Source: Adineta vaga
Lineage: Eukaryota > Animalia > Rotifera
Length of the DNA stretch: 64,000 bases
NCBI GenBank assembly: GCA_021613535.1
Contig: CP075494.1
Coordinates: 1,054,001 to 1,118,000 of the forward strand
Direction of reading: 5' to 3'
Of the stretch, positions 1 through 64,000 are shown in pieces. A program made the position numbers and the translations under genes. How positions within the stretch are numbered: position 1 is the stretch's first letter; the number at the start of each line of letters is the position of its first letter. The notes under the pieces are model-generated. The model did no database searches, was not told the origin of the DNA, and saw nothing but the letters and a program-made list of their open reading frames with translations.

Positions 1-200
1 GAAAATAATAATGGAATACATGATGAAACATTCCATAAAGTACGTTTTCTGAAAAGAATTATATTTAATACATTATCAATTGTACCAAAAACAATAAATA
101 AAATACCAATAGATACGAGAAGTTTGTTTTTAATATCTTCCATCAAAAGAATTGTAGATGAAATATTCGAAGACGATAAAAGACTTTGATTTGAGTTCAT
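1..200 (-). CDS. GPCR-like 7TM receptor, N-terminus/TM1 only (runs off window)
   Basis: Manual translation from ATG at 200: MNSNQSLLSSSNISSTILLMEDIKNKLLVSIGILFIVFGTIDNVLNIILFRKRTLWNVSSCIPLLF; same TM1 pattern as the 60912 GPCR (GLIGNVFNCIMF..R). Confidence 0.7.
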   Translation of the reverse strand, partial: MNSNQSLLSSSNISSTILLMEDIKNKLLVSIGILFIVFGTIDNVLNIILFRKRTLWNVSSCIPLLF

Positions 201-1122
201 ATTCACGTCGTATAATTAGAAAAGAACTTCAAGATGATTTACTTGTAACATTATCGTATACAAAAAAACAAGTCATTTGTTTTTAATTATTGAAGCGATG
301 AAAAGAAGTAATGATAATTAAAGAGCGAACATCAAAGATTATCCCACGGAAACACTTGATAAACTTCACTTCAATACAGAACCATATTACTATTTCATCC
401 TTATAACTATATCATGAAGAGAACACATTTGTATAACTTTACACCGAATCATAAACGTATTAGAAGAAGAAGAAGAATTTGATACGTTGATATTCGAATC
501 TTCTTGTATCACCATTCTGGAAAACATGTAGATTAGAACGATAATCTTATTTTTAACTTTTTTAATGTTATAATATGTTGTGATGACATTAGAATAAATG
601 TTTCTATTTACATCTTCTAATATAAGAAGGATTCTTTCGGTAGCTTAGAATTGTATTTTATCATTAGAAACAGGATTTCGGTAATTAAAAAAAGACCATA
701 TGTATTTTTAGTTTTATTCTCTAGAGAGAGAGTAATGAGTTTGTACAAAAATAGAAATAATTGTCTTGGTACTGATCATATTCTTTTTTCTTAGATATAG
801 TTAATTGTCAGAAAAGATAAGAAGAATTATTATTATTATTATTATTAGTATCAGATACTTTGTTATTCGTAAAATATCTAACGGAAATTTTGCAAATTCG
901 TTAAATTTAATAGATGGTGTGCAGTTATTAACTGTTAGTTTCTCACCCACACCCAATACACGCTGCCAATTCGAAAAAATTCATATTTCGTATTTTTCTT
1001 ACGATGATGAAAATTCTTTCTTCTTTTTTTCTTTTCTTTTCAACTAAAGTGTTTTTCTTGATTTTGAATTACTTAAGTTAATATAGAAATATTTACGAAA
1101 AAAAAAGTTTCAATTTGAATAA

Positions 1123-2428
1123 ATGGCAAATGATGACAAAATCAGAGATTCTCGTCAAGATTATTCAAAATTAATCAATCATCAATCATTGATAAAACAA
1201 ATTGATGAATGGGAAAGAAATTCAATTGAAAAAATTCAACATACAGCACAAGAATGTCGAGAAGAACTTCTTAAGTATATGACGAATAATATTTGGAACA
1301 TTGAAAAAAAATTTAATGAATTAAAACATATTCAACGAGAAAATCAATCAAATGAAATGAATTTTGAATATTTAAAAAAACGATTCGATGTTATGACAAA
1401 AGAATTTGATTGTCCATCAATAATTTCTATTCGAGAAGAAAATTCACAAGATTTTATTAAGAAAATTTCAATTGAATTTTGTGTAGAAAACAAATCGAAT
1501 AAATGGAAAGAAAATGGAAAGATTATTGCAGGACAAAATGGACAAGGAGAAGGATTGAATCAACTTAATAATCCTCAAGGAATATGTATTGATAAAAATA
1601 AGAATATTTTCATTGCTGATACATGGAATCATCGGATTCTTCAAAGAAAATCAAATGAAAATCAATGGAAAATTATTGCAGGTGGAAATGGACAAGGTGA
1701 TGATACTGATCAATTAGATAAACCAACGGATGTGATTTTTGATGAACAAAATAATTCATTGATTATTGCTGATACAGGAAATAAACGAGTTATTCAATTA
1801 TGTTTAGATCAAAGTCAAGGAATGAGTCGATTTATTCCTTGGTGGAATGAAAATCAAGAAGAAATTCTCATCGAAGATATTAATTGTTGGGGTTTAGCAA
1901 TGGATAAATTTGGATTTCTCTATGTTTCGGATTTTATTAACAATGAAGTGAGAAAATGGAAAATTGGCGAAGAAAAAGGTCAATTAGTAGCGGGAGGAAA
2001 TGGACAAGGAAATCAACTTAATCAACTCAATTCTTCCTACTTATATCTTTGTTGATAATGAACAATCAATTTATATTTCAGATAATGAAAATAATCGTAT
2101 AATGAAATGGTTTAAAGATGCCAAAGAAGGTGTTATTGTAGCGGGTGGAAATGGTCAAGGTAATAATCTCAATCAACTTAGTAGTCCTGAAGGATTGATC
2201 GTTGATCGATTTGGACAAATTTATATAGCAGATTGTGAGAATTATCGAATTAGTCGTTGGTGTGAAGGTAAAGCAGAAGGGGAAATTATTCTTGGGAAAA
2301 ATGGAAAAGGAGAAAAATCAGATCAATTTGATTCTCCGATGGGTTTATCATTGGATGTTCGAGGAAATCTTTATATTGTTGATTCTGGAAATCATCGAAT
2401 TCAAAGATTTGCTTTTATTTGTGATTAA
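1123..2428 (+). pseudogene. Coiled-coil + NHL-repeat beta-propeller protein with one +1 frameshift (pseudogene or assembly error)
   Basis: NHL motifs (AGGNGQG..LNQL..P.GI.VD, IADT.NHRI) split over ORFs 1123-2055 and 2000-2428; one extra base in aat tct t cct act tat (~2031-2035) separates NQLNS from PTYIFVD. Confidence 0.8.
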
Positions 2429-2652
2429 ATATATTTTTAGAATTCAAATAAATGAGAAAAAGAAGAGTAATATTATTGTCTCGACCGAGACGAGGGTCAT
2501 TTGGAAAAAAATTAGTTTCTATATATGTAATGTTTGTGTCAGGGACCAAGTTCAATTTCAAGAAAACATACTGGAAACGTTCGAAAATTTCCCATTCTTT
2601 AAATTCGATTCATATGTGTATTCTATCTTTAAAAATACGAGTTTTTGGAAAC

Positions 2653-2730
2653 CTGAGGATGTGGGTGTATGGGTGTGAGTGACGCTGAGGTTACTACTTT
2701 CCTTTCACATCCACCACCTACACCCTGAAG
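2653..2730. repeat. Telomere-like inverted-arm element
   Basis: ctgaggatgtgggtgtatgggtgtgag ... catccaccacctacaccctgaag. Confidence 0.6.
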
Positions 2731-3385
2731 ATATGATTCTCAACTGTCTCATAGTAATCAACTCTCTTTTGATGATCAATTTCACCTATACTCTCAAGAA
2801 CAGAATAAAACAAAATTGGAATATTCCAACTTATTCTTGTTCTCTTACCATAAAGGTAAGCGCACGACAACTAGAGAACATAAATGCACTCATGAAAATT
2901 TTGTTCGCTTCTGTTATAAAATAACAGAAGAAACAGAACGTTTCTTTTTCTGTTGAAAAAAAATCGAATCTGCCTTTTTTATTCTTATGTACCGTAATTT
3001 TTGAATAGAAAATAAGAGTCACATCGATACACTAGCAGACAGACGTTCGTCATCTTTGTATCGTATTCTCTCTGGAAGTCAATCGTTTGAGAATAGTTCC
3101 ATAAATACATGTTTGTATATTTTCATATGAACTCTTCACCGACTAAAGATATTCTTCGATTTCCAAACTAATCACATGGGACAGTATATATGTGATTATT
3201 ATACCTACTATGAATCTACTTTTATTCATTTCTATCAGCTAATAGTAAGAGATTGAACTCTATTCCAATCTATAGTATATATAAATGAAAATACTTTACA
3301 TTTCTTATCACCCTATTAAGATCTATTCGAATTATCGAGATCGGTTTTATAAAAATATTGTTTCATTCCACGAAATACTTTTTAG

Positions 3386-6163
3386 ATGGATCAAATTCAC
3401 ATAAATCAATCAAAGATCAAACAAGTAACTACAATGAATTCATCGTCGCTTATGGAAGGAATACTACTAGTTTGGTTTTCTTCCGCTCATGAATTAACAA
3501 TGATACCAAAGGAGTTAAATAGTCAAACTATTTGTTACTTTAATGAACAAGAATGTATTGATTTCATTACTGCAAATGCCCAAGAAATTATCTTTTTAAT
3601 AACTTCTATTTCATTTGCCGATAGTATTTTGCATCGTATTCATGAATTAAGACAAGTGGATTCTGTTTTCTTATTTTCTAATCAATTGGAAACGATTCGA
3701 GACGATTTATTTGATCGATATTCAAAAATTATTGGAAATTTCTCTCAATCGGATTTATTATTTGAAAGTATCAAAGAAAATATCACATTGGCAAATAAAC
3801 AATCTGAAACATTTAAATTTTATGATCAAAATCAAAAATCTACACGAGATCTATCGAAAGAGTCGGCGACATTTCTTTGGCTAAAACTATTTCGTGATAT
3901 TTTTGTTCAACTTCCATTAGACAAACATGCTAAAACAGATATGATTTGTAGATTAAAAGAATATTATCATAATAATAACAAACAATTAAAATTAATTGAT
4001 GAATTTAGTCGTAATTATAAACCGGAAAATGCTCTTCAATGGTACACAGATCAACCATTTATCTATAAACAACTTAATAGAGCCTTAAGAACAGAAAATA
4101 TTGAGCAATTGCATGCATTTCGATTTTTTATCGCGGGTCTTTGTTTAAGCATTACTGAAGAACATCAATTTATAAAAGAATTTTTTGAAAATATAACAGT
4201 TTATCGTGGTTTAACAATGTCTCAAATTGAATTTGAAAAATTAAAAGATAATGTCGGTAAGCTTATTTCAATGAATGGATTTTTATCAACAAGTCGATCG
4301 AAAAACGTAGCCATGACATTTTCCGGTAGACCAACGGAAAATAAGCAAAGTGTTCTTTTTCAAATTGAATGCAATGTGGAAGTCTTACAGGATGCTGTCG
4401 TTTTCGCTGATATTGAACGATTTAGTAAATATCCAGAAGAAAAAGAAGTTTTATTTGATTTGGGAGCTACATTTGAAATCATAAGTATGAATAAAGATGA
4501 ATCGACACATTATTGGTTGGTACATTTAAAAGCTACAGATATTGGTGAAAAAATTTCACAAGAATATATTCAATCAAATAGAAGAGAAATGGTGGGAGAG
4601 AGTTCTGCAATTGCATTTCCAAGTTTACTTGCTGATATGGGCGAGCATACACAAGCATTAAAGTTTTACGAACAATTATTATTTAATGATAGTGGTGAAG
4701 ATCAAGCGAAGATTTTTCATGGTATTGGTTCTATTTATTCAGTTAAAAGACAGTTTGATAAAGCTATTGCTAATCTTTCACATGCTTATCAATTAATGAT
4801 TAATGCTGATCCACAACGTGTGGAAGAATCAACAATTGTCCTCAATAGTTTAGGAAATGTACATACATCAAAAGGTGAATATGACAAAGCGATTATACAT
4901 TTCTTAGAAGCTTTAATGAATAGACGACGACTATTTGGTGATGAACTATTTAACATAGATGCTGATATCATGTCTAATATTGGCAATGTTCATTTTTTAG
5001 AAGGGAAAGATTATGATCTCGCCTTAGAGTATTACTCAAAAGCTTTCGATATCCAAGAAACTTGTTATCCAACTAATCATGCTATAATAGCAAATGCTCT
5101 TCATAATATAGCTAATTGTTATGCAAGAAAAAAAAATTATCATCAGTCATTAAAATATTTTAATGAGAGTTTTACTATAAAAAAACAAATTCTTCCACCT
5201 GAACATGTGGATTTAGCTGCTACTCTAACAAGTATAGGTACTATCAACTATAAAATGGGCAAAATAGATGAATCGCTTAATCATTTTACAAAAGCTATGA
5301 AAATATATGAAACGGCTTTTCCAAATGGTCATCCGAATACTTCAATATGTTTAACTAGCATAGCTCATTTTTATTATTCGCAAGATAATTTGGATGAAGC
5401 ACTGAAATATTTCGAAAAAGCACTCGAAATGAATGAATTATTTCTACCAATCATTAATAGTGATATAGCAGGTAATCTAATTAACATTGCTAATGTTTTA
5501 GCTGATCAAAACAAACAAGAAGATGCTATAGCTTATCGACTACTATCCCTTGCAATAGAAGAAAAATTATATCCAAACGGAAGTATTACAATGATGAATA
5601 ATTTGATTAAAATAGCAGAAATGTACTTTGAAAGAGGTGATTATCCTCGCACCATAGCATTTAGTTTGAAAACATTAATTGTTATAAGATGTTTGCGTAA
5701 TGATCAAGTTCATCTAGTTACCATAGCAAATATCCTATGCAATATTGGAATGGCTTTCATGTTGAAAGGTCAGATGGATTTGTCATTAGCTTATCATATT
5801 CGAGCTCTTCACCGACGATATCAAATGTATCCCGATGGACATAATAGTCTTTGTATGAGTCTCACTCATACAGCGACTCTTTATCATTTGAAAGAACAAC
5901 ATACACGTGCACTAAAATACTATGAAGAAGCTTTAATTATGTATCTAAAGCTTTTCCCTGATACATATCAAGTTAATTATCAAGTTGGCGAAATTTTCTT
6001 CAATATTAGTAACATTTATTCAATTAAAGATAATTTACATCTTTCTCTACAATATGCTGAAAAAGCATTGGATGTATTTCGTAGTACGACTGTTCGAGAA
6101 AATCGTAGTCGAAAAGCAGCTGAAGAAATTATTGCTCAAATAAAACAACGAATGCAATCTTAA
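3386..6163 (+). CDS. ADP-ribosyltransferase (R-S-E type) + TPR-repeat protein
   Basis: YRG, GFLSTS and PEEKEVLF (ExE) motifs, then about 11-12 divergent 42-aa TPRs (HP..A..L.NIG..Y...G.Y..AL); single 925-aa ORF. Confidence 0.9.
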   Translation: MDQIHINQSKIKQVTTMNSSSLMEGILLVWFSSAHELTMIPKELNSQTICYFNEQECIDFITANAQEIIFLITSISFADSILHRIHELRQVDSVFLFSNQLETIRDDLFDRYSKIIGNFSQSDLLFESIKENITLANKQSETFKFYDQNQKSTRDLSKESATFLWLKLFRDIFVQLPLDKHAKTDMICRLKEYYHNNNKQLKLIDEFSRNYKPENALQWYTDQPFIYKQLNRALRTENIEQLHAFRFFIAGLCLSITEEHQFIKEFFENITVYRGLTMSQIEFEKLKDNVGKLISMNGFLSTSRSKNVAMTFSGRPTENKQSVLFQIECNVEVLQDAVVFADIERFSKYPEEKEVLFDLGATFEIISMNKDESTHYWLVHLKATDIGEKISQEYIQSNRREMVGESSAIAFPSLLADMGEHTQALKFYEQLLFNDSGEDQAKIFHGIGSIYSVKRQFDKAIANLSHAYQLMINADPQRVEESTIVLNSLGNVHTSKGEYDKAIIHFLEALMNRRRLFGDELFNIDADIMSNIGNVHFLEGKDYDLALEYYSKAFDIQETCYPTNHAIIANALHNIANCYARKKNYHQSLKYFNESFTIKKQILPPEHVDLAATLTSIGTINYKMGKIDESLNHFTKAMKIYETAFPNGHPNTSICLTSIAHFYYSQDNLDEALKYFEKALEMNELFLPIINSDIAGNLINIANVLADQNKQEDAIAYRLLSLAIEEKLYPNGSITMMNNLIKIAEMYFERGDYPRTIAFSLKTLIVIRCLRNDQVHLVTIANILCNIGMAFMLKGQMDLSLAYHIRALHRRYQMYPDGHNSLCMSLTHTATLYHLKEQHTRALKYYEEALIMYLKLFPDTYQVNYQVGEIFFNISNIYSIKDNLHLSLQYAEKALDVFRSTTVRENRSRKAAEEIIAQIKQRMQS

Positions 6164-6181
6164 TTATCATACGAACGGCGA

Positions 6182-6233
6182 TTGAGGGTGTGAGTGTAAG
6201 CCAGTATCTCTATCCACGCTCATCCACATCCAT
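6182..6233. repeat. Telomere-like inverted-arm element
   Basis: ttgagggtgtgagtgt ... acgctcatccacatccatc, about 20 nt after the ART-TPR stop. Confidence 0.55.
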
Positions 6234-6445
6234 CGTGGTTTGACTTTTCGTAGAAAAATGATTTATGTTTCTTTTTTGCGTTTCAGCAGAGCGATAACAA
6301 AGTTTTTTCTTTTGTCTACAGATAACGTGATATATGACATCTCATGTTGGAAGTTTTTGCACAATACTGTCATTAACGATTACAGAAAGATGAAATCAGT
6401 TGTGGATTTTATTTAACTGAAGTAAATTTCGAATTAGTTTTTTCT

Positions 6446-7123
6446 ATGTCGAATAATCGTGTTTCAGCCATAAGCGATGGCTCTATGGGTATTGCCGTGG
6501 GACGTTCAGTCACTGTTCAGGCATCCATGGGTACACCTCAAGCGACTGGAAAACTAGCTTGGGTTCAGAATACATACGCATCACAATACAATCATGCTGT
6601 TGGATGTTGGGAATCGTTCGACAATACTATCAAGAAGAGACGAATGCGTGGTGGCCATCTCTTGCTCTATCGATTCGTAATACTCGCTGTTGTAGTTGTT
6701 TCATTTGTACTAGGAGGTTTAAGTTCGGAGGTGAAAGCTTACGTCGCATTTCCGGTCGTATCCACCGTAATCTATCTGAGTCTCACCATTTGGAATTGGC
6801 ATGTCTTTCGAACAAATGGGAATCTGCTGCATTCACACATGATTCATGTGCCTGATAATGCGCTCCCTGGATGGAGTAATCGGTTTTACACTATTCCTGT
6901 CTATACTCAGATCACTGACCACCAGGTTTTGGCTATCTCGAACTATGCTGGAACAGCTATCGGCCAACTGATAGAACAAAGTCGAGATTCAAGCTCCATT
7001 GAAGTTATGTTCTACACGAACAGTTTTCTGAAGGAGACCAAATTTCCAAAAGAAACTTTGCTTCATTTCATCATTTTCATTATTGTAATTATTGTTGCCA
7101 TAGCAAGTGTAGTGAAAGAATAA
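6446..7123 (+). CDS. Uncharacterised membrane protein (about 3 TM)
   Basis: 225-aa ORF, GC-richer than flanks, with hydrophobic segments FVILAVVVVSFVLGG, AYVAFPVVSTVIYLSLTIW and LLHFIIFIIVIIVAIASVV. Confidence 0.65.
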   Translation: MSNNRVSAISDGSMGIAVGRSVTVQASMGTPQATGKLAWVQNTYASQYNHAVGCWESFDNTIKKRRMRGGHLLLYRFVILAVVVVSFVLGGLSSEVKAYVAFPVVSTVIYLSLTIWNWHVFRTNGNLLHSHMIHVPDNALPGWSNRFYTIPVYTQITDHQVLAISNYAGTAIGQLIEQSRDSSSIEVMFYTNSFLKETKFPKETLLHFIIFIIVIIVAIASVVKE

Positions 7124-7206
7124 AAGGCATCCAAGTTGACTTTTACAGAAGTAAAATATTTTCGAAAAAGAAAACATTGAAATGGATTATCAAACCACAA
7201 TAAGCA

Positions 7207-7248
7207 TGAGGGTGTGGGTTAATAGTCTTGCCTTACCCACACCCTAGA
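7207..7248. repeat. Telomere-like inverted-arm element
   Basis: Perfect 11-bp inverted pair agggtgtgggt (7209-7219) / acccacaccct (7235-7245). Confidence 0.7.
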
Positions 7249-7587
7249 TTCTCTACCTATATTTCGCATCGTACAAAGAAAAACAGCAAGTCATACTTAA
7301 ATTAAAAGGAAGAAAGATTATCAAAATGGTAAAGGTAATAATATAGGTTGCACTAGACCAACGTAGGTGAGATATATGTGATAGTAATGAGAACATGGGC
7401 AGGGAATGTCCATAATCACCCTCTTTCTTCATATCATTGAAAAATTTCATCAGATAATATGATATTGTAGCTCGTACAAGCGTAAGACAATTCATTTCAA
7501 AAAGCAATTTAGAAGAACAGAAGCATCAAGCAGAAAAAGAGATGTTCTTATAGCATCCATATGTAATAGTTAATCAGTTAAATGTTT

Positions 7588-8630
7588 TCAAACATTCTCA
7601 TCTGGATATTGTCCCATTATTCTGAATTCTGAGTAAGAGACACTATTATGTTCTCCTCTTTTTGAAGTGACAAGAAGACGATAGCTTGCAAATGGTGACA
7701 CATTATCAACTAATGTTTGAGTTTCACCAAAAGATCGTCTTGTTAAAACGGATTGGAGACCCGAGCTACCATTATAAATCAAAGTCCAACTGTTTCCGAA
7801 AGTTAAATCAGATCCATTGTTATTGCTGCCTTCGATTGTGATTGTCATGGGATCGCGTTTTTTAGCATCCTTGTTTGTAGCCATTTGAAAAGACGTGAGA
7901 ATAAATGATTTGCTTTTGAATGTTAAATAAAAACCAGTTTTTATACCGCATTCATCTGTTGAATGGGATGTTCCACCACAAACACCATGGTTGGTATATT
8001 CTGTACTTACGTTATCATCTAACGCTCCTTCAGGTGGTTCGGCACGCCAATACGTACCAATTTGTATACCGGGTAAAGATACTGTACTAATGTCACCGGC
8101 AGTGGTGTTCCAAATACCATAGACTACTTCGTTTGTCCTTTGAAAGACTTGTAAACCTATAGATACAAAAAAAATAATATTTACTGGAATAAAATGTCGG
8201 ATATTCTATACTCTTCCTTCATCTGATCATTTGCACTAAAGGTTTGTATAGGACATTCTTACTTGTTGGTTTTGTAGCTGTTGTCGTCACTATGACGTTC
8301 GAAGCTGTAGTTGGATTGTTTTCATTTGTAGTGAATGACGTTGTGTCGGTTGATAAATCTGTTGCAAATGATGCATTCATATTCATCGTAGTTACACTTG
8401 TCTTACCCGTCTTTCTCAATGAAATAATCATTATCGGAACTACGATTGCTATAATAATTAATAATCCCAGACTAATACAAATGATCATCCACAATCGTCG
8501 TTTAGGACTATCGACTGCAATCCTAAAGTATATGTTTAGATATATAATAGGTACTTCATCTAATATAATTGACTTACTCTGTAGTTGCTGATGATACATC
8601 TTCTTGTTGATGATCATTATCTGTTGCCAT
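7588..8630 (-). CDS. Type II membrane protein: TM, Thr-rich stalk, C-terminal F5/8C(discoidin/CBM32)-like domain; 3 exons
   Basis: Exons 8630-8578, 8522-8263 and 8156-7588 splice in frame at GT-AG (introns 55 and 106 nt); C-domain GIWNTTAG..EPP..ALD..TGFY..MATNKDAKKRDPMTITIEGSN resembles the bacterial F5/8-like T.AND.P.RDP..W.L.GS motif. Confidence 0.75.
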
Positions 8631-9426
8631 CACAATTACAATTCACAATAATTATCCTTTATTTTATATTTGCGACTATTCAGCGCGATTCACTTTAACG
8701 TATAATGAGACTGAAGATGAAACAGAAAAATCTCTGGTAATTATTTTTTTCAGTCATCTGTATGAACGCAAAGCATTTACTTTATCTTTTTTTTGCTAAA
8801 ACCGTATGTGATTGTTTTTCTTTGTTCCCAAACTGGAATATGCCGTTTCTCATGAATAAAAAAGAAATCCTTATCATATGGAATTTTAATTGATCAGAAT
8901 TTGAGAAAAATTTTGGTAGATTAACTATGAACCGAATATTCTAGTTGTTATAGATCAATGTTTCATTAAATTGTGTTTGAAAAAAAATATGTGAGAATAT
9001 CTAATAACGATTACAATTTGTTTCACATAAATATTTTGTTTTACATCGAAATCTTCAGAACAATCATAACCTAGGTACTAATATAATCATTAAAAACAAA
9101 ATATATCAAGATAGTTGACGTCACAACTATATTATTTTATCATCTCGAAAACATGTCAAATAACATTTCGGATATTCTATTTAGTTCTGTTCCTTATGTC
9201 AAATTACAGAATTTTTCTCGAAATTTGATTCATTTTTATTAAAAGACAAGATCGTATATCATCTAACAAATATTTAGTTGAAATATGAGAGTGATAAATA
9301 TTTTCAAGTATATATATTCTCAATCGAATAGTTAAAAAAAAAGAACGAATTATTTATTACAAGATTATTCTTATCAATATAAGCGTGTTGTATATCATCA
9401 AAAAAAACCCGTAAAAGACAAGATTT

Positions 9427-11097
9427 ATGATGAAAAAAGCAAAAATTTATATTCTTCTTGGTTTAATTCTCTTGTTAATACTAATTACAATTGCATTAGT
9501 ATCATCAATATTAGGTATTATTATTCAACGATTAAATAAATCTGAGACAAATAATATTGAATGTAATCAAGGTATGTTAGTATGTTCAATATCTTCAAAT
9601 GATTTAATGAAACATTTACAACAATTACAAAATATTGCTGATGAATCAAATGGTACTCGTGCTATTCATACGAAAGGATTTAATCAAACATTTGATTATA
9701 TTTACAATTATTTACAAACAAATACAAATTTAAAAATTCAAACCGAATATTTTCCTTATATGAAATTTATATTAAATAATGAACCAATCTTATCAATAAA
9801 TATTAATGGAATAAAAATTAATTATACATATGGTTTAGAACATGATTTTACATATTTAAGAAATTCTGGTTCATCTAATTTCAATACGATATTTCAATTA
9901 ATATCAATACCTAATTTTGGTTGTGACGAATCCGATTGGTTAAATGTAACATCGTCACCAAACGGTAAAATCGTTCTTATTCAACGTGGTATTTGTACAT
10001 TTACTGAAAAATCTATTTTGGCTACAAAATACAATGTTGCTGGTCTTCTGATGTATAATGATGGTACATCATCGGATCGATATTTACCAGTTTCAGGAAG
10101 AGTTGATCAAAATACAACATTTCCAGCATTATCTTTATCGTATCAAATCGGTATAAAATCATTAAATGCAATACAAAATTCAACTAATGTTTTTGTACAA
10201 ATTCATATTTCAACAACTAAATATCCCGAATCAGTTGGTAATATTTGTGCTCATACAATAACAGGTGATGCAACTCAAACAATTGTAATTGGAAGTCATA
10301 CGGATAGTGTTGCCGATGGTCCAGGAATTAATGATGATGGTAGTGGTACTGCAACAAATCTTGTTTTAGCAACGAATTTAGCACATCTATTTCAAACTTC
10401 ATCTTATCCATCGTATAAATATCGTGTGAAATTCTGTTGGTGGGGTGCAGAAGAAGTTGGTATTGTTGGTTCTGGATATCATGTTTCTCAAGCAACTTTG
10501 AGTACAATTCCTGGTGAACGTATTTCTGATTATCTTGTGAATCTTAATTATGATATGTTAGGATCACCTAACTTTCAAATGGGTATTTATGATGGAAATA
10601 CGGCAAATTTTAGTACAACACCACCGAAAGCACTTCCTGGTAGTATTCGATTAACAGAATTATTTCGTGATTGGTTTATTAGTCAAAATCTTCCATATAC
10701 AATCAGTGAATTGGGTGGTGGAAGTGATTATGCATCGTTTCTAGCGGCTGGTATTGCCATATCAGGTTTAAATTCAGGCATTAGTGATAAAAAACCAAAA
10801 GAAGAAAGAGATTATTATAATCGATTGTTAGGTCAAGGAAATGGTGGTATAGCAAATGCTGAATATGATCCTTGTTATCATCAATCTTGTGATTCATTAG
10901 CAAATATTAATCCATTAGGTCATGAAAAATTATCAAAAGCCGCTGCTTATGTACTTGAATACTTGGGTAGACATTCAGATCTACGTTCATATTTATATCC
11001 TGCAGAAGAAATTCGTCAATTGGAAAAAACATCATCCTATAAAGCAAGAGAAAAATATGACGTTGAGAATGAATTCTATAGAAAAAAGAATATATAA
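9427..11097 (+). CDS. M28 family aminopeptidase with PA domain (aminopeptidase Y/SGAP-like), N-terminal signal anchor
   Basis: SHTDSV..GPGINDDGSG, WWGAEEVG, LNYDMLGSPN, SDY and DPCYHQSCD motifs; PA domain IQRGICTF..K; intronless. Confidence 0.92.
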   Translation: MMKKAKIYILLGLILLLILITIALVSSILGIIIQRLNKSETNNIECNQGMLVCSISSNDLMKHLQQLQNIADESNGTRAIHTKGFNQTFDYIYNYLQTNTNLKIQTEYFPYMKFILNNEPILSININGIKINYTYGLEHDFTYLRNSGSSNFNTIFQLISIPNFGCDESDWLNVTSSPNGKIVLIQRGICTFTEKSILATKYNVAGLLMYNDGTSSDRYLPVSGRVDQNTTFPALSLSYQIGIKSLNAIQNSTNVFVQIHISTTKYPESVGNICAHTITGDATQTIVIGSHTDSVADGPGINDDGSGTATNLVLATNLAHLFQTSSYPSYKYRVKFCWWGAEEVGIVGSGYHVSQATLSTIPGERISDYLVNLNYDMLGSPNFQMGIYDGNTANFSTTPPKALPGSIRLTELFRDWFISQNLPYTISELGGGSDYASFLAAGIAISGLNSGISDKKPKEERDYYNRLLGQGNGGIANAEYDPCYHQSCDSLANINPLGHEKLSKAAAYVLEYLGRHSDLRSYLYPAEEIRQLEKTSSYKAREKYDVENEFYRKKNI

Positions 11098-11194
11098 TTG
11101 TATTAGATTAGTAATCATAAAACTTTTTAAAATATTGTACTTTCAAAAAAAGATTTTATATATAACTTCTCATCCTCTATGGAATCGACGTAAT

Positions 11195-11335
11195 TCGATT
11201 TAAGACCTCATAATTACTTTCATCGGAAAATATGACCTTTGACCAATTCAAATGTTCATAACAGAACTTAATTTACGCTCGCTGTTGTGTAACAATTATT
11301 TTCGGTTTCTTTGGTGCCATATCGATCTTCTTATA
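11195..11335 (-). mobile_element. Degenerate Tc1/mariner transposase fragment
   Basis: Minus-strand translation YKKIDMAPKKPKIIVTQQRA*IKFCYEHLNWSKVIFSDESNYEVLNR (KKP..., W..V.FSDES) with an internal stop. Confidence 0.7.
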
Positions 11336-11971
11336 TTCTTACGTATTACATCGGAATGTACTTTGACATTTTCTTTTCATTTCTTCTCTTTGATGAAAGT
11401 GTATATCCGTATATGTTCTATCAGAACAATACGATTCATGATAGGAAGAAATAAACATAGGTGTAGGTTCCATCAACGTATATAATTTTCCCAGCAGACA
11501 TCTTCACACTAAAAATTTCCGGTGTTCATCGTTCCAATTGCTTCCAGATTGTATTACAAGGAAAATTTCAAGAACATTCTTCTCTCTTTATCATAAATAC
11601 ACAGATTACAGAAACTTTCGATTATATTATCGATAAAGAAGTTAACAAGACATGAAACTATTAGATATGAATGAGATACGAAGATATAGAATTAACTATA
11701 TTCATATCATATTGAGATTCAATAAATACATTTATATTATTCATACAATAAGTACAAAACTCTCTCACATGCATCTCTATATTCTTATATCAAAAATTGA
11801 TTTCCGTTATTTCATATAATTGGAATCAATTAAAGAGAAAAAACATTTGACAGAAAAATTTTCCTTGAAAGCACTATATGTGATTACTTTTTGCTCGGTG
11901 ATTTTCGAGTACAACATACAGTCGATTGTTATATTTATTTTTCAAACAGAAAGCCAAGAAATATCATTGAA

Positions 11972-13474
11972 ATGTTCATCGTTATTCTCATCTTGTTCAG
12001 TTCATCTTGCATAAGTTATACGTATCAAGATGTATCAATCGTTCGTTTAACTGACTTTGGTTATGTATTTGCGCCATTGAACGATTCCATGGGTCCTTTT
12101 CTTACTCTCACTGAAAAAACTGTTCTTCTGTGTCATTTGCAATGCAATCAAAGAATTGCTTGTCGAGTATTTGATTTTGATCAAGATACGAGTGAATGTC
12201 GATTATGGTCTGATGATTTAACAACTGGTATGCTGTCTCTCGTTCTACCATCAAAACCTCGATCAACAGTTGGCGCTATTCAAGTAACATCAAATACATA
12301 TGCTTCTATTCATAATCAACCATGTAATAAATGTGTTAACAGTCGTTATGAAATATGCGATCCAATTTCATTGACTTGTAAATGTCCGTCGATGACATTT
12401 TGGAATGGAAATTTATGTGTACCTCAACGATACTCATATCAATCATGTTCAACAATAGATAGTTGTCGACCAGATCTTCAATTCGAATGCAAAGATACTG
12501 GATGTAATTCTATTTATCAATGTTTAAATCAGACAAGTAAGAATTCTATTGAATAATACGTATAATTTTTCTAATCCTTTATTTATTGCTTAGATGTTGG
12601 TATAACTGTTGCTGGCTTTTGTAATGCGACCGCTGGTGGTGGAGTTCAAGGTTTGTCAGGTCCATGGGGTGTTTATGTTACATCGGATAATACACTCTAT
12701 GTAACTGATTATGATACTGGTCGAGTACAAGCTTATCCATCGTTGTCTCGTTCAGGAATAACGATAATGACGATCAGTGGAATTGTTGAAGATGTTTTTG
12801 TCGATACGATTGGATATGCTTACATGACTGCTTACACTCTCGGTAGTGTATTTGTTTCACCAACAAACACTACTCTTCCTATTTCTAAGACGTATTTATG
12901 TACTTCATCTTCAATAGCTTTACCTTATGGAATAGCTGTCGATCGTTATGGAAATATTTATATATCTGATTACTATTGTCATGTAGTCATGAAATGGACA
13001 CCAAATGCAACTACAGGTATTGTCGTAGCTGGACAACTCGGTATAGCAGGTATTAGCAATAATTTTCTTAGTGGTCCTAAGTTTATTTTTCTCGATGAAA
13101 TTAACTCAGCATTATATGTTACTGATTGTACTAACAATCGTATACAGAAATTTCTTTTGGGAGTGAGTACAACAGGTATTACAGTTGCTGGTATTAATGG
13201 ATATGGTTCAGGTCTAAGTCAATTGAAAATTCCAGCAGGAATTTGTGTATCACTCAAAGATCAATCGATCTATGTAGGTGATCAAGGTAATCATCGAGTG
13301 ATGAAATGGAAAGTGAATGCTACACAAGGTTCAATTATTGCTGGAAGTACAGGTGTAACAGGTAGTACATCTCTACTTCTTGATACACCAGGTGATGTTG
13401 CTCTTGATCCTACAGAAACATTTCTTTATGTGGCTGATTATGGTAACCATAGAGTTCAACGTTTCCGTCTATAA
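11972..13474 (+). CDS. Secreted PAN/Apple + Cys-rich (EB/EGF-like) + NHL-repeat protein; 2 exons
   Basis: Signal peptide MFIVILILFSSSC; PAN-like C..QC....C..FDF....CRL; intron 12537-12593 joins in frame (T-N-VGITVAG) to NHL repeats. Confidence 0.85.
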
Positions 13475-13561
13475 ATTCGATCTTCAAAATGTATTGAACT
13501 ATCTTTATGACTTTCAAACCGATTCTTTTATTCATTGTATTCATATTAATTATAATAAAAG

Positions 13562-13628
13562 TTGAAGGTGTGAGTGTGGAGAAAAGAATAACAACATTCA
13601 TAGCTATACACGCGCAAGTTCAAGATGT
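13562..13628. repeat. Telomere-like inverted-arm element (degenerate right arm)
   Basis: ttgaaggtgtgagtgtggag ... tacacgcgcaagttcaagatg. Confidence 0.5.
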
Positions 13629-13756
13629 GTTGATATTTGATTATTTTCTTGTAATTGCATTTATTAATTAAATTTAAAAAGAGAAGATAACTACAAATTC
13701 AATGAATTAACTTCTTTATTTTTGATAAAATCTAAGGAGAAAAGAAAGCAAATTGC

Positions 13757-14080
13757 TTAAAAACGAAGGCCTTTCATAGCAGTAATAGCAAGAATAAATG
13801 TGGTAAAAATAGTATATCGACTAAAGACAATTGCAGCACCTGAAACACAAATAGCCATGGATTGCGATTGAGGACTAGCACAATCAGCTGGATATGTTTG
13901 CTTGCATTTAGTTGAACATGCATCATTTGCACATGATGGAATTGAAAGTAATGGTTTTTCAACCATTTTACATCCCACACCGACGCAACATGAACAGGAA
14001 CATTTTTCACCATCAGCGTTTGATATACATAATACGCCAATACAAACCAAAATGAGAAGAATTGAATTTGTTAAGTGCAT
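13757..14080 (-). CDS. Small secreted Cys-rich protein with hydrophobic C-terminus (probable GPI anchor)
   Basis: Signal peptide, CSCSCC...C...C....C...C......C...C core (10 Cys), C-terminal hydrophobic tail. Confidence 0.8.
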   Translation of the reverse strand: MHLTNSILLILVCIGVLCISNADGEKCSCSCCVGVGCKMVEKPLLSIPSCANDACSTKCKQTYPADCASPQSQSMAICVSGAAIVFSRYTIFTTFILAITAMKGLRF

Positions 14081-15172
14081 TTTCTTAGTATAATCAAATA
14101 TGAGTAGATAGATTATGTATAGAAAATTTTTTGAATAACGTAGTCAAAAACATGTCTTTATATACAATGGGTTGTTAGGTATGATAAGAAAATTTATTTT
14201 CTCTAAAAGTAAATACATTTAAGAGAAAAATCTTGTATTTTTTGCTAAAATACGTCATTAGTTAGATGATTTTATTGTTTTACTCAAGAACTTGTTGATT
14301 TATTACATTGTTATCAGTAATCTTATGTTATTACACCACGTTGTGCAATATCGTTAAATCTTTAACAATCTCTCTCCCTCTCTCTGGTTTCCACGTAAAA
14401 ATAAAATCTTATTATTTGAATAAAGAAATTGAGTCATTAAAATGAACAAGATTGATGAAATTGTTTTCGACGATATTGTATTTGAGGTAATTTTGTAGTA
14501 AGATAGATCAGTTTTTGTTCGATAAGTCTTTGTGATGAAGTAGAAAACGGCTTAAGATGTTTAGTAATCAATTGAAATTGGTTATTAAGTACATCAGTCA
14601 TTATTTTCATTATTTGTTCTAAACTAACTTCATAAGCTGCGTTTCAATTGCATCGTATTGTTTAAGTTCAGCTTTTAATTATTGCTGTTGGTTATTTAGT
14701 TTCTTACGGGCTTCGTGGATTCTTTTTACATCTGATTCATACATTTTACCGGAGAATTTATCAGTTCATCTACAATATCCGATTTAAATAAAGTAAATGC
14801 ACGTTGATACGGCGAAATGATCCAAATATTAAGTTCGGATTGGATACATTTTTGCATTAAATAACGATGGGTAATACAAAAAAAAAGAAAGACATAATAA
14901 AACATTATTATTTCCTTTTCAATTCAATTGAAATTTTCTTTCATGTTATTCGATAGAATTATATAATCTTTCGCACTCAAAAGGTTATACAGATAAATTT
15001 CAAAAAATGATTGTTGACTTTTTCATTACTTTTTGTTGTATCTTGTTTCATGAATGATAGCTTTCGTGCAAAATCTTCTGAATATAATCTTTAGAATGAA
15101 ATGATCATATTTCTGATACTTTAGTAGAGTAACTCAGTTTATTTATACATTCAATAATGAACAATTAAATAT

Positions 15173-16017
15173 TTATTGATCAAATAAGACAAGACAACGT
15201 GTTTCAATACTTGTTTGTTGAAGTTCTGATATTGGTACATGATCATTAACAAATCCTGTATGAGCACAAAATCGAGCAACATTAAGATTGGAATCAAAAG
15301 TTTTAAAGATGAACATTTCATTTGATTTCATATTACTTAAATAAAACCAATTTTGTGTATTTTTAGGATTGTATGAGATTAAATATGATGAAGTAGCCGA
15401 GAAACTTGATTTTCGATTTTCTGCTGAATGAATATCTTTGTTAAGATCTAATGAATAATAATCACAAAGTGTTAAAGGATGTTTTGTAATAACATTTGAC
15501 CCTATTGGTCGCCAAATATTAATCAATATATATCGATTTTGCATACATTTTTTTGCTTGTTCTTCACCAAGAATTTCTTTCACTTTTTTCATACGCACCA
15601 AATTCATCAAAATCGACATGTGTATTATACGCCGGATTTTTATGATTTATATCACATTTATCGAGTGGACGTAATGGACCACGATGTCGAAATACATGAT
15701 TGAAAACAATAACTCGATTTGCACCAAGACGTTTCTTAAGCAATGCAGCTAGTTCTTCATAATAACATTCTTGTATTTCGCTATTATCGGGAAATTCATT
15801 TTGTATATGACCTTCATATTTTTGTATTTCAAAACCATGAGTATCAAGATCGAAATTTTTCTTTGTTTCATAAATCATGAATAATAATTTGAGTAGGTGT
15901 TAATATAAAATTTGCTAATGGTGATGATAAACTATAACTTAAATAGATCCATGGAGAAGAATCATCAATTGTATAATCAAAAAAATTCAATTCTGCTGTT
16001 ATATCACCACCATCCAT
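15173..16017 (-). pseudogene. AsaB/CmcJ/NvfI-like (fungal/bacterial-type) oxidoreductase pseudogene
   Basis: Motifs FDLDTHGF, YYEE...LK..LGA.RV.VFNH..R, HVD, INIWRPI, PL.LCD, W.Y.S.M...E..FK.FDS, HTGF, SIE.R; nonsense codon (IHDL*) and two frameshifts (~15860, ~15585). Confidence 0.85.
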
Positions 16018-16223
16018 CAATGAATAAATGTAAGAGAGAGAAAAGAAAAGAAAAGAAATTCGTCTTATCGTCATAAAATATAATACACACATCTTATATT
16101 TCACATGAATTCTTTGTTTTCTTTGATGACATCATCTTATGAAAATAATAAAAGGAATCGAAATTAAACAACAGTTCATCAATATCACCAATGAAAGTTT
16201 CCCAGCGTTTGATCTTCAATCTT

Positions 16224-16296
16224 CTTGAGCGTATGTATTGATAGGGTAAGAGGAGATAAAAAAATTTCTCACATTCTCATTCACTCACACCCTCAA
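16224..16296. repeat. Telomere-like inverted-arm element
   Basis: cttgagcgtatgt ... cattcactcacaccctcaa; a further arm gagtgtggatgtgggtgt at ~16421-16438. Confidence 0.55.
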
Positions 16297-16554
16297 ATTC
16301 GTCTGTATGTCCGGCGCCTGATTGGTCAATTTGTACAACCGATCAGATTTCAGCATTATAAAATCAAACAATAAATGAGTTCCTAAAGATATAACTATAG
16401 TTTGGGTGGACTACTGATGAGAGTGTGGATGTGGGTGTTGGATCTGTTTGAAAGAGTGCGCGTTTATAGTGTGTATAGTCCCTTACAGGATTGAGTCGAG
16501 CGTATTGGTCTAAGGGATCGATGTGTTACTTGTTTGACCAGATAAATTTGAATG

Positions 16555-18602
16555 TTAGGTACGCCATTGTATAAGTATGAGTATCTTCTCACAACGTAAA
16601 CTGTAAACATGACCAACATTTGTGCTGAATCGAATTTGTGGATATACGGAAGGGAAATAAGTTGGTACATTTGGATATACGATCACGACTACTCCAGTAA
16701 ATTTACCCTTCTCTTTATCATAAATCCATTTATCAAGAAGATTCACTGGTATTGGCTCATAATCTAGATTAGGATAAGGTGAATAATTCAAACAAACAAT
16801 TGCTTGATTTGTACTAAATGGCTTTGATAATTCATTATAGTCGAAATGTATTAATTGTTTTGATTTGAAATTGATATCTTCTAAACCGAGTTGTAAAAGT
16901 TGATCTTTTGTTTGTTTAATCAGCGATTCCTGATAAGCTGCTGTATAAACGAAAGAGAGATTCTGATGCCATTTAACATCTTGTTTATGACCTGATGTAT
17001 CGATAAAAACAACAGATGATTCTATACGATTTCGAATTTGTTCCAACGATGTATAAATCGATATATGTTGTGAAAATCGGTCCAATTCTCCATATACCAA
17101 AATATAATTTTGCTTAAATTCGAAAACTAAGATAATAGCTGATTCATGTAGTGTAGTTATTTTACTTTTCACATAATCCGTAAGAGAATATTCGAGGTAA
17201 ACGTTCGGACCTTCTTTTTTCAGCTGCTTAGCGAAGTCAGAAACATAAAAAACATCTCGCTCAGATTGTATATAAATGCGAAGATTGTTTACAGGACCCA
17301 CAAGTTCTTGAAGACATCCTTGAACGAAATGTCTTGGATATCCTTGTAGAATGCTGTTGTTATCTTTCCAATAGTCATCAACATATTGCTCAATAAATTG
17401 TTGAACAATTGAGGATGTGACCGTTTCAATATTTTCTTTAATCAAAAGTGGAGTTAGATTTAAACAGTCAACATTCCATAAAAGTTCTGTATTTTTTATA
17501 TAAAATGAGTGGACCATGGGATCATTGAAATTGCTTTGGGGCACTATCAAACGTTTACCACGTAGAAACTTTGTGATATAGTTAGAATGAAGCCAGTTTA
17601 TTTGATTTGTTCTTGGAAGTGGATAAAAGTTCGGTTGCTTGGGTAGTTTTTGATGTAGATCAACAAATCTAGCATATGAACACTCCATTGAGTGCCTTCG
17701 AACAAATTACATACAATTGGTCTTGCTTCTTTTTCTATGATTAAATATCCATTACACATAGTACAATGACCATTAGCATAATCCATATCGACTTTTGTAT
17801 GAACATAATCAATTAAACCGAGTGAATTTAATTTATCAATGGTTGGTGTCATATGATGAGTATCATACGCCATAAATACACAGCATGGAATGTGTGGACA
17901 TTTTTGTAAACTATCAACAAAATGAATTTTTTCGAAAGAAAGAATTTCTGAATATGGATCATAAACATTTATATTATGGATTCTATTGAAAAATTCCATT
18001 TGAAATATTTCAAGATTATTCGAAGCAGATGATTTTCCTGTGAGCTCTTGAGATAAACAATTAATTAAATCAGATGCATTTTCTTCACTTATATAACTAA
18101 ATATGGGTATTATACACCACTTTGTTTCATCTTCATTTATCTTAAAGACTACTAAATCAAGTTCTTTATATAACGTGTCAATAGAATAAATGATAGCTTT
18201 GGGAAATAAATATTGTATCAAATGTAAATGTCCTGTCTCGAATGCACCACCATAATCAATGATAACTGGTGTTGAATCAAACGTCCATTGATTAATATGA
18301 TTTAGAGTTTCGACAAGTTTCTTAGTATTGAAATTGCCTGATGATACTTCCCATGTTGAATAAAATAATTGACGATATAAAAGTATTGCCTGTTCGAATG
18401 TATGGTCCAGTAGACAAACAGTCTTTGGAAATGTATCAGCACATCTTGGTACAATTAATTCTCGATTTGGTAATCGATGAAAGTTATCTAATTTTCGATA
18501 AACATCAGTACTAATAAGAATCTCATCCGTTTCAATATCGATTGTTAATGGCAATGATTCAGAAGAAGGATATAAAACCAGAATATTATTATCCATCATC
18601 AA
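16555..18602 (-). CDS. Intronless ~680-codon gene split by one frameshift; N-terminal half SAM-methyltransferase-like (possibly viral cap MTase)
   Basis: Overlapping ORFs 17598-18602 and 16555-17688; motif-I-like IIDYGGAFETGH....LFP...YSID; the one GT-AG candidate I tested does not repair the frame. Confidence 0.55.
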
Positions 18603-18756
18603 TATTTTACTAGAGACAAAATATCAGTGCGTTAGTGAAATAGTTGTTACAATAATTTATTGTTAAATGATGTTGCGCTTTTTTTCTTTTTTTCCCACTT
18701 TTTTTCTTAGATTTCACTTTTTCCCACTTATTTTTTCTCTTTTTCTGTTCTGTTAT

Positions 18757-18815
18757 CATCTTGAGGGTGGGTGTGGGCGTTGATGAACATGAGATACGCA
18801 AATTCACACCGTCAA
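18757..18815. repeat. Telomere-like inverted-arm element
   Basis: catcttgagggtgggtgtgggcg ... cgcaaattcacaccgtcaa. Confidence 0.65.
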
Positions 18816-19190
18816 AATTGAAATTGAACCAAGATTTTAACATTGACAAAGATAATAAAAAAGTTTAGTTGAAGTATCAATATATGATGCAATATTTAGA
18901 GATTCAATTTTGAGACAATCTAATTTATTCTTGACATGATCATCTTAATTATGATGAATACAAGGTTCTAACTATTGCGGAGTTCCATCTAGAATATTTC
19001 CTAGATAAACTTTTGCTTTGCTTAATGAAAAAGATTTTTTAAACTGAATTGAGTTGCCCAATACATTTGTCGCAGTCATATTCTTGAAAATCAATAACAA
19101 CTTGAAGGTGTGAGTGAAATGGATGTGTAAATATTCTACTCAGATTTCGATATTTTCAAATTTTATTTCAATAATCAAGAAAATCTATTT

Positions 19191-20513
19191 TTATTCTATT
19201 CGTTGTTTATGTAACCAATGGTTATTTGATGATAATGATCTGAAATAATATTAAAAATCAATGCTATTAAAGAAGAAAAATGAAACAAACTTTTCTTGAT
19301 CACCATCATCTTCTCTAACATCGCCAGATCGAGATAAACAACCAAAAATTGCATTATGAAGTACTTTAAGTATCAACTAAACAAAATATTTAAGAAATTC
19401 TATTTTTTCAAGATAAATCTTCTTACAAAAAACCAATAAATATTTAAAATAAACAATATCCATAGCATTATATTGAATGGAATATAAAGATGAAGACCTC
19501 GATCTAATGTACGATAAACAGCAACAACTCCAGTTGAATAAAGAACTTTTAAAGGAAACCAATACAATCGAAAGACAAACCTTTAATAAAAACAAATTCT
19601 TTTCTTTTCCGAAATTTAAAAGAAAATGATTTTAATTTTACCAACAAATAACAAATATAGTAAAACCAATATAAGATATTTGTTCCCATCGTTTATCTTG
19701 TTTTGTATTAAGATAACGAATAATTTTTGTTATTTCAAGCCAAATATCCGCAATATCATGACAAAACAGAACTAATAAACCAACTCTATGATAACTTTAT
19801 TAAGAAAACAAAATTCATTGTAGAAAAACAATTAAATAAATTTACCGTATGGCATAAGAAACAAAAATCAATATTGTAGTGATAATATGATGAAGAATCA
19901 TAATATAGAAATCTTTCCGTTTTGAATCCAAATAAATTGTTGCATAAACTGAATGAATATAAAATCCACATTGAATAAAATAAAGAATTTTTATATTAAA
20001 TGGAACAAACATTCCAACTGACCAATCTAAATAAAGAAAATTTTGCTAATTATAGAAAAAAACCAAATCTAAAAGTATTCTTTTACTATCCCAAACTAAA
20101 TATGGTTCATCAAAATAATTATAACGATATTTAACTAAATAGAAACAATAAGACCATGAACAAGTATAGAAAAGAAATTTCCATGTGGATTCAGAAAATT
20201 TTTTCTCATTTTGAATTGTTAATTGAAACCATGTGATAAGTTTCTATGAAAGAAGAATGAATTCTTGTGAGATTTTAATGAAACAAACCAGAGATAAAAT
20301 CGATTGAAATAAATATCGAATTAAAGTAAAGAAAAATGAAATGAAAATTATACTGAAAATATCGAATAGATTAAAACTAAATAATTCAATTGAATTGTAC
20401 ACAATTTCTTTGGATAAGATCTCATCATTTGTATAATACCAAATAATTGTATTCCATAAATCGATAAATAGATTTTGATAAGATGGTGATAGAGAATATC
20501 TTTTATTCAACAT
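19191..20513 (-). CDS. Ceramide synthase (TLC/Lag1 domain, CERS1-like), multi-exon
   Basis: Spliced translation gives KKFSESTWKFLFY, RKDFYIMILHHIIT..L, VLFCHDIADIWLE.TK, FPLKVL and DVREDD; last exon ends at TAA 19191-19193. Confidence 0.9.
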
Positions 20514-20784
20514 TTTATCTTAAAAGGAAAACAAAAGTGTACCTATGTAACTTGAAAAGAAGGCCTTTTTTTATTTTGTTTTATTCTCAATGAAATAAAC
20601 GAATGATGCTGGCGTGATCGAATCGACAATAGAATGAAGAATTCAAAGAAAAAAAGTTTTGTGATTACAATTGTTTAACATTCATTCAATAGAATAGAAA
20701 GAAAAAGTGCTCATTGTCATGGTTTATAAAAGCATGACTCATTCACTTCAAATGCAGTTATGTTTTTATAAACCATGAGAAAAT

Positions 20785-20895
20785 CAGTACTATTAAACTT
20801 AAAACTTGAACACGTCAGAAACTGTGTATACAAAGACGCTCATGGGTCGCGTGTCGCACCCCCACCGCGTGATGCTAATATAAAAGATGTTATTT
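20785..20895 (+). repeat. Dispersed repeat, internally deleted inverted copy of the family at 58900-60190
   Basis: cagtactattaaacttaaaacttgaa and ctgtgtatacaaagacgctcatgggtcgcg...gatgctaatataaaa match the reverse complement of 60164-60190 and 58911-58991/60033-60056. Confidence 0.75.
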
Positions 20896-21561
20896 TGCAA
20901 TTTGGTTGTAATGATGACACTAATTTTACTCTTGATTATCGATATATTCATTTACAGCTAATGCAAGTATTTAGTATTGCATTAACTTCTTTTCGTAATC
21001 GATTTCTTACTTAAACTTTTGCAATCGAATAGAATGAAAAAGAAAGAAAGAGTTCCGCATATATAAGTATTTATAGGATATATGGATGTGGGCGAAAGTT
21101 ATATTTCTCGCATAACTATTAATAAATGCATTAAATCTTTCAGAAAAGAATAAATCTCTTTCAAATTTTTCTTTCATTATCACTTTTTTCGATATATATA
21201 AATCTATAAAAAGTTAATAGCAAGAAAGATATCAATCAAATCATATGTTATTGATACAATCTAATAAAAAAATGAGTTATGTGCATTTTTAACGTTCTTT
21301 TGATCCCGAGAGATTGTATTACAATTTGCATTCTTTCAGAAAAACATTCATATGGATAGTTAATCAAGAAAAGAACGGAGAAAAAAAGACAGAAAAACAG
21401 TTGATTACCATCATTTGCGCTTTCCTAACGATTGAAGAGTCTTCTTAATACTATCGATATATCATTGTAATTATCAATAACTACCGAATATTTTGCATCC
21501 ATATATAATCTATATTTCTACTGTGTTTTTTTCTTAAAATGACATAAAAAATCCAATAGAT

Positions 21562-22708
21562 ATGAAATTATTTTCATTAACAACGAATCTTACGATTATG
21601 AACATACAATGGCAAGTATATGCAATTGGTTTTGTCTTATTATTATTATGTTTACTAACAATATTAGGAAATTTATTAATAATATACGTTATTATTCGTG
21701 AAAATACTTTACATACATCAACATATTATTATATCGCATCATTAGCTTTTGCTGATCTTTTAGTTGGATTAATTGTCATGCCAATTGCGTTTGTATTTGG
21801 AATGATCAATGATAAATATTGGTTATTTCTAGAACATTTAAAATTTCTATGTAATTATTGGCATTCAATGAGCATTTTCATTTGTACAGCATCGATTTTT
21901 GCTTTATGTACGATTGGATTAGATCGTTATATGGCAATTACAAAACCAATTGAATATCCAAATTTATTTATATCAAAAAAATGTTTTTATATATTATTTA
22001 ATATATGGATAAGTTCAGCAATCATTGCATTTCCAGCTGTGAATTTGTTCGGAACAATTGAAGATATTTCTCGTATGTAAAGAAAGATATTTTAATAAAT
22101 TAGATTCATTTTTTTTTATAGAACAATCATTAAATCAAACAATCTTAACATCTTCAATATCATTTAAAGAATGTGAATTTCCAACTAATCCTTATTATAT
22201 ATTATTCACTTCAATTCTATCATTTTATTTACCATTTATTGTGATGATTTATGTTTATATTAAAGTGTATTTAGCAGCAAAAAAACAAACCATTGCACTT
22301 CATTCTGGTTATAAACATCATACTTGAATAAAATCTGATAAAACTGAACGATTATCATCGGATTTTATAATAGTTCGTATTCATCAAGGAAAATATCAAA
22401 ACCCAATGATCAAAAATAAAAACTTTTCTAAAGATCAAAAAGCAACAAAATTCATTGGACTTATTATGGGTACATTTGTTTTTTGTTGGTTACCTTGTTT
22501 TGGATATTTGTTATTAAGTGGAGTATTTTCTATTCGTTTAAAAGATGAACATGATCACGAACTTTTATTTCGAATATTTTCATGGCTTGGATATACCAAT
22601 TCTGCTTTGGATGTTCTTGTTTATATTTCTACTTCGAAAGAATTACAAACGACATTATTAAAATTATTTGTATCACGTAGATTTCGACATGTACATTTAA
22701 ATAATTAG
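21562..22708 (+). pseudogene. Biogenic-amine-type class A GPCR (dopamine Dop1R2/octopamine-like) with in-frame stop
   Basis: GN, SLAFADLLVG..VMP, LDRY, FYLP, RIHQG, KATK..G.IMG.F..CWLP and WLGY.NS motifs; intron 22073-22121; TGA at 22325-22327 in frame with the downstream ORF. Confidence 0.85.
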
Positions 22709-22917
22709 AATATCTTCGCTTATTTTATTTCAATATTTTACGAAAAGACGATATAGGAAGAATAAAACATGTGAATAATTTCGCGAGAATTTATTAAGAA
22801 AGATATGAAGTTGAAAATGTTTTATTATAATCAACTAAGACTTGGCGGCACCAGGTTATCCACTAAAACAAAAATCATTCTATTCCACACTGTTCTGACA
22901 TCGAGAAATAGAAATAA

Positions 22918-24880
22918 TCAAGTGTTGAGCAAAACTTTTGTTACTACAGCACGGACTAATTCTGTTGTTCTGTCTGGATGATCTTTATACGGTATAGGTT
23001 TCCTTTCACCATCATCATTGTCGGTAAGGTAATCAATGAAAGCTGACGGATGAACAAGTACGTGAAACTTGAAAAAATCATTTCCTTTACTATCAAGTTT
23101 TCCACAGTAGCCTAATCCAGTATTGATCATGTATATACCATGTTCATTTACTAGAATTTCGCAGATGCGTGTATAGATTTGAAAGAGTTGTAAAGATGTA
23201 AAATGTACATTGTCGTTACGGAAATCCTTTAAATAGAATGTCATCTTCATCTCATAATTCGGCATTCCAAAGATAATAAGAGATTCAGGAGCAGAATGAC
23301 CACCACGACGTAGATTCCAATCGCGCAGTTTTAATTCGTTATTGGAAGTAACGAAGAGATCTGCAGAATATGTACCATTTCGATAGGACAAAGTTTCCAT
23401 TTCAATCTTCACCATTCGATCGAATGAATCAAACATTTTTTTCCATAATTCAACGGTATCGTCTATATCGTCGGGCTTCGCTGCCATCCACTAAAAATAG
23501 AAAGATCTCTTTATTGAACATCATAGTTTTACTCCTAAAAGAAGACAATTTACCATTCCACCGTATTGACCATGAGTAGTCCTCTCGACATTGATAGAAG
23601 TAGGATAGAATTTTCCTTTCAAGACGAATCCACAAATACCGTAATCCGCAGGTACACCAGGCCATTTTTCTGCTTCTTCCATTTCTTCGACGACACCAAA
23701 TGGTGGCAAGAGTTCTTTTCTCCATCCATCATTGATATGCTTAGCCAAATAGTCTACTCGTTCATTTTCTGTTTTGCTTTGATCATACAAAAGTGCATAA
23801 GAGTCCGGACTCATATTCGTTCCACCACCACAACCAGCAGAATCGTATTTAGCAAAGGTACCTAAATGATAATCGTTCTGAATATGTTCTACAGCTCGAA
23901 CAATGCCCTGTGCAAATGCTCGGACATTTTCTGGGGTGTTTTTGCGTTGTTCCATTCTACTGCAGTCAGATAGGTTTCATAGTTCTCAATTATAGTTCCG
24001 TCAGAAGCTATGCCAAGTGTAACGAGTAAATCAGGAAAGTTATGCGATTGTAGTAGAAAATGATGATCAGCCTTGTCATCCGATGGAATATCGGGTAGAA
24101 TGAGTTTGTTTGAGTACGGTTTCAATTCTTCTTTATATTCTTTAACCATTTGATAGGGATAGACAAACGTACGATTTGAATCATGTGTTAGAGTATCTAC
24201 ATGATGTTTTATCAAATCAAGATGAAATCGGAAACTAGGTATGATTTGATTGGCAGGTCGTTGTGCAAACTGTTCACAAATTGATGTGTATTCTGATTCA
24301 TTTACAACAAAGAGTTTTAAAATGTCCATTAGTTCGCCTAGAATTAATGAACGTGTTAGTGAGCTTTTTTATACATATTGTCACACTCAAAAACTATTGT
24401 CTTCGTACCTTTTTCTGTTTCGTAAATAACCTGAATAGACACCTGCTTTTGTAAACGTTGTTCAACAATTTTCTTCAATTTCACATAACTTTTCATTTCT
24501 ACTGGATTTGGTGGTGCATAGACCAATACTTTAGCTCCATTATGAAAACCAGTAGAGAACCATAGAGCACAGAGAAGTGATCGATCGGCATCGCTAACAT
24601 CGGCACCTGTTAATCCTTCCAAGCCAGACGGTTGAATATTGTCGAACATTAATATTGTATCGGCATTGTCAAATGTCTGTGCAATTCGGCGAGCTAATTC
24701 TGCTCTGTATTCTAGTTCTGCACCATGCTCCACACCCCAAGCGGCAAAATCATCGGCGGATAACTTACTCAATTCTTCAATTGTTTGACTTACGACATAC
24801 TTTTGTTGTTCAATGAGAGAAAAAAAGCTTCTCACTGTTGAATTACCATCACTTTTGTTTTCCACTTTAACAAACGGCAT
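22918..24880 (-). CDS. ATP-grasp carboxylate-amine/peptide ligase-like protein; 2 introns and one frameshift
   Basis: Introns 24338-24408 and 23491-23553 join the ORFs in frame; one base missing near 23940 (gcaaaaacacccc); motifs FAK.DSAGCGGG, VVEE, YSADLFV...DWNLRRGG. Confidence 0.65.
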
Positions 24881-26193
24881 TATTTAAATAAATAAGTAAA
24901 ATCAGTCTCTTAGTATATGTGATATATGAATCGATAATTACAATTATGTAAAGTGTAATATAAGTGTACTTGGTAAAATGAAACGTACTTAAAAGGTATA
25001 TCTACCGCACAGCAATGACTTATGGGTGTAATATTATGGGAGAGAGAGAAAAAAAATCATTGAACCATGACTATATGAAGGCTTTTATATTTTTCTTTCT
25101 TTTCCTAGATAATATAATAGTCGTACACGTGTACATGTAAATAAACAAAAAAAAATACAATGTGATGGATTATAGTAGAAAATGTTATATAACATTGTTA
25201 AAATAAAAATTAACGTTTGAAAAAAACGATGTAATCAATAGAATTATTTTATACTAGTACGTATGAGTCAGGATAGAGTATTGTTTTTTTTTCTTTCTTT
25301 TCATTTAGAATCTTTGTGATTGAGTAACAAGATTGATATAAAACAGATCTATTAAAATCTTTCAAAATCTAAATCATATGCTTTTAGTTTTTTTAATTTC
25401 AACTAAACAATTTCTTCCATGCTCTATGGTATTAATGTAGAACACATGATGAAAGCAAGCTTATTTAGATAGGCATTTAAAGAATGGCGGATGATCAATA
25501 TTAATAAAGCGCATTGATATCTATTCATCGTCTTAAGATTTTCATTGTTTCTCCAGCAAATTTGTGATAAAAAATTGTAAAATATCTAGTTATCATGTCC
25601 AAATAAAAACAGCAGGAGAAAGAATATCAATATATTGGCGATGCGATAAATAAAATAATGAATCATATATTAAGATCAGAAGAGACTATATACTTGAAAA
25701 TATCAGATTCGTGGTAACATTTTGAATACTGCAACAGTAATCTATAAAGATTCATCTATCCACCGTTTAACATACAATATTAATGCGAGATATATGACTA
25801 CGAGCAATACCAGTTATTTTCTAAATCGAAGCTATAAGAAGTAAGATACGTCTGAAAACTCTCTTCATCGATTTTGTTCAACAGGACCATTGATACACCG
25901 GTTGAGCAGAACATTTTCTCGACTTATACTTGATTTCTATTCCTTTATTCGTTGTAAACTATTATATTTACAGATGTTAGAAGAAAATATTCATGATTTA
26001 ACATACGAAGAATATTGTAACAGAAGAAGTGCGCCTATTCAGCAAATGTCTGTCAAGAATGTATTTAAATTGATAATACAAACCCATACATATAAGAATT
26101 AAAGAAAACTAAAAATTATCTATTGTTTTTAACAGATCTTGAAAATGCCGTAACAATTTTACACTTAATGAAGCTCGTCTGAATCAGTTTTTC

Positions 26194-26530
26194 TTAACCC
26201 TTTTCAGCGGGCTACCAGAAGATAGCATGTAAATCAACTCTACTTCGTTATATTCTTTGTCTTTTAGCAACATCAGGCCGTAAGGATACAAAAATTTGGA
26301 AATTAATCCTAAAATATATTGAAGCTGTTTTTGTGCATGTATGAAACAAGCTCCTTCATGTCTTTATATTCAATAAAGTTTTTTTCTTTTAAGTAGTATT
26401 TATTCAAGTGAATCAACGAACCGTACACTTGCATACACATGGTGGTAGGTTGCATATGGATAAATGTCTTTTATACATGTTTTTTTTATGACGCTGCAGT
26501 ACACAATTTGTCCTTTCTTTACATTCTACG
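26194..26530 (-). mobile_element. Possible degraded piggyBac 3' end
   Basis: TTAA-CCCTTT terminus-like site at 26194, plus a frameshifted Cys-containing stretch (RTNC..YCS..KK.C.K) ~300 nt upstream on the minus strand; same layout as the 38733 element. Confidence 0.25.
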
Positions 26531-27259
26531 CCCAAATATAATAAAAAAACAAACGCGTATATCATAAGCGAATGTGAAGAAAAGTGACGGTTTGCTTGAT
26601 AATGTAGGAAATTGTAGAAATATAGTTATTAATGTGAGCTTGAGTAAAAGATACTTGCCCCACCCTCCAAACAACCTGTTTTTAGCGTAACTCGATCATA
26701 ATGAAAGTTTCCAATTGTTATCTATTCAAAATTCTTGTAACGATAGATTATATGTAAAATTTCTTTAGATAAATTAATAATTTTAAACCGATTTAACGTA
26801 TGAGTCAGCGGTCTTAATGAAAGTTTGTTAAAAAAATAATCATCTGTCCTTGTATTTTATAGAAAGCAAGGAGAAAATAATTTCTTTTACTGACATAATG
26901 TTCGCCTTCTTTTTTTTTCTTTCTACAAAAGTACATTAAACATTGTGTTCTCTTTTACTTTCAATGGTTAGTATTATTTGTCGTCGAGTTATTTTGGCAA
27001 TTTTTTTCTTTTTCATTCTGCTTTTCATGACGTTCTATTGGGTCTTTGATGTTAAAAAAGAGTTGTTATATATTTTTAATTATTTGTTTTTGCATGACTA
27101 TACATTGAAGAACAAGAAAGGAAGAAAGAAAAAAAAACGATAACTATGTAAAATAATCGTCATATTTTTTTTTATAAAATTCATCGTTGGGCTTTGACAA
27201 TTTTCGGAATAATAAAAAACGATTGATTTTACTTATTTTTAGATAATAATAAGAAAAAA

Positions 27260-28827
27260 ATGAGTATTGAATCATCTGTTGAGGATTTTGATGAAATCTT
27301 AGTGGATGAATTCATTGATCTTGATGATTTATTTTCTTTACCATTTGATTTCATATCGAATGATGATGAGACAATTATAGAAGACAATCAAACAATATTA
27401 TCTATACCCATGGTAATACTTTTTTTTTCTATAAAAAACTAAGAATAAAATGAAAATCTTTATCAATATGAATGAATTTGTATTTAGATCAATGAAACAT
27501 TATCTCCACCAAGTTCATCTGATGTTGATTATTTATCTAATCTTATTTGTCGTGTTTGTGGTGCTCAAGCATATGGTCATAATTTCGATCAAATCACTTG
27601 TGAATCATGTAAAGCATTTTTTCGTCGAAATGCATTGAAAAATTTGGTAAATATATTTTTCTTGAATGCTATTCGTTAGGCAGGGGGAGAGAGGTGATTC
27701 GTAAGAAGTTCTAATTTTGATAGTAAAAGATTTTCTATTTCCACTCATGCGTTACATTGCTCCAGGTTTATTTCATTTGTTAGTCTGATTTAAAATGTCG
27801 TTATTCTGGTTCATGTATTATAATTGAACGAACACGACGTCGATGTACATATTGTCGATTAAAGAAATGTTTTGATATTCAAATGCGTAAAGATTGGATT
27901 CGAACAAAAGAAGAACAACAATTAAGACAAATGATACAATTAGAAAAAGAACAAAGAAAATCAACAAACGGAAAACAAATATTACAAACATTACCAATTG
28001 TTGTTCGAAAGAAAAGACGTTTAACAACTCTAATGAAAACCCTTCCATCTTTACAAGTAAATAATTATTGATTTCTCAATTCTTTTATTTTTTTATCTTC
28101 TAATTTTAAGATAAATTCATTTCATTCCAAACATTTCTTATCAAATGATGATGGAATATTATTAAATAATATAACAAATGCTTATCAAAATGGAATAAGT
28201 GAAACTGATGGTTTTAGAATTTATAAATGCTTATCATCATCTTTAGTTGAATATATGAATGATGAAAGTAAAGTACATGAATCATTAATTCATTTTTTTA
28301 AATCTATTCCACAATTTAAACAAATTAATTCATCCGATCAAATTTTATTGATTAAATTTAATCAAATGGATCTTATTCATTTACATTATATCTTAATACG
28401 AAATTTTCGTGAAAATCTTCTTGTTGGACAAGTTATGTCCAAATGGATTAGTACAGATTTTCATGAACAAATGTCGAAAACACGTCATTATTTCGATATT
28501 TTTATTGAATATCCACTTGTTTTAAAATTAACACTTATCGTTCTTCTATTTTCAACAAGTTTATCAATACCAAAACAAAATGATCAATTTATTTATTTTA
28601 AAAATCGAAAACAAATTTACGAATATCAAAATTATTATATTTCATTATTATGGCGTTATTTAAATCATTTATTTGAAGGAAAACAAGCGATTCGATCATT
28701 ACAAATAATTATTACACAAATGTTACGTTTTCAAACATTAATGAATTATTTTGAACAATTTGTACAACAAGATAAACATCGTCATTCATTTAATCAGTTG
28801 ATGAAATCGCTTATTCAATTTGAATAA
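27260..28827 (+). CDS. Nuclear hormone receptor, NR1J (HR96/DAF-12/NHR-8)-like; 4 exons
   Basis: Zinc fingers CRVCG...GHNFDQITCESCKAFFRR (P-box ESCKA) and C....C......RRRCTYCRLKKC; LBD signature FFKSIPQF.....DQILLIK. Confidence 0.9.
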
Positions 28828-29022
28828 AAATTTCTTGAATTGAGACAAAGTATTGAAATTCGTCACTCATAGATGAGAGATGAATGATTATTTCGCTTTG
28901 CATTATTTATTTTTTGTTATGTGTAATATTACGCGAGATTTTAGGAAATAACGAGAGTGGACTAGTGTTGATTAGATGAATACACTAACCCACACCCAGA
29001 TTATATATAAAACGATTAGTTA

Positions 29023-32000
29023 CTAACAGACATTCAAGAAAACAGACAAATCACCAGAATCTTTGTCCGTTACTAATAAATCCAGTTTGTTATCAAAGTT
29101 GAAGTCACCATATATTATACAGTACGGGGCAGTTCCAGTGATATACTTATTTTGAGGCTGAAAGATTCCATTACCATTGCCAAGCAATACGCTAATGGTA
29201 CTGTCACCTTGATTGGCTACTGCCAGATCGAGTTTGTTGTCATTATTAAAATCAGATGATATCACAAACCGTGGAGCGTCACCAACAATATAGTTTATTG
29301 CAGTCAGAAAAATTCCATTGCCATTGTTCAACAAAATACTAACAGTGTTATCCTTGAGGTTAGTCACTGCCAGATCTGATTTACTATCATTGTTAAAATC
29401 CGCTGATATCGCGGATATTGGTTTATTACCAACTGTATAATTCATTGGAGTCTGAAAGCTTCCGTCTCCCTTACCAAAAAAGACACTAATATTGTCGTCA
29501 TTATAGCTAACTACTGCCAGATCTACTTTATCGTCGTTATTGTAATCAGCTGATGTTACAAAGTATGGAATGCGAATACCTGTAAGGTTTCCTATAGTCT
29601 GAAAGATCCCATTTCCAATGTTAAGCAGAATGCTGACAGAATTGTCGTTCAAATTTACCACTGCGAGATCGGATCGACGATCATTGTTAAAATCAGCTGA
29701 TATCACACAGATAGGATATCCACCAACAGTATAATTCATAGGAATCTGAAAGCTTCCATTTCCATAGCCTAATAAAACGGTGACTGTATTACCATCTAAA
29801 TTAGTCACTGCGAGATCGAGTTTGTTATCATTATTGAAATCAGCAGATGTTGCAGAGAATGGCTTCTTATCAACTGTATAGTTCATTGGATTTCGAAAGA
29901 TTCCATTTTCATTGTTAAGTAGTATCTTGACAGTATTGCCACTGGCGTCGATCGCTGCTAGATCCAGTTTATTATCATTGTCGAAGTCAGTTGATATTAT
30001 AGAACTCACTAGTCCAAGAAGTTTATAGCGTCTTGAAATCAGAAAGGTTCCATTGCCACTACCACTCAACACATAAATAGTACCACTTAAGTAATCTGCT
30101 ACGGCGAGATCGGGTTTATAATCGTTATTGAAATCAGCAGATATTAAACACGTAAGATCTGTACCAACTTTATAGTTTATTGAAGATTCGAACGAGCCAT
30201 TTCCGTTACCTAGCAATACAGTGAGAGTGTCATCCTTGAAGTTGATTAGTGCGAGATCAAATTTTTCATCATTATTGAAATCAGCAGATATTATAGAATC
30301 AGGATAATTTCCGACAGTAAGATTTATTAGAGTGGAGAAGACTCCATTTCCATCACCTAGCAACACACTGATGCTATTATTGAGTGAGTTGGCTATTGCC
30401 AGATCCAATTTATTGTCGTTATTAAAATCAGCTGACGTCAAAGATTTTGGATAATTACCAACGATATAATTTAATGGCGTTTTGAACGTGCCATCGCTAT
30501 TACCTAGCAACACAGTGAGAGTATTGTCCTGCAAGCTAGTCACCGCCAGATCGAATTTTTTATCGTTGTTAAAATCAGCGGATATTACAGAGATTGGAAA
30601 ATTTCCCACTGTATAATTTATTGGGCTCTGAAAGACTCCATCTCCATTACCCAGTAGTAGAGAGACGCTGTTATTGTATGAGATGGTTACTGCCAGATCC
30701 AATTTATTATCATTATTAAAATCAGCGCATATCACACAGGTTGGGTAATTTCCAACTGTGTACTCTGCTGGAGTTCGAAAGATGCCATTACCATTGCCAA
30801 ACAGCACGCTAATGGTGTTGTCACCTTGATTGGCAACTGCCATATCCTGATTTCCGTCTTGATTAAAATCACCTGTTGCGATTGAGTTTGGATTTCGCCC
30901 AACTGCATAAATCCATGGAGTCAGAAAAGATCCATCCATCTTGCCAAGAATCAGAAAAATGGCGTTGTTTTCGCTATCGACTATTGCCACATCTTGAATT
31001 GTGTCGTTGGTAAAGTGACCCATTCTTGCAGAAACTGGACTGCCCGAAGTCCGATAAGATTTTGCGACTTTAAAAGGGTTTAGACATATAGGTGCTAAAA
31101 TAAAATTATTTTGACTAATGCTTTAACAAGCTTGTATTGATGAATATTTTTTTAGAACATTGGTGGTAAAAAGATCTGACAAAACATGAATGATAATGAA
31201 AACAATCTTGAAAATCATACCTGCTGAACTAACATGCGATCTTGTTCCCAAAACAGAACCAACAATAATTGCTCCAATGAGTAGAATAATCAATAAACTA
31301 AGAGGAATAATGAATCTCTTCTTATGAAACCAACGACGTCTTGTAAATATAATGAATAATCTCATCGCAATCTAGTTCGAAAGAAATGAAATAGAACTTA
31401 CTCGTTTTCGGGATAAATACGTGCACCTAAATGTCAATATAATATAGTAATCGAATATCAAATGATTAAAAAATATTTAAAATACCTTCAAACGGTGGTT
31501 CTAATAACACTTGATCTGGTATGATTTGTTTCAAATGAATGATATGAAGATCAGGCGCTGGACTAAGTTGTGACTGAACTATCATATGAGTACCACATAA
31601 AAGTAAAATTTCATCTTCAGTAACAAAATGTGAATGGTTACGTATTGTTCGACCATTAATAGCTTCTACAGAGAATAATGTTCGATTGCCACTATGGCCC
31701 AAATACATATCATTTTCAAGTACAGTTAATGAACTTGTACATGATGAAAAGGCCCACCACGTCACTGCTCTACCGACCGGAAATTCTGCACTTAAATTTT
31801 TCGTTACTCCACGCCACACAGTTAATTGTGGAACGCATGGCAATTTGACCAAAGCAGTTATAAATAATTTTAAATATTTATAAAAGAGTCGTATAATCTC
31901 AGAATCACCGTTTTTCAGAGCATGATTGAGCACCGAATAAAGACTTTGATGCGGTGTGTTCCATTCAATTGTGTAGAGGCGAATTGCAGCGCTTTCATCA

Positions 32001-32485
32001 ATCGTGAGACCGTCAGATGGTTGTTCTGGAGTTTCATTGAACGCCATTTGAATATAGAATGACAAATCATGGAGGATGTTTGTCAGCGGAGCGCATGCTT
32101 TGTAAAGTGGCAACAAAGGCTCATGAGCATATCCCACCAGAGGATTAAGATTGGTTCTAATATTACCAATGTTTTTTGTGGTTATCACAGATGAGTTTTC
32201 AGCGACGACTTCTATTAATCGAGGATTTCTTATCGTAAAGTCTTGCATTTGTACTGTTTCTTGTCTTGAATTCATTGTATAATCTATGTGTGATGAATCG
32301 CTTTTAAATTCTATATTTTTATTCATAATATATCGTCGTAAATCTGTCTCACCATCAGGAAGCATGATTGCTGTTAGATCAGTCTGTACATAGGCATCTT
32401 TGCCCATTATTTTTCGTTGATTATTCGATTCTTCATTATTGTTTGTACTTTCTGTTAATTCAATCTCGATAAGATTGTTTCTCAT
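29023..32485 (-). CDS. Type II membrane protein: N-terminal ADP-ribosyltransferase, TM helix, 14 FG-GAP/VCBS repeats (1071 aa, 4 exons)
   Basis: Exons 32485-31486, 31426-31402, 31339-31221 and 31094-29023 splice at GT-AG into one 3216-nt frame; ART motifs VWRGV, AFSSCT, TEDEILL; TM FIIPLSLLIILLIGAIIVGSVLG; 14 D(F/Y)N.D..LDLAV-type repeats. Confidence 0.88.
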
Positions 32486-32882
32486 TGTCCACCTTGCCGT
32501 AATTTATGAATGTAAATGCCAAAAACGAGATATCAAGGTCTTTCGTGCTTTCAAGTCTTTAATGAATTCTATAATGTTCTCCTATTGCTTCTTTTACGTT
32601 TCTTAATACGAAAATAAACAGAACTAGTATACACGTAATTATCTTTAAATGATGTTTAAAAAAAACGATAGATGTATAAGTAAATCAGTAAACGTACTAG
32701 ATTTAAGTGCAAATAAAACCAAAAATAAACTGAATAAAATGCGAAGGCGACTTGTTTTTATCTTTCTTGTATTATGGGATCATTGAAGCGTAGATTACTT
32801 TCATTTACCTTCACAAAATGTTAACCTCATACAATTTACAAATAGAAAAGAAAAAAGATACATGACTCACCTCTCTTACATG

Positions 32883-32990
32883 TCCAACTGTATACTATCA
32901 TTTTTTATCTAAGGTTTTCAATGAAGATGATAAGAACGAAGGCAACGTAAGATAGTTCATTGGAAACTTGAATTCAAGTTTAACACTATA
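32883..32990 (+). repeat. Dispersed repeat, copy of 60052-60187
   Basis: Shared cgaaggcaacgta..atagttcatt.gaaacttg...ttcaagtttaacacta. Confidence 0.75.
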
Positions 32991-33244
32991 CTACTCATCA
33001 AATATAAGAATTGAGAAATGACTCATTTACTGAAAAACATTGAATTTGTTTTTTGAAAATGACTGGGATTGTTTTTACAATGAAAATTTGTTTTTTTCTC
33101 TCTATGGGAATTCGAATTCAACAATGCATGATTTTCACACAGTCTAAACAAACTCCGCCATGAAGAGTAAAATCAATCTTCTTATAAATGCTTGCCAATT
33201 TTCTTTTTGTATTTAAAAAAAAAAACAAATTTCTTTTATTCAAC

Positions 33245-36142
33245 ATGGATGAAAATCTTTCCAAACGATCACATCAAGCTATTCGTTATCAAAATGAAAC
33301 CATTAAAATTGAAATAATTAATCATCATGGTATCGAATGTATATTTTTCGATGATATACGTCAATGTTATCCTAAAGTAACATGTTTATATATTGATGAT
33401 AAACAACAAAGCTTTCTTCGTGATGAAAATGGTCATCGTCTGGAACCATTATGTATTAAAGCTTGTCCTGATGAAACTATGGTTGCTTTTGAATCAAAAG
33501 ATATGAATTCAATAAACAATGAGACATTTAATAAAAATATTCAAGAAATACAAAAAAGTCTTGTACTTTTGAATAATGAAATACAAGAAAAATTTAAACA
33601 AACAATGACATTAACATACGAACTTCATGAATATACAACACCTCATTATTTCTATATTTCACAAGTACAAAATGATAATCAAAGTTTACGACAAAAATTT
33701 GTCAGCAGTGTACTTCATCGTGAATATAAATTATATTTCTTATGTGATTGTTCTGATGATCCATTACAACGACATATTGCTCCACATGATGGTTATATTA
33801 TTAAAGAACCAACAAAATTTATAACTGAATATGGTGCTAATATACGTACAACATTAAATATTATAAGAACTGCACTTCCTATTGTCGGTCGTATTGTAGA
33901 TTCACAAATCGATGATGTACCAGCATTAATTTCCGACGTTACTAATTCATTAAGTTTCTATACTTGGATAAATACAATCGATTTACTTGAACATACATTA
34001 GACGAAGTAGAAAAAACATCATTGACGACAAACACATCAAATGAAGCGAAAATAATGACACAACATCGACATATGTCATTACATGGTGCTTCATTAAGAG
34101 AATTAATCAATTATTTAGAAGGAGTTGATAATAAAAATAGTCTCGGAAATTTATATCGAAAAATTACTGATGATGGTCATGTTCGATGGGTATGTCTTGA
34201 ACATTATGATATTGATTATCATAATCAAAGAATATTTCAATATATTCAACAAATAGAAAATTTAGGAGGAAAATATAATAAAGAAACAAAAGAAGTTGTT
34301 ATAACAAGTATTAAACAAGTGCCTATAGAGATTCCAAAATTAAATTATTTATTAAAAAATGGTTTAAAAATAACAAAACTTATTATGAATGAATGTTGTT
34401 TAAAAGAAACAGATTTAAATCTTTTATTTGATATTTCTATAAATTCATTTTCAATTAATTTAACTTTTTCGGATGTAAAAATTTTCAATCGATTTCCCGG
34501 AACAAATTATATTTGTAAATCAATATCAATTTTTATTAAAGAAGATTTCATTGAATTTTATTTACCAAATCGATATACAAATGGAGATATAAAACTAATT
34601 ATTCAATTTTTATTACAAAATAAAAGTCGACGAATAATTAACATTTCTGGTATTTATCAATCTATTGATTATGAAAATAATTTTTGTTCAGAAATAAAAA
34701 ATGAATCGAAAATTTTAATAATTAATCATTTAAATAATATTGAAATATTAAATCAATTATTATCTTCAACAATTTCATTTACTCATCTTAAATTAAATTA
34801 TTGTTATGGTTCATCGACGAGTTTTTTAAATCTTTGTGATTTATTAGGAAAACATTTAACACTTAATGAACTTGATTTAATTAATTCAACTAGTTTTGAT
34901 GATGAAACACTTCTTATTCCATTATTAAAATCATTAAAAAATAATATTTCATTAAAAATAATAAATCTTAATATTTCAAATTTACATTTAACAGAACAAG
35001 ATCAAAAAGAAGCTTATCTAATTAAATTACTCAACAGTAAAACATTTATTTCTCATTTATATTTATTAAATTCAAATATAACATTAGATTTTGTCAAAGC
35101 AATTATTGATAATTTAAATAAAACAGATACATTAAAATATCTTCAATTATATAATTGTACAATAAATGATGAACATTTATTAAAACTTGTAGAACTTTTT
35201 TCGACAAACAATTTTCATTTTATTAAATCAGATGAACAATATTTTAATGTTATATCAAATCAAATAACAGAATTAATCAATAAAGGTAGGATATTTTAGA
35301 ACAAAAGTAACATTCATCGTTTCCACTCACTTGACCCTCGACTGTCGAAAACAGAAAATTATTTTCTCTTCTCAATGTTCAGGGAGTAGATGTTCCGGTA
35401 CTTTTCGATGAGATTCAATTGTAAATACACCACCCACATCCTTCATAAGACCCTCCCTACAGTCAAGGTAATTATCTTTTGATTTTATTTAGAATATGAT
35501 CAAGACAACAATTTAGAAATTAAAGATTATCTCATTAATGATCATTTAGATTTAAGTGATAAACAATTATTTGATAAAGATATGATTATTTTATATAATA
35601 ATAAAGATATTATTAAACGATGTAAACAAATTTCATTAAATAATAATCAAATAACATCAGTTGGAATTCTTATTTTAACGGATTTATTATTTAATAATAT
35701 TAATTTAGAAAAATTAAATTTTAATTCAAATAATTTATGTGATGGTGGTCTTTATTTATTAATGAAAATATTAATGATGAATAAGAATAATTTTCAACAA
35801 ATTTATCTTAAATCCAATGAAATTACTGATGAAGGTATTAATTATTTAATTCAAATATTAAAAAGTAATAAAAATTTAACACATTTGGATTTATCAGATA
35901 ATTATATTACTGATAATGGACTAAGAAAATTAATTCAAATAATCAATGATGAAAAAATTCATCTAAAATACTTTTTATTAGATGAAAATAAAGAAATAAC
36001 TGATTCAAGTATTTCTTTATTAATTTCAATGATTAAAAATAATAAATCAATAGAAAATCTCTCATTAATTAATTGTAATATTAATGAAAGAAGTAAAAAT
36101 AAACTTAGAGAAAATAACAATAGAAAAAATATTTATTTTTAA
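33245..36142 (+). CDS. RNI-like LRR protein with N-terminal TYELHEY/LYFLC/HDGY/GHVRWVC region; 2 exons
   Basis: ORF 33188-35299 (ATG 33245) joined by intron 35286-35492 in frame to L..L.L..N.ITD.G repeats ending at 36142. Confidence 0.8.
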
Positions 36143-36925
36143 ATTCAAATAATTAATGTAAATTGTGTTCTTTAATAAATTCATCAAAATAATCTATTCG
36201 TATTTTAAACGCGACGTAAATGTATCTTCATTCACGAGCAGATTTCATACAACGAAATGTAAATGACATTATAAGACGAGGTAATGTACAAGAACTAATA
36301 ATGAGATGTTTATGTTGATGAAATTCTTCTTATATTCAATTGAATTTCATAACTATACTGTTATACTTTTGCTTTATCTATCTTAATCAATGAATTATTC
36401 TTGAGTAGAATTCAATGTTTTTCTCTTATATTTGTGTATCGAAACGATTTCATTGTCAAATAAAATACGAGAAATGCTTATCTACAAGATGATTTACCGT
36501 TAGATCATTTATTTAAATATTACAAAAAAAAAGAATCAACGGAAATGATCTCTTGTAAACAAATTCAATATTAATAAAAGAATAAATTACATTTTTAGTT
36601 CTTTCTCTTTGCTTTTTATCGATTTATTTATTCTTACAGAATAAACCTTTACAGACTATTCTTCTTCTTCTTCTTCTTCTCTCTTTGTCTTATCCTGAGT
36701 TGCATATAATAACGAGATCATAGCATAGAATATCATCTCATCTATCGTTTCTTCTTTCTTTTTCATGATAGAAAATAAATGTCTCTTTTCCGACGAAACT
36801 ACAAATCCATAATACTCAATACATTTCTATCTTTTAGATGTTTTTTTCTTTAGTTATGAATTTTATCGAAAAACTTCTCATTAAATATTTTAATGACTAT
36901 TCTATATTGATCTTTTAGATATAAT

Positions 36926-38374
36926 ATGTCAAATCTTATTTCATTAAGACGATCTATTCGTAAATGTCAATGTTATTCATCAAGAAGACATTTTCTTTGT
37001 CTATTTCTTTTTCTAATTATTATTTTTCTCTATAATACATTCTCATCAACAACGAATCTCTTAGATCAATGTATGTACGATAAAAGTGAATGTTATTCTG
37101 ATATTGATCAATCATTAAATCGTTATTTTAAAGAATATAAAGATAAATATTCGATGCTATTAACCTATCATCCAAAAATTGATTGTAATTCTGGTCGTTA
37201 TTTATTAATAAATAATTCGAAATTTTCACGTATTCATGATGGAACAGGATCTGTTTTAATGTGGTATTTAGGCTTATTAAATCTAGCATATGAATTTAAT
37301 TTAACTTTAATACATTTTGATTGGATTGCTGAACATTCATATGATGAAAATAATGTTGAAAGAGAAAAATATTGGTTATTTTATCATTGGCAAATACCTT
37401 ATTCAGCTTATCAATCATGTCCAAATGATTCATTTGTACGAAAGAATATTTTTTCATATAATTTGCTTTCTAATCAAACATTTAATCAAGGAAAACAAAT
37501 CTTTACAATAAAATATGATTTAAAAAATTTATTTTCTCAATTTTTAAATAATCTTCCAAATAAAAATCATGGTTTTACATTTTATTCTCATCGAACATTA
37601 TCAATAACATCATCATTAATGAAATTAGGTATTGTTATGGAAATTCGATGGTGGTTACAACATAGAAAATTATATCAATATCCAAATGGAGTTTGGGCAG
37701 GATTATCAATTCCATTAAATAATCAAAATCACTTATTAACATGTCCGAAGATTGATTTGGAAAATAGTTTATTGATTGGTGTTCATATTCGTCAAGGTGA
37801 TATAATTAAACGTGATAAACAAGGTCGAATTGTATTTAATATACTTCAACGTTATATATCAACTTCTGCTTATGCACCATTGTTAATATTTTTACTAAAA
37901 TCTTTACCAAATCAAATTGAAAAACGATATTTTATAACAATTTATAGTGAAGGTTATACAAAGGATTTCAATGATATTCTTATGGAATTAAATAAAATTT
38001 TACCTGAATCATCTTGTCGAATATCATTGATTTTAAATGGACGAACATCGGAAACATTTAATCGTTTAGTACGTGATGATATTTTAATTCATGCTTATAG
38101 TACATTTAGTTTAGCTTCAGGAATATTTAATAGTAGACAATTAAAAATAGGTCCAATTCATAATCGACAACGAGTTCATGGTATGAGAAATTTTATTGGT
38201 TTAAATTTAGATTCTAATCATACGAAATTTCAATTAACAAATGAAAAAAAACATTTAATTCAACAAAGAATTTCTTATATTTGGAAACAGAAACAAAAAC
38301 AAAAACAAACTTTTCTTCCATTATGGTTAAATAATTATTCAAATGATTATCCACAACAATTTATGTTTATTTAA
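36926..38374 (+). CDS. Type II membrane GT-B glycosyltransferase, fucosyltransferase-like
   Basis: N-terminal TM (FLCLFLFLIIIFLY), IGVHIRQGD (HxRxxD donor-binding motif) and STFS motif; intronless, 482 aa. Confidence 0.7.
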   Translation: MSNLISLRRSIRKCQCYSSRRHFLCLFLFLIIIFLYNTFSSTTNLLDQCMYDKSECYSDIDQSLNRYFKEYKDKYSMLLTYHPKIDCNSGRYLLINNSKFSRIHDGTGSVLMWYLGLLNLAYEFNLTLIHFDWIAEHSYDENNVEREKYWLFYHWQIPYSAYQSCPNDSFVRKNIFSYNLLSNQTFNQGKQIFTIKYDLKNLFSQFLNNLPNKNHGFTFYSHRTLSITSSLMKLGIVMEIRWWLQHRKLYQYPNGVWAGLSIPLNNQNHLLTCPKIDLENSLLIGVHIRQGDIIKRDKQGRIVFNILQRYISTSAYAPLLIFLLKSLPNQIEKRYFITIYSEGYTKDFNDILMELNKILPESSCRISLILNGRTSETFNRLVRDDILIHAYSTFSLASGIFNSRQLKIGPIHNRQRVHGMRNFIGLNLDSNHTKFQLTNEKKHLIQQRISYIWKQKQKQKQTFLPLWLNNYSNDYPQQFMFI

Positions 38375-38732
38375 TTAAATAAACATCTATGACAGTTTGA
38401 TTAGAGTGTAGACACGATAAAATATCATTTTGATTTATTTAAAAGAAAGAAATTTAATAAATTGTTAAATACATAGAATAACATGGAACATCATCGTAAC
38501 CTCCACTAGTACATACTGGGATTAAAAGTGCTTCAGCTGAATTTTCAAGACGAGTTAGAGTTAAAATTTGTTTTTTATGAAAATTAGTTCCATTAAAAAC
38601 TAATTGTGTTGGTGTCCATTTAAAACAATTTCGACATAAAAATGGTTTCCAATAAATCATAACTGAATCATTATGATTAATTTGATGAGGAGGAGCAGGA
38701 AGCCAAACTTGAACTTTTTTACTTTCCTTTAA

Positions 38733-39849
38733 CCCTTTGAGGCCTGAATTATTTCTGCCGAATTGAAGTTTGATAAAACATACTATTAAGCATTTATATG
38801 ATATTACGACACCTCTGGTTAGGTTAAAATCAAACCATGTGTGATTATATGGTTACCTATTTATTCATTTCAATGCTGATACACATAGTTTTGATGATAC
38901 AAAGAAAAACAATTTTTCACACATAAACCAACACCGCAAAAAGTACATATCACATCCGTCCTTTTCTGTTTTTCTTTCGTACTACAATAAGCACATCTAC
39001 GACGAGTTGAAATAACTTCTGGCATATGAGCTAACAGCTGCGGTTTTTCAGAACTTTTTGTGTCATTTATGCTCTTTTCGATGCGCATCTTCTTCTGATT
39101 ACTCATTGCCAAAGGTCTTCCTGGTCTTTTTCTACTACAATAATTATCTATCAGTGCAGTACTAATAGACGATATATATTCTACTGTACTAATATCACTA
39201 TTAGAAAAATGTTTATAATAGATGAATGAGTTCACCAATGACATACCAAGGAAATGTAAAAATATTCTTATCCAGTTTCTCTTTAATTTTCGACCAGTTG
39301 TATAATACTTAATTTTTTGATCCGATAGATCCACTCCTCCCATGTACTTATTGTACTCAACAATTGCTAACGGACAAGAAATTTGCTTTCTATTTCCATC
39401 TTTATCTCGTCGACTAACTTCACCCTTAACTGCAGGATCAAAGTAGTTTGATGCAATAAGAACTTCTTTCTTGTCCATCCATTTTATTACGGAAACTCCA
39501 TTAGATGTTAGATATCGATAATCGCCTCTCTCAAGTTTTTCTTTTTTCTTCAATTCAGTTGGAAAATATTTTCTATCTGAACGAATTGTACCAGTAGCTG
39601 AAATTTTATTTCTCCTAAGCTTGTGAAGTAATCGTAACGAAGTAAAATAATTATCAAAAAACAATTGACTATTTTTCATGCTTATTCCATTTACTAATGA
39701 CATAACCACATGCTCCCCTAATGACAAATATCGTTCTGTATTTTTTCCTGTATAAATTTCACCACGACACAAAAAATCAAAACACGAATTTTTCAAAATT
39801 AGAAGTTTTCGCTAGGTGGTACATATATGTACCACTGGGACTCAAATGG
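38733..39849 (-). mobile_element. piggyBac element, internally deleted (1117 bp)
   Basis: TTAA at 38729-38732 and 39850-39853; imperfect TIRs CCCTTTGAGGCC / CCATTTGAGTCC; subterminal palindrome gtggtacatatatgtaccac. Confidence 0.92.
38870..39796 (-). CDS. piggyBac transposase, C-terminal half
   Basis: FFDNYFTS, GTIR, KWMD and YNKYMGGVDLSD motifs, Cys-rich tail RRRCAYC...C..C...LC..CF..YH; N-terminal half absent. Confidence 0.9.
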   Translation of the reverse strand: MKNSCFDFLCRGEIYTGKNTERYLSLGEHVVMSLVNGISMKNSQLFFDNYFTSLRLLHKLRRNKISATGTIRSDRKYFPTELKKKEKLERGDYRYLTSNGVSVIKWMDKKEVLIASNYFDPAVKGEVSRRDKDGNRKQISCPLAIVEYNKYMGGVDLSDQKIKYYTTGRKLKRNWIRIFLHFLGMSLVNSFIYYKHFSNSDISTVEYISSISTALIDNYCSRKRPGRPLAMSNQKKMRIEKSINDTKSSEKPQLLAHMPEVISTRRRCAYCSTKEKQKRTDVICTFCGVGLCVKNCFSLYHQNYVYQH

Positions 39850-40922
39850 TTAATTCTATTGTTATTTCACTTGGATCATAAGATATTCCAAGATCACCAT
39901 CTCGACATTCTTCAGACCAATTCTTTGGAATTGATTCAAAATATATATCACTGGGTTTTTCTTGAGAATAAATTGTATAATTTTCTATTCTTCGAATAGT
40001 TTGTGTATCATCATGAATAACTTCTAAATATCGAATAGGAATATTTGTATTTTTATGAAAATATATTTCTTGACATCGATAAATTTCACCAGTATCAATT
40101 TGACACGTTTCATTTGAATACCAATAATCTTCATTTTTCGATGAATTCATTGAATGAATCATTGGATAATTAAAATTTAAATAATTTTTAATTCGATATA
40201 AACTATCATTACCCCAATGGAATGGAAATAAACCAAATGAATTCGAACTATATTCCCAATATGTTAAATAAGAACAAAGATTATTTCTATTATTTTCATT
40301 TAAAATTAATTGAACATAATGTTTTGCTTGTGGTGAATCAGATTTTGCATATGGTATGTGTTGCATTACATAAGCAATATCAGTATCTTCATTACTTATA
40401 TTTAGTTTTAAATAAGCACGTTGATTTATTTCATCAATTGCAATTATTGTTTTATTATTATCAGGAGAGAAAATAACTTGTTCAGGAAAATAAGGTTGTG
40501 TTGATTGAACGAAATGTTGATGAAATATGAAAATGAATAAACATAAAAACAACAATTTCATCTTTTTATTATCAAAAATAATATTATTTCAACGCTAAAC
40601 TGATATATTTATACAAAAGAAAAGAAAGATTACTAATGTATATAGTTTTATCTTTTAACAACTCATGAAAACATGTTGATATCATTCTTACGTGAGGTTT
40701 CATTTCGTAAATATAGGATATATTTTTATCAATGAAAGTTTTTGTTATGAGAGCTTCTGCTAGAAAGTGAAATAAAACTATTTTAGTCTTTTCTGTCGAA
40801 ATTTGGCCTCTAGCACTCTTAAGAACAATCGAGAATCCTGATAAGTAAGTTACGTAAAGCCGTGAACAGGTGATTCTGATATAAAGAGAACAAATAAATA
40901 ACTCAAATGAAGATCTTCAACT

Positions 40923-41183
40923 ATGGAATCATTACCATCACGATCACAGCCATCTATTCAAAATGAATGTCGAGGGTCGTGGATTGACAGTAAATTACGA
41001 AAACATTTTTGTAGCGTTCCAGTGTTACTCTCTGGTATTTGTGTGATATTAATCATACCGATAACAAAATTAATTATTGGCATTATTCATTACGGTGACT
41101 GTCCTATACGATCATCTGTAGCCATTTATACGATTACATGTGCTTCGGTGGAAATAATTAGAATAAAGGGGGATGAAAAATGA
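40923..41183 (+). pseudogene. TMEM272-like membrane protein fragment (truncated)
   Basis: IPITKLIIGIIHYGDCPI....IY resembles the IG..Y...CP..IP.YL pattern; ORF stops after ~2 TM and I found no further exon. Confidence 0.45.
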
Positions 41184-41264
41184 ATTCGTATTTCATCTTC
41201 GAAATATTTCTACGAATTCAAATGATTTTTTTCTAAAAAAAAACTCTTTTTGCACATAAATATG

Positions 41265-41325
41265 CATCTTGAGGGTGTGGATGTATATGACTAGCTAGTC
41301 CTCACCCCACACGCACACCGTCAAG
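41265..41325. repeat. Telomere-like inverted-arm element
   Basis: catcttgagggtgtggatgt ... ccccacacgcacaccgtcaag. Confidence 0.7.
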
Positions 41326-41828
41326 TTAGGTTCTCTATTAATCCTCTGCTATACCCTAAAAAATCAACTAAAAGTCCTACTCGACGCCTCGTAGAGACGA
41401 GATGATCATCATGTGACGTAAGGCAAATCTGCGAGAACAGAAGCATTTTTTTGAAAAAATCTAAACATGTTTGAACGTGTCTAGAATAAAAAAATTTTCA
41501 TATGGATACGAATAGAAACTTCTTTTTAAACTAATTAGTTATATTAGAACGATGTATGGAACATGAGATACTAAATTATTCATTTTATTTTATGTAAGTA
41601 CATGACTTTTCTTATATCAAACAACATCCCATCAAATACTAATCTTAGCATTGAATTTTTTCACTTCTACACTAATAATAGCTACAAACTATGTAATGAC
41701 ATCCGTCAAAAACTTTTAATTAAAGAGTTATAGATTATTTTATTATTCAAACCAAAATCATTTTCACAAATAGATTTTGAGAAGATTCTATACTTCATTT
41801 CATCTCGTATTATACTTTTTCAAAAATT

Positions 41829-42740
41829 ATGTTTGAGAACAATTCATTGTCAATATCCATTGAATTATGGTTTATTCCATTGGATATTTTTATGATTATT
41901 TGTCTCATATTTGTTATTATACCAATTTTAATCTTTTTATTTATTATTCTATTTGATCAGACATGTCATACAATACCTATGATACTTATTGCCAATTCAT
42001 GTTTAGCACAATTCGTTTTAGGAAGTGATCGACTCGTAATAAGTGGATCTGCATTATATAATGATTTATATAAAATTCCATATCAATATTCATATTGTAT
42101 ATTTTCCGGTTATATGACCTATGTTTCTAGTGCTATGCTTAATTATTCATTTTTATTACAAGCATTTTATCGATACGTTACTGTTATTTATCCGACACGT
42201 ATATTCTGGCAAAGAAAACGAAATCAAATTTTTCTTATTGGTATAACATGGTTCTATGCACTTTTATTTCCTATTGTTTTTCTATTGACTGATGGTATTA
42301 TTTATAATGTTGACAATCAAATCTGTCAAATGTCATTAAAACTTTCATTTTCAATCTTATTTGCTGCATTTTCTATTTATATAATTCCTATAGTTATAAC
42401 TCTTTTTATTTATTGGAAATTAGTTCATTATGTCCATGAAATGAATCAAAGAACAACATCGGTTAATACATTAATTCGTGCAAAACGAGAATTGAAAATG
42501 TTTCGTCGTACAATAATACTTTTATTAATCATATTTACTATCGATTTTCCCTATGCATTATTTATGTTTATGTCATTTTTTAATCAAGCACCTAAATATC
42601 ATTTTCGTATTGCTTATGTATTTGTTGATATTGCCTTGGCATGTGTAATGATTGCTTTATTTCAATTCACAGATCCATTGAAAAAATCGATTAAACAAAA
42701 ACTTCATCTACGATCAGTAGTTGCGCCAATAATGGCATAA
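41829..42740 (+). CDS. Divergent rhodopsin-like 7TM GPCR
   Basis: Seven hydrophobic segments, QAFYRY (DRY-like) in TM3, RE.KM.RR before TM6; intronless, 303 aa. Confidence 0.85.
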   Translation: MFENNSLSISIELWFIPLDIFMIICLIFVIIPILIFLFIILFDQTCHTIPMILIANSCLAQFVLGSDRLVISGSALYNDLYKIPYQYSYCIFSGYMTYVSSAMLNYSFLLQAFYRYVTVIYPTRIFWQRKRNQIFLIGITWFYALLFPIVFLLTDGIIYNVDNQICQMSLKLSFSILFAAFSIYIIPIVITLFIYWKLVHYVHEMNQRTTSVNTLIRAKRELKMFRRTIILLLIIFTIDFPYALFMFMSFFNQAPKYHFRIAYVFVDIALACVMIALFQFTDPLKKSIKQKLHLRSVVAPIMA

Positions 42741-43405
42741 ATAAATAATATGACAAAGACGAACAATTTCAATGAGAAAATTGTTGCGAGTGTGAATGAT
42801 CGTTTAACAAAAAGTAAAAATATCCAACAGTATATTTTTAAGAAATATTAATCAATTCTTCTGCTTTAAATTTTGAGTGAATAATAGAAGAGAAGAATTG
42901 TGAGAAGTACTCAAAAACAATTGTTCAATCATGGTTTATTCATACACTTTCGTTGTCATTAATTTAGTGATAATTAGTTTGACATATAAAACATTTATTC
43001 TCATATCATTTTTGAATTGTTTATATATTTGTGACACGTTATTCGTATTTATAATGTTGCTTTATTTCAATTCACAGATGTACTTAAAGTTTTAATATGT
43101 CGGTGTTGTATTAATTTAAATAAAACTTCAAATACGAATCGAAACTTATCTTGATAAATCTTCATTCTTCTATCTCTTAATTATATTGAGCAGTAGACAA
43201 AACACTAATAAAAATATATAGTTATTTTCTTTATTTCTAATTTTCCTCACCCACATCATGTGTATTACACATATAAACGAAAAATTTATCTTTTTCTTTA
43301 GTAATTCGTTTTCCATCTGTCTCCAATTTGATTGTTACAAAGGTGGAGCGTGATGAGTGTCTGCATAAGAGAAGAAAGATAGAGATGAAGAGAAAACGTG
43401 TATTG

Positions 43406-43464
43406 TGAGGGTGGGTGTGGATGGGATTGATCAGTAAATATGCCACACCCACGCCCTCAAGATG
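43406..43464. repeat. Telomere-like inverted-arm element
   Basis: tgagggtgggtgtggat ... gccacacccacgccctcaagatg. Confidence 0.7.
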
Positions 43465-44638
43465 TCGCAAAGATCGAAAATTACTAATTTATGTTCATCA
43501 CAAATCACGTTAATAAACACACAGATTCGAACTCTTATCAAATAATAACAAAGAAAAGAGAACAAGTCAATTTTTTCTTTTTGTCAAAGGTAAACATCAG
43601 AAAATAGTCAGAAGATTGTATGAGTGGATTAAAACCATTCGTAAATTATTTTTCTTGATTTTCTTCTATTTTTAATTTCATTTTTACGCATTACAATTGG
43701 GTTTTATTCCATTCTACCTTCTCACTCCTCTTTCGTCTATATAAGTCACTGACATCACTCCACAGTGAAAAGAATTGATCTTTCATTTAAAATACGAAAC
43801 AAGAACGATAAAAAATGGTCGAACAAATTGAAGAAACTGGAAAACTGAATGTGGTACTGATAACAATTGGCCATGTCGAAATTGTGGTTGTCTGAACTAC
43901 AGACTGTGACGATTTTTGATGGAGGAGATGCATGCGCTGATTGGACTACGCGTTTATTTATTTCTTCCTCACATGAATCGCATCGATATGATACAAAACA
44001 CACGCTTATATACTCATCCGTCAATAGAAGGAAAGGAAAGGTAATATCAAAGTACAGCAAAATGTACCGAAGTGAGGACAAACAGCATGCGTACAGCGCA
44101 TGTAAGCGAGAGCGTCACACAGACCATGGAAGGAGAATCATTGTCAATGTAGTCATCATTACGACGATCACATACACAGTTAAAATAAATGTGTATGATG
44201 ACAAAACATAAACTGAACAATTTTACTAAACTAATCGTAAAACTTATTCTTATAATAAAATTCAGAATTTTTCTATTAATATATCTTCCGATAAATATCA
44301 TGATAATTTACTGTTTAGGCTTTCAGGAATAAATGTCGAAAGATTATAATTAACAAAATGCACCGAACAACATCAAATATTCGATATTTACAATATGTTT
44401 CATATGTTAATGTTTCATTTTCTCGATAATAACGAAAACTTTCATTAATATTCATTAAAAACATGGTTTTCGAATCAGTTTTGCAGGATAGGTATTTGTC
44501 ACGTTCAGTACATATTATAAGATGTGATTACGCGGAAAGTTAGATCTCATTGAAATATGAAATTTTCTGCAGCAAAAAAAAGACAGAACTTTTGTTAGGA
44601 TTTACAGGAATAAAAATCGAATCGTTTACAGTTTTATT

Positions 44639-46079
44639 CTGGGATCGGATTCGACCTATATTTCCTATAAATCCTATGTTTTTGAAAAATCCTATAATTT
44701 GTCCTATCTAGCGCTTATTTTACCTATTTTTCCTATATTACGTCAAGAAAGGAAGGTAAAAGTGTAAAAACCAATCAGTTTTGTTATATTTGGCCCTTAC
44801 CCATTAAAGAGTTCATATACAGGGCTATATAGAAGTCGTGTACCAAAGAGAAGCTTTGATATCTGTATGAAGAATGATTTAATTGTGTTGTTATTTCCAC
44901 CGGTGATAGAGGATCGCAAAGATAGAAAATATTGCATTGTCTTGAGGGGTATACAGAATCTTACAAAAATTAACCCTTTGCAGACGGAATTCCTACATAT
45001 AGCATCGGGAGTATTTCTCAAAATTTGATGATGATATATATACTTCAAATCAATTAAAAGTGCGAAGAAATACCGTGTCGACTGACTTTCTGTCTTAGTA
45101 AAATTCCTCATCAGATTTAAAAAGTACATGAACCTCTTTATATGAGAAGCGTTCCAAATTTTTACTGAAGGTCTCGAATATATCCTATGATTTTTTTCAA
45201 AACTTTATTTACGAATGTTTTCAGAACTATTGGGAAGATTTTTCGAGTGATTATCAAAGAAGTTTTCAGATCTAAGTGTGTTCAACAAAGAACGTAGTAC
45301 TCTTTTCTACCTTAAAAGTATCTTATTTTTCAAATTTCACTTTAAAAAAACTAATAACAGCTTCCAACAAAAAACTCGCATTTTTAAAGTGAGTGGTCTT
45401 CGCATACGGTTGGCAACTTGAAATTTCAAAAGGAACTTTCTAAGATAGGAACTTATAATACGGAGGAGGAAGTTAACGAAGGGCTTGATCTTTTCAAAGA
45501 AATCGTTTTCGAAGAGTTAATTGTTTGCTTAGTTGTCTTTTTGCTTTTGTTCATAGTTTACTGATTAACTCAGGCATGAAGTCCAAATGAGAATGATTCT
45601 TTTCAACAAAACTTGACTGAACGGTGATGGGAGTGAAGGAACGCAAAGCCTAAATTAATCTGTAAAAATTATGTAAAGTAATGTCTTACTCATATTTTAC
45701 AAACGGTTTCTATGAAAAAGAATTAAGCAAGTCCTGATGCAATTGCTACCTGTATTTTACTCAAAGGAAACGTTAGTCAATCAGAGATAGCGTTTTAGAG
45801 TACATATTAGAACTAATTGAACTCATTCATTAAAACGAAATCAATCTATCATTCTTGTAAAAGGAAGTTAGGTATGTTTGATGACGTCCAGCTACTTAGA
45901 TTCATTCTATTCGTAAAAATTCTCGTCCACTAATGTCATAATTATTAAACTTTCAAGTAGAATCAATCTATTTAATAAATCCTATATTATTCTTATTTTC
46001 TATAAAAAATCCTATGTTTTAGAAGAATTGAATCCTGTTTGAATTCCTATGTTTTTAAAAAATCGTAATCCGATGCCAG
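44639..46079. mobile_element. Non-autonomous DNA transposon with 8-bp TSD (1441 bp)
   Basis: TSD GTTTTATT at 44631-44638 and 46080-46087; TIRs CTGGGATCGGATT / AATCCGATGCCAG; subterminal tcctat repeats at both ends. Confidence 0.8.
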
Positions 46080-47973
46080 GTTTTATTGGTTTGAACACTG
46101 TTACGTCTTTTGTATTACCTGTTAGAATATTTTAATGTTCGGTAGATATTGATAAGTATAGGAAGTGATGGATCAAAGGGATACTGATCGCGATATGAAT
46201 ACTTTGACGGTTCTTTGAAAGTTTTTTAGTAAACAGCTAGAAAATCGATTTCTTGACGAAATGAGACAAAGTAATTCGAGAATCTTTTTATTAACATATC
46301 CATAGGTATCAATCGCAATGATGTTAGCATCGAAATTTCTTCATAAGTTATCAAACAATAATTGGACGTTCAAAGTAAGGAATATTCCTAGGTCAAACAA
46401 TCCGGTCTGGAATTGTCCAGTTCCATCGTATCAATCAAAATTACTTTATAGTGTTAGGTAAGCTGAGAAAATCATACTACAGAAGTATTCTACAATTGTA
46501 TCTATTTAGTTGAATTAATGAAGATCGCTATGTTTCATCTGTTTAACATTTGATTCTTGATTTTTTTTCTGTAACATAACCATTTCTTATATAAATGCTT
46601 TTCTTCTTTATTGCACTCAATTCTAAATGTATTTAAATAAAATAAAAGCAACGAAAAATAACAAAAAAAGGCTGGATTAAAATAGAAGATAGCTGAAAAT
46701 CAGAACTCTATAGTTGACTAATAATAAGCAATAAGTATTTTTCCGAAGTGAGTATAAATATATGTTTGATTGATACTAAATTAATTCTCAGGTATGACAA
46801 AGATGATGTTATCCACTATGTTCTTTGATCGTACTATTATGTATTATTTTGTTTTGAATTCCTCAGTAAGTTTTCCACAAACTATCTAGAGTGCTTCAAC
46901 TGAGATAAACGTTCACTAGGAGCAGACATATCAGACTTGTCATAGAAAATGATCTGCAAAAAAGAATAAGTGGTCATATGTCAATTTATCTCATTTAACA
47001 CAGATGGAATTCTTCGTCTTTTTTTTACTTAAATATGTAACACTCGCTACGAAACAAATATTAATAAATAACGCAAGAACGTCTCTTCTAATAAGAGAGA
47101 ATGTTATGGATACTGTAGAATTATTTTCTTGAATACACGTCTTCTAAAGTTTTTGTTCGTGCAGTATAGCGAAAATCAGTTTGTATTTTTATGTAAAAAT
47201 AACGAACTAAAGACTATCAAATCAAGTTTTTCTATTAGAATTTTCATGAAAAATGTATTATCTAGTGATGAATTAAATATTTAAATCAATACAAAATGAA
47301 TCAATTTATTCATCTTGTTAGTCATTTATGTATCAAGGTTTTTCTTTTCTCGTGGAATACACAAAGGATGCATGCTAAAGCGATATACTTGATTATAATC
47401 ATAAACTACTGATGAGATGCAGAAGAATGTTTTATTTCAACATATGTCCCATTATATTTACATAATGACAGTCTGAAGTTACAAATGAAAAGTAAAGAAC
47501 GAACGAATAAGTTTGGAAGAAAGAAAAAAAGCCGTCGAAGTAGTTTACATAGATGAAAAGAAATGTGAGAGAAAAGTAATATTGAAACGTTGTCTATAAA
47601 GAAAAAGTTTGGAGCAGTACACAAAAAAGAAGGACGTGTTGATTATGAAGTAAGAATACTTGTCGATTGATATTTTTTTAATATTAAATTAATTTTACAT
47701 ATCAAGTCAGGATATTTCGATATCGACTATCATCAATACGTAAGTTTTATTTTTTCTAGAAGTATAGGCAAAAAACAAACTGATAAATTCTATTGAAATA
47801 CTTATTAAAGAATATGTGGCTAACATACATTCTGAAAATTATATTATCCCTTGGAATAGCGAGACGTCTTCAGGAAAATACTAAATGGTGGATTTAGTTT
47901 CACCAATGATTTGCTTTCATATGATCTTCGCAATCAGTTGCACACAAACAGTCTATTGATTTTAGTACAAATG

Positions 47974-48156
47974 TAGAATAGGGACACTATCTATAAATGT
48001 AACACAGTGACAGAACGAGAAAAAAAAAATATTAGTAGAGAAGCATATCAACAGTGAACCAAAATACTGGTTCAAGGTTAAAATGCTTCTCTACCAATGT
48101 AATTTTTTTTGTCGTTCTGACATCGTGTTATATTTATAGATAGTGTCCCTATTCTA
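47974..48156. mobile_element. Hairpin MITE (183 bp, TA-flanked)
   Basis: Perfect 25-bp inverted ends tagaatagggacactatctataaat / atttatagatagtgtccctattcta; interior also imperfectly palindromic. Confidence 0.8.
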
Positions 48157-48182
48157 AACTTGTACTGTCAAGATTTTTCTAG

Positions 48183-51100
48183 ATGAGTGTAACTCTGAAT
48201 GCGACGAAAGATTCTCATGATGGAGGAGAACATAAAGCAACTGGTACAGTAATCTTATTTTTATCAATCGCTGTCTTGGCTGGATGTCTATGCAAATTAA
48301 TTCTTTCACAAATCTTGAAAAATAAATTTCCTGCTCCATTTACAGTGATCGTACTTATTTTAGGATTTACAATGGGTATGATTATTTCTCATATTCCTGT
48401 GATGAGCAATGATTTTCTACTTGGTGAAAAAGCATTGAAAGATATTAATCCTCATCTGATTTACTACATTTTTTTGCCTTTGCTCATATTCGATTCAGCT
48501 TTTAACAGCCGTTTTTATGTTATTCGACAACACATCGTATCCGCAATACTTCTAGCTGGCCCTGGTATACTTATATCAATAGGTATTATTGCTGTATTTG
48601 CCGTCTTTATATTTCCCTATCAATGGTCATGGTTAGTTAGTATAATGTTTGGAAGTATATTAAGTGCAACAGATCCCGTTGCCGTTGTTGCATTATTACA
48701 TGAATCCGGAGCAAGTAAATCACTAGCTGCATTGATTGATCTTGAATCATTATTGAATGATGGTTCTGCCTTTGTTATATTTATGGTATTTCGTGATATA
48801 ATCGTCGGTGCAAGTAACAGTACCAAGAAAGTACTAATTGATATCGCTAAGTTTACTATTGGTCAGTAGGAAATGTTGATCTTAATTTAGATTTATATGA
48901 TAATGTATTTTTGTAGGTGGTCCAATATTTGGTATAGTCTGTGGTATTATTGCTGTGATCTTTTTTAATCTGGTTCATAATGAACTTGAAGTAGAAATAA
49001 TCTCGACGTTTGGTCTTGCTTATCTTATTTTTTATGTCGCTGATGTTGAACTCGGTGTTTCAGCTGTGCTAGCCTTAGTAGTCATGGGACTTTTTATGGC
49101 TAAATACAAATATTGTATTAGTAGTCATGTACAAGTTACGATGACCAATACTTGGCGTATTATTATCGATTTTGCTAATATTCTTATATTTATCATAACT
49201 GGAATTATTTTAGCACATTCATTAGTCGATACAAAAGCAACAATAGTTGTACGTGATTTTGGATATTCAATATTATTATATATTGTTCTTCATCTCGGTC
49301 GAATATTATCTGTTATTATATTTTATCCGTTGATGCGTTGGAGTGGTGTCCCTTTTTCTTGGAAAGAATATCTTGTTCTAATTTGGAGTGGATTACGAGG
49401 AAGTATGTCGGTTATTTTAGCTTTGATGGTTGATTCCGACGATCGAATCGATGTTGAAACACGACATCGTTATCTTTTTCACATATGTATGATATCTCTT
49501 CTAACATTGATTATCAATGGAACAAGCAGTAAATTCTTAGTGAGACTTCTTCACTTAGATCATGGTATGTATAGAAATTCAATTGTAAAAATGAAATTCA
49601 TTTTCAAAAATCAGGTACCCCGGAAAGTGAACAAATTTTGTTACAAGCTGTTGAACATATGCGTCGACAAACGGCAAATCAACTCTATAAAATGAAACAA
49701 GAAAAACAATTTTCTTGTGTTGATTGGCATATGCTCGATGAATACTTACCAGAAAAATTGGTTCAAGAAATGGATGCCGAACGAAGAACAAGTGTTCATC
49801 GACGATTATCTGTTCTACCAGATTTGGATCCAAATATTTTGTTGAATATTTCTCAACAACATTCGACAATCAATACGGAATTACAACAAATTCCAAGTAT
49901 ATGTGAAACTGATAGTGTTCCCATCGATATCACTCCGCAGGAAAAGAATCCAACTATAAAACATCTTGTATTACCACTAATAGGCTTTCTTGGAAATGAG
50001 AAGAAAGAAAATACACGTTTTCGAAACGAATTAACGAATCGTTTTCTAACAGCATTGTTGATTGATTATGAAAAACAATGGTATCGAGGAATGATTCGTC
50101 GACGAACACTTTACATTTTAGTAAAATCCGTTGAAAAAGCTAAACATCAACATTCATTAAAACTTCATTGGAATTTAATTATTGAACATTTTCGATTATC
50201 AAAATGGTTGAAAACTCTAATGCAATTCGATTGTATTAAAACTCAATCCAACAAATTCTTATTCGATCATATATTTCTCACTATCGAATTAGTTCTTGCT
50301 TTTCATTCGACTCGTACACGTATGGATAAGATTCAACATGAATTTCCTGAATTAGCAAATATTGATCGAGATATTTGGAATAAAGTTTGTCAAGAAACTC
50401 ATTTCTATCATTTAACAGCTTCTTATATTCTTCTCGATCTGCAACAATCCTACGAACTTTGTTGGCAAATTCAAATGACAAAACGTTGTGCTCAAATCTT
50501 ACTTAAATACGAATCAAAAATGATCACTCAACTTTATGAAACAGGAATATTTGGTCACAGTGTTTATTCACATATTTCAGAGTTAATAGAAAAGAAATCG
50601 TTAAAACTCGAATTTTATCGTGTTTCCATACCAAAAGGTCATTTAAAACCGATAGAAGATGCATTTGATTTATTACCAATATTTCAATCATTACCGAATG
50701 AAGAAAAAACACGTTGGCAAACAATTCTCAAAGGTAAACATCGATGGTTTCAACCAAATAAAATTCTTCTTAGAAAAGATAAAACCGTATCGACTGCATA
50801 TCTGATTGGTCGAGGAATCGTTGAATGTAACATTGATTCAATACCGATTTATTATCGGTCGGGTAATATTGTTGGTATTGATGCATTATTCTCACAAGAT
50901 TATCGATCAAATGGAACTTATTTTGTTAGTGGTGGACTTTTCGAAGGTTATGTCATCGATGAAGAATTATTGCGTCAATTTTTAGATAATGATTATTTAG
51001 CGCCTTTGGTCTATAGAGAAATTGCTCTACATGTCTTGAGTAATAATTATCAAACACGTTTGAAATTGAATCGTTTACAATTACGATTACTTTTGTACAA

Positions 51101-51416
51101 ACGAGCTAAATTCTACAGGAAAATCTCAGAACCAACAATTCAATTAAACGAAAATCAACGAGTATTAATTCTTGCCGGACATGTTACTCAATTATCGAAT
51201 GGACTGAGTAATAAATATGAATCCATTCAATTAGAATTCTTTAATAATGAAAATGAACTTTTTCTTGATTCATCAACTATTATCTATTCATGGACGGATG
51301 ATGATGAACAATTTTGTATCAAAGAAACTGACCATACTGTTCATTTTCCACTGCAAACCAAAGATTTGCTTTCCGATGATTTTTGTTATCCAGGTTATAG
51401 ACCTGATACAAAATAA
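48183..51416 (+). CDS. Na+/H+ exchanger of the SLC9C/SOS1 type with C-terminal cyclic-nucleotide-binding-like domain; 3 exons
   Basis: FLP.LIF.SA, LAGPG, SATDPVAVV, ESLLNDG and WSGLRG motifs; introns ~48862-48916 and ~49565-49615 in frame; C-terminal AYLIGRGIV...GNIVG. Confidence 0.88.
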
Positions 51417-51652
51417 TTACCAAAACTATGATGTTTATCATTATTAGTGGGTATAATCTGACATCTTCAACTACAAGATAAATGATGAACTCGAATAATT
51501 GTTTTTTTCAAATTCAAATATTTCAATTTTTTTTACTCTAAATAAATGAAATTTTTTTATGTTTGCTCTCATCTAGTTATTCATCATAAAAAAACACACA
51601 TAGTCTGATGAGTTTTATCAAGAGCAAAATAATTTCGAAACACACCGTCAAT

Positions 51653-54083
51653 ATGAAATCTAATATGGATGACACATATCAAGAAACCAAGCAAAATATT
51701 AAATTTGATGAAAATACGTTTATAATCATCACTTGATTGCTTTTCTCGTATTTCTACTGATCAGAACCTTGTCAAAGGTAACTAAAGAGAATAAAAAAGA
51801 AACACGTTTTATTTAACGACAAGGTAAATACACGAATCATCAATAATGAAAACTGGTAATGAAGAGCAAGATTTATCATCCATATATTCGGTCGATTTTA
51901 AGCATTTACAACTTATCTATTTAACTGGTTATCTTCTTGCTGGAGGTAATTACTTTTATTTAAAAAGTTCTCATTTGATAAAAATTAATCTAGCTGCTAA
52001 TAGTTTACAACTTTCATATCGATATGCAATCTATGATAGTTATGGATATTCTCGATCAATAGTGGAATTTTTCTATATTATCGCTCATGTATAGACTTTA
52101 TTTATTGGCACTTTTCTTGCTTCACTTGCTGATCGATTGTAAGTTGCTGTTTTTGCTCATACATATTATTAACAATCAATGTTCTTTGTCAATAACTTCT
52201 TCGTTATATTTCTTTTATTTTCAACGAAGGAATTATCAATAATATATATTTAGTGGACGTCGTTTATCATGTATTATTTGCGCGATATTATACATTTTAA
52301 GTGGTGTGTCATATGTAAGAATAATAAAATATGTTCAGAAGATTCAATAATTGTTTTCTTTTAAAGAATTTCAATGTGATGTGAATTTTAATATTAGGAA
52401 ATATCATTCGTGGTATTGCTAATTCCTTTTTTCATACAGAATTTGAAGCTTGGGTTATACAAGAATATAAAGAAGTAAATCGAACTTTTTTTAAAACTAA
52501 TATAACATTGAATTTTTCTAAAGCGTAATTTAAATACAAAATCACTCGCACGACTACTTCGTAATTCCAGTGAGTTATTTCTTATCAATTAAGTATTTAT
52601 TTGAATTTCTATTACTGTAGATATATTTGGAACAATAGTCTCAATTGGAACAGGTTTCTTAGCACAAATTGTAGTGGAATTTTATGGATTTATGTAAGTA
52701 TGACTAAAAATATGGTTGTTTTTATTTTCAGTTATGTAAAATCATATTAAATATTCGTTAATTCTTTTGCATCATATAGTGCACCATTTGATACATCTAT
52801 ACTAGTTTTTATTATAATGATAGTTTATTTATTATTTAAATGGTCAGAAAATTATGGAAATAAAAAAATATCAGCAAGTGTTACATTTACTTCTGCTATC
52901 CAATTGATAAAATCTGGTGAGTACGTCAATGAGCAATAGTGGTGTAACCGAGACCGAGCCAGCAAGAAAACTTGTCCTTACGCATTTTAATTCTTTATTA
53001 TATGACTCTTTGTATATTTGATGTGTTTATGAAATGATGTTAGGTAAATCCAGACCATTGATTGAATCTTGGTTATGTCACTAGTGATCAAGAAGAAAAG
53101 AATGGTGAAATATTTTTTCGTATGTTTTAGATCCACGTATTGTTCTACATGGATTGAGTACGGCTTTATTTGAAACATCACTTTACATTCATTTCATTGA
53201 ATGGACTCCAGCACTTCTTCAAGCAAAAAGTCTCACGATTTCTAATTCATTACCATTTGGTGTTATATTTTCTTGTTACAAAGTAAGTGTCTTTATAGGG
53301 ATAAGAAAAAACTTAAAATTCATTATTTAATTAGTTCTCTAACATGATGGGTTCTTTTGCATTTAACGCAGTTGTGGAAAAACTTCGACCTCAATTACTT
53401 ATAATGTAAGTTTTATTGATCGAAATTTTCCCTTCTAAGTATCGCAAGTGTAGAATCATAGCCATCGTTTTAATCAGTGGATTTAGCATGCCAGTCATTT
53501 GTCCAAATGTATGTATAAACGCTCATGAATTATTAATAATAAGTTCAACGATACTTTAGAGTCAATTAGTCATATTAATAGGTTTCTTCTTGGTTGAATT
53601 TGGTAGTGGTGCTTATCGACCATCGATTGGTCTCTTAAGAAGTCAATACATTCCAAATGAAGGTAAAATATATCGAATATTTCTCTTTCGTTTTACCTTT
53701 CGGATTTTTCTAATAGTTCGATCAACAGTTATAAATTATATTCGAATACCACAACTTATTCTCATAATTCTAATCTTACTTTGTATAAATATCTTAACAT
53801 AGTCATATAATTTATAAATTATCTAATTCTATAGCATTTTTCATTACCGATCGTGTTTCCAATTGCTGCTGGTATGATATTCGTAGCAATAATATGCTTA
53901 ATTATATTAAAAGAGTGAGTTATATACATAATAATAAATATAAAATAACGTATTTTTTAGTATGAAACCATACCATCAGAAAAAATCAATTTCAATCGAG
54001 AAACAGTGTTATTATCTCAATCACCTTCATTGTCATATACACATGAAAAACCACAAATATCCGAAATCGGTACCAAACCATAA
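51653..54083 (+). pseudogene. MFSD5: MFSD5-like (molybdate-anion transporter) MFS gene, many short exons, one in-frame TAG
   Basis: FKHLQLIYL..YLL, LQ..Y.Y..Y..YG, ASLADR.GRR, FEAW..EY, LFE.S.Y....WTP.L, PFG.IFS, P.IG.LRSQYIP.E.RST..N..RIP; TAG at 52092-52094 mid-exon. Confidence 0.8.
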
Positions 54084-54619
54084 TTATTTCTACTTGACAC
54101 AGAAAAAGATGAATGAATTCTTATTTTAAAAATATATAAAACGTATTGATCACTTGTTGAATTTATGCATGTTGAAATTACAGCAATCTTGTTCATTGAT
54201 ATTTTCATCGAACCATACAAGAAATTCGAGGCTCTACGAATATACAATGGTTTTTTTTTTTCATCCGTAGTATTTCATCTGTTTCACAAATAAGAACAGA
54301 GTCAATAGATAAATAACGTTAAGGTACGAGTGAAACAAGTATTTGTCTCTCGAGACATTTTAAACATGATTTCTGCAAAGTACATGAGGAAGAAAAAAAA
54401 ATATCTTTACGATACATAGGAAAATCTCTCACAACATCTTCATTCGAATAAATATTTAAAAATGTGATCGTCAGCTTATGAAGAAGGGAAATATTTATCT
54501 GTGATTGAAAATGAATTTTCTCAAAGATTGATTTCTTTCTCTCAAGAATATGGACGAGAAAAATCACAGATTCGTCACGGAATACTAACTACAGTGAAAA
54601 TCTTTTCCCAACGAAGATG

Positions 54620-55198
54620 CAGAGATAGGCAAGTCAATTCAAGTCAAAAAACATATATGAAGAGGTTTCAATGTACTTTTTTTTGTATTTCACTATAGTC
54701 TTCTTACAGAATCAGAATGTAAAAGAAATATATAATAAAAAATGAAAATTTTTGTTAAAAATAAATTTGAAATAATACGAAATTTTTATTCCAAAGTTTT
54801 ATTCAATAGACTTTTTTTCCAATTTTTATTGGTGGATTCTTATTTCGTCCTCATCGTGCTCGAATGTCACGCAAAACTCTCGAACAACTCACTTTGTTGA
54901 AATGTAACAATAGTATTGTATAATACATTTTGTTGTATCATTTATTCTTTCTTGTTTCTTGTCAAATGTAACCATGATGTTTTGTGAACAGATTTGTTTT
55001 TTAGTAACGCCTTTTTCTACTACTATGAAAACTGTGAAAACTTAGTAATAAACTTCTTTTTTTCTTTTCCGGAAGAAATTCGAAATCATTATCGTCAAAC
55101 AAAAATAGAAGATCTGAAAGAATTTTTTATAATACATTTTAACTGAGTTTGACTTGACTTGACTTGACTTGTGAAAACGTCTGCCTTGCCCGTCTCTG
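54620..55198 (+). mobile_element. hAT transposon remnant
   Basis: TIR-like CAGAGATAGGCAAG / CTTGCCCGTCTCTG, (GACTT)n subterminal repeats, internal GGFLFRPHRARMSRKTLEQLTLLKCN (end of hAT dimerisation domain); no TSD seen. Confidence 0.7.
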
Positions 55199-55697
55199 GT
55201 TGTATCATATGCTTAACGCTTTTGTTAGTCAAAATATTCAATTTTAAAAACTTCTTGTCTATTCACATCTTCCGGTTGAATCTGAAGAGAAATATTTGAT
55301 AGCTATTCTTATTCAGCCAATTCTTTCTGCATTTATCTAGGTGAGGATACATGTAAAGAAAAAATAGACTCTTACCTCAGTATAGACTCAACGAAAAAAA
55401 GAATCAGAAAAAACGATGCAGAATGAGATGTGTTGACACAACAGAAAAGAAAAACTTCATGATAAAAGCAAAGAACACACACACATGCGTGCAAATAAAG
55501 TATAATTTTTTGTTTAGTATTTTATATATTGTTGGAAACTTCCAAGTTAAATATTTGCAGTCATTTTTCTTTTCGGCTATGGCAACTTCACATGATACCA
55601 CATTGTCAGGCAATGATTTTCAAATCATATGACTTGATTATCTTATAGATGACATTGTAAATTCTACTTCACAAATAACAAATATTTCAAGTCAATA

Positions 55698-58094
55698 ATG
55701 GAACAGACAAATGTGATTTCGAAACAAGTGAATGAATATAATAATGTCGACATTGAACAAATACAAGATATTCTTATTGTTTGGTTGGACAGCTCCATTC
55801 ACAGCAATAATCCAGACTGTCAAAATACAATTACACAACTTCAACAAGTTGTTACCAATGTTCATACATTTACTGATAATGATCAATGCATCGAATTCAT
55901 TCTCAATACCATCGATAAAAAAGTATGTATGATTATTTCAGGATCAATTGGACAAGATATTGTGCCGTGCATACATGATATCTCACAAATTGATTCTATC
56001 TTCATCTTTTGTAACAATAAAAATCAGCATGAACAATGGGTAAAACCATGGTTCAAAGTAAAAGGTGTTTCTATAGACATCACAAATATCTGTCAACAAT
56101 TACAACAAATAACTCGTCAGTACGAACAAAATACTATGCCAATGAGCTTTGTAGCATCTCGAAAACGATTGGATCAATTAGAACCATCATTTATGTACAC
56201 ACAAATCATCAAAGAAATACTATTAACCATCACATTCGAAGATAAACACATCAAAGAATTTATCGATTATTATTGTGATGCATATGTTGACAATGAAATC
56301 GATCGAAAGAAAGTTAAGCAACTGGAACATGGATATCATCAGAAAACACCCGTTTGGTGGTATACAACAGAGAGATTTTTGTATGGAATGTTGAATCGTG
56401 CTTTACGAGAGATGAACGGTGAAGTGATCACATTAATGGGTTTCTTTATCAGTGATCTTCATCAACATATTGAAGAATTACACAAAAAACAACTTCGAAA
56501 GATCTCTACTACTAAAATCCTTACAGTTTATCGTGGCCAAGGTATGACAAAGAGAGATTTCGATGATATGGTACAATCGAAAGGTGGACTAATATCATTC
56601 CTTAATTTCTTATCAACAAGCAATGATCGCAAAGTCGCCTTGTCTTATGCCGAAAGTAATAGTGAGAAATCTGGCCTCATAGGCATTCTATTCGTAATGA
56701 AAATCGATCCTGTTCAATCGACAACACCATATGCCTCAGTTGGAGATATCAGTAACTTTATAGAAGAAGATGAAACTCTCTTTTCGATGCACACTGTTTT
56801 TCGCATAGATGATATCATTGCAATGAATGGCAATGAGCGACTGTATGAGGTGAAGTTATCACTGACTAGTGATAATGATCCAGAATTAAGTGTGCTTACT
56901 AAGCGAATTCGAGAGGAGAGTTTCCCACACGCTGAAGGATGGCAAAGAATGAGTTTAGTGTTAAATAATATAGGACAATCTAACGTTGCTGAGCGAATAT
57001 GTAAAGTTTTACATGCTCAGGCAATTAATGAGAGCAACAATCCAGATATTTATAATCAATTTGGTTCAATAAAATATCAGCGAGGACAATACGGCGAGGC
57101 CATAAAACGTTATGAGCAAGCTCTCAAAATTCTACAACAATCACTTCCTTCTAATCATCCAAATGTGGCTTCATCTTATGGCAACATCGGTAATGTGTAT
57201 TCCAACATGGGTGATTATTCAAAAGCACTTGTGTCATATGAACAATGCCTCAAAATTCAACTACAATCACTTCCTTCTAATCATCCAAATGTGGCTTCAT
57301 CCTACAACAACATCGGTGCAGTGTATTATAAGATAAGTGATTATCCCAAAGCACTTGCATCATACGAACAAGCCCTCAAAATTCAACAACAATCACTTCC
57401 ATCCAACCACCCTGATATGGCTTCATCCTACAACAACATCGGTGCAGTGTATTCCAACATGGGTGATTATTCAAAAGCACTTGTGTTATATGAACAAGCT
57501 CTCAAAATTCGACAAGAATCACTGCCGTCTAATCATCCAAATGTGGCTTCATCCTACAACAACATCGGTAATGTGTATTCTGACATGGGTGATTACTCTA
57601 AAGCACTTGTGTCATATGAACAAGCTCTCAAAATTCGACAACAATCGCTTCCTTCTAATCATCCAGATGTGGCTTCATCTTATGGCAACATCGGTAATGT
57701 GTATTCCAAGATGGGTGATTATTCAAAAGCACTTGTGTCATATGAACAATGCCTCAAAATTCAACTACAATCACTTCCTTCTAATCATCCAAATGTGGCT
57801 TCATCCTACAACAACATCGGTGCAGTGTATTCCAACATGGGTGATTATTCAAAAGCACTTGCGTCATATGAACAAGCTCTCAAAATTCGACAACAATCAC
57901 TTCCTTCTAATCATCCAGATGTGGCTTCATCCTACAACAACATCGGTGATGTGTATTCCAACATGGGTGACTATTTAAATGCTTGTTCATTTTTCGAATA
58001 TGCTCTCCAAATTGGACAACAAGTACTACCATCGAGCCATCCTCATCTGCGCCTCTTTAAAACAAATTATGAAAATGCGAGAAAGAAATTGTAA
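55698..58094 (+). CDS. ADP-ribosyltransferase (R-S-E type) + TPR-repeat protein
   Basis: YRGQ, NFLSTS and EEDETLF (ExE) motifs followed by a TPR array; 798-aa single ORF. Confidence 0.92.
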   Translation: MEQTNVISKQVNEYNNVDIEQIQDILIVWLDSSIHSNNPDCQNTITQLQQVVTNVHTFTDNDQCIEFILNTIDKKVCMIISGSIGQDIVPCIHDISQIDSIFIFCNNKNQHEQWVKPWFKVKGVSIDITNICQQLQQITRQYEQNTMPMSFVASRKRLDQLEPSFMYTQIIKEILLTITFEDKHIKEFIDYYCDAYVDNEIDRKKVKQLEHGYHQKTPVWWYTTERFLYGMLNRALREMNGEVITLMGFFISDLHQHIEELHKKQLRKISTTKILTVYRGQGMTKRDFDDMVQSKGGLISFLNFLSTSNDRKVALSYAESNSEKSGLIGILFVMKIDPVQSTTPYASVGDISNFIEEDETLFSMHTVFRIDDIIAMNGNERLYEVKLSLTSDNDPELSVLTKRIREESFPHAEGWQRMSLVLNNIGQSNVAERICKVLHAQAINESNNPDIYNQFGSIKYQRGQYGEAIKRYEQALKILQQSLPSNHPNVASSYGNIGNVYSNMGDYSKALVSYEQCLKIQLQSLPSNHPNVASSYNNIGAVYYKISDYPKALASYEQALKIQQQSLPSNHPDMASSYNNIGAVYSNMGDYSKALVLYEQALKIRQESLPSNHPNVASSYNNIGNVYSDMGDYSKALVSYEQALKIRQQSLPSNHPDVASSYGNIGNVYSKMGDYSKALVSYEQCLKIQLQSLPSNHPNVASSYNNIGAVYSNMGDYSKALASYEQALKIRQQSLPSNHPDVASSYNNIGDVYSNMGDYLNACSFFEYALQIGQQVLPSSHPHLRLFKTNYENARKKL
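57111..57992 (+). repeat. Seven near-identical 126-nt tandem repeats encoding 42-aa TPRs
   Basis: Unit YEQ.LKI.Q.SLPSNHP.VASSY.NIG.VY..MGDYSKAL.S repeated 7 times with near-identical DNA. Confidence 0.95.
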
Positions 58095-58899
58095 TTTATG
58101 CGTAATTTTTTAAAGAATGTGTGTCCTAAGATATGTCGTTTTGATGCAATCACAAAACGATCATGATGCATAAAACAGTTCGATATTCAGATAATATGAA
58201 TTCGTTTCATATTTGGTATGATTAGGGCGTGGGTGTAGTGATCGAAAGCTGATTGAGGCATAAGACGAATATTGATTTTAATAGAAAGATTTGGTTGCAT
58301 TAGGAGAGAACGAAATCGATAGTTAAGATTGATACATCTATTGTAAATATTGACAAAAATCGAGATATTCAAATATACTCTACATAAGTTCATTAGCAAA
58401 ATCTTCAAAATTTGTAATATTTCCATGTGAATCACTAAAAATGTGATCATGTTATGTACGGGACATTACACATTTTCCCACTCACCATTTTGTTGCTATT
58501 GTCACTTGGTTTCCATCATAATTATCAAAGATATCGTTTAGTTGATATTTTATATAATCCATTTGATAATCCAAAATTATATCGAGAATGTAGGGTATGG
58601 GTATACGTTTGATTCAGCCAATAAAACTAGAAACTATAACTCATACCTTAACTGATTGTTATACATGTGGAACTTGAAATTTCTGTTCAATTGAAAATCC
58701 AAGTTTCAAGTTAGAACTATAATATAATAGGCCTTAAGACTGTTAGCAAACTGAAAGGACTTTGCATAGCCTCCAATTATTCATGTCAAAAGGAATGAGA
58801 TGAAGTTATTCTATAGATGTTGTTCCTGTATCAATAGATATTTAGGAAAGGTATTATGATTTTCGAGTTTCAACTGATACCGGCGAAGCTCTTATGGCC

Positions 58900-60190
58900 T
58901 CGGAAACAACACATTTTATATTAGCATCGCAGCGTGGAGGCGCTTAACACTTCGGAAAAGCCGCGACCCATGGGCGTCTTTGTGTACACAGCATAGTGGG
59001 AGTTAAAACTGTTTTTTGAAAAGTTATAAGTTGAGAAAAATCAAAAAAAGTTGAAACGGTTATAACTGAGGTTATAACTATCAACCATGGTTATAACCTT
59101 CAACCGCAGTTATAACTTTCAACCGCAGTTATAACCTTTAACCATGGTTATAACCCTCAACCACAGTTATAACATTCAACTGTAGTTATAAACTTTAACC
59201 AGAGTTATAAGTATGGGCGTGTTTAGAACTTCGAACATTATTAGCTTTATGATGTCTATGACCTAATTTAATCGAATCGAAACAGTAACTGCTACGGTCT
59301 CTAGGTTTGTTTAGCTCAAGCAACAAAGATACGAGTAACAATATGTGAGCTAAGACATTTTTGCGAAAAGTTAAAAGAGTGAGAAAAATCAAAAAAGTTG
59401 AAATGGTTATAACTAAGATTATAACTATCAACCATGGTTATAACCTTCAACCAGAGTTATAACTTTCAACCCTAAGTTATAACTCTAGATTATAGTTGTA
59501 GCTATCAACTACAGTTATAAATCGCAGAAGTCACTATAGTGGATACATAGAAAAAATGCATTTTTGTATTGTTGGTTCCATTCCGATTTATGTATATAGA
59601 AGAAACGATAGCGTAAGTTACACATAAATAAGTTCAAACGTATATAAAAAGGAATCTGATAATTATGGCTTTTAAATAGAAGATCTAGAGAAAATAGTAG
59701 TTCTTTAGAAAGTTCTGTTGAATATAACAATAAGCTGAAGTAATTCTAATTTTAATATAATTAAATTAGCTCATAGACATCATAAAGCTAATAATGTTCG
59801 AAGTTCTAAACACGTCCATACTTATAACTCTGGTTAAAGTTTATAACTACAGTTGAAGGTTATAACTGTGGTTGAGGGTTATAACCATGGTTAAAGGTTA
59901 TAACTGCGGTTGAAGGTTATAACCATGGTTGATAGTTACAAATGATTTAACTTTTAGACTAAAAAGTTAATTGGTTATAACCTAAAAGTTATAACTCGAG
60001 TTATAACTCGACCAGTTTTAACTCCCACTATGGTACACAGTCTCTGATATATTCAACTGTAGTACCCTTTTTTATTCGAGGGTATGAATGAAGGTGATGA
60101 TGGCGAAGGCAACGTAGAATAGTTCATTTGAAACTTGCATTGAAACTTTGTGTTTTAAATGAATTCAAGTTTCAAGTTTAACACTACTGC
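58900..60190. repeat. Dispersed repeat family member hosting the nested hAT-like insertion
   Basis: Flanks 58911-58991 and 60033-60190 match 20785-20895 (inverted) and 32883-32990. Confidence 0.7.
58992..60032. mobile_element. Non-autonomous hAT-like foldback element (1041 bp)
   Basis: Perfect 20-bp TIR CATAGTGGGAGTTAAAACTG; 8-bp TSD GTACACAG (58984-58991, 60033-60040); arrays of ~19-20-bp units around GTTATAAC; ~190-bp internal inverted repeat (~59075-59272 vs ~59760-59938). Confidence 0.92.
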
Positions 60191-60911
60191 TGTAGTTACA
60201 CAAAAAATGTTCTTATCGGAATTTTATTATTATGATACCACTCGAATAATGATCAAATAACATAGAAAAATAGAAGGAAAGACGCTCTATCCATTGATAA
60301 AAAAAGAAAATTTTCTGAACCTCTCTTTCATGGAATAAGGTACTTCTCTCACTATTTTTGAATTGCCCTTATTAACTCGCAATAATGGTTCATGCATTAA
60401 TACATAGCTCTGCACATTCATTCAATTATCAAAATGTGTATCAATTTGATACCTGGCACCCCATGAGTTTAATTATATGAAAAGCTTTTCAAAATGACTT
60501 CCTGATTACAACGATGCGCTTTCAATATCAAAAATAGAAAATTTTGATTAAAAAAAATTCCTCTCATATTAACTACATTCAACTCTCGATTCTTTACTGA
60601 AAAGAAAAGGATTTTTTGTGTTAAAATATACCCTACTGGCAATGAACTTTGAATTCATTCTCAAACGTACTTTTAACAATACATATCTAATTATATCTTT
60701 TCTTTGTGATATCTGTTAGATGTATCATTATAGAAAAAAAACGACGCAGATCCATTAAGATTTTCCTTCAGGACAGTCATATTCGGTTAATAGTTCTTTT
60801 TCAATCATATAGCTATGCATTAAAATGATGAGGATGAAAAAATAGTTTGCTTGTCTGTTTTTCTCTTATTCTCATTTAATGTACTTTCTAGAAATACGAC
60901 AAGAAACGACG

Positions 60912-61877
60912 ATGTCTGTAACAAACTTACTATATATACAACGAGAAATAACACGATATGGTTTTAGTATTTATCTCGCATTAGGTCTTATCGGCAATGT
61001 TTTCAATTGTATTATGTTCACACGACGTCCATATCGTCATACACCCAGTTCTCTCTATCTTCTTTCCTTATCAATCTTCTCTATAATGTATTTAATGTGG
61101 ATACTTGTTCCATCTATTTATGCATTATATTATGGTGATCCTCAAACACAATCGGTAACTTATTGTAAAATGAGACTTTATATCAGTCATGTTTTTAATT
61201 TATACTTGCGCTATTCTGTTGTATTTGCTTCTGCAGATCGATATTTTATTACTCGAACAAATGTTCATCTTCGTTCATTGAGTTCGATTAAAACAGCGAT
61301 AAAACTTCTTCTTACTATGTTTATCCTTTGTCTATTAATAGCTATACATATGCCTATTTTAATGAACATAAGAAATGGTGTTTGTGGTATGATTGGCATA
61401 TACAAACTATTGTATGCAATTTATCAATCCATTGTTTCTGGTCTTTTACCGATAATATTGATGAGTCTCTTTAGTATTTTTACTATTAGAAGTCTTTATC
61501 AAAGACATCATAGTATTCAAACACATATTAAAGAAAATGATCGACATCTGACACGTATGGTTATTGTTGAAGTTATAGTCAATGTTATTACAGCAATTCC
61601 TTATTCAGCAAATCTTTTGTATGGCGCATTAACATATTTTGTTACAAATAAGAGTGTTGAGCGTCTAGAAATCGAATCATTTATTACCTTTATTACTCAA
61701 TTTATGATTTACTTTGTTGGTGTTACTCCTTTCTATCTATTCTTTTTAACATCGAAAACATTTCGAAAACAATTTATCGATTTGTTTGTCAAATTTTATC
61801 ATCAACATCTATTACGTCGAGTACAGATTGGTCCATTACATGATCGACATGCAATACAAACAAACAATTCGTTTTAA
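60912..61877 (+). CDS. Rhodopsin-like 7TM GPCR (lineage-expanded type)
   Basis: GLIGN, SLYLL, YCKMRLY, ASADRY, M..VEV and PFYLF..TSKTFR motifs; intronless. Confidence 0.88.
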   Translation: MSVTNLLYIQREITRYGFSIYLALGLIGNVFNCIMFTRRPYRHTPSSLYLLSLSIFSIMYLMWILVPSIYALYYGDPQTQSVTYCKMRLYISHVFNLYLRYSVVFASADRYFITRTNVHLRSLSSIKTAIKLLLTMFILCLLIAIHMPILMNIRNGVCGMIGIYKLLYAIYQSIVSGLLPIILMSLFSIFTIRSLYQRHHSIQTHIKENDRHLTRMVIVEVIVNVITAIPYSANLLYGALTYFVTNKSVERLEIESFITFITQFMIYFVGVTPFYLFFLTSKTFRKQFIDLFVKFYHQHLLRRVQIGPLHDRHAIQTNNSF

Positions 61878-62459
61878 AATCGACTTAATTCTATAACAAT
61901 AAAGTTAATTTGTCTATGTGAATAGATTTTATGTATTTGATGTAGAATTATTTTACTCACAATAATAGCTGGTATATAACAAATAATTATCAAGTCATGA
62001 TAAAATGAAATTGTTTCGATTAAAATATAAATATCTAAAACGTAATACATATTAAAAACATACGAACAATTGAACGTCAATATAAATCAATAATTGTTAA
62101 ATATATTGTGACAATTTATTAACAGATATTCTGGATAATTTAACATGAAATCGACATAGGATAAATAAAAGATAGTCGCATCTTTAGTTTGATTTTGAGA
62201 ATAGATATTCAATGTTTTGCTTATAAATAATTATGAATGAAATTGAAGATAATCAAAACGTTTTATCTAATATTTATTAATTATTCTTTAAGATAAATTT
62301 GAATATATGGATCTGATCAATAATAAACGATCCGCACCCAAACTCTCAAAATCTGAGAGATTCTCTCGTGAATACTTTTCTAGATTTTAATTATTATTAA
62401 AAATATCCTTGAAAATTACCAGTAATAGTCTTATTAATCATCGCATTTCTTTATATTAT

Positions 62460-63070
62460 TTGTTGATGTTCAGTTCAAATAATGTCTGTATAATTGAGAC
62501 TTCCCAATTTGAACGTATTGAAATTATTTCGATAGTTTTGATACAACATAGATTCGGGAAAAAATATCAGCAAATAATCATATTTTCCATCAGAAAATGA
62601 AATACTTCTTCTTCCTGCTACATCATTCAAAGTTCATATGGTCTTCATGTAATTCAATTAGAAAAAACACAATCTATTTCTACTTTTATATTCTCACTCA
62701 GTACAGTTTGATCAGAGTAGAAACAAGTCAATTGCAGGTATAAGAAAACAATGATTTTACTCTTTCCTAATTTTTATCTATTTTCTATTCTAGACCATTA
62801 TCAGAAGGACTTTCGTTTCTTGTCAATGTTCTTACAAATAATAATACGATTATAATAATCTTACTATTGCACATACTGGTATCACAGATGAAGGTATAAA
62901 GCATCTCGTTCAAATGATCAAATATGGTCGAGCATTATCCTATCTCTTCTTATCTTATTGTAATTTCTCTCCGACAGGAAAAGAACGACTCAAAACAAAA
63001 ATTTTCATTCGAAATTCTTCAATTTTACAATTGACAATGAAAGATTTGAGAGTATGAATATCATATGACT
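62460..63070 (+). pseudogene. Decayed ART + LRR gene
   Basis: From 62551: DSGKNISK*SYFPSENEILLLPATSFKV..GLHVIQL (ART ExE region); after a GT-AG intron, an LRR remnant TGITDEGIKHLVQMIK...LSYLFLSYCNFSPTGKERLK. Confidence 0.7.
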
Positions 63071-63113
63071 AATACGCACTCATATATTCAAGTTCAGAAT
63101 TCGTGCAGTGATG

Positions 63114-63172
63114 CTAGAGCGGATGAATGTTATTGAGTTTATTTTTATCCTTACAGACACCCACACCCTCTG
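63114..63172. repeat. Telomere-like element (clear right arm)
   Basis: cacccacaccctc at 63158-63170; degenerate left arm gagcggatgaatgt. Confidence 0.5.
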
Positions 63173-63250
63173 ATTTCGAATCGCCCAACTTAATACAATA
63201 CCTTTGCGATTAGCACGATCTATTATAGTTGTGTGAAATAGTTGAAAACA

Positions 63251-64000
63251 ATGAGTTCATTAAATGTTTATCTTGTGACTGGTGGTAAGCATTCGTTTTT
63301 CATTTATATTTTAACAAAACTGTACTATTTTTATTTTCGATATTGATAAGGAGCTGGCTTTATCGGAAGTCATCTAATTGATCGTTTAGTTGAACTTAAT
63401 ATTGGTAATGTTATTTTATTGGATAATTTCGATGATTATTAGTCACCTGATCTGAAACGAGCCAATGTTGAATGGCTTCAAGATCGTCATCAAATTCGTG
63501 TACTTGATGGTCGCTTTGCTATTATTCAAGGCAGTATCAATGATAAACAGCTCCTTACGAATATTTTCAATACCTATAATATCACACACATTGCTCATTT
63601 AGCAGTATATATAATTTATTTAACTAAATTTCATCAGTATAATAATATGCTGATCTTTTGATATTAGGCGCGTGCTCGAGTTCGATCATCGTCGTCTGAA
63701 ATAGATTGCTATATGAATGTCAACTGTGTGGGCACACAATTATTGCTCAGCTTCGCTGCATTGCATAATGTTAGATTGTTTGTTTTTGCTTCGACTTCAA
63801 GTGTTTACGGTCAAACAAGTACTGTTCCATTTGTTGAAACTGATTCCTGTGCAAAACCATTGTCACCTTACGCTGCGACAAAGCGATCAGGAGAAATTTT
63901 GGCGCATGTTTATCATAATTTGTATGGCTTAAATGTAACTATACTTCGTCTATTCAATGTCTATGGACCAGGTGGTCGACCTGACATGATGCCATTCAAG
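63251..64000 (+). pseudogene. UDP-glucuronate 4-epimerase-like extended SDR (runs off window), in-frame TAG
   Basis: VTG|GAGFIGSH, DNFDDY*SP, HLA|A...VR.S, ASTSSVYG, SPYAATK, LR.FNVYGP.GRPDM; stop at 63440-63442; two introns. Confidence 0.85.

Follow-up and report, generated by a model that had tools for sequence, protein, structure and literature searches.

A predicted membrane-spanning ADP-ribosyltransferase with a double FG-GAP propeller in the rotifer Adineta vaga

Closest described systems

To our knowledge, known single-pass receptors signal via kinases, phosphatases, cyclases or TIR domains. Animal ADP-ribosyltransferases (ARTs) of the ARTC type are known as ecto-enzymes, and those of vertebrates either carry a signal peptide and a GPI anchor or are secreted. 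The enzyme-linked receptors compared here are receptor kinases, plant lectin receptor-like kinases, and Toll-like receptors with TIR domains. PARP16 (ARTD15) belongs to the diphtheria-toxin-like PARP clade and has only a short luminal tail. It is described as a membrane-anchored mono-ART, tail-anchored in the ER, with a role in transducing ER stress and with PERK and IRE1a as substrates. No receptor type with a cytosolic ART as output was found in the literature searched; the initial annotation likewise knew of no characterised receptor with an ART-helix-double propeller layout.

The gene described here lies in a 64,000-nt stretch of the Adineta vaga genome (GCA_021613535.1, contig CP075494.1, 1,054,001-1,118,000; hereafter the window), on the minus strand at window positions 29023..32485. 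Like the vertebrate ecto-enzymes ART1, ART2.2 and ART5, its product scores above the cut-off for Pfam PF01129 (E 4.7e-7, 29.8 bits, cut-off 22.3). In contrast to them it has no signal peptide, an internal helix, a 689-aa ectodomain and an ART that is predicted to be cytosolic. PARP16 is a single gene without exchangeable ectodomains, whereas the rotifer proteins form a family that has them; the rotifer triad is R-S-E rather than H-Y-x, and some 700 aa lie beyond the helix instead of a short luminal tail. As in receptor kinases and Toll-like receptors, a single helix joins a variable recognition module to a conserved catalytic or signalling domain, and the family is large, exchanges modules and includes decayed copies. 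Most of those receptors are of type I and have a signal peptide, whereas the rotifer protein appears to be type II, with its N-terminus inside and an ART as the output.

Two groups of toxins offer further parallels. Pierisin and MTX toxins, as described in PMC8120803, also place a series of repeated binding modules after an N-terminal R-S-E ART. They are, however, soluble, their ricin-B domains lie to the same side as the ART, and release is proteolytic, whereas a helix stands between the two parts of the rotifer protein; pierisin, which modifies DNA, has QxE where the rotifer ART has ExE. Among solved structures, 8W20 and 9oee match the rotifer repeats best by sequence. 8W20 is a Streptomyces umbrella toxin particle, and PMC13274773 describes its UmbA propellers as lectins with conserved Ca-type loops and variable pockets, part of a set of diversified, exchangeable lectin modules that includes 7-bladed propellers and laminin_G_3. 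Umbrella toxins, however, are particles that bacteria secrete to carry a toxin to other cells, UmbA4 has 6 blades, and the likeness is one of sequence alone. The integrin alpha propeller is the top fold match, but the rotifer repeats are shorter and regular, form two propellers and have no known beta-chain partner. We suggest that the gene product is an enzyme-linked receptor whose output is ADP-ribosylation, and assign this reading a probability of roughly 0.55.

Gene structure and transcripts

Four predicted exons of 1000, 25, 119 and 2072 nt are separated by AT-rich introns of 59, 62 and 126 nt, each bounded by GT..AG. Together they form an open frame of 3216 nt (1071 codons plus stop) with 0 internal stops, and an in-frame stop lies 6 codons upstream of the ATG. 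The four-piece splice proposed in the initial annotation, including its 25-nt microexon, therefore does yield one 1071-aa frame. The parts of the gene are as follows.

31486..32485, minus strand: exon 1; ATG, a variable N-terminus of ~110 aa without signal peptide, and the R-S-E ART domain (residues ~113-333)
31427..31485, minus strand: intron 1; 59 nt, phase 1
31402..31426, minus strand: exon 2, a 25-nt microexon with 7 whole codons (ARIYPEN)
31340..31401, minus strand: intron 2; 62 nt
31221..31339, minus strand: exon 3; 119 nt, basic RRWFHKKR and a single predicted transmembrane helix ending in GxxxG
31095..31220, minus strand: intron 3; 126 nt, phase 1, the probable point of outer-module exchange across the family
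29023..31094, minus strand: exon 4; 14 FG-GAP/VCBS repeats of 49 aa with DxNxD loops, predicted to form a double 7-bladed beta-propeller, and the stop

The three junctions were accepted because some relatives lack intron 1 or 2, or hold a single frame. Intron 1 is missing in loci L019, L021, L033, L034 and L054, where microexon sequence directly follows the ART, and intron 2 in L017, L030, L035 and L037, where helix and microexon share one frame. In L019 and L021 (a contig pair) one frame of 1714 codons spans the ART, the helix and 28 repeats. A microexon-like motif, [GD]A.[LIVF][YF]P, is present in 41 of 62 loci and also in the gene models of relatives. Of 26 distinct loci, 21 have a phase-1 donor as the first one 3' of the helix.

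Transcript contigs were taken from runs only guessed to be RNA, and among them none bridges any of the three introns; the junctions are thus backed by relatives' intron-less loci and gene models, and not by RNA of this gene. At least six listed contigs (mostly paralogs, from 3 studies) and one near-identical contig stop matching at the first donor (31483-31484 for the six), which hints weakly at its use. An apparent joint of 30875 to 31484 was discounted for having only 26 letters on one side. In a paralog contig present in 3 of 4 presumed-RNA runs (one study), 408 letters separate the end of the ART from an FG-GAP repeat; in the present gene the spliced distance from ART end to second repeat is 399, or 3 codons less. 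Cover by presumed-RNA contigs is zero over 31059-31439 and over 32512-33153, and nothing is concluded from these gaps.

By frame arithmetic, a transcript lacking both exon 2 and exon 3 (144 nt) would stay in frame and encode a protein without the helix. The main product might then be a soluble cytosolic ART-propeller protein resembling the ART-LRR and ART-TPR kin, or the parts might be separate or decayed genes. This possibility draws on the retained frame, on six helix-less gene models (P0005, P0008, P0030, P0031, P0034, P0041), on decayed copies in which the helix exon is lost and no outer module is present (L015, L020, L036) or the helix is partly deleted (L038, L063), and on the lack of junction-spanning contigs in the presumed-RNA runs; 3 of 9 ART-FG-GAP gene models are without a helix. 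Yet of 57 loci (35 distinct), 39 (26 distinct) conserve the helix exon no more than 600 nt from the ART, compared with 31 of 290 random windows scored under a looser rule, and both the single frame of L019/L021 and a terminal cysteine pair (below) argue against a helix-less main product, which we regard as very unlikely.

Catalytic domain, membrane topology and propellers

The motifs VWRG, FSSCT, TEDE and RRWFHKKR begin at residues 223, 246, 289 and 343, and the R, STS-like and E motifs occur in R-S-E order (R225, S248-C-T, E292).

31811..31813, minus strand: R225 of the R-S-E triad (VWRG), R in 288/296 aligned domains
31742..31744, minus strand: S248 of the STS-like motif (S-C-T), S in 293/296 aligned domains
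31610..31633, minus strand: ARTT loop SHFVTEDE with E290-x-E292, E290 in 283/296 and E292 in 295/296 aligned domains

All four catalytic residues, read as intact in the initial annotation, are kept in 280 of the 296 aligned ART domains. An R-S-ExE set is described in PMC8120803 as typical of arginine-modifying enzymes, and the arginine-type ARTT loop as X-X-aromatic-X-X-E/Q-X-E. SHFVTEDE fits this motif, with ExE and an aromatic residue at position 3, so that the domain has the sequence features of arginine-specific ARTs, with arginine as the putative acceptor. ART clusters in the ESM Atlas (score 0.98) are mostly from Rotifera. A profile search of solved structures gave a weak match to the toxin Vis (4xzj, E 0.017), and a single-sequence PDB search with the ART gave zero matches. 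Most PDB matches of the ART profile, A2, were LRR proteins and were ignored because the profile carried LRR columns. AACRNL (PMC12957317) was dismissed as a related ART, being an H-Y-Y ART of a different family.

The protein has one hydrophobic segment only (residues 348-378, Kyte-Doolittle peak 2.95). Hydropathy over the first 45 aa does not exceed 0.29, so the signal peptide of ecto-ARTs is absent, and a GPI signal or free secretion does not fit a chain whose sole hydrophobic segment is internal and which ends in a repeat. No N-terminal hydrophobic segment was found in the 30 helix-bearing members examined, and K/R are commoner before the helix than after it in 27 of 30 members (mean 5.5 vs 2.6). 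Beyond the helix, the repeat register suggests a disulfide between two cysteines:

31084..31086, minus strand: C385, preceding repeat 1 and predicted to pair with C1071
29026..29028, minus strand: C1071, the last residue, predicted partner of C385

Cysteines at both ends are present in 9 of 17 ART-linked propellers, as against 5 of 115 other propellers. Because there is no signal peptide, K/R are biased to the ART side, and the paired cysteine would close the propellers, the ART likely faces the cytosol and the double propeller likely faces outward. This is the type II arrangement that had been proposed from the basic stretch and single helix.

The opposite orientation would place the ART outside the cell or in the lumen, as in vertebrate ecto-ARTs, with the propellers as cytosolic scaffolds. 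That vertebrate PF01129 members are ecto-enzymes speaks for it, as does the lack of a clear enrichment of glycosylation sequons in the repeats (14 in 697 aa vs 4 in 350); in this Asn-rich protein sequons were judged uninformative as a topology marker. We give this orientation very little credence, since besides the missing signal peptide, the K/R bias and the cysteine pair, a folded 340-aa domain precedes the helix and secreted-type modules (LCCL, PAN, LamG) lie beyond it in relatives.

As previously counted, exactly 14 repeats follow the helix, at exact 49-aa spacing. Each has a DxNxD calcium-type loop (14/14), with H for D in repeat 1. An alignment-based structure model, built with 35 of 120 listed relatives, has 14 blades (pLDDT 93.6, pTM 0.77), in line with the predicted two sets of seven; a single-sequence fold (pLDDT 32) was set aside. 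Structure comparison gave matches of ~320 residues to 7-bladed chains, the best being an integrin (Z 35.3, rmsd 2.5 A over 322 residues, 12% identity), whereas Foldseek returned only DDB1-like multi-propellers at rmsd ~16. The top matches are integrins and other generic 7-bladed propellers with tied Z scores, and thus the fold does not identify a lectin.

The FG-GAP label holds in that the repeats match Pfam FG-GAP_3 (E 6.7e-93), but by sequence they are of the 49-aa bacterial VCBS/FG-GAP_3 type rather than integrin-type. The best matches among solved structures are a "secreted esterase" pair, 8w20 and 9oee (E 2e-19 and 2e-27), and the closest sequences overall are mostly bacterial or unnamed metagenomic. 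Repeat number across loci is 28, 14 or 7. The repeats gave no sign of a tandem duplication of one 7-repeat unit: identity at lag 7 (0.47) was like that at other lags. The top-face loops are no more variable than those of non-rotifer repeats, indicating no special diversification in rotifers.

Gene family and possible receptor function

Judged from sequence, the gene is one member of a large bdelloid clade with an ART-helix cassette and exchangeable outer modules. A single helix follows the ART in 29 of 55 long relatives, and the module beyond it, in most cases set off by a phase-1 intron, is FG-GAP, LamG, PAN, LCCL, NHL, peroxidase or a cysteine-rich region. In the tree, 25/25 helix-bearing rows split from 10 cytosolic rows (support 100/99). 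A single clade is rejected by AU test, at p 4.9e-5 for LamG and at p 4.2e-4 for FG-GAP, and with it one origin per outer module. Short ART relatives, of which at least 120 were listed, mostly end in intron 1 read-through and were left uncounted as stand-alone ARTs. The Sphagnum-labelled matches P0055 and P0187 may be rotifer DNA in moss assemblies.

The outer module is an enzyme, peroxidase, in 5 of the 55 long relatives, so that an anchor role fits as well as a sensor role. The protein might be a constitutively membrane-tethered ART, ungated, whose outer module positions it (adhesion, gut or phagosome surface, extracellular matrix) or has an enzymatic job of its own. Short-tailed members with a helix and little beyond it (P0297, P0303, P0304) agree with such a role. 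GxxxG, on the other hand, is present in 27 of 29 family helices, related and hence not independent sequences, compared with 6.1 expected from shuffles. A predicted ART homodimer, run without alignment and with NAD included, scored 0.32, exactly on the pass mark, against 0.02 for the best of 3 controls (contact agreement >=92%, pLDDT >=86). This mark was reached by 21/30 solved pairs and 0/23 single chains; among eukaryotes by 17/29 pairs (animals 7/16) and 0/30 single chains, and by only 1/7 eukaryotic pairs without an older solved relative. The predicted dimer face (residues 251-274 and 304-317) shows no extra conservation relative to the remainder of the domain (0.85 vs 0.84 in close, 0.51 vs 0.64 in distant relatives), which also suits tethering. 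Repeated swapping of binding-type modules, GxxxG and the dimer prediction are a better fit to ligand-driven clustering, and a cytosolic arginine-ART without gating would presumably carry a cost; we therefore consider mere tethering rather unlikely. For activation by clustering, the helix GxxxG and the marginal dimer prediction are hints only.

Among relatives without the helix, the ART is found in fusions with RI-type LRRs, NHL, AIG1/Roc GTPases, a MACPF toxin-like domain, kinases, TPRs or ADP-ribosylglycohydrolase. The R-S-E fold is that of a toxin-type clade (PMC3482391), and a ligand might trigger the ART as a suicide effector that modifies an essential host protein or hydrolyses NAD. The Vis match and the fusions to MACPF-like, GTPase, LRR and kinase domains are consistent with such a death switch. 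It is nevertheless distinctly unlikely, for the fusions of ART with ADP-ribosylglycohydrolase (P0042, P0047) point to reversible modification in the wider family, and hundreds of copies per genome suggest graded use.

In the receptor reading that we prefer, the protein would be inserted as a type II signal anchor, and a C385-C1071 disulfide would close the propellers. A multivalent surface ligand, microbial glycan or protein, might bind the double propeller and cluster the receptors, with pairing via the helix GxxxG and the ART dimer face. Clustering would switch on ADP-ribosylation of intracellular residues, presumably arginines, possibly in innate defence, and the mark would be removed by ADP-ribosylhydrolases. 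The initial annotation had drawn the analogy to a receptor kinase. Its architecture, 2x7 blades and catalytic set stand, type II topology is supported indirectly, and the analogy has gained from the module-swapping family, GxxxG and the marginal dimer prediction, so that the interpretation as a whole is partly supported.

The fungal-attack data of Nowell 2024 are the only expression data found for this enzyme class. According to the supplement, the arginine-ART GO class (431 genes in A. vaga) is enriched among the DOWN genes after fungal infection, with 6/431 at T7 and 19/431 at T24 in A. vaga, and 8/366 at T24 in A. ricciae. This decrease, which may or may not concern helix-bearing members, is at odds with an induced antifungal defence.

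Tentatively, and at a little under even odds, bdelloids may have a new receptor class, with a toxin-derived arginine ART inside, one helix, a cassette ending in a phase-1 intron, and swappable lectin-like or other ectodomains. Together with soluble ART-LRR, ART-NHL, ART-TPR, ART-GTPase and ART-hydrolase kin, it might form a network of innate recognition in which ADP-ribosylation takes the place that TIR domains or kinases have in other animals. If true, an ART under exchangeable ectodomains would add a new receptor output and a natural intracellular writer of arginine ADP-ribosylation in an animal, and would provide a role for a gene expansion that ranks among the largest unexplained ones in bdelloids.

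The focal gene and its surroundings

With a GC content of about 0.3 the window is AT-rich, and its introns are short; on its minus strand three long frames follow one another (32503-31466, 31371-31123 and 31122-29023). Predicted splicing gives four exons, separated by introns of 59, 62 and 126 nt that are each bounded by GT..AG, and a product of 3216 nt or 1071 codons. Exon 1 matches the Pfam ADP-ribosyltransferase (ART) domain (E 4.7e-7) and the last exon matches FG-GAP_3 (E 6.7e-93). The sole hydrophobic segment, residues 348-378, lies immediately C-terminal to the basic stretch RRWFHKKR, and is followed by 14 repeats with an exact period of 49 aa. The initial annotation had described just such a four-exon frame with an ART, a single TM helix and 14 repeats, and this description was accurate. 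Named relatives are from bdelloid rotifers (Adineta, Rotaria, Didymodactylos), and the gene is a genuine, undamaged member of a large family of bdelloid proteins that join an ART, a helix and an ectodomain.

Features of the window
32485-31486, 31426-31402, 31339-31221, 31094-29023, minus strand: exons of the focal gene, frame without internal stop
27250-28827, plus strand: nuclear-receptor-like gene, zf-C4 match
33188-36142, plus strand: two long ORFs upstream of the focal gene on the opposite strand, 703 aa, then 219 aa
1123-2055 and 11834-13474, plus strand: NHL-repeat genes; a weak PAN match precedes one of them
38870-40588, minus strand: DDE_Tnp_1_7 transposase (piggyBac-like), at least two ORF pieces

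The nuclear-receptor-like gene is tail-to-tail with the focal gene and ends about 200 nt from its stop codon. The first upstream ORF has no Pfam match and the second has RI-type LRRs; together they may form a single LRR gene, from a family that has expanded. NHL and PAN modules also serve as ectodomains in ART relatives. Two plus-strand genes combine an ART with a TPR array (3386-6163 and 55653-58094), both distant from the focal ART (27% and 32% identity over short stretches); an ExE-type motif is present in the former and was not found in the latter by the pattern used.

One gene or several

Runs guessed to be RNA gave contigs that cover exons 1 and 4 with few differences; no contig crosses an intron. 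In one study, 3 of 4 runs hold a paralog contig in which the end of the ART lies 408 letters from an FG-GAP repeat (the short side of the joint being 36 letters). The calculated spliced distance from ART end to second repeat in the focal gene is 399, which is consistent with the contig coming from a spliced paralog with three more codons.

Support for a single gene is stronger from the sequences of relatives than from RNA. Gene models of relatives read LEPPF-E-GA.LYPK..R.WY.KKR-helix, the frame restored by the 25-nt microexon (exon 2), and intron 1 is at the identical place in read-through proteins from metagenomes. Of 65 metagenome loci, 62 reach the ART end and 57 extend at least 300 nt downstream. 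The microexon motif occurs in 41 of the 62, and a W[YF]-basic-helix motif lies within 600 nt downstream in 39 of the 57 (26/35 after near-copies were collapsed), against 31/290 random windows scored under a looser rule. Intron 1 is absent from five loci, and microexon and helix share one frame in four. In loci L019 (4857-9998) and L021 the ART, helix and 28 repeats form a single 1714-codon open frame; the repeats amount to four propellers, and this member would serve well as a family reference needing no construct.

Three observations count against one helix-bearing gene. Exons 2 and 3 are together 144 nt long, so the frame would survive if both were skipped; the helix is missing from 3/9 ART-FG-GAP gene models; and the helix exon is lost or partly deleted in L015, L020, L036, L038 and L063. 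The last are decayed or truncated copies, consistent with birth-and-death turnover.

Propellers, topology and the ART domain

The ectodomain model, built from a 36-sequence alignment and of high confidence (pLDDT 93.6, pTM 0.77), has 14 four-stranded blades and aligns to seven-bladed chains over about 320 residues, in agreement with the two seven-bladed propellers proposed initially. The aligned ranges are near 8-350, 352-689 and 5-689, the last of which can be read as an N-terminal strand completing the second propeller. The repeat-bearing ORFs (8 of 12 scanned) hold 28, 14 (six ORFs, two near-identical) or 7 repeats, and 5/9 gene models hold 7 (the others 5, 8, 8 and 9), which supports a unit of seven. 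C385 and C1071 have the same register within the repeat. Both terminal cysteines occur in 9/17 ART-linked propellers versus 5/115 other proteins, the N-terminal one being present in all 9 ART-linked propellers that have the C-terminal one. They would form a closing disulfide, which would place the propellers in an oxidising compartment.

K/R residues are richer before the helix than after it in 27/30 proteins, and by the positive-inside rule such bias marks the cytosolic side. Together with the cysteine pair and the lack of a signal peptide, this suggests insertion as a type II signal anchor that likely leaves the ART inside. GxxxG, a motif with a role in helix pairing, ends the helix in the focal gene and 27/29 relatives, which are not independent (6.1 expected from shuffles). 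An ART homodimer was predicted at 0.32 versus 0.02 for the best control (contacts agreeing at least 92%, pLDDT at least 86), which is exactly the pass mark. This mark is reached by 21/30 solved pairs and 0/23 single chains, and in eukaryotes by 17/29 pairs, or just 1/7 where there is no older solved relative. The interface is no more conserved than the remainder of the domain.

Named rotifer proteins account for 5 of the 120 best-listed sequence relatives of the repeats; the others are bacterial or unnamed, which may point to bacterial ancestry. The top matches by sequence among solved structures are 9oee and 8w20; the latter is the umbrella toxin particle, which bears lectins of the propeller type (PMC11062931, PMC13274773), and sugar binding by the rotifer repeats is a lead only.

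In 296 aligned ART domains (those matched over more than 170 residues), R225 is kept in 288, S248 in 293, E290 in 283 and E292 in 295, with all four in 280. The ARTT pattern is matched by the focal loop, SHFVTEDE; according to PMC8120803, arginine-modifying ARTs commonly carry ExE. The domain is likely to be active. With an E cut-off of 0.001 the family counts 3126 representatives, its Atlas clusters being nearly all eukaryotic and, where known, mostly from Rotifera; among solved structures a profile search reached a single ART, Vis, and that weakly (E 0.017).

The architecture is well supported, and an enzyme-linked receptor is its best reading, at slightly better than even odds. Most economically, a ligand would cluster the receptors and thereby activate an ART that modifies arginine in the cytosol, with ligand, target and gating all our inference.

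Probable module exchange, role and novelty

One helix follows the ART in 29/55 long relatives, with LamG, FG-GAP, peroxidase, PAN, LCCL, NHL or a cysteine-rich region beyond it. When 82 ART domains picked by hand were placed in a quick tree (three omitted as too short), all 35 helix-bearing rows fell inside one 46-row branch (SH-aLRT 99), and a careful 35-row tree splits 25 helix-bearing from 10 cytosolic rows at 100/99, its bootstrap not fully settled. AU tests, picked after the quick tree was seen and using Pfam module labels, reject monophyly of the LamG members (p 4.9e-5) and of the FG-GAP members (p 4.2e-4). Module exchange could yield this pattern, as could ART gene conversion. The first donor past the helix is phase 1 in 21/26 distinct loci (3 none, 2 other), which would offer a route for exchange.

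Helix-less fusions outside the helix branch, which come in part from a scan of 80 proteins, involve RI-type LRRs, NHL, TPR, AIG1 and Roc GTPases, kinases, a MACPF-like domain and ADP-ribosylglycohydrolase. Individual relatives include ART-helix-heme peroxidase fusions (P0007, P0018, P0020; cytochrome c peroxidase-like), which could be peroxide sensors or bifunctional enzymes; an ART-helix protein with four LCCL domains (P0023); ART with ADP-ribosylglycohydrolase, writer and eraser in a single chain (P0042, P0047); kinase-TPR-ART with PF22215, the MLKL N-terminal domain (P0051, P0054); and ART with a MACPF/stonustoxin-like domain (P0372).

The main text of Nowell et al. 2024 (PMC11258130), as far as available, contains no ADP-ribosyl term. 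In its supplements (12 of 16 files) the arginine-ART GO class comprises 431 genes in A. vaga and 366 in A. ricciae, in a file taken from its order to be the horizontally acquired candidate set. The class is enriched among genes down-regulated after fungal infection, which argues against induced antifungal defence. Those authors suggest a possible lowering, in this setting, of antibacterial genes that are otherwise constitutively expressed, which would fit the decrease. In the available parts of two other A. vaga transcriptome papers, ADP-ribosylation terms shift with spaceflight and desiccation and this family is unnamed.

The ART-helix-ectodomain layout was not found in the literature searched, in which subscription journals are thinly covered. 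The available text of Arkhipova et al. 2013 reports FG-GAP, NHL, TPR and LRR expansions in A. vaga, without ARTs, and suggests defence or signalling; recruitment of toxin ARTs by eukaryotes is described in general terms in PMC3417536 and PMC3482391. Many members are already named 'NAD(P)(+)-arginine ADP-ribosyltransferase' in databases, so what appears undescribed is the layout as a receptor and not its known parts. The family would be a variant form of enzyme-linked receptor.
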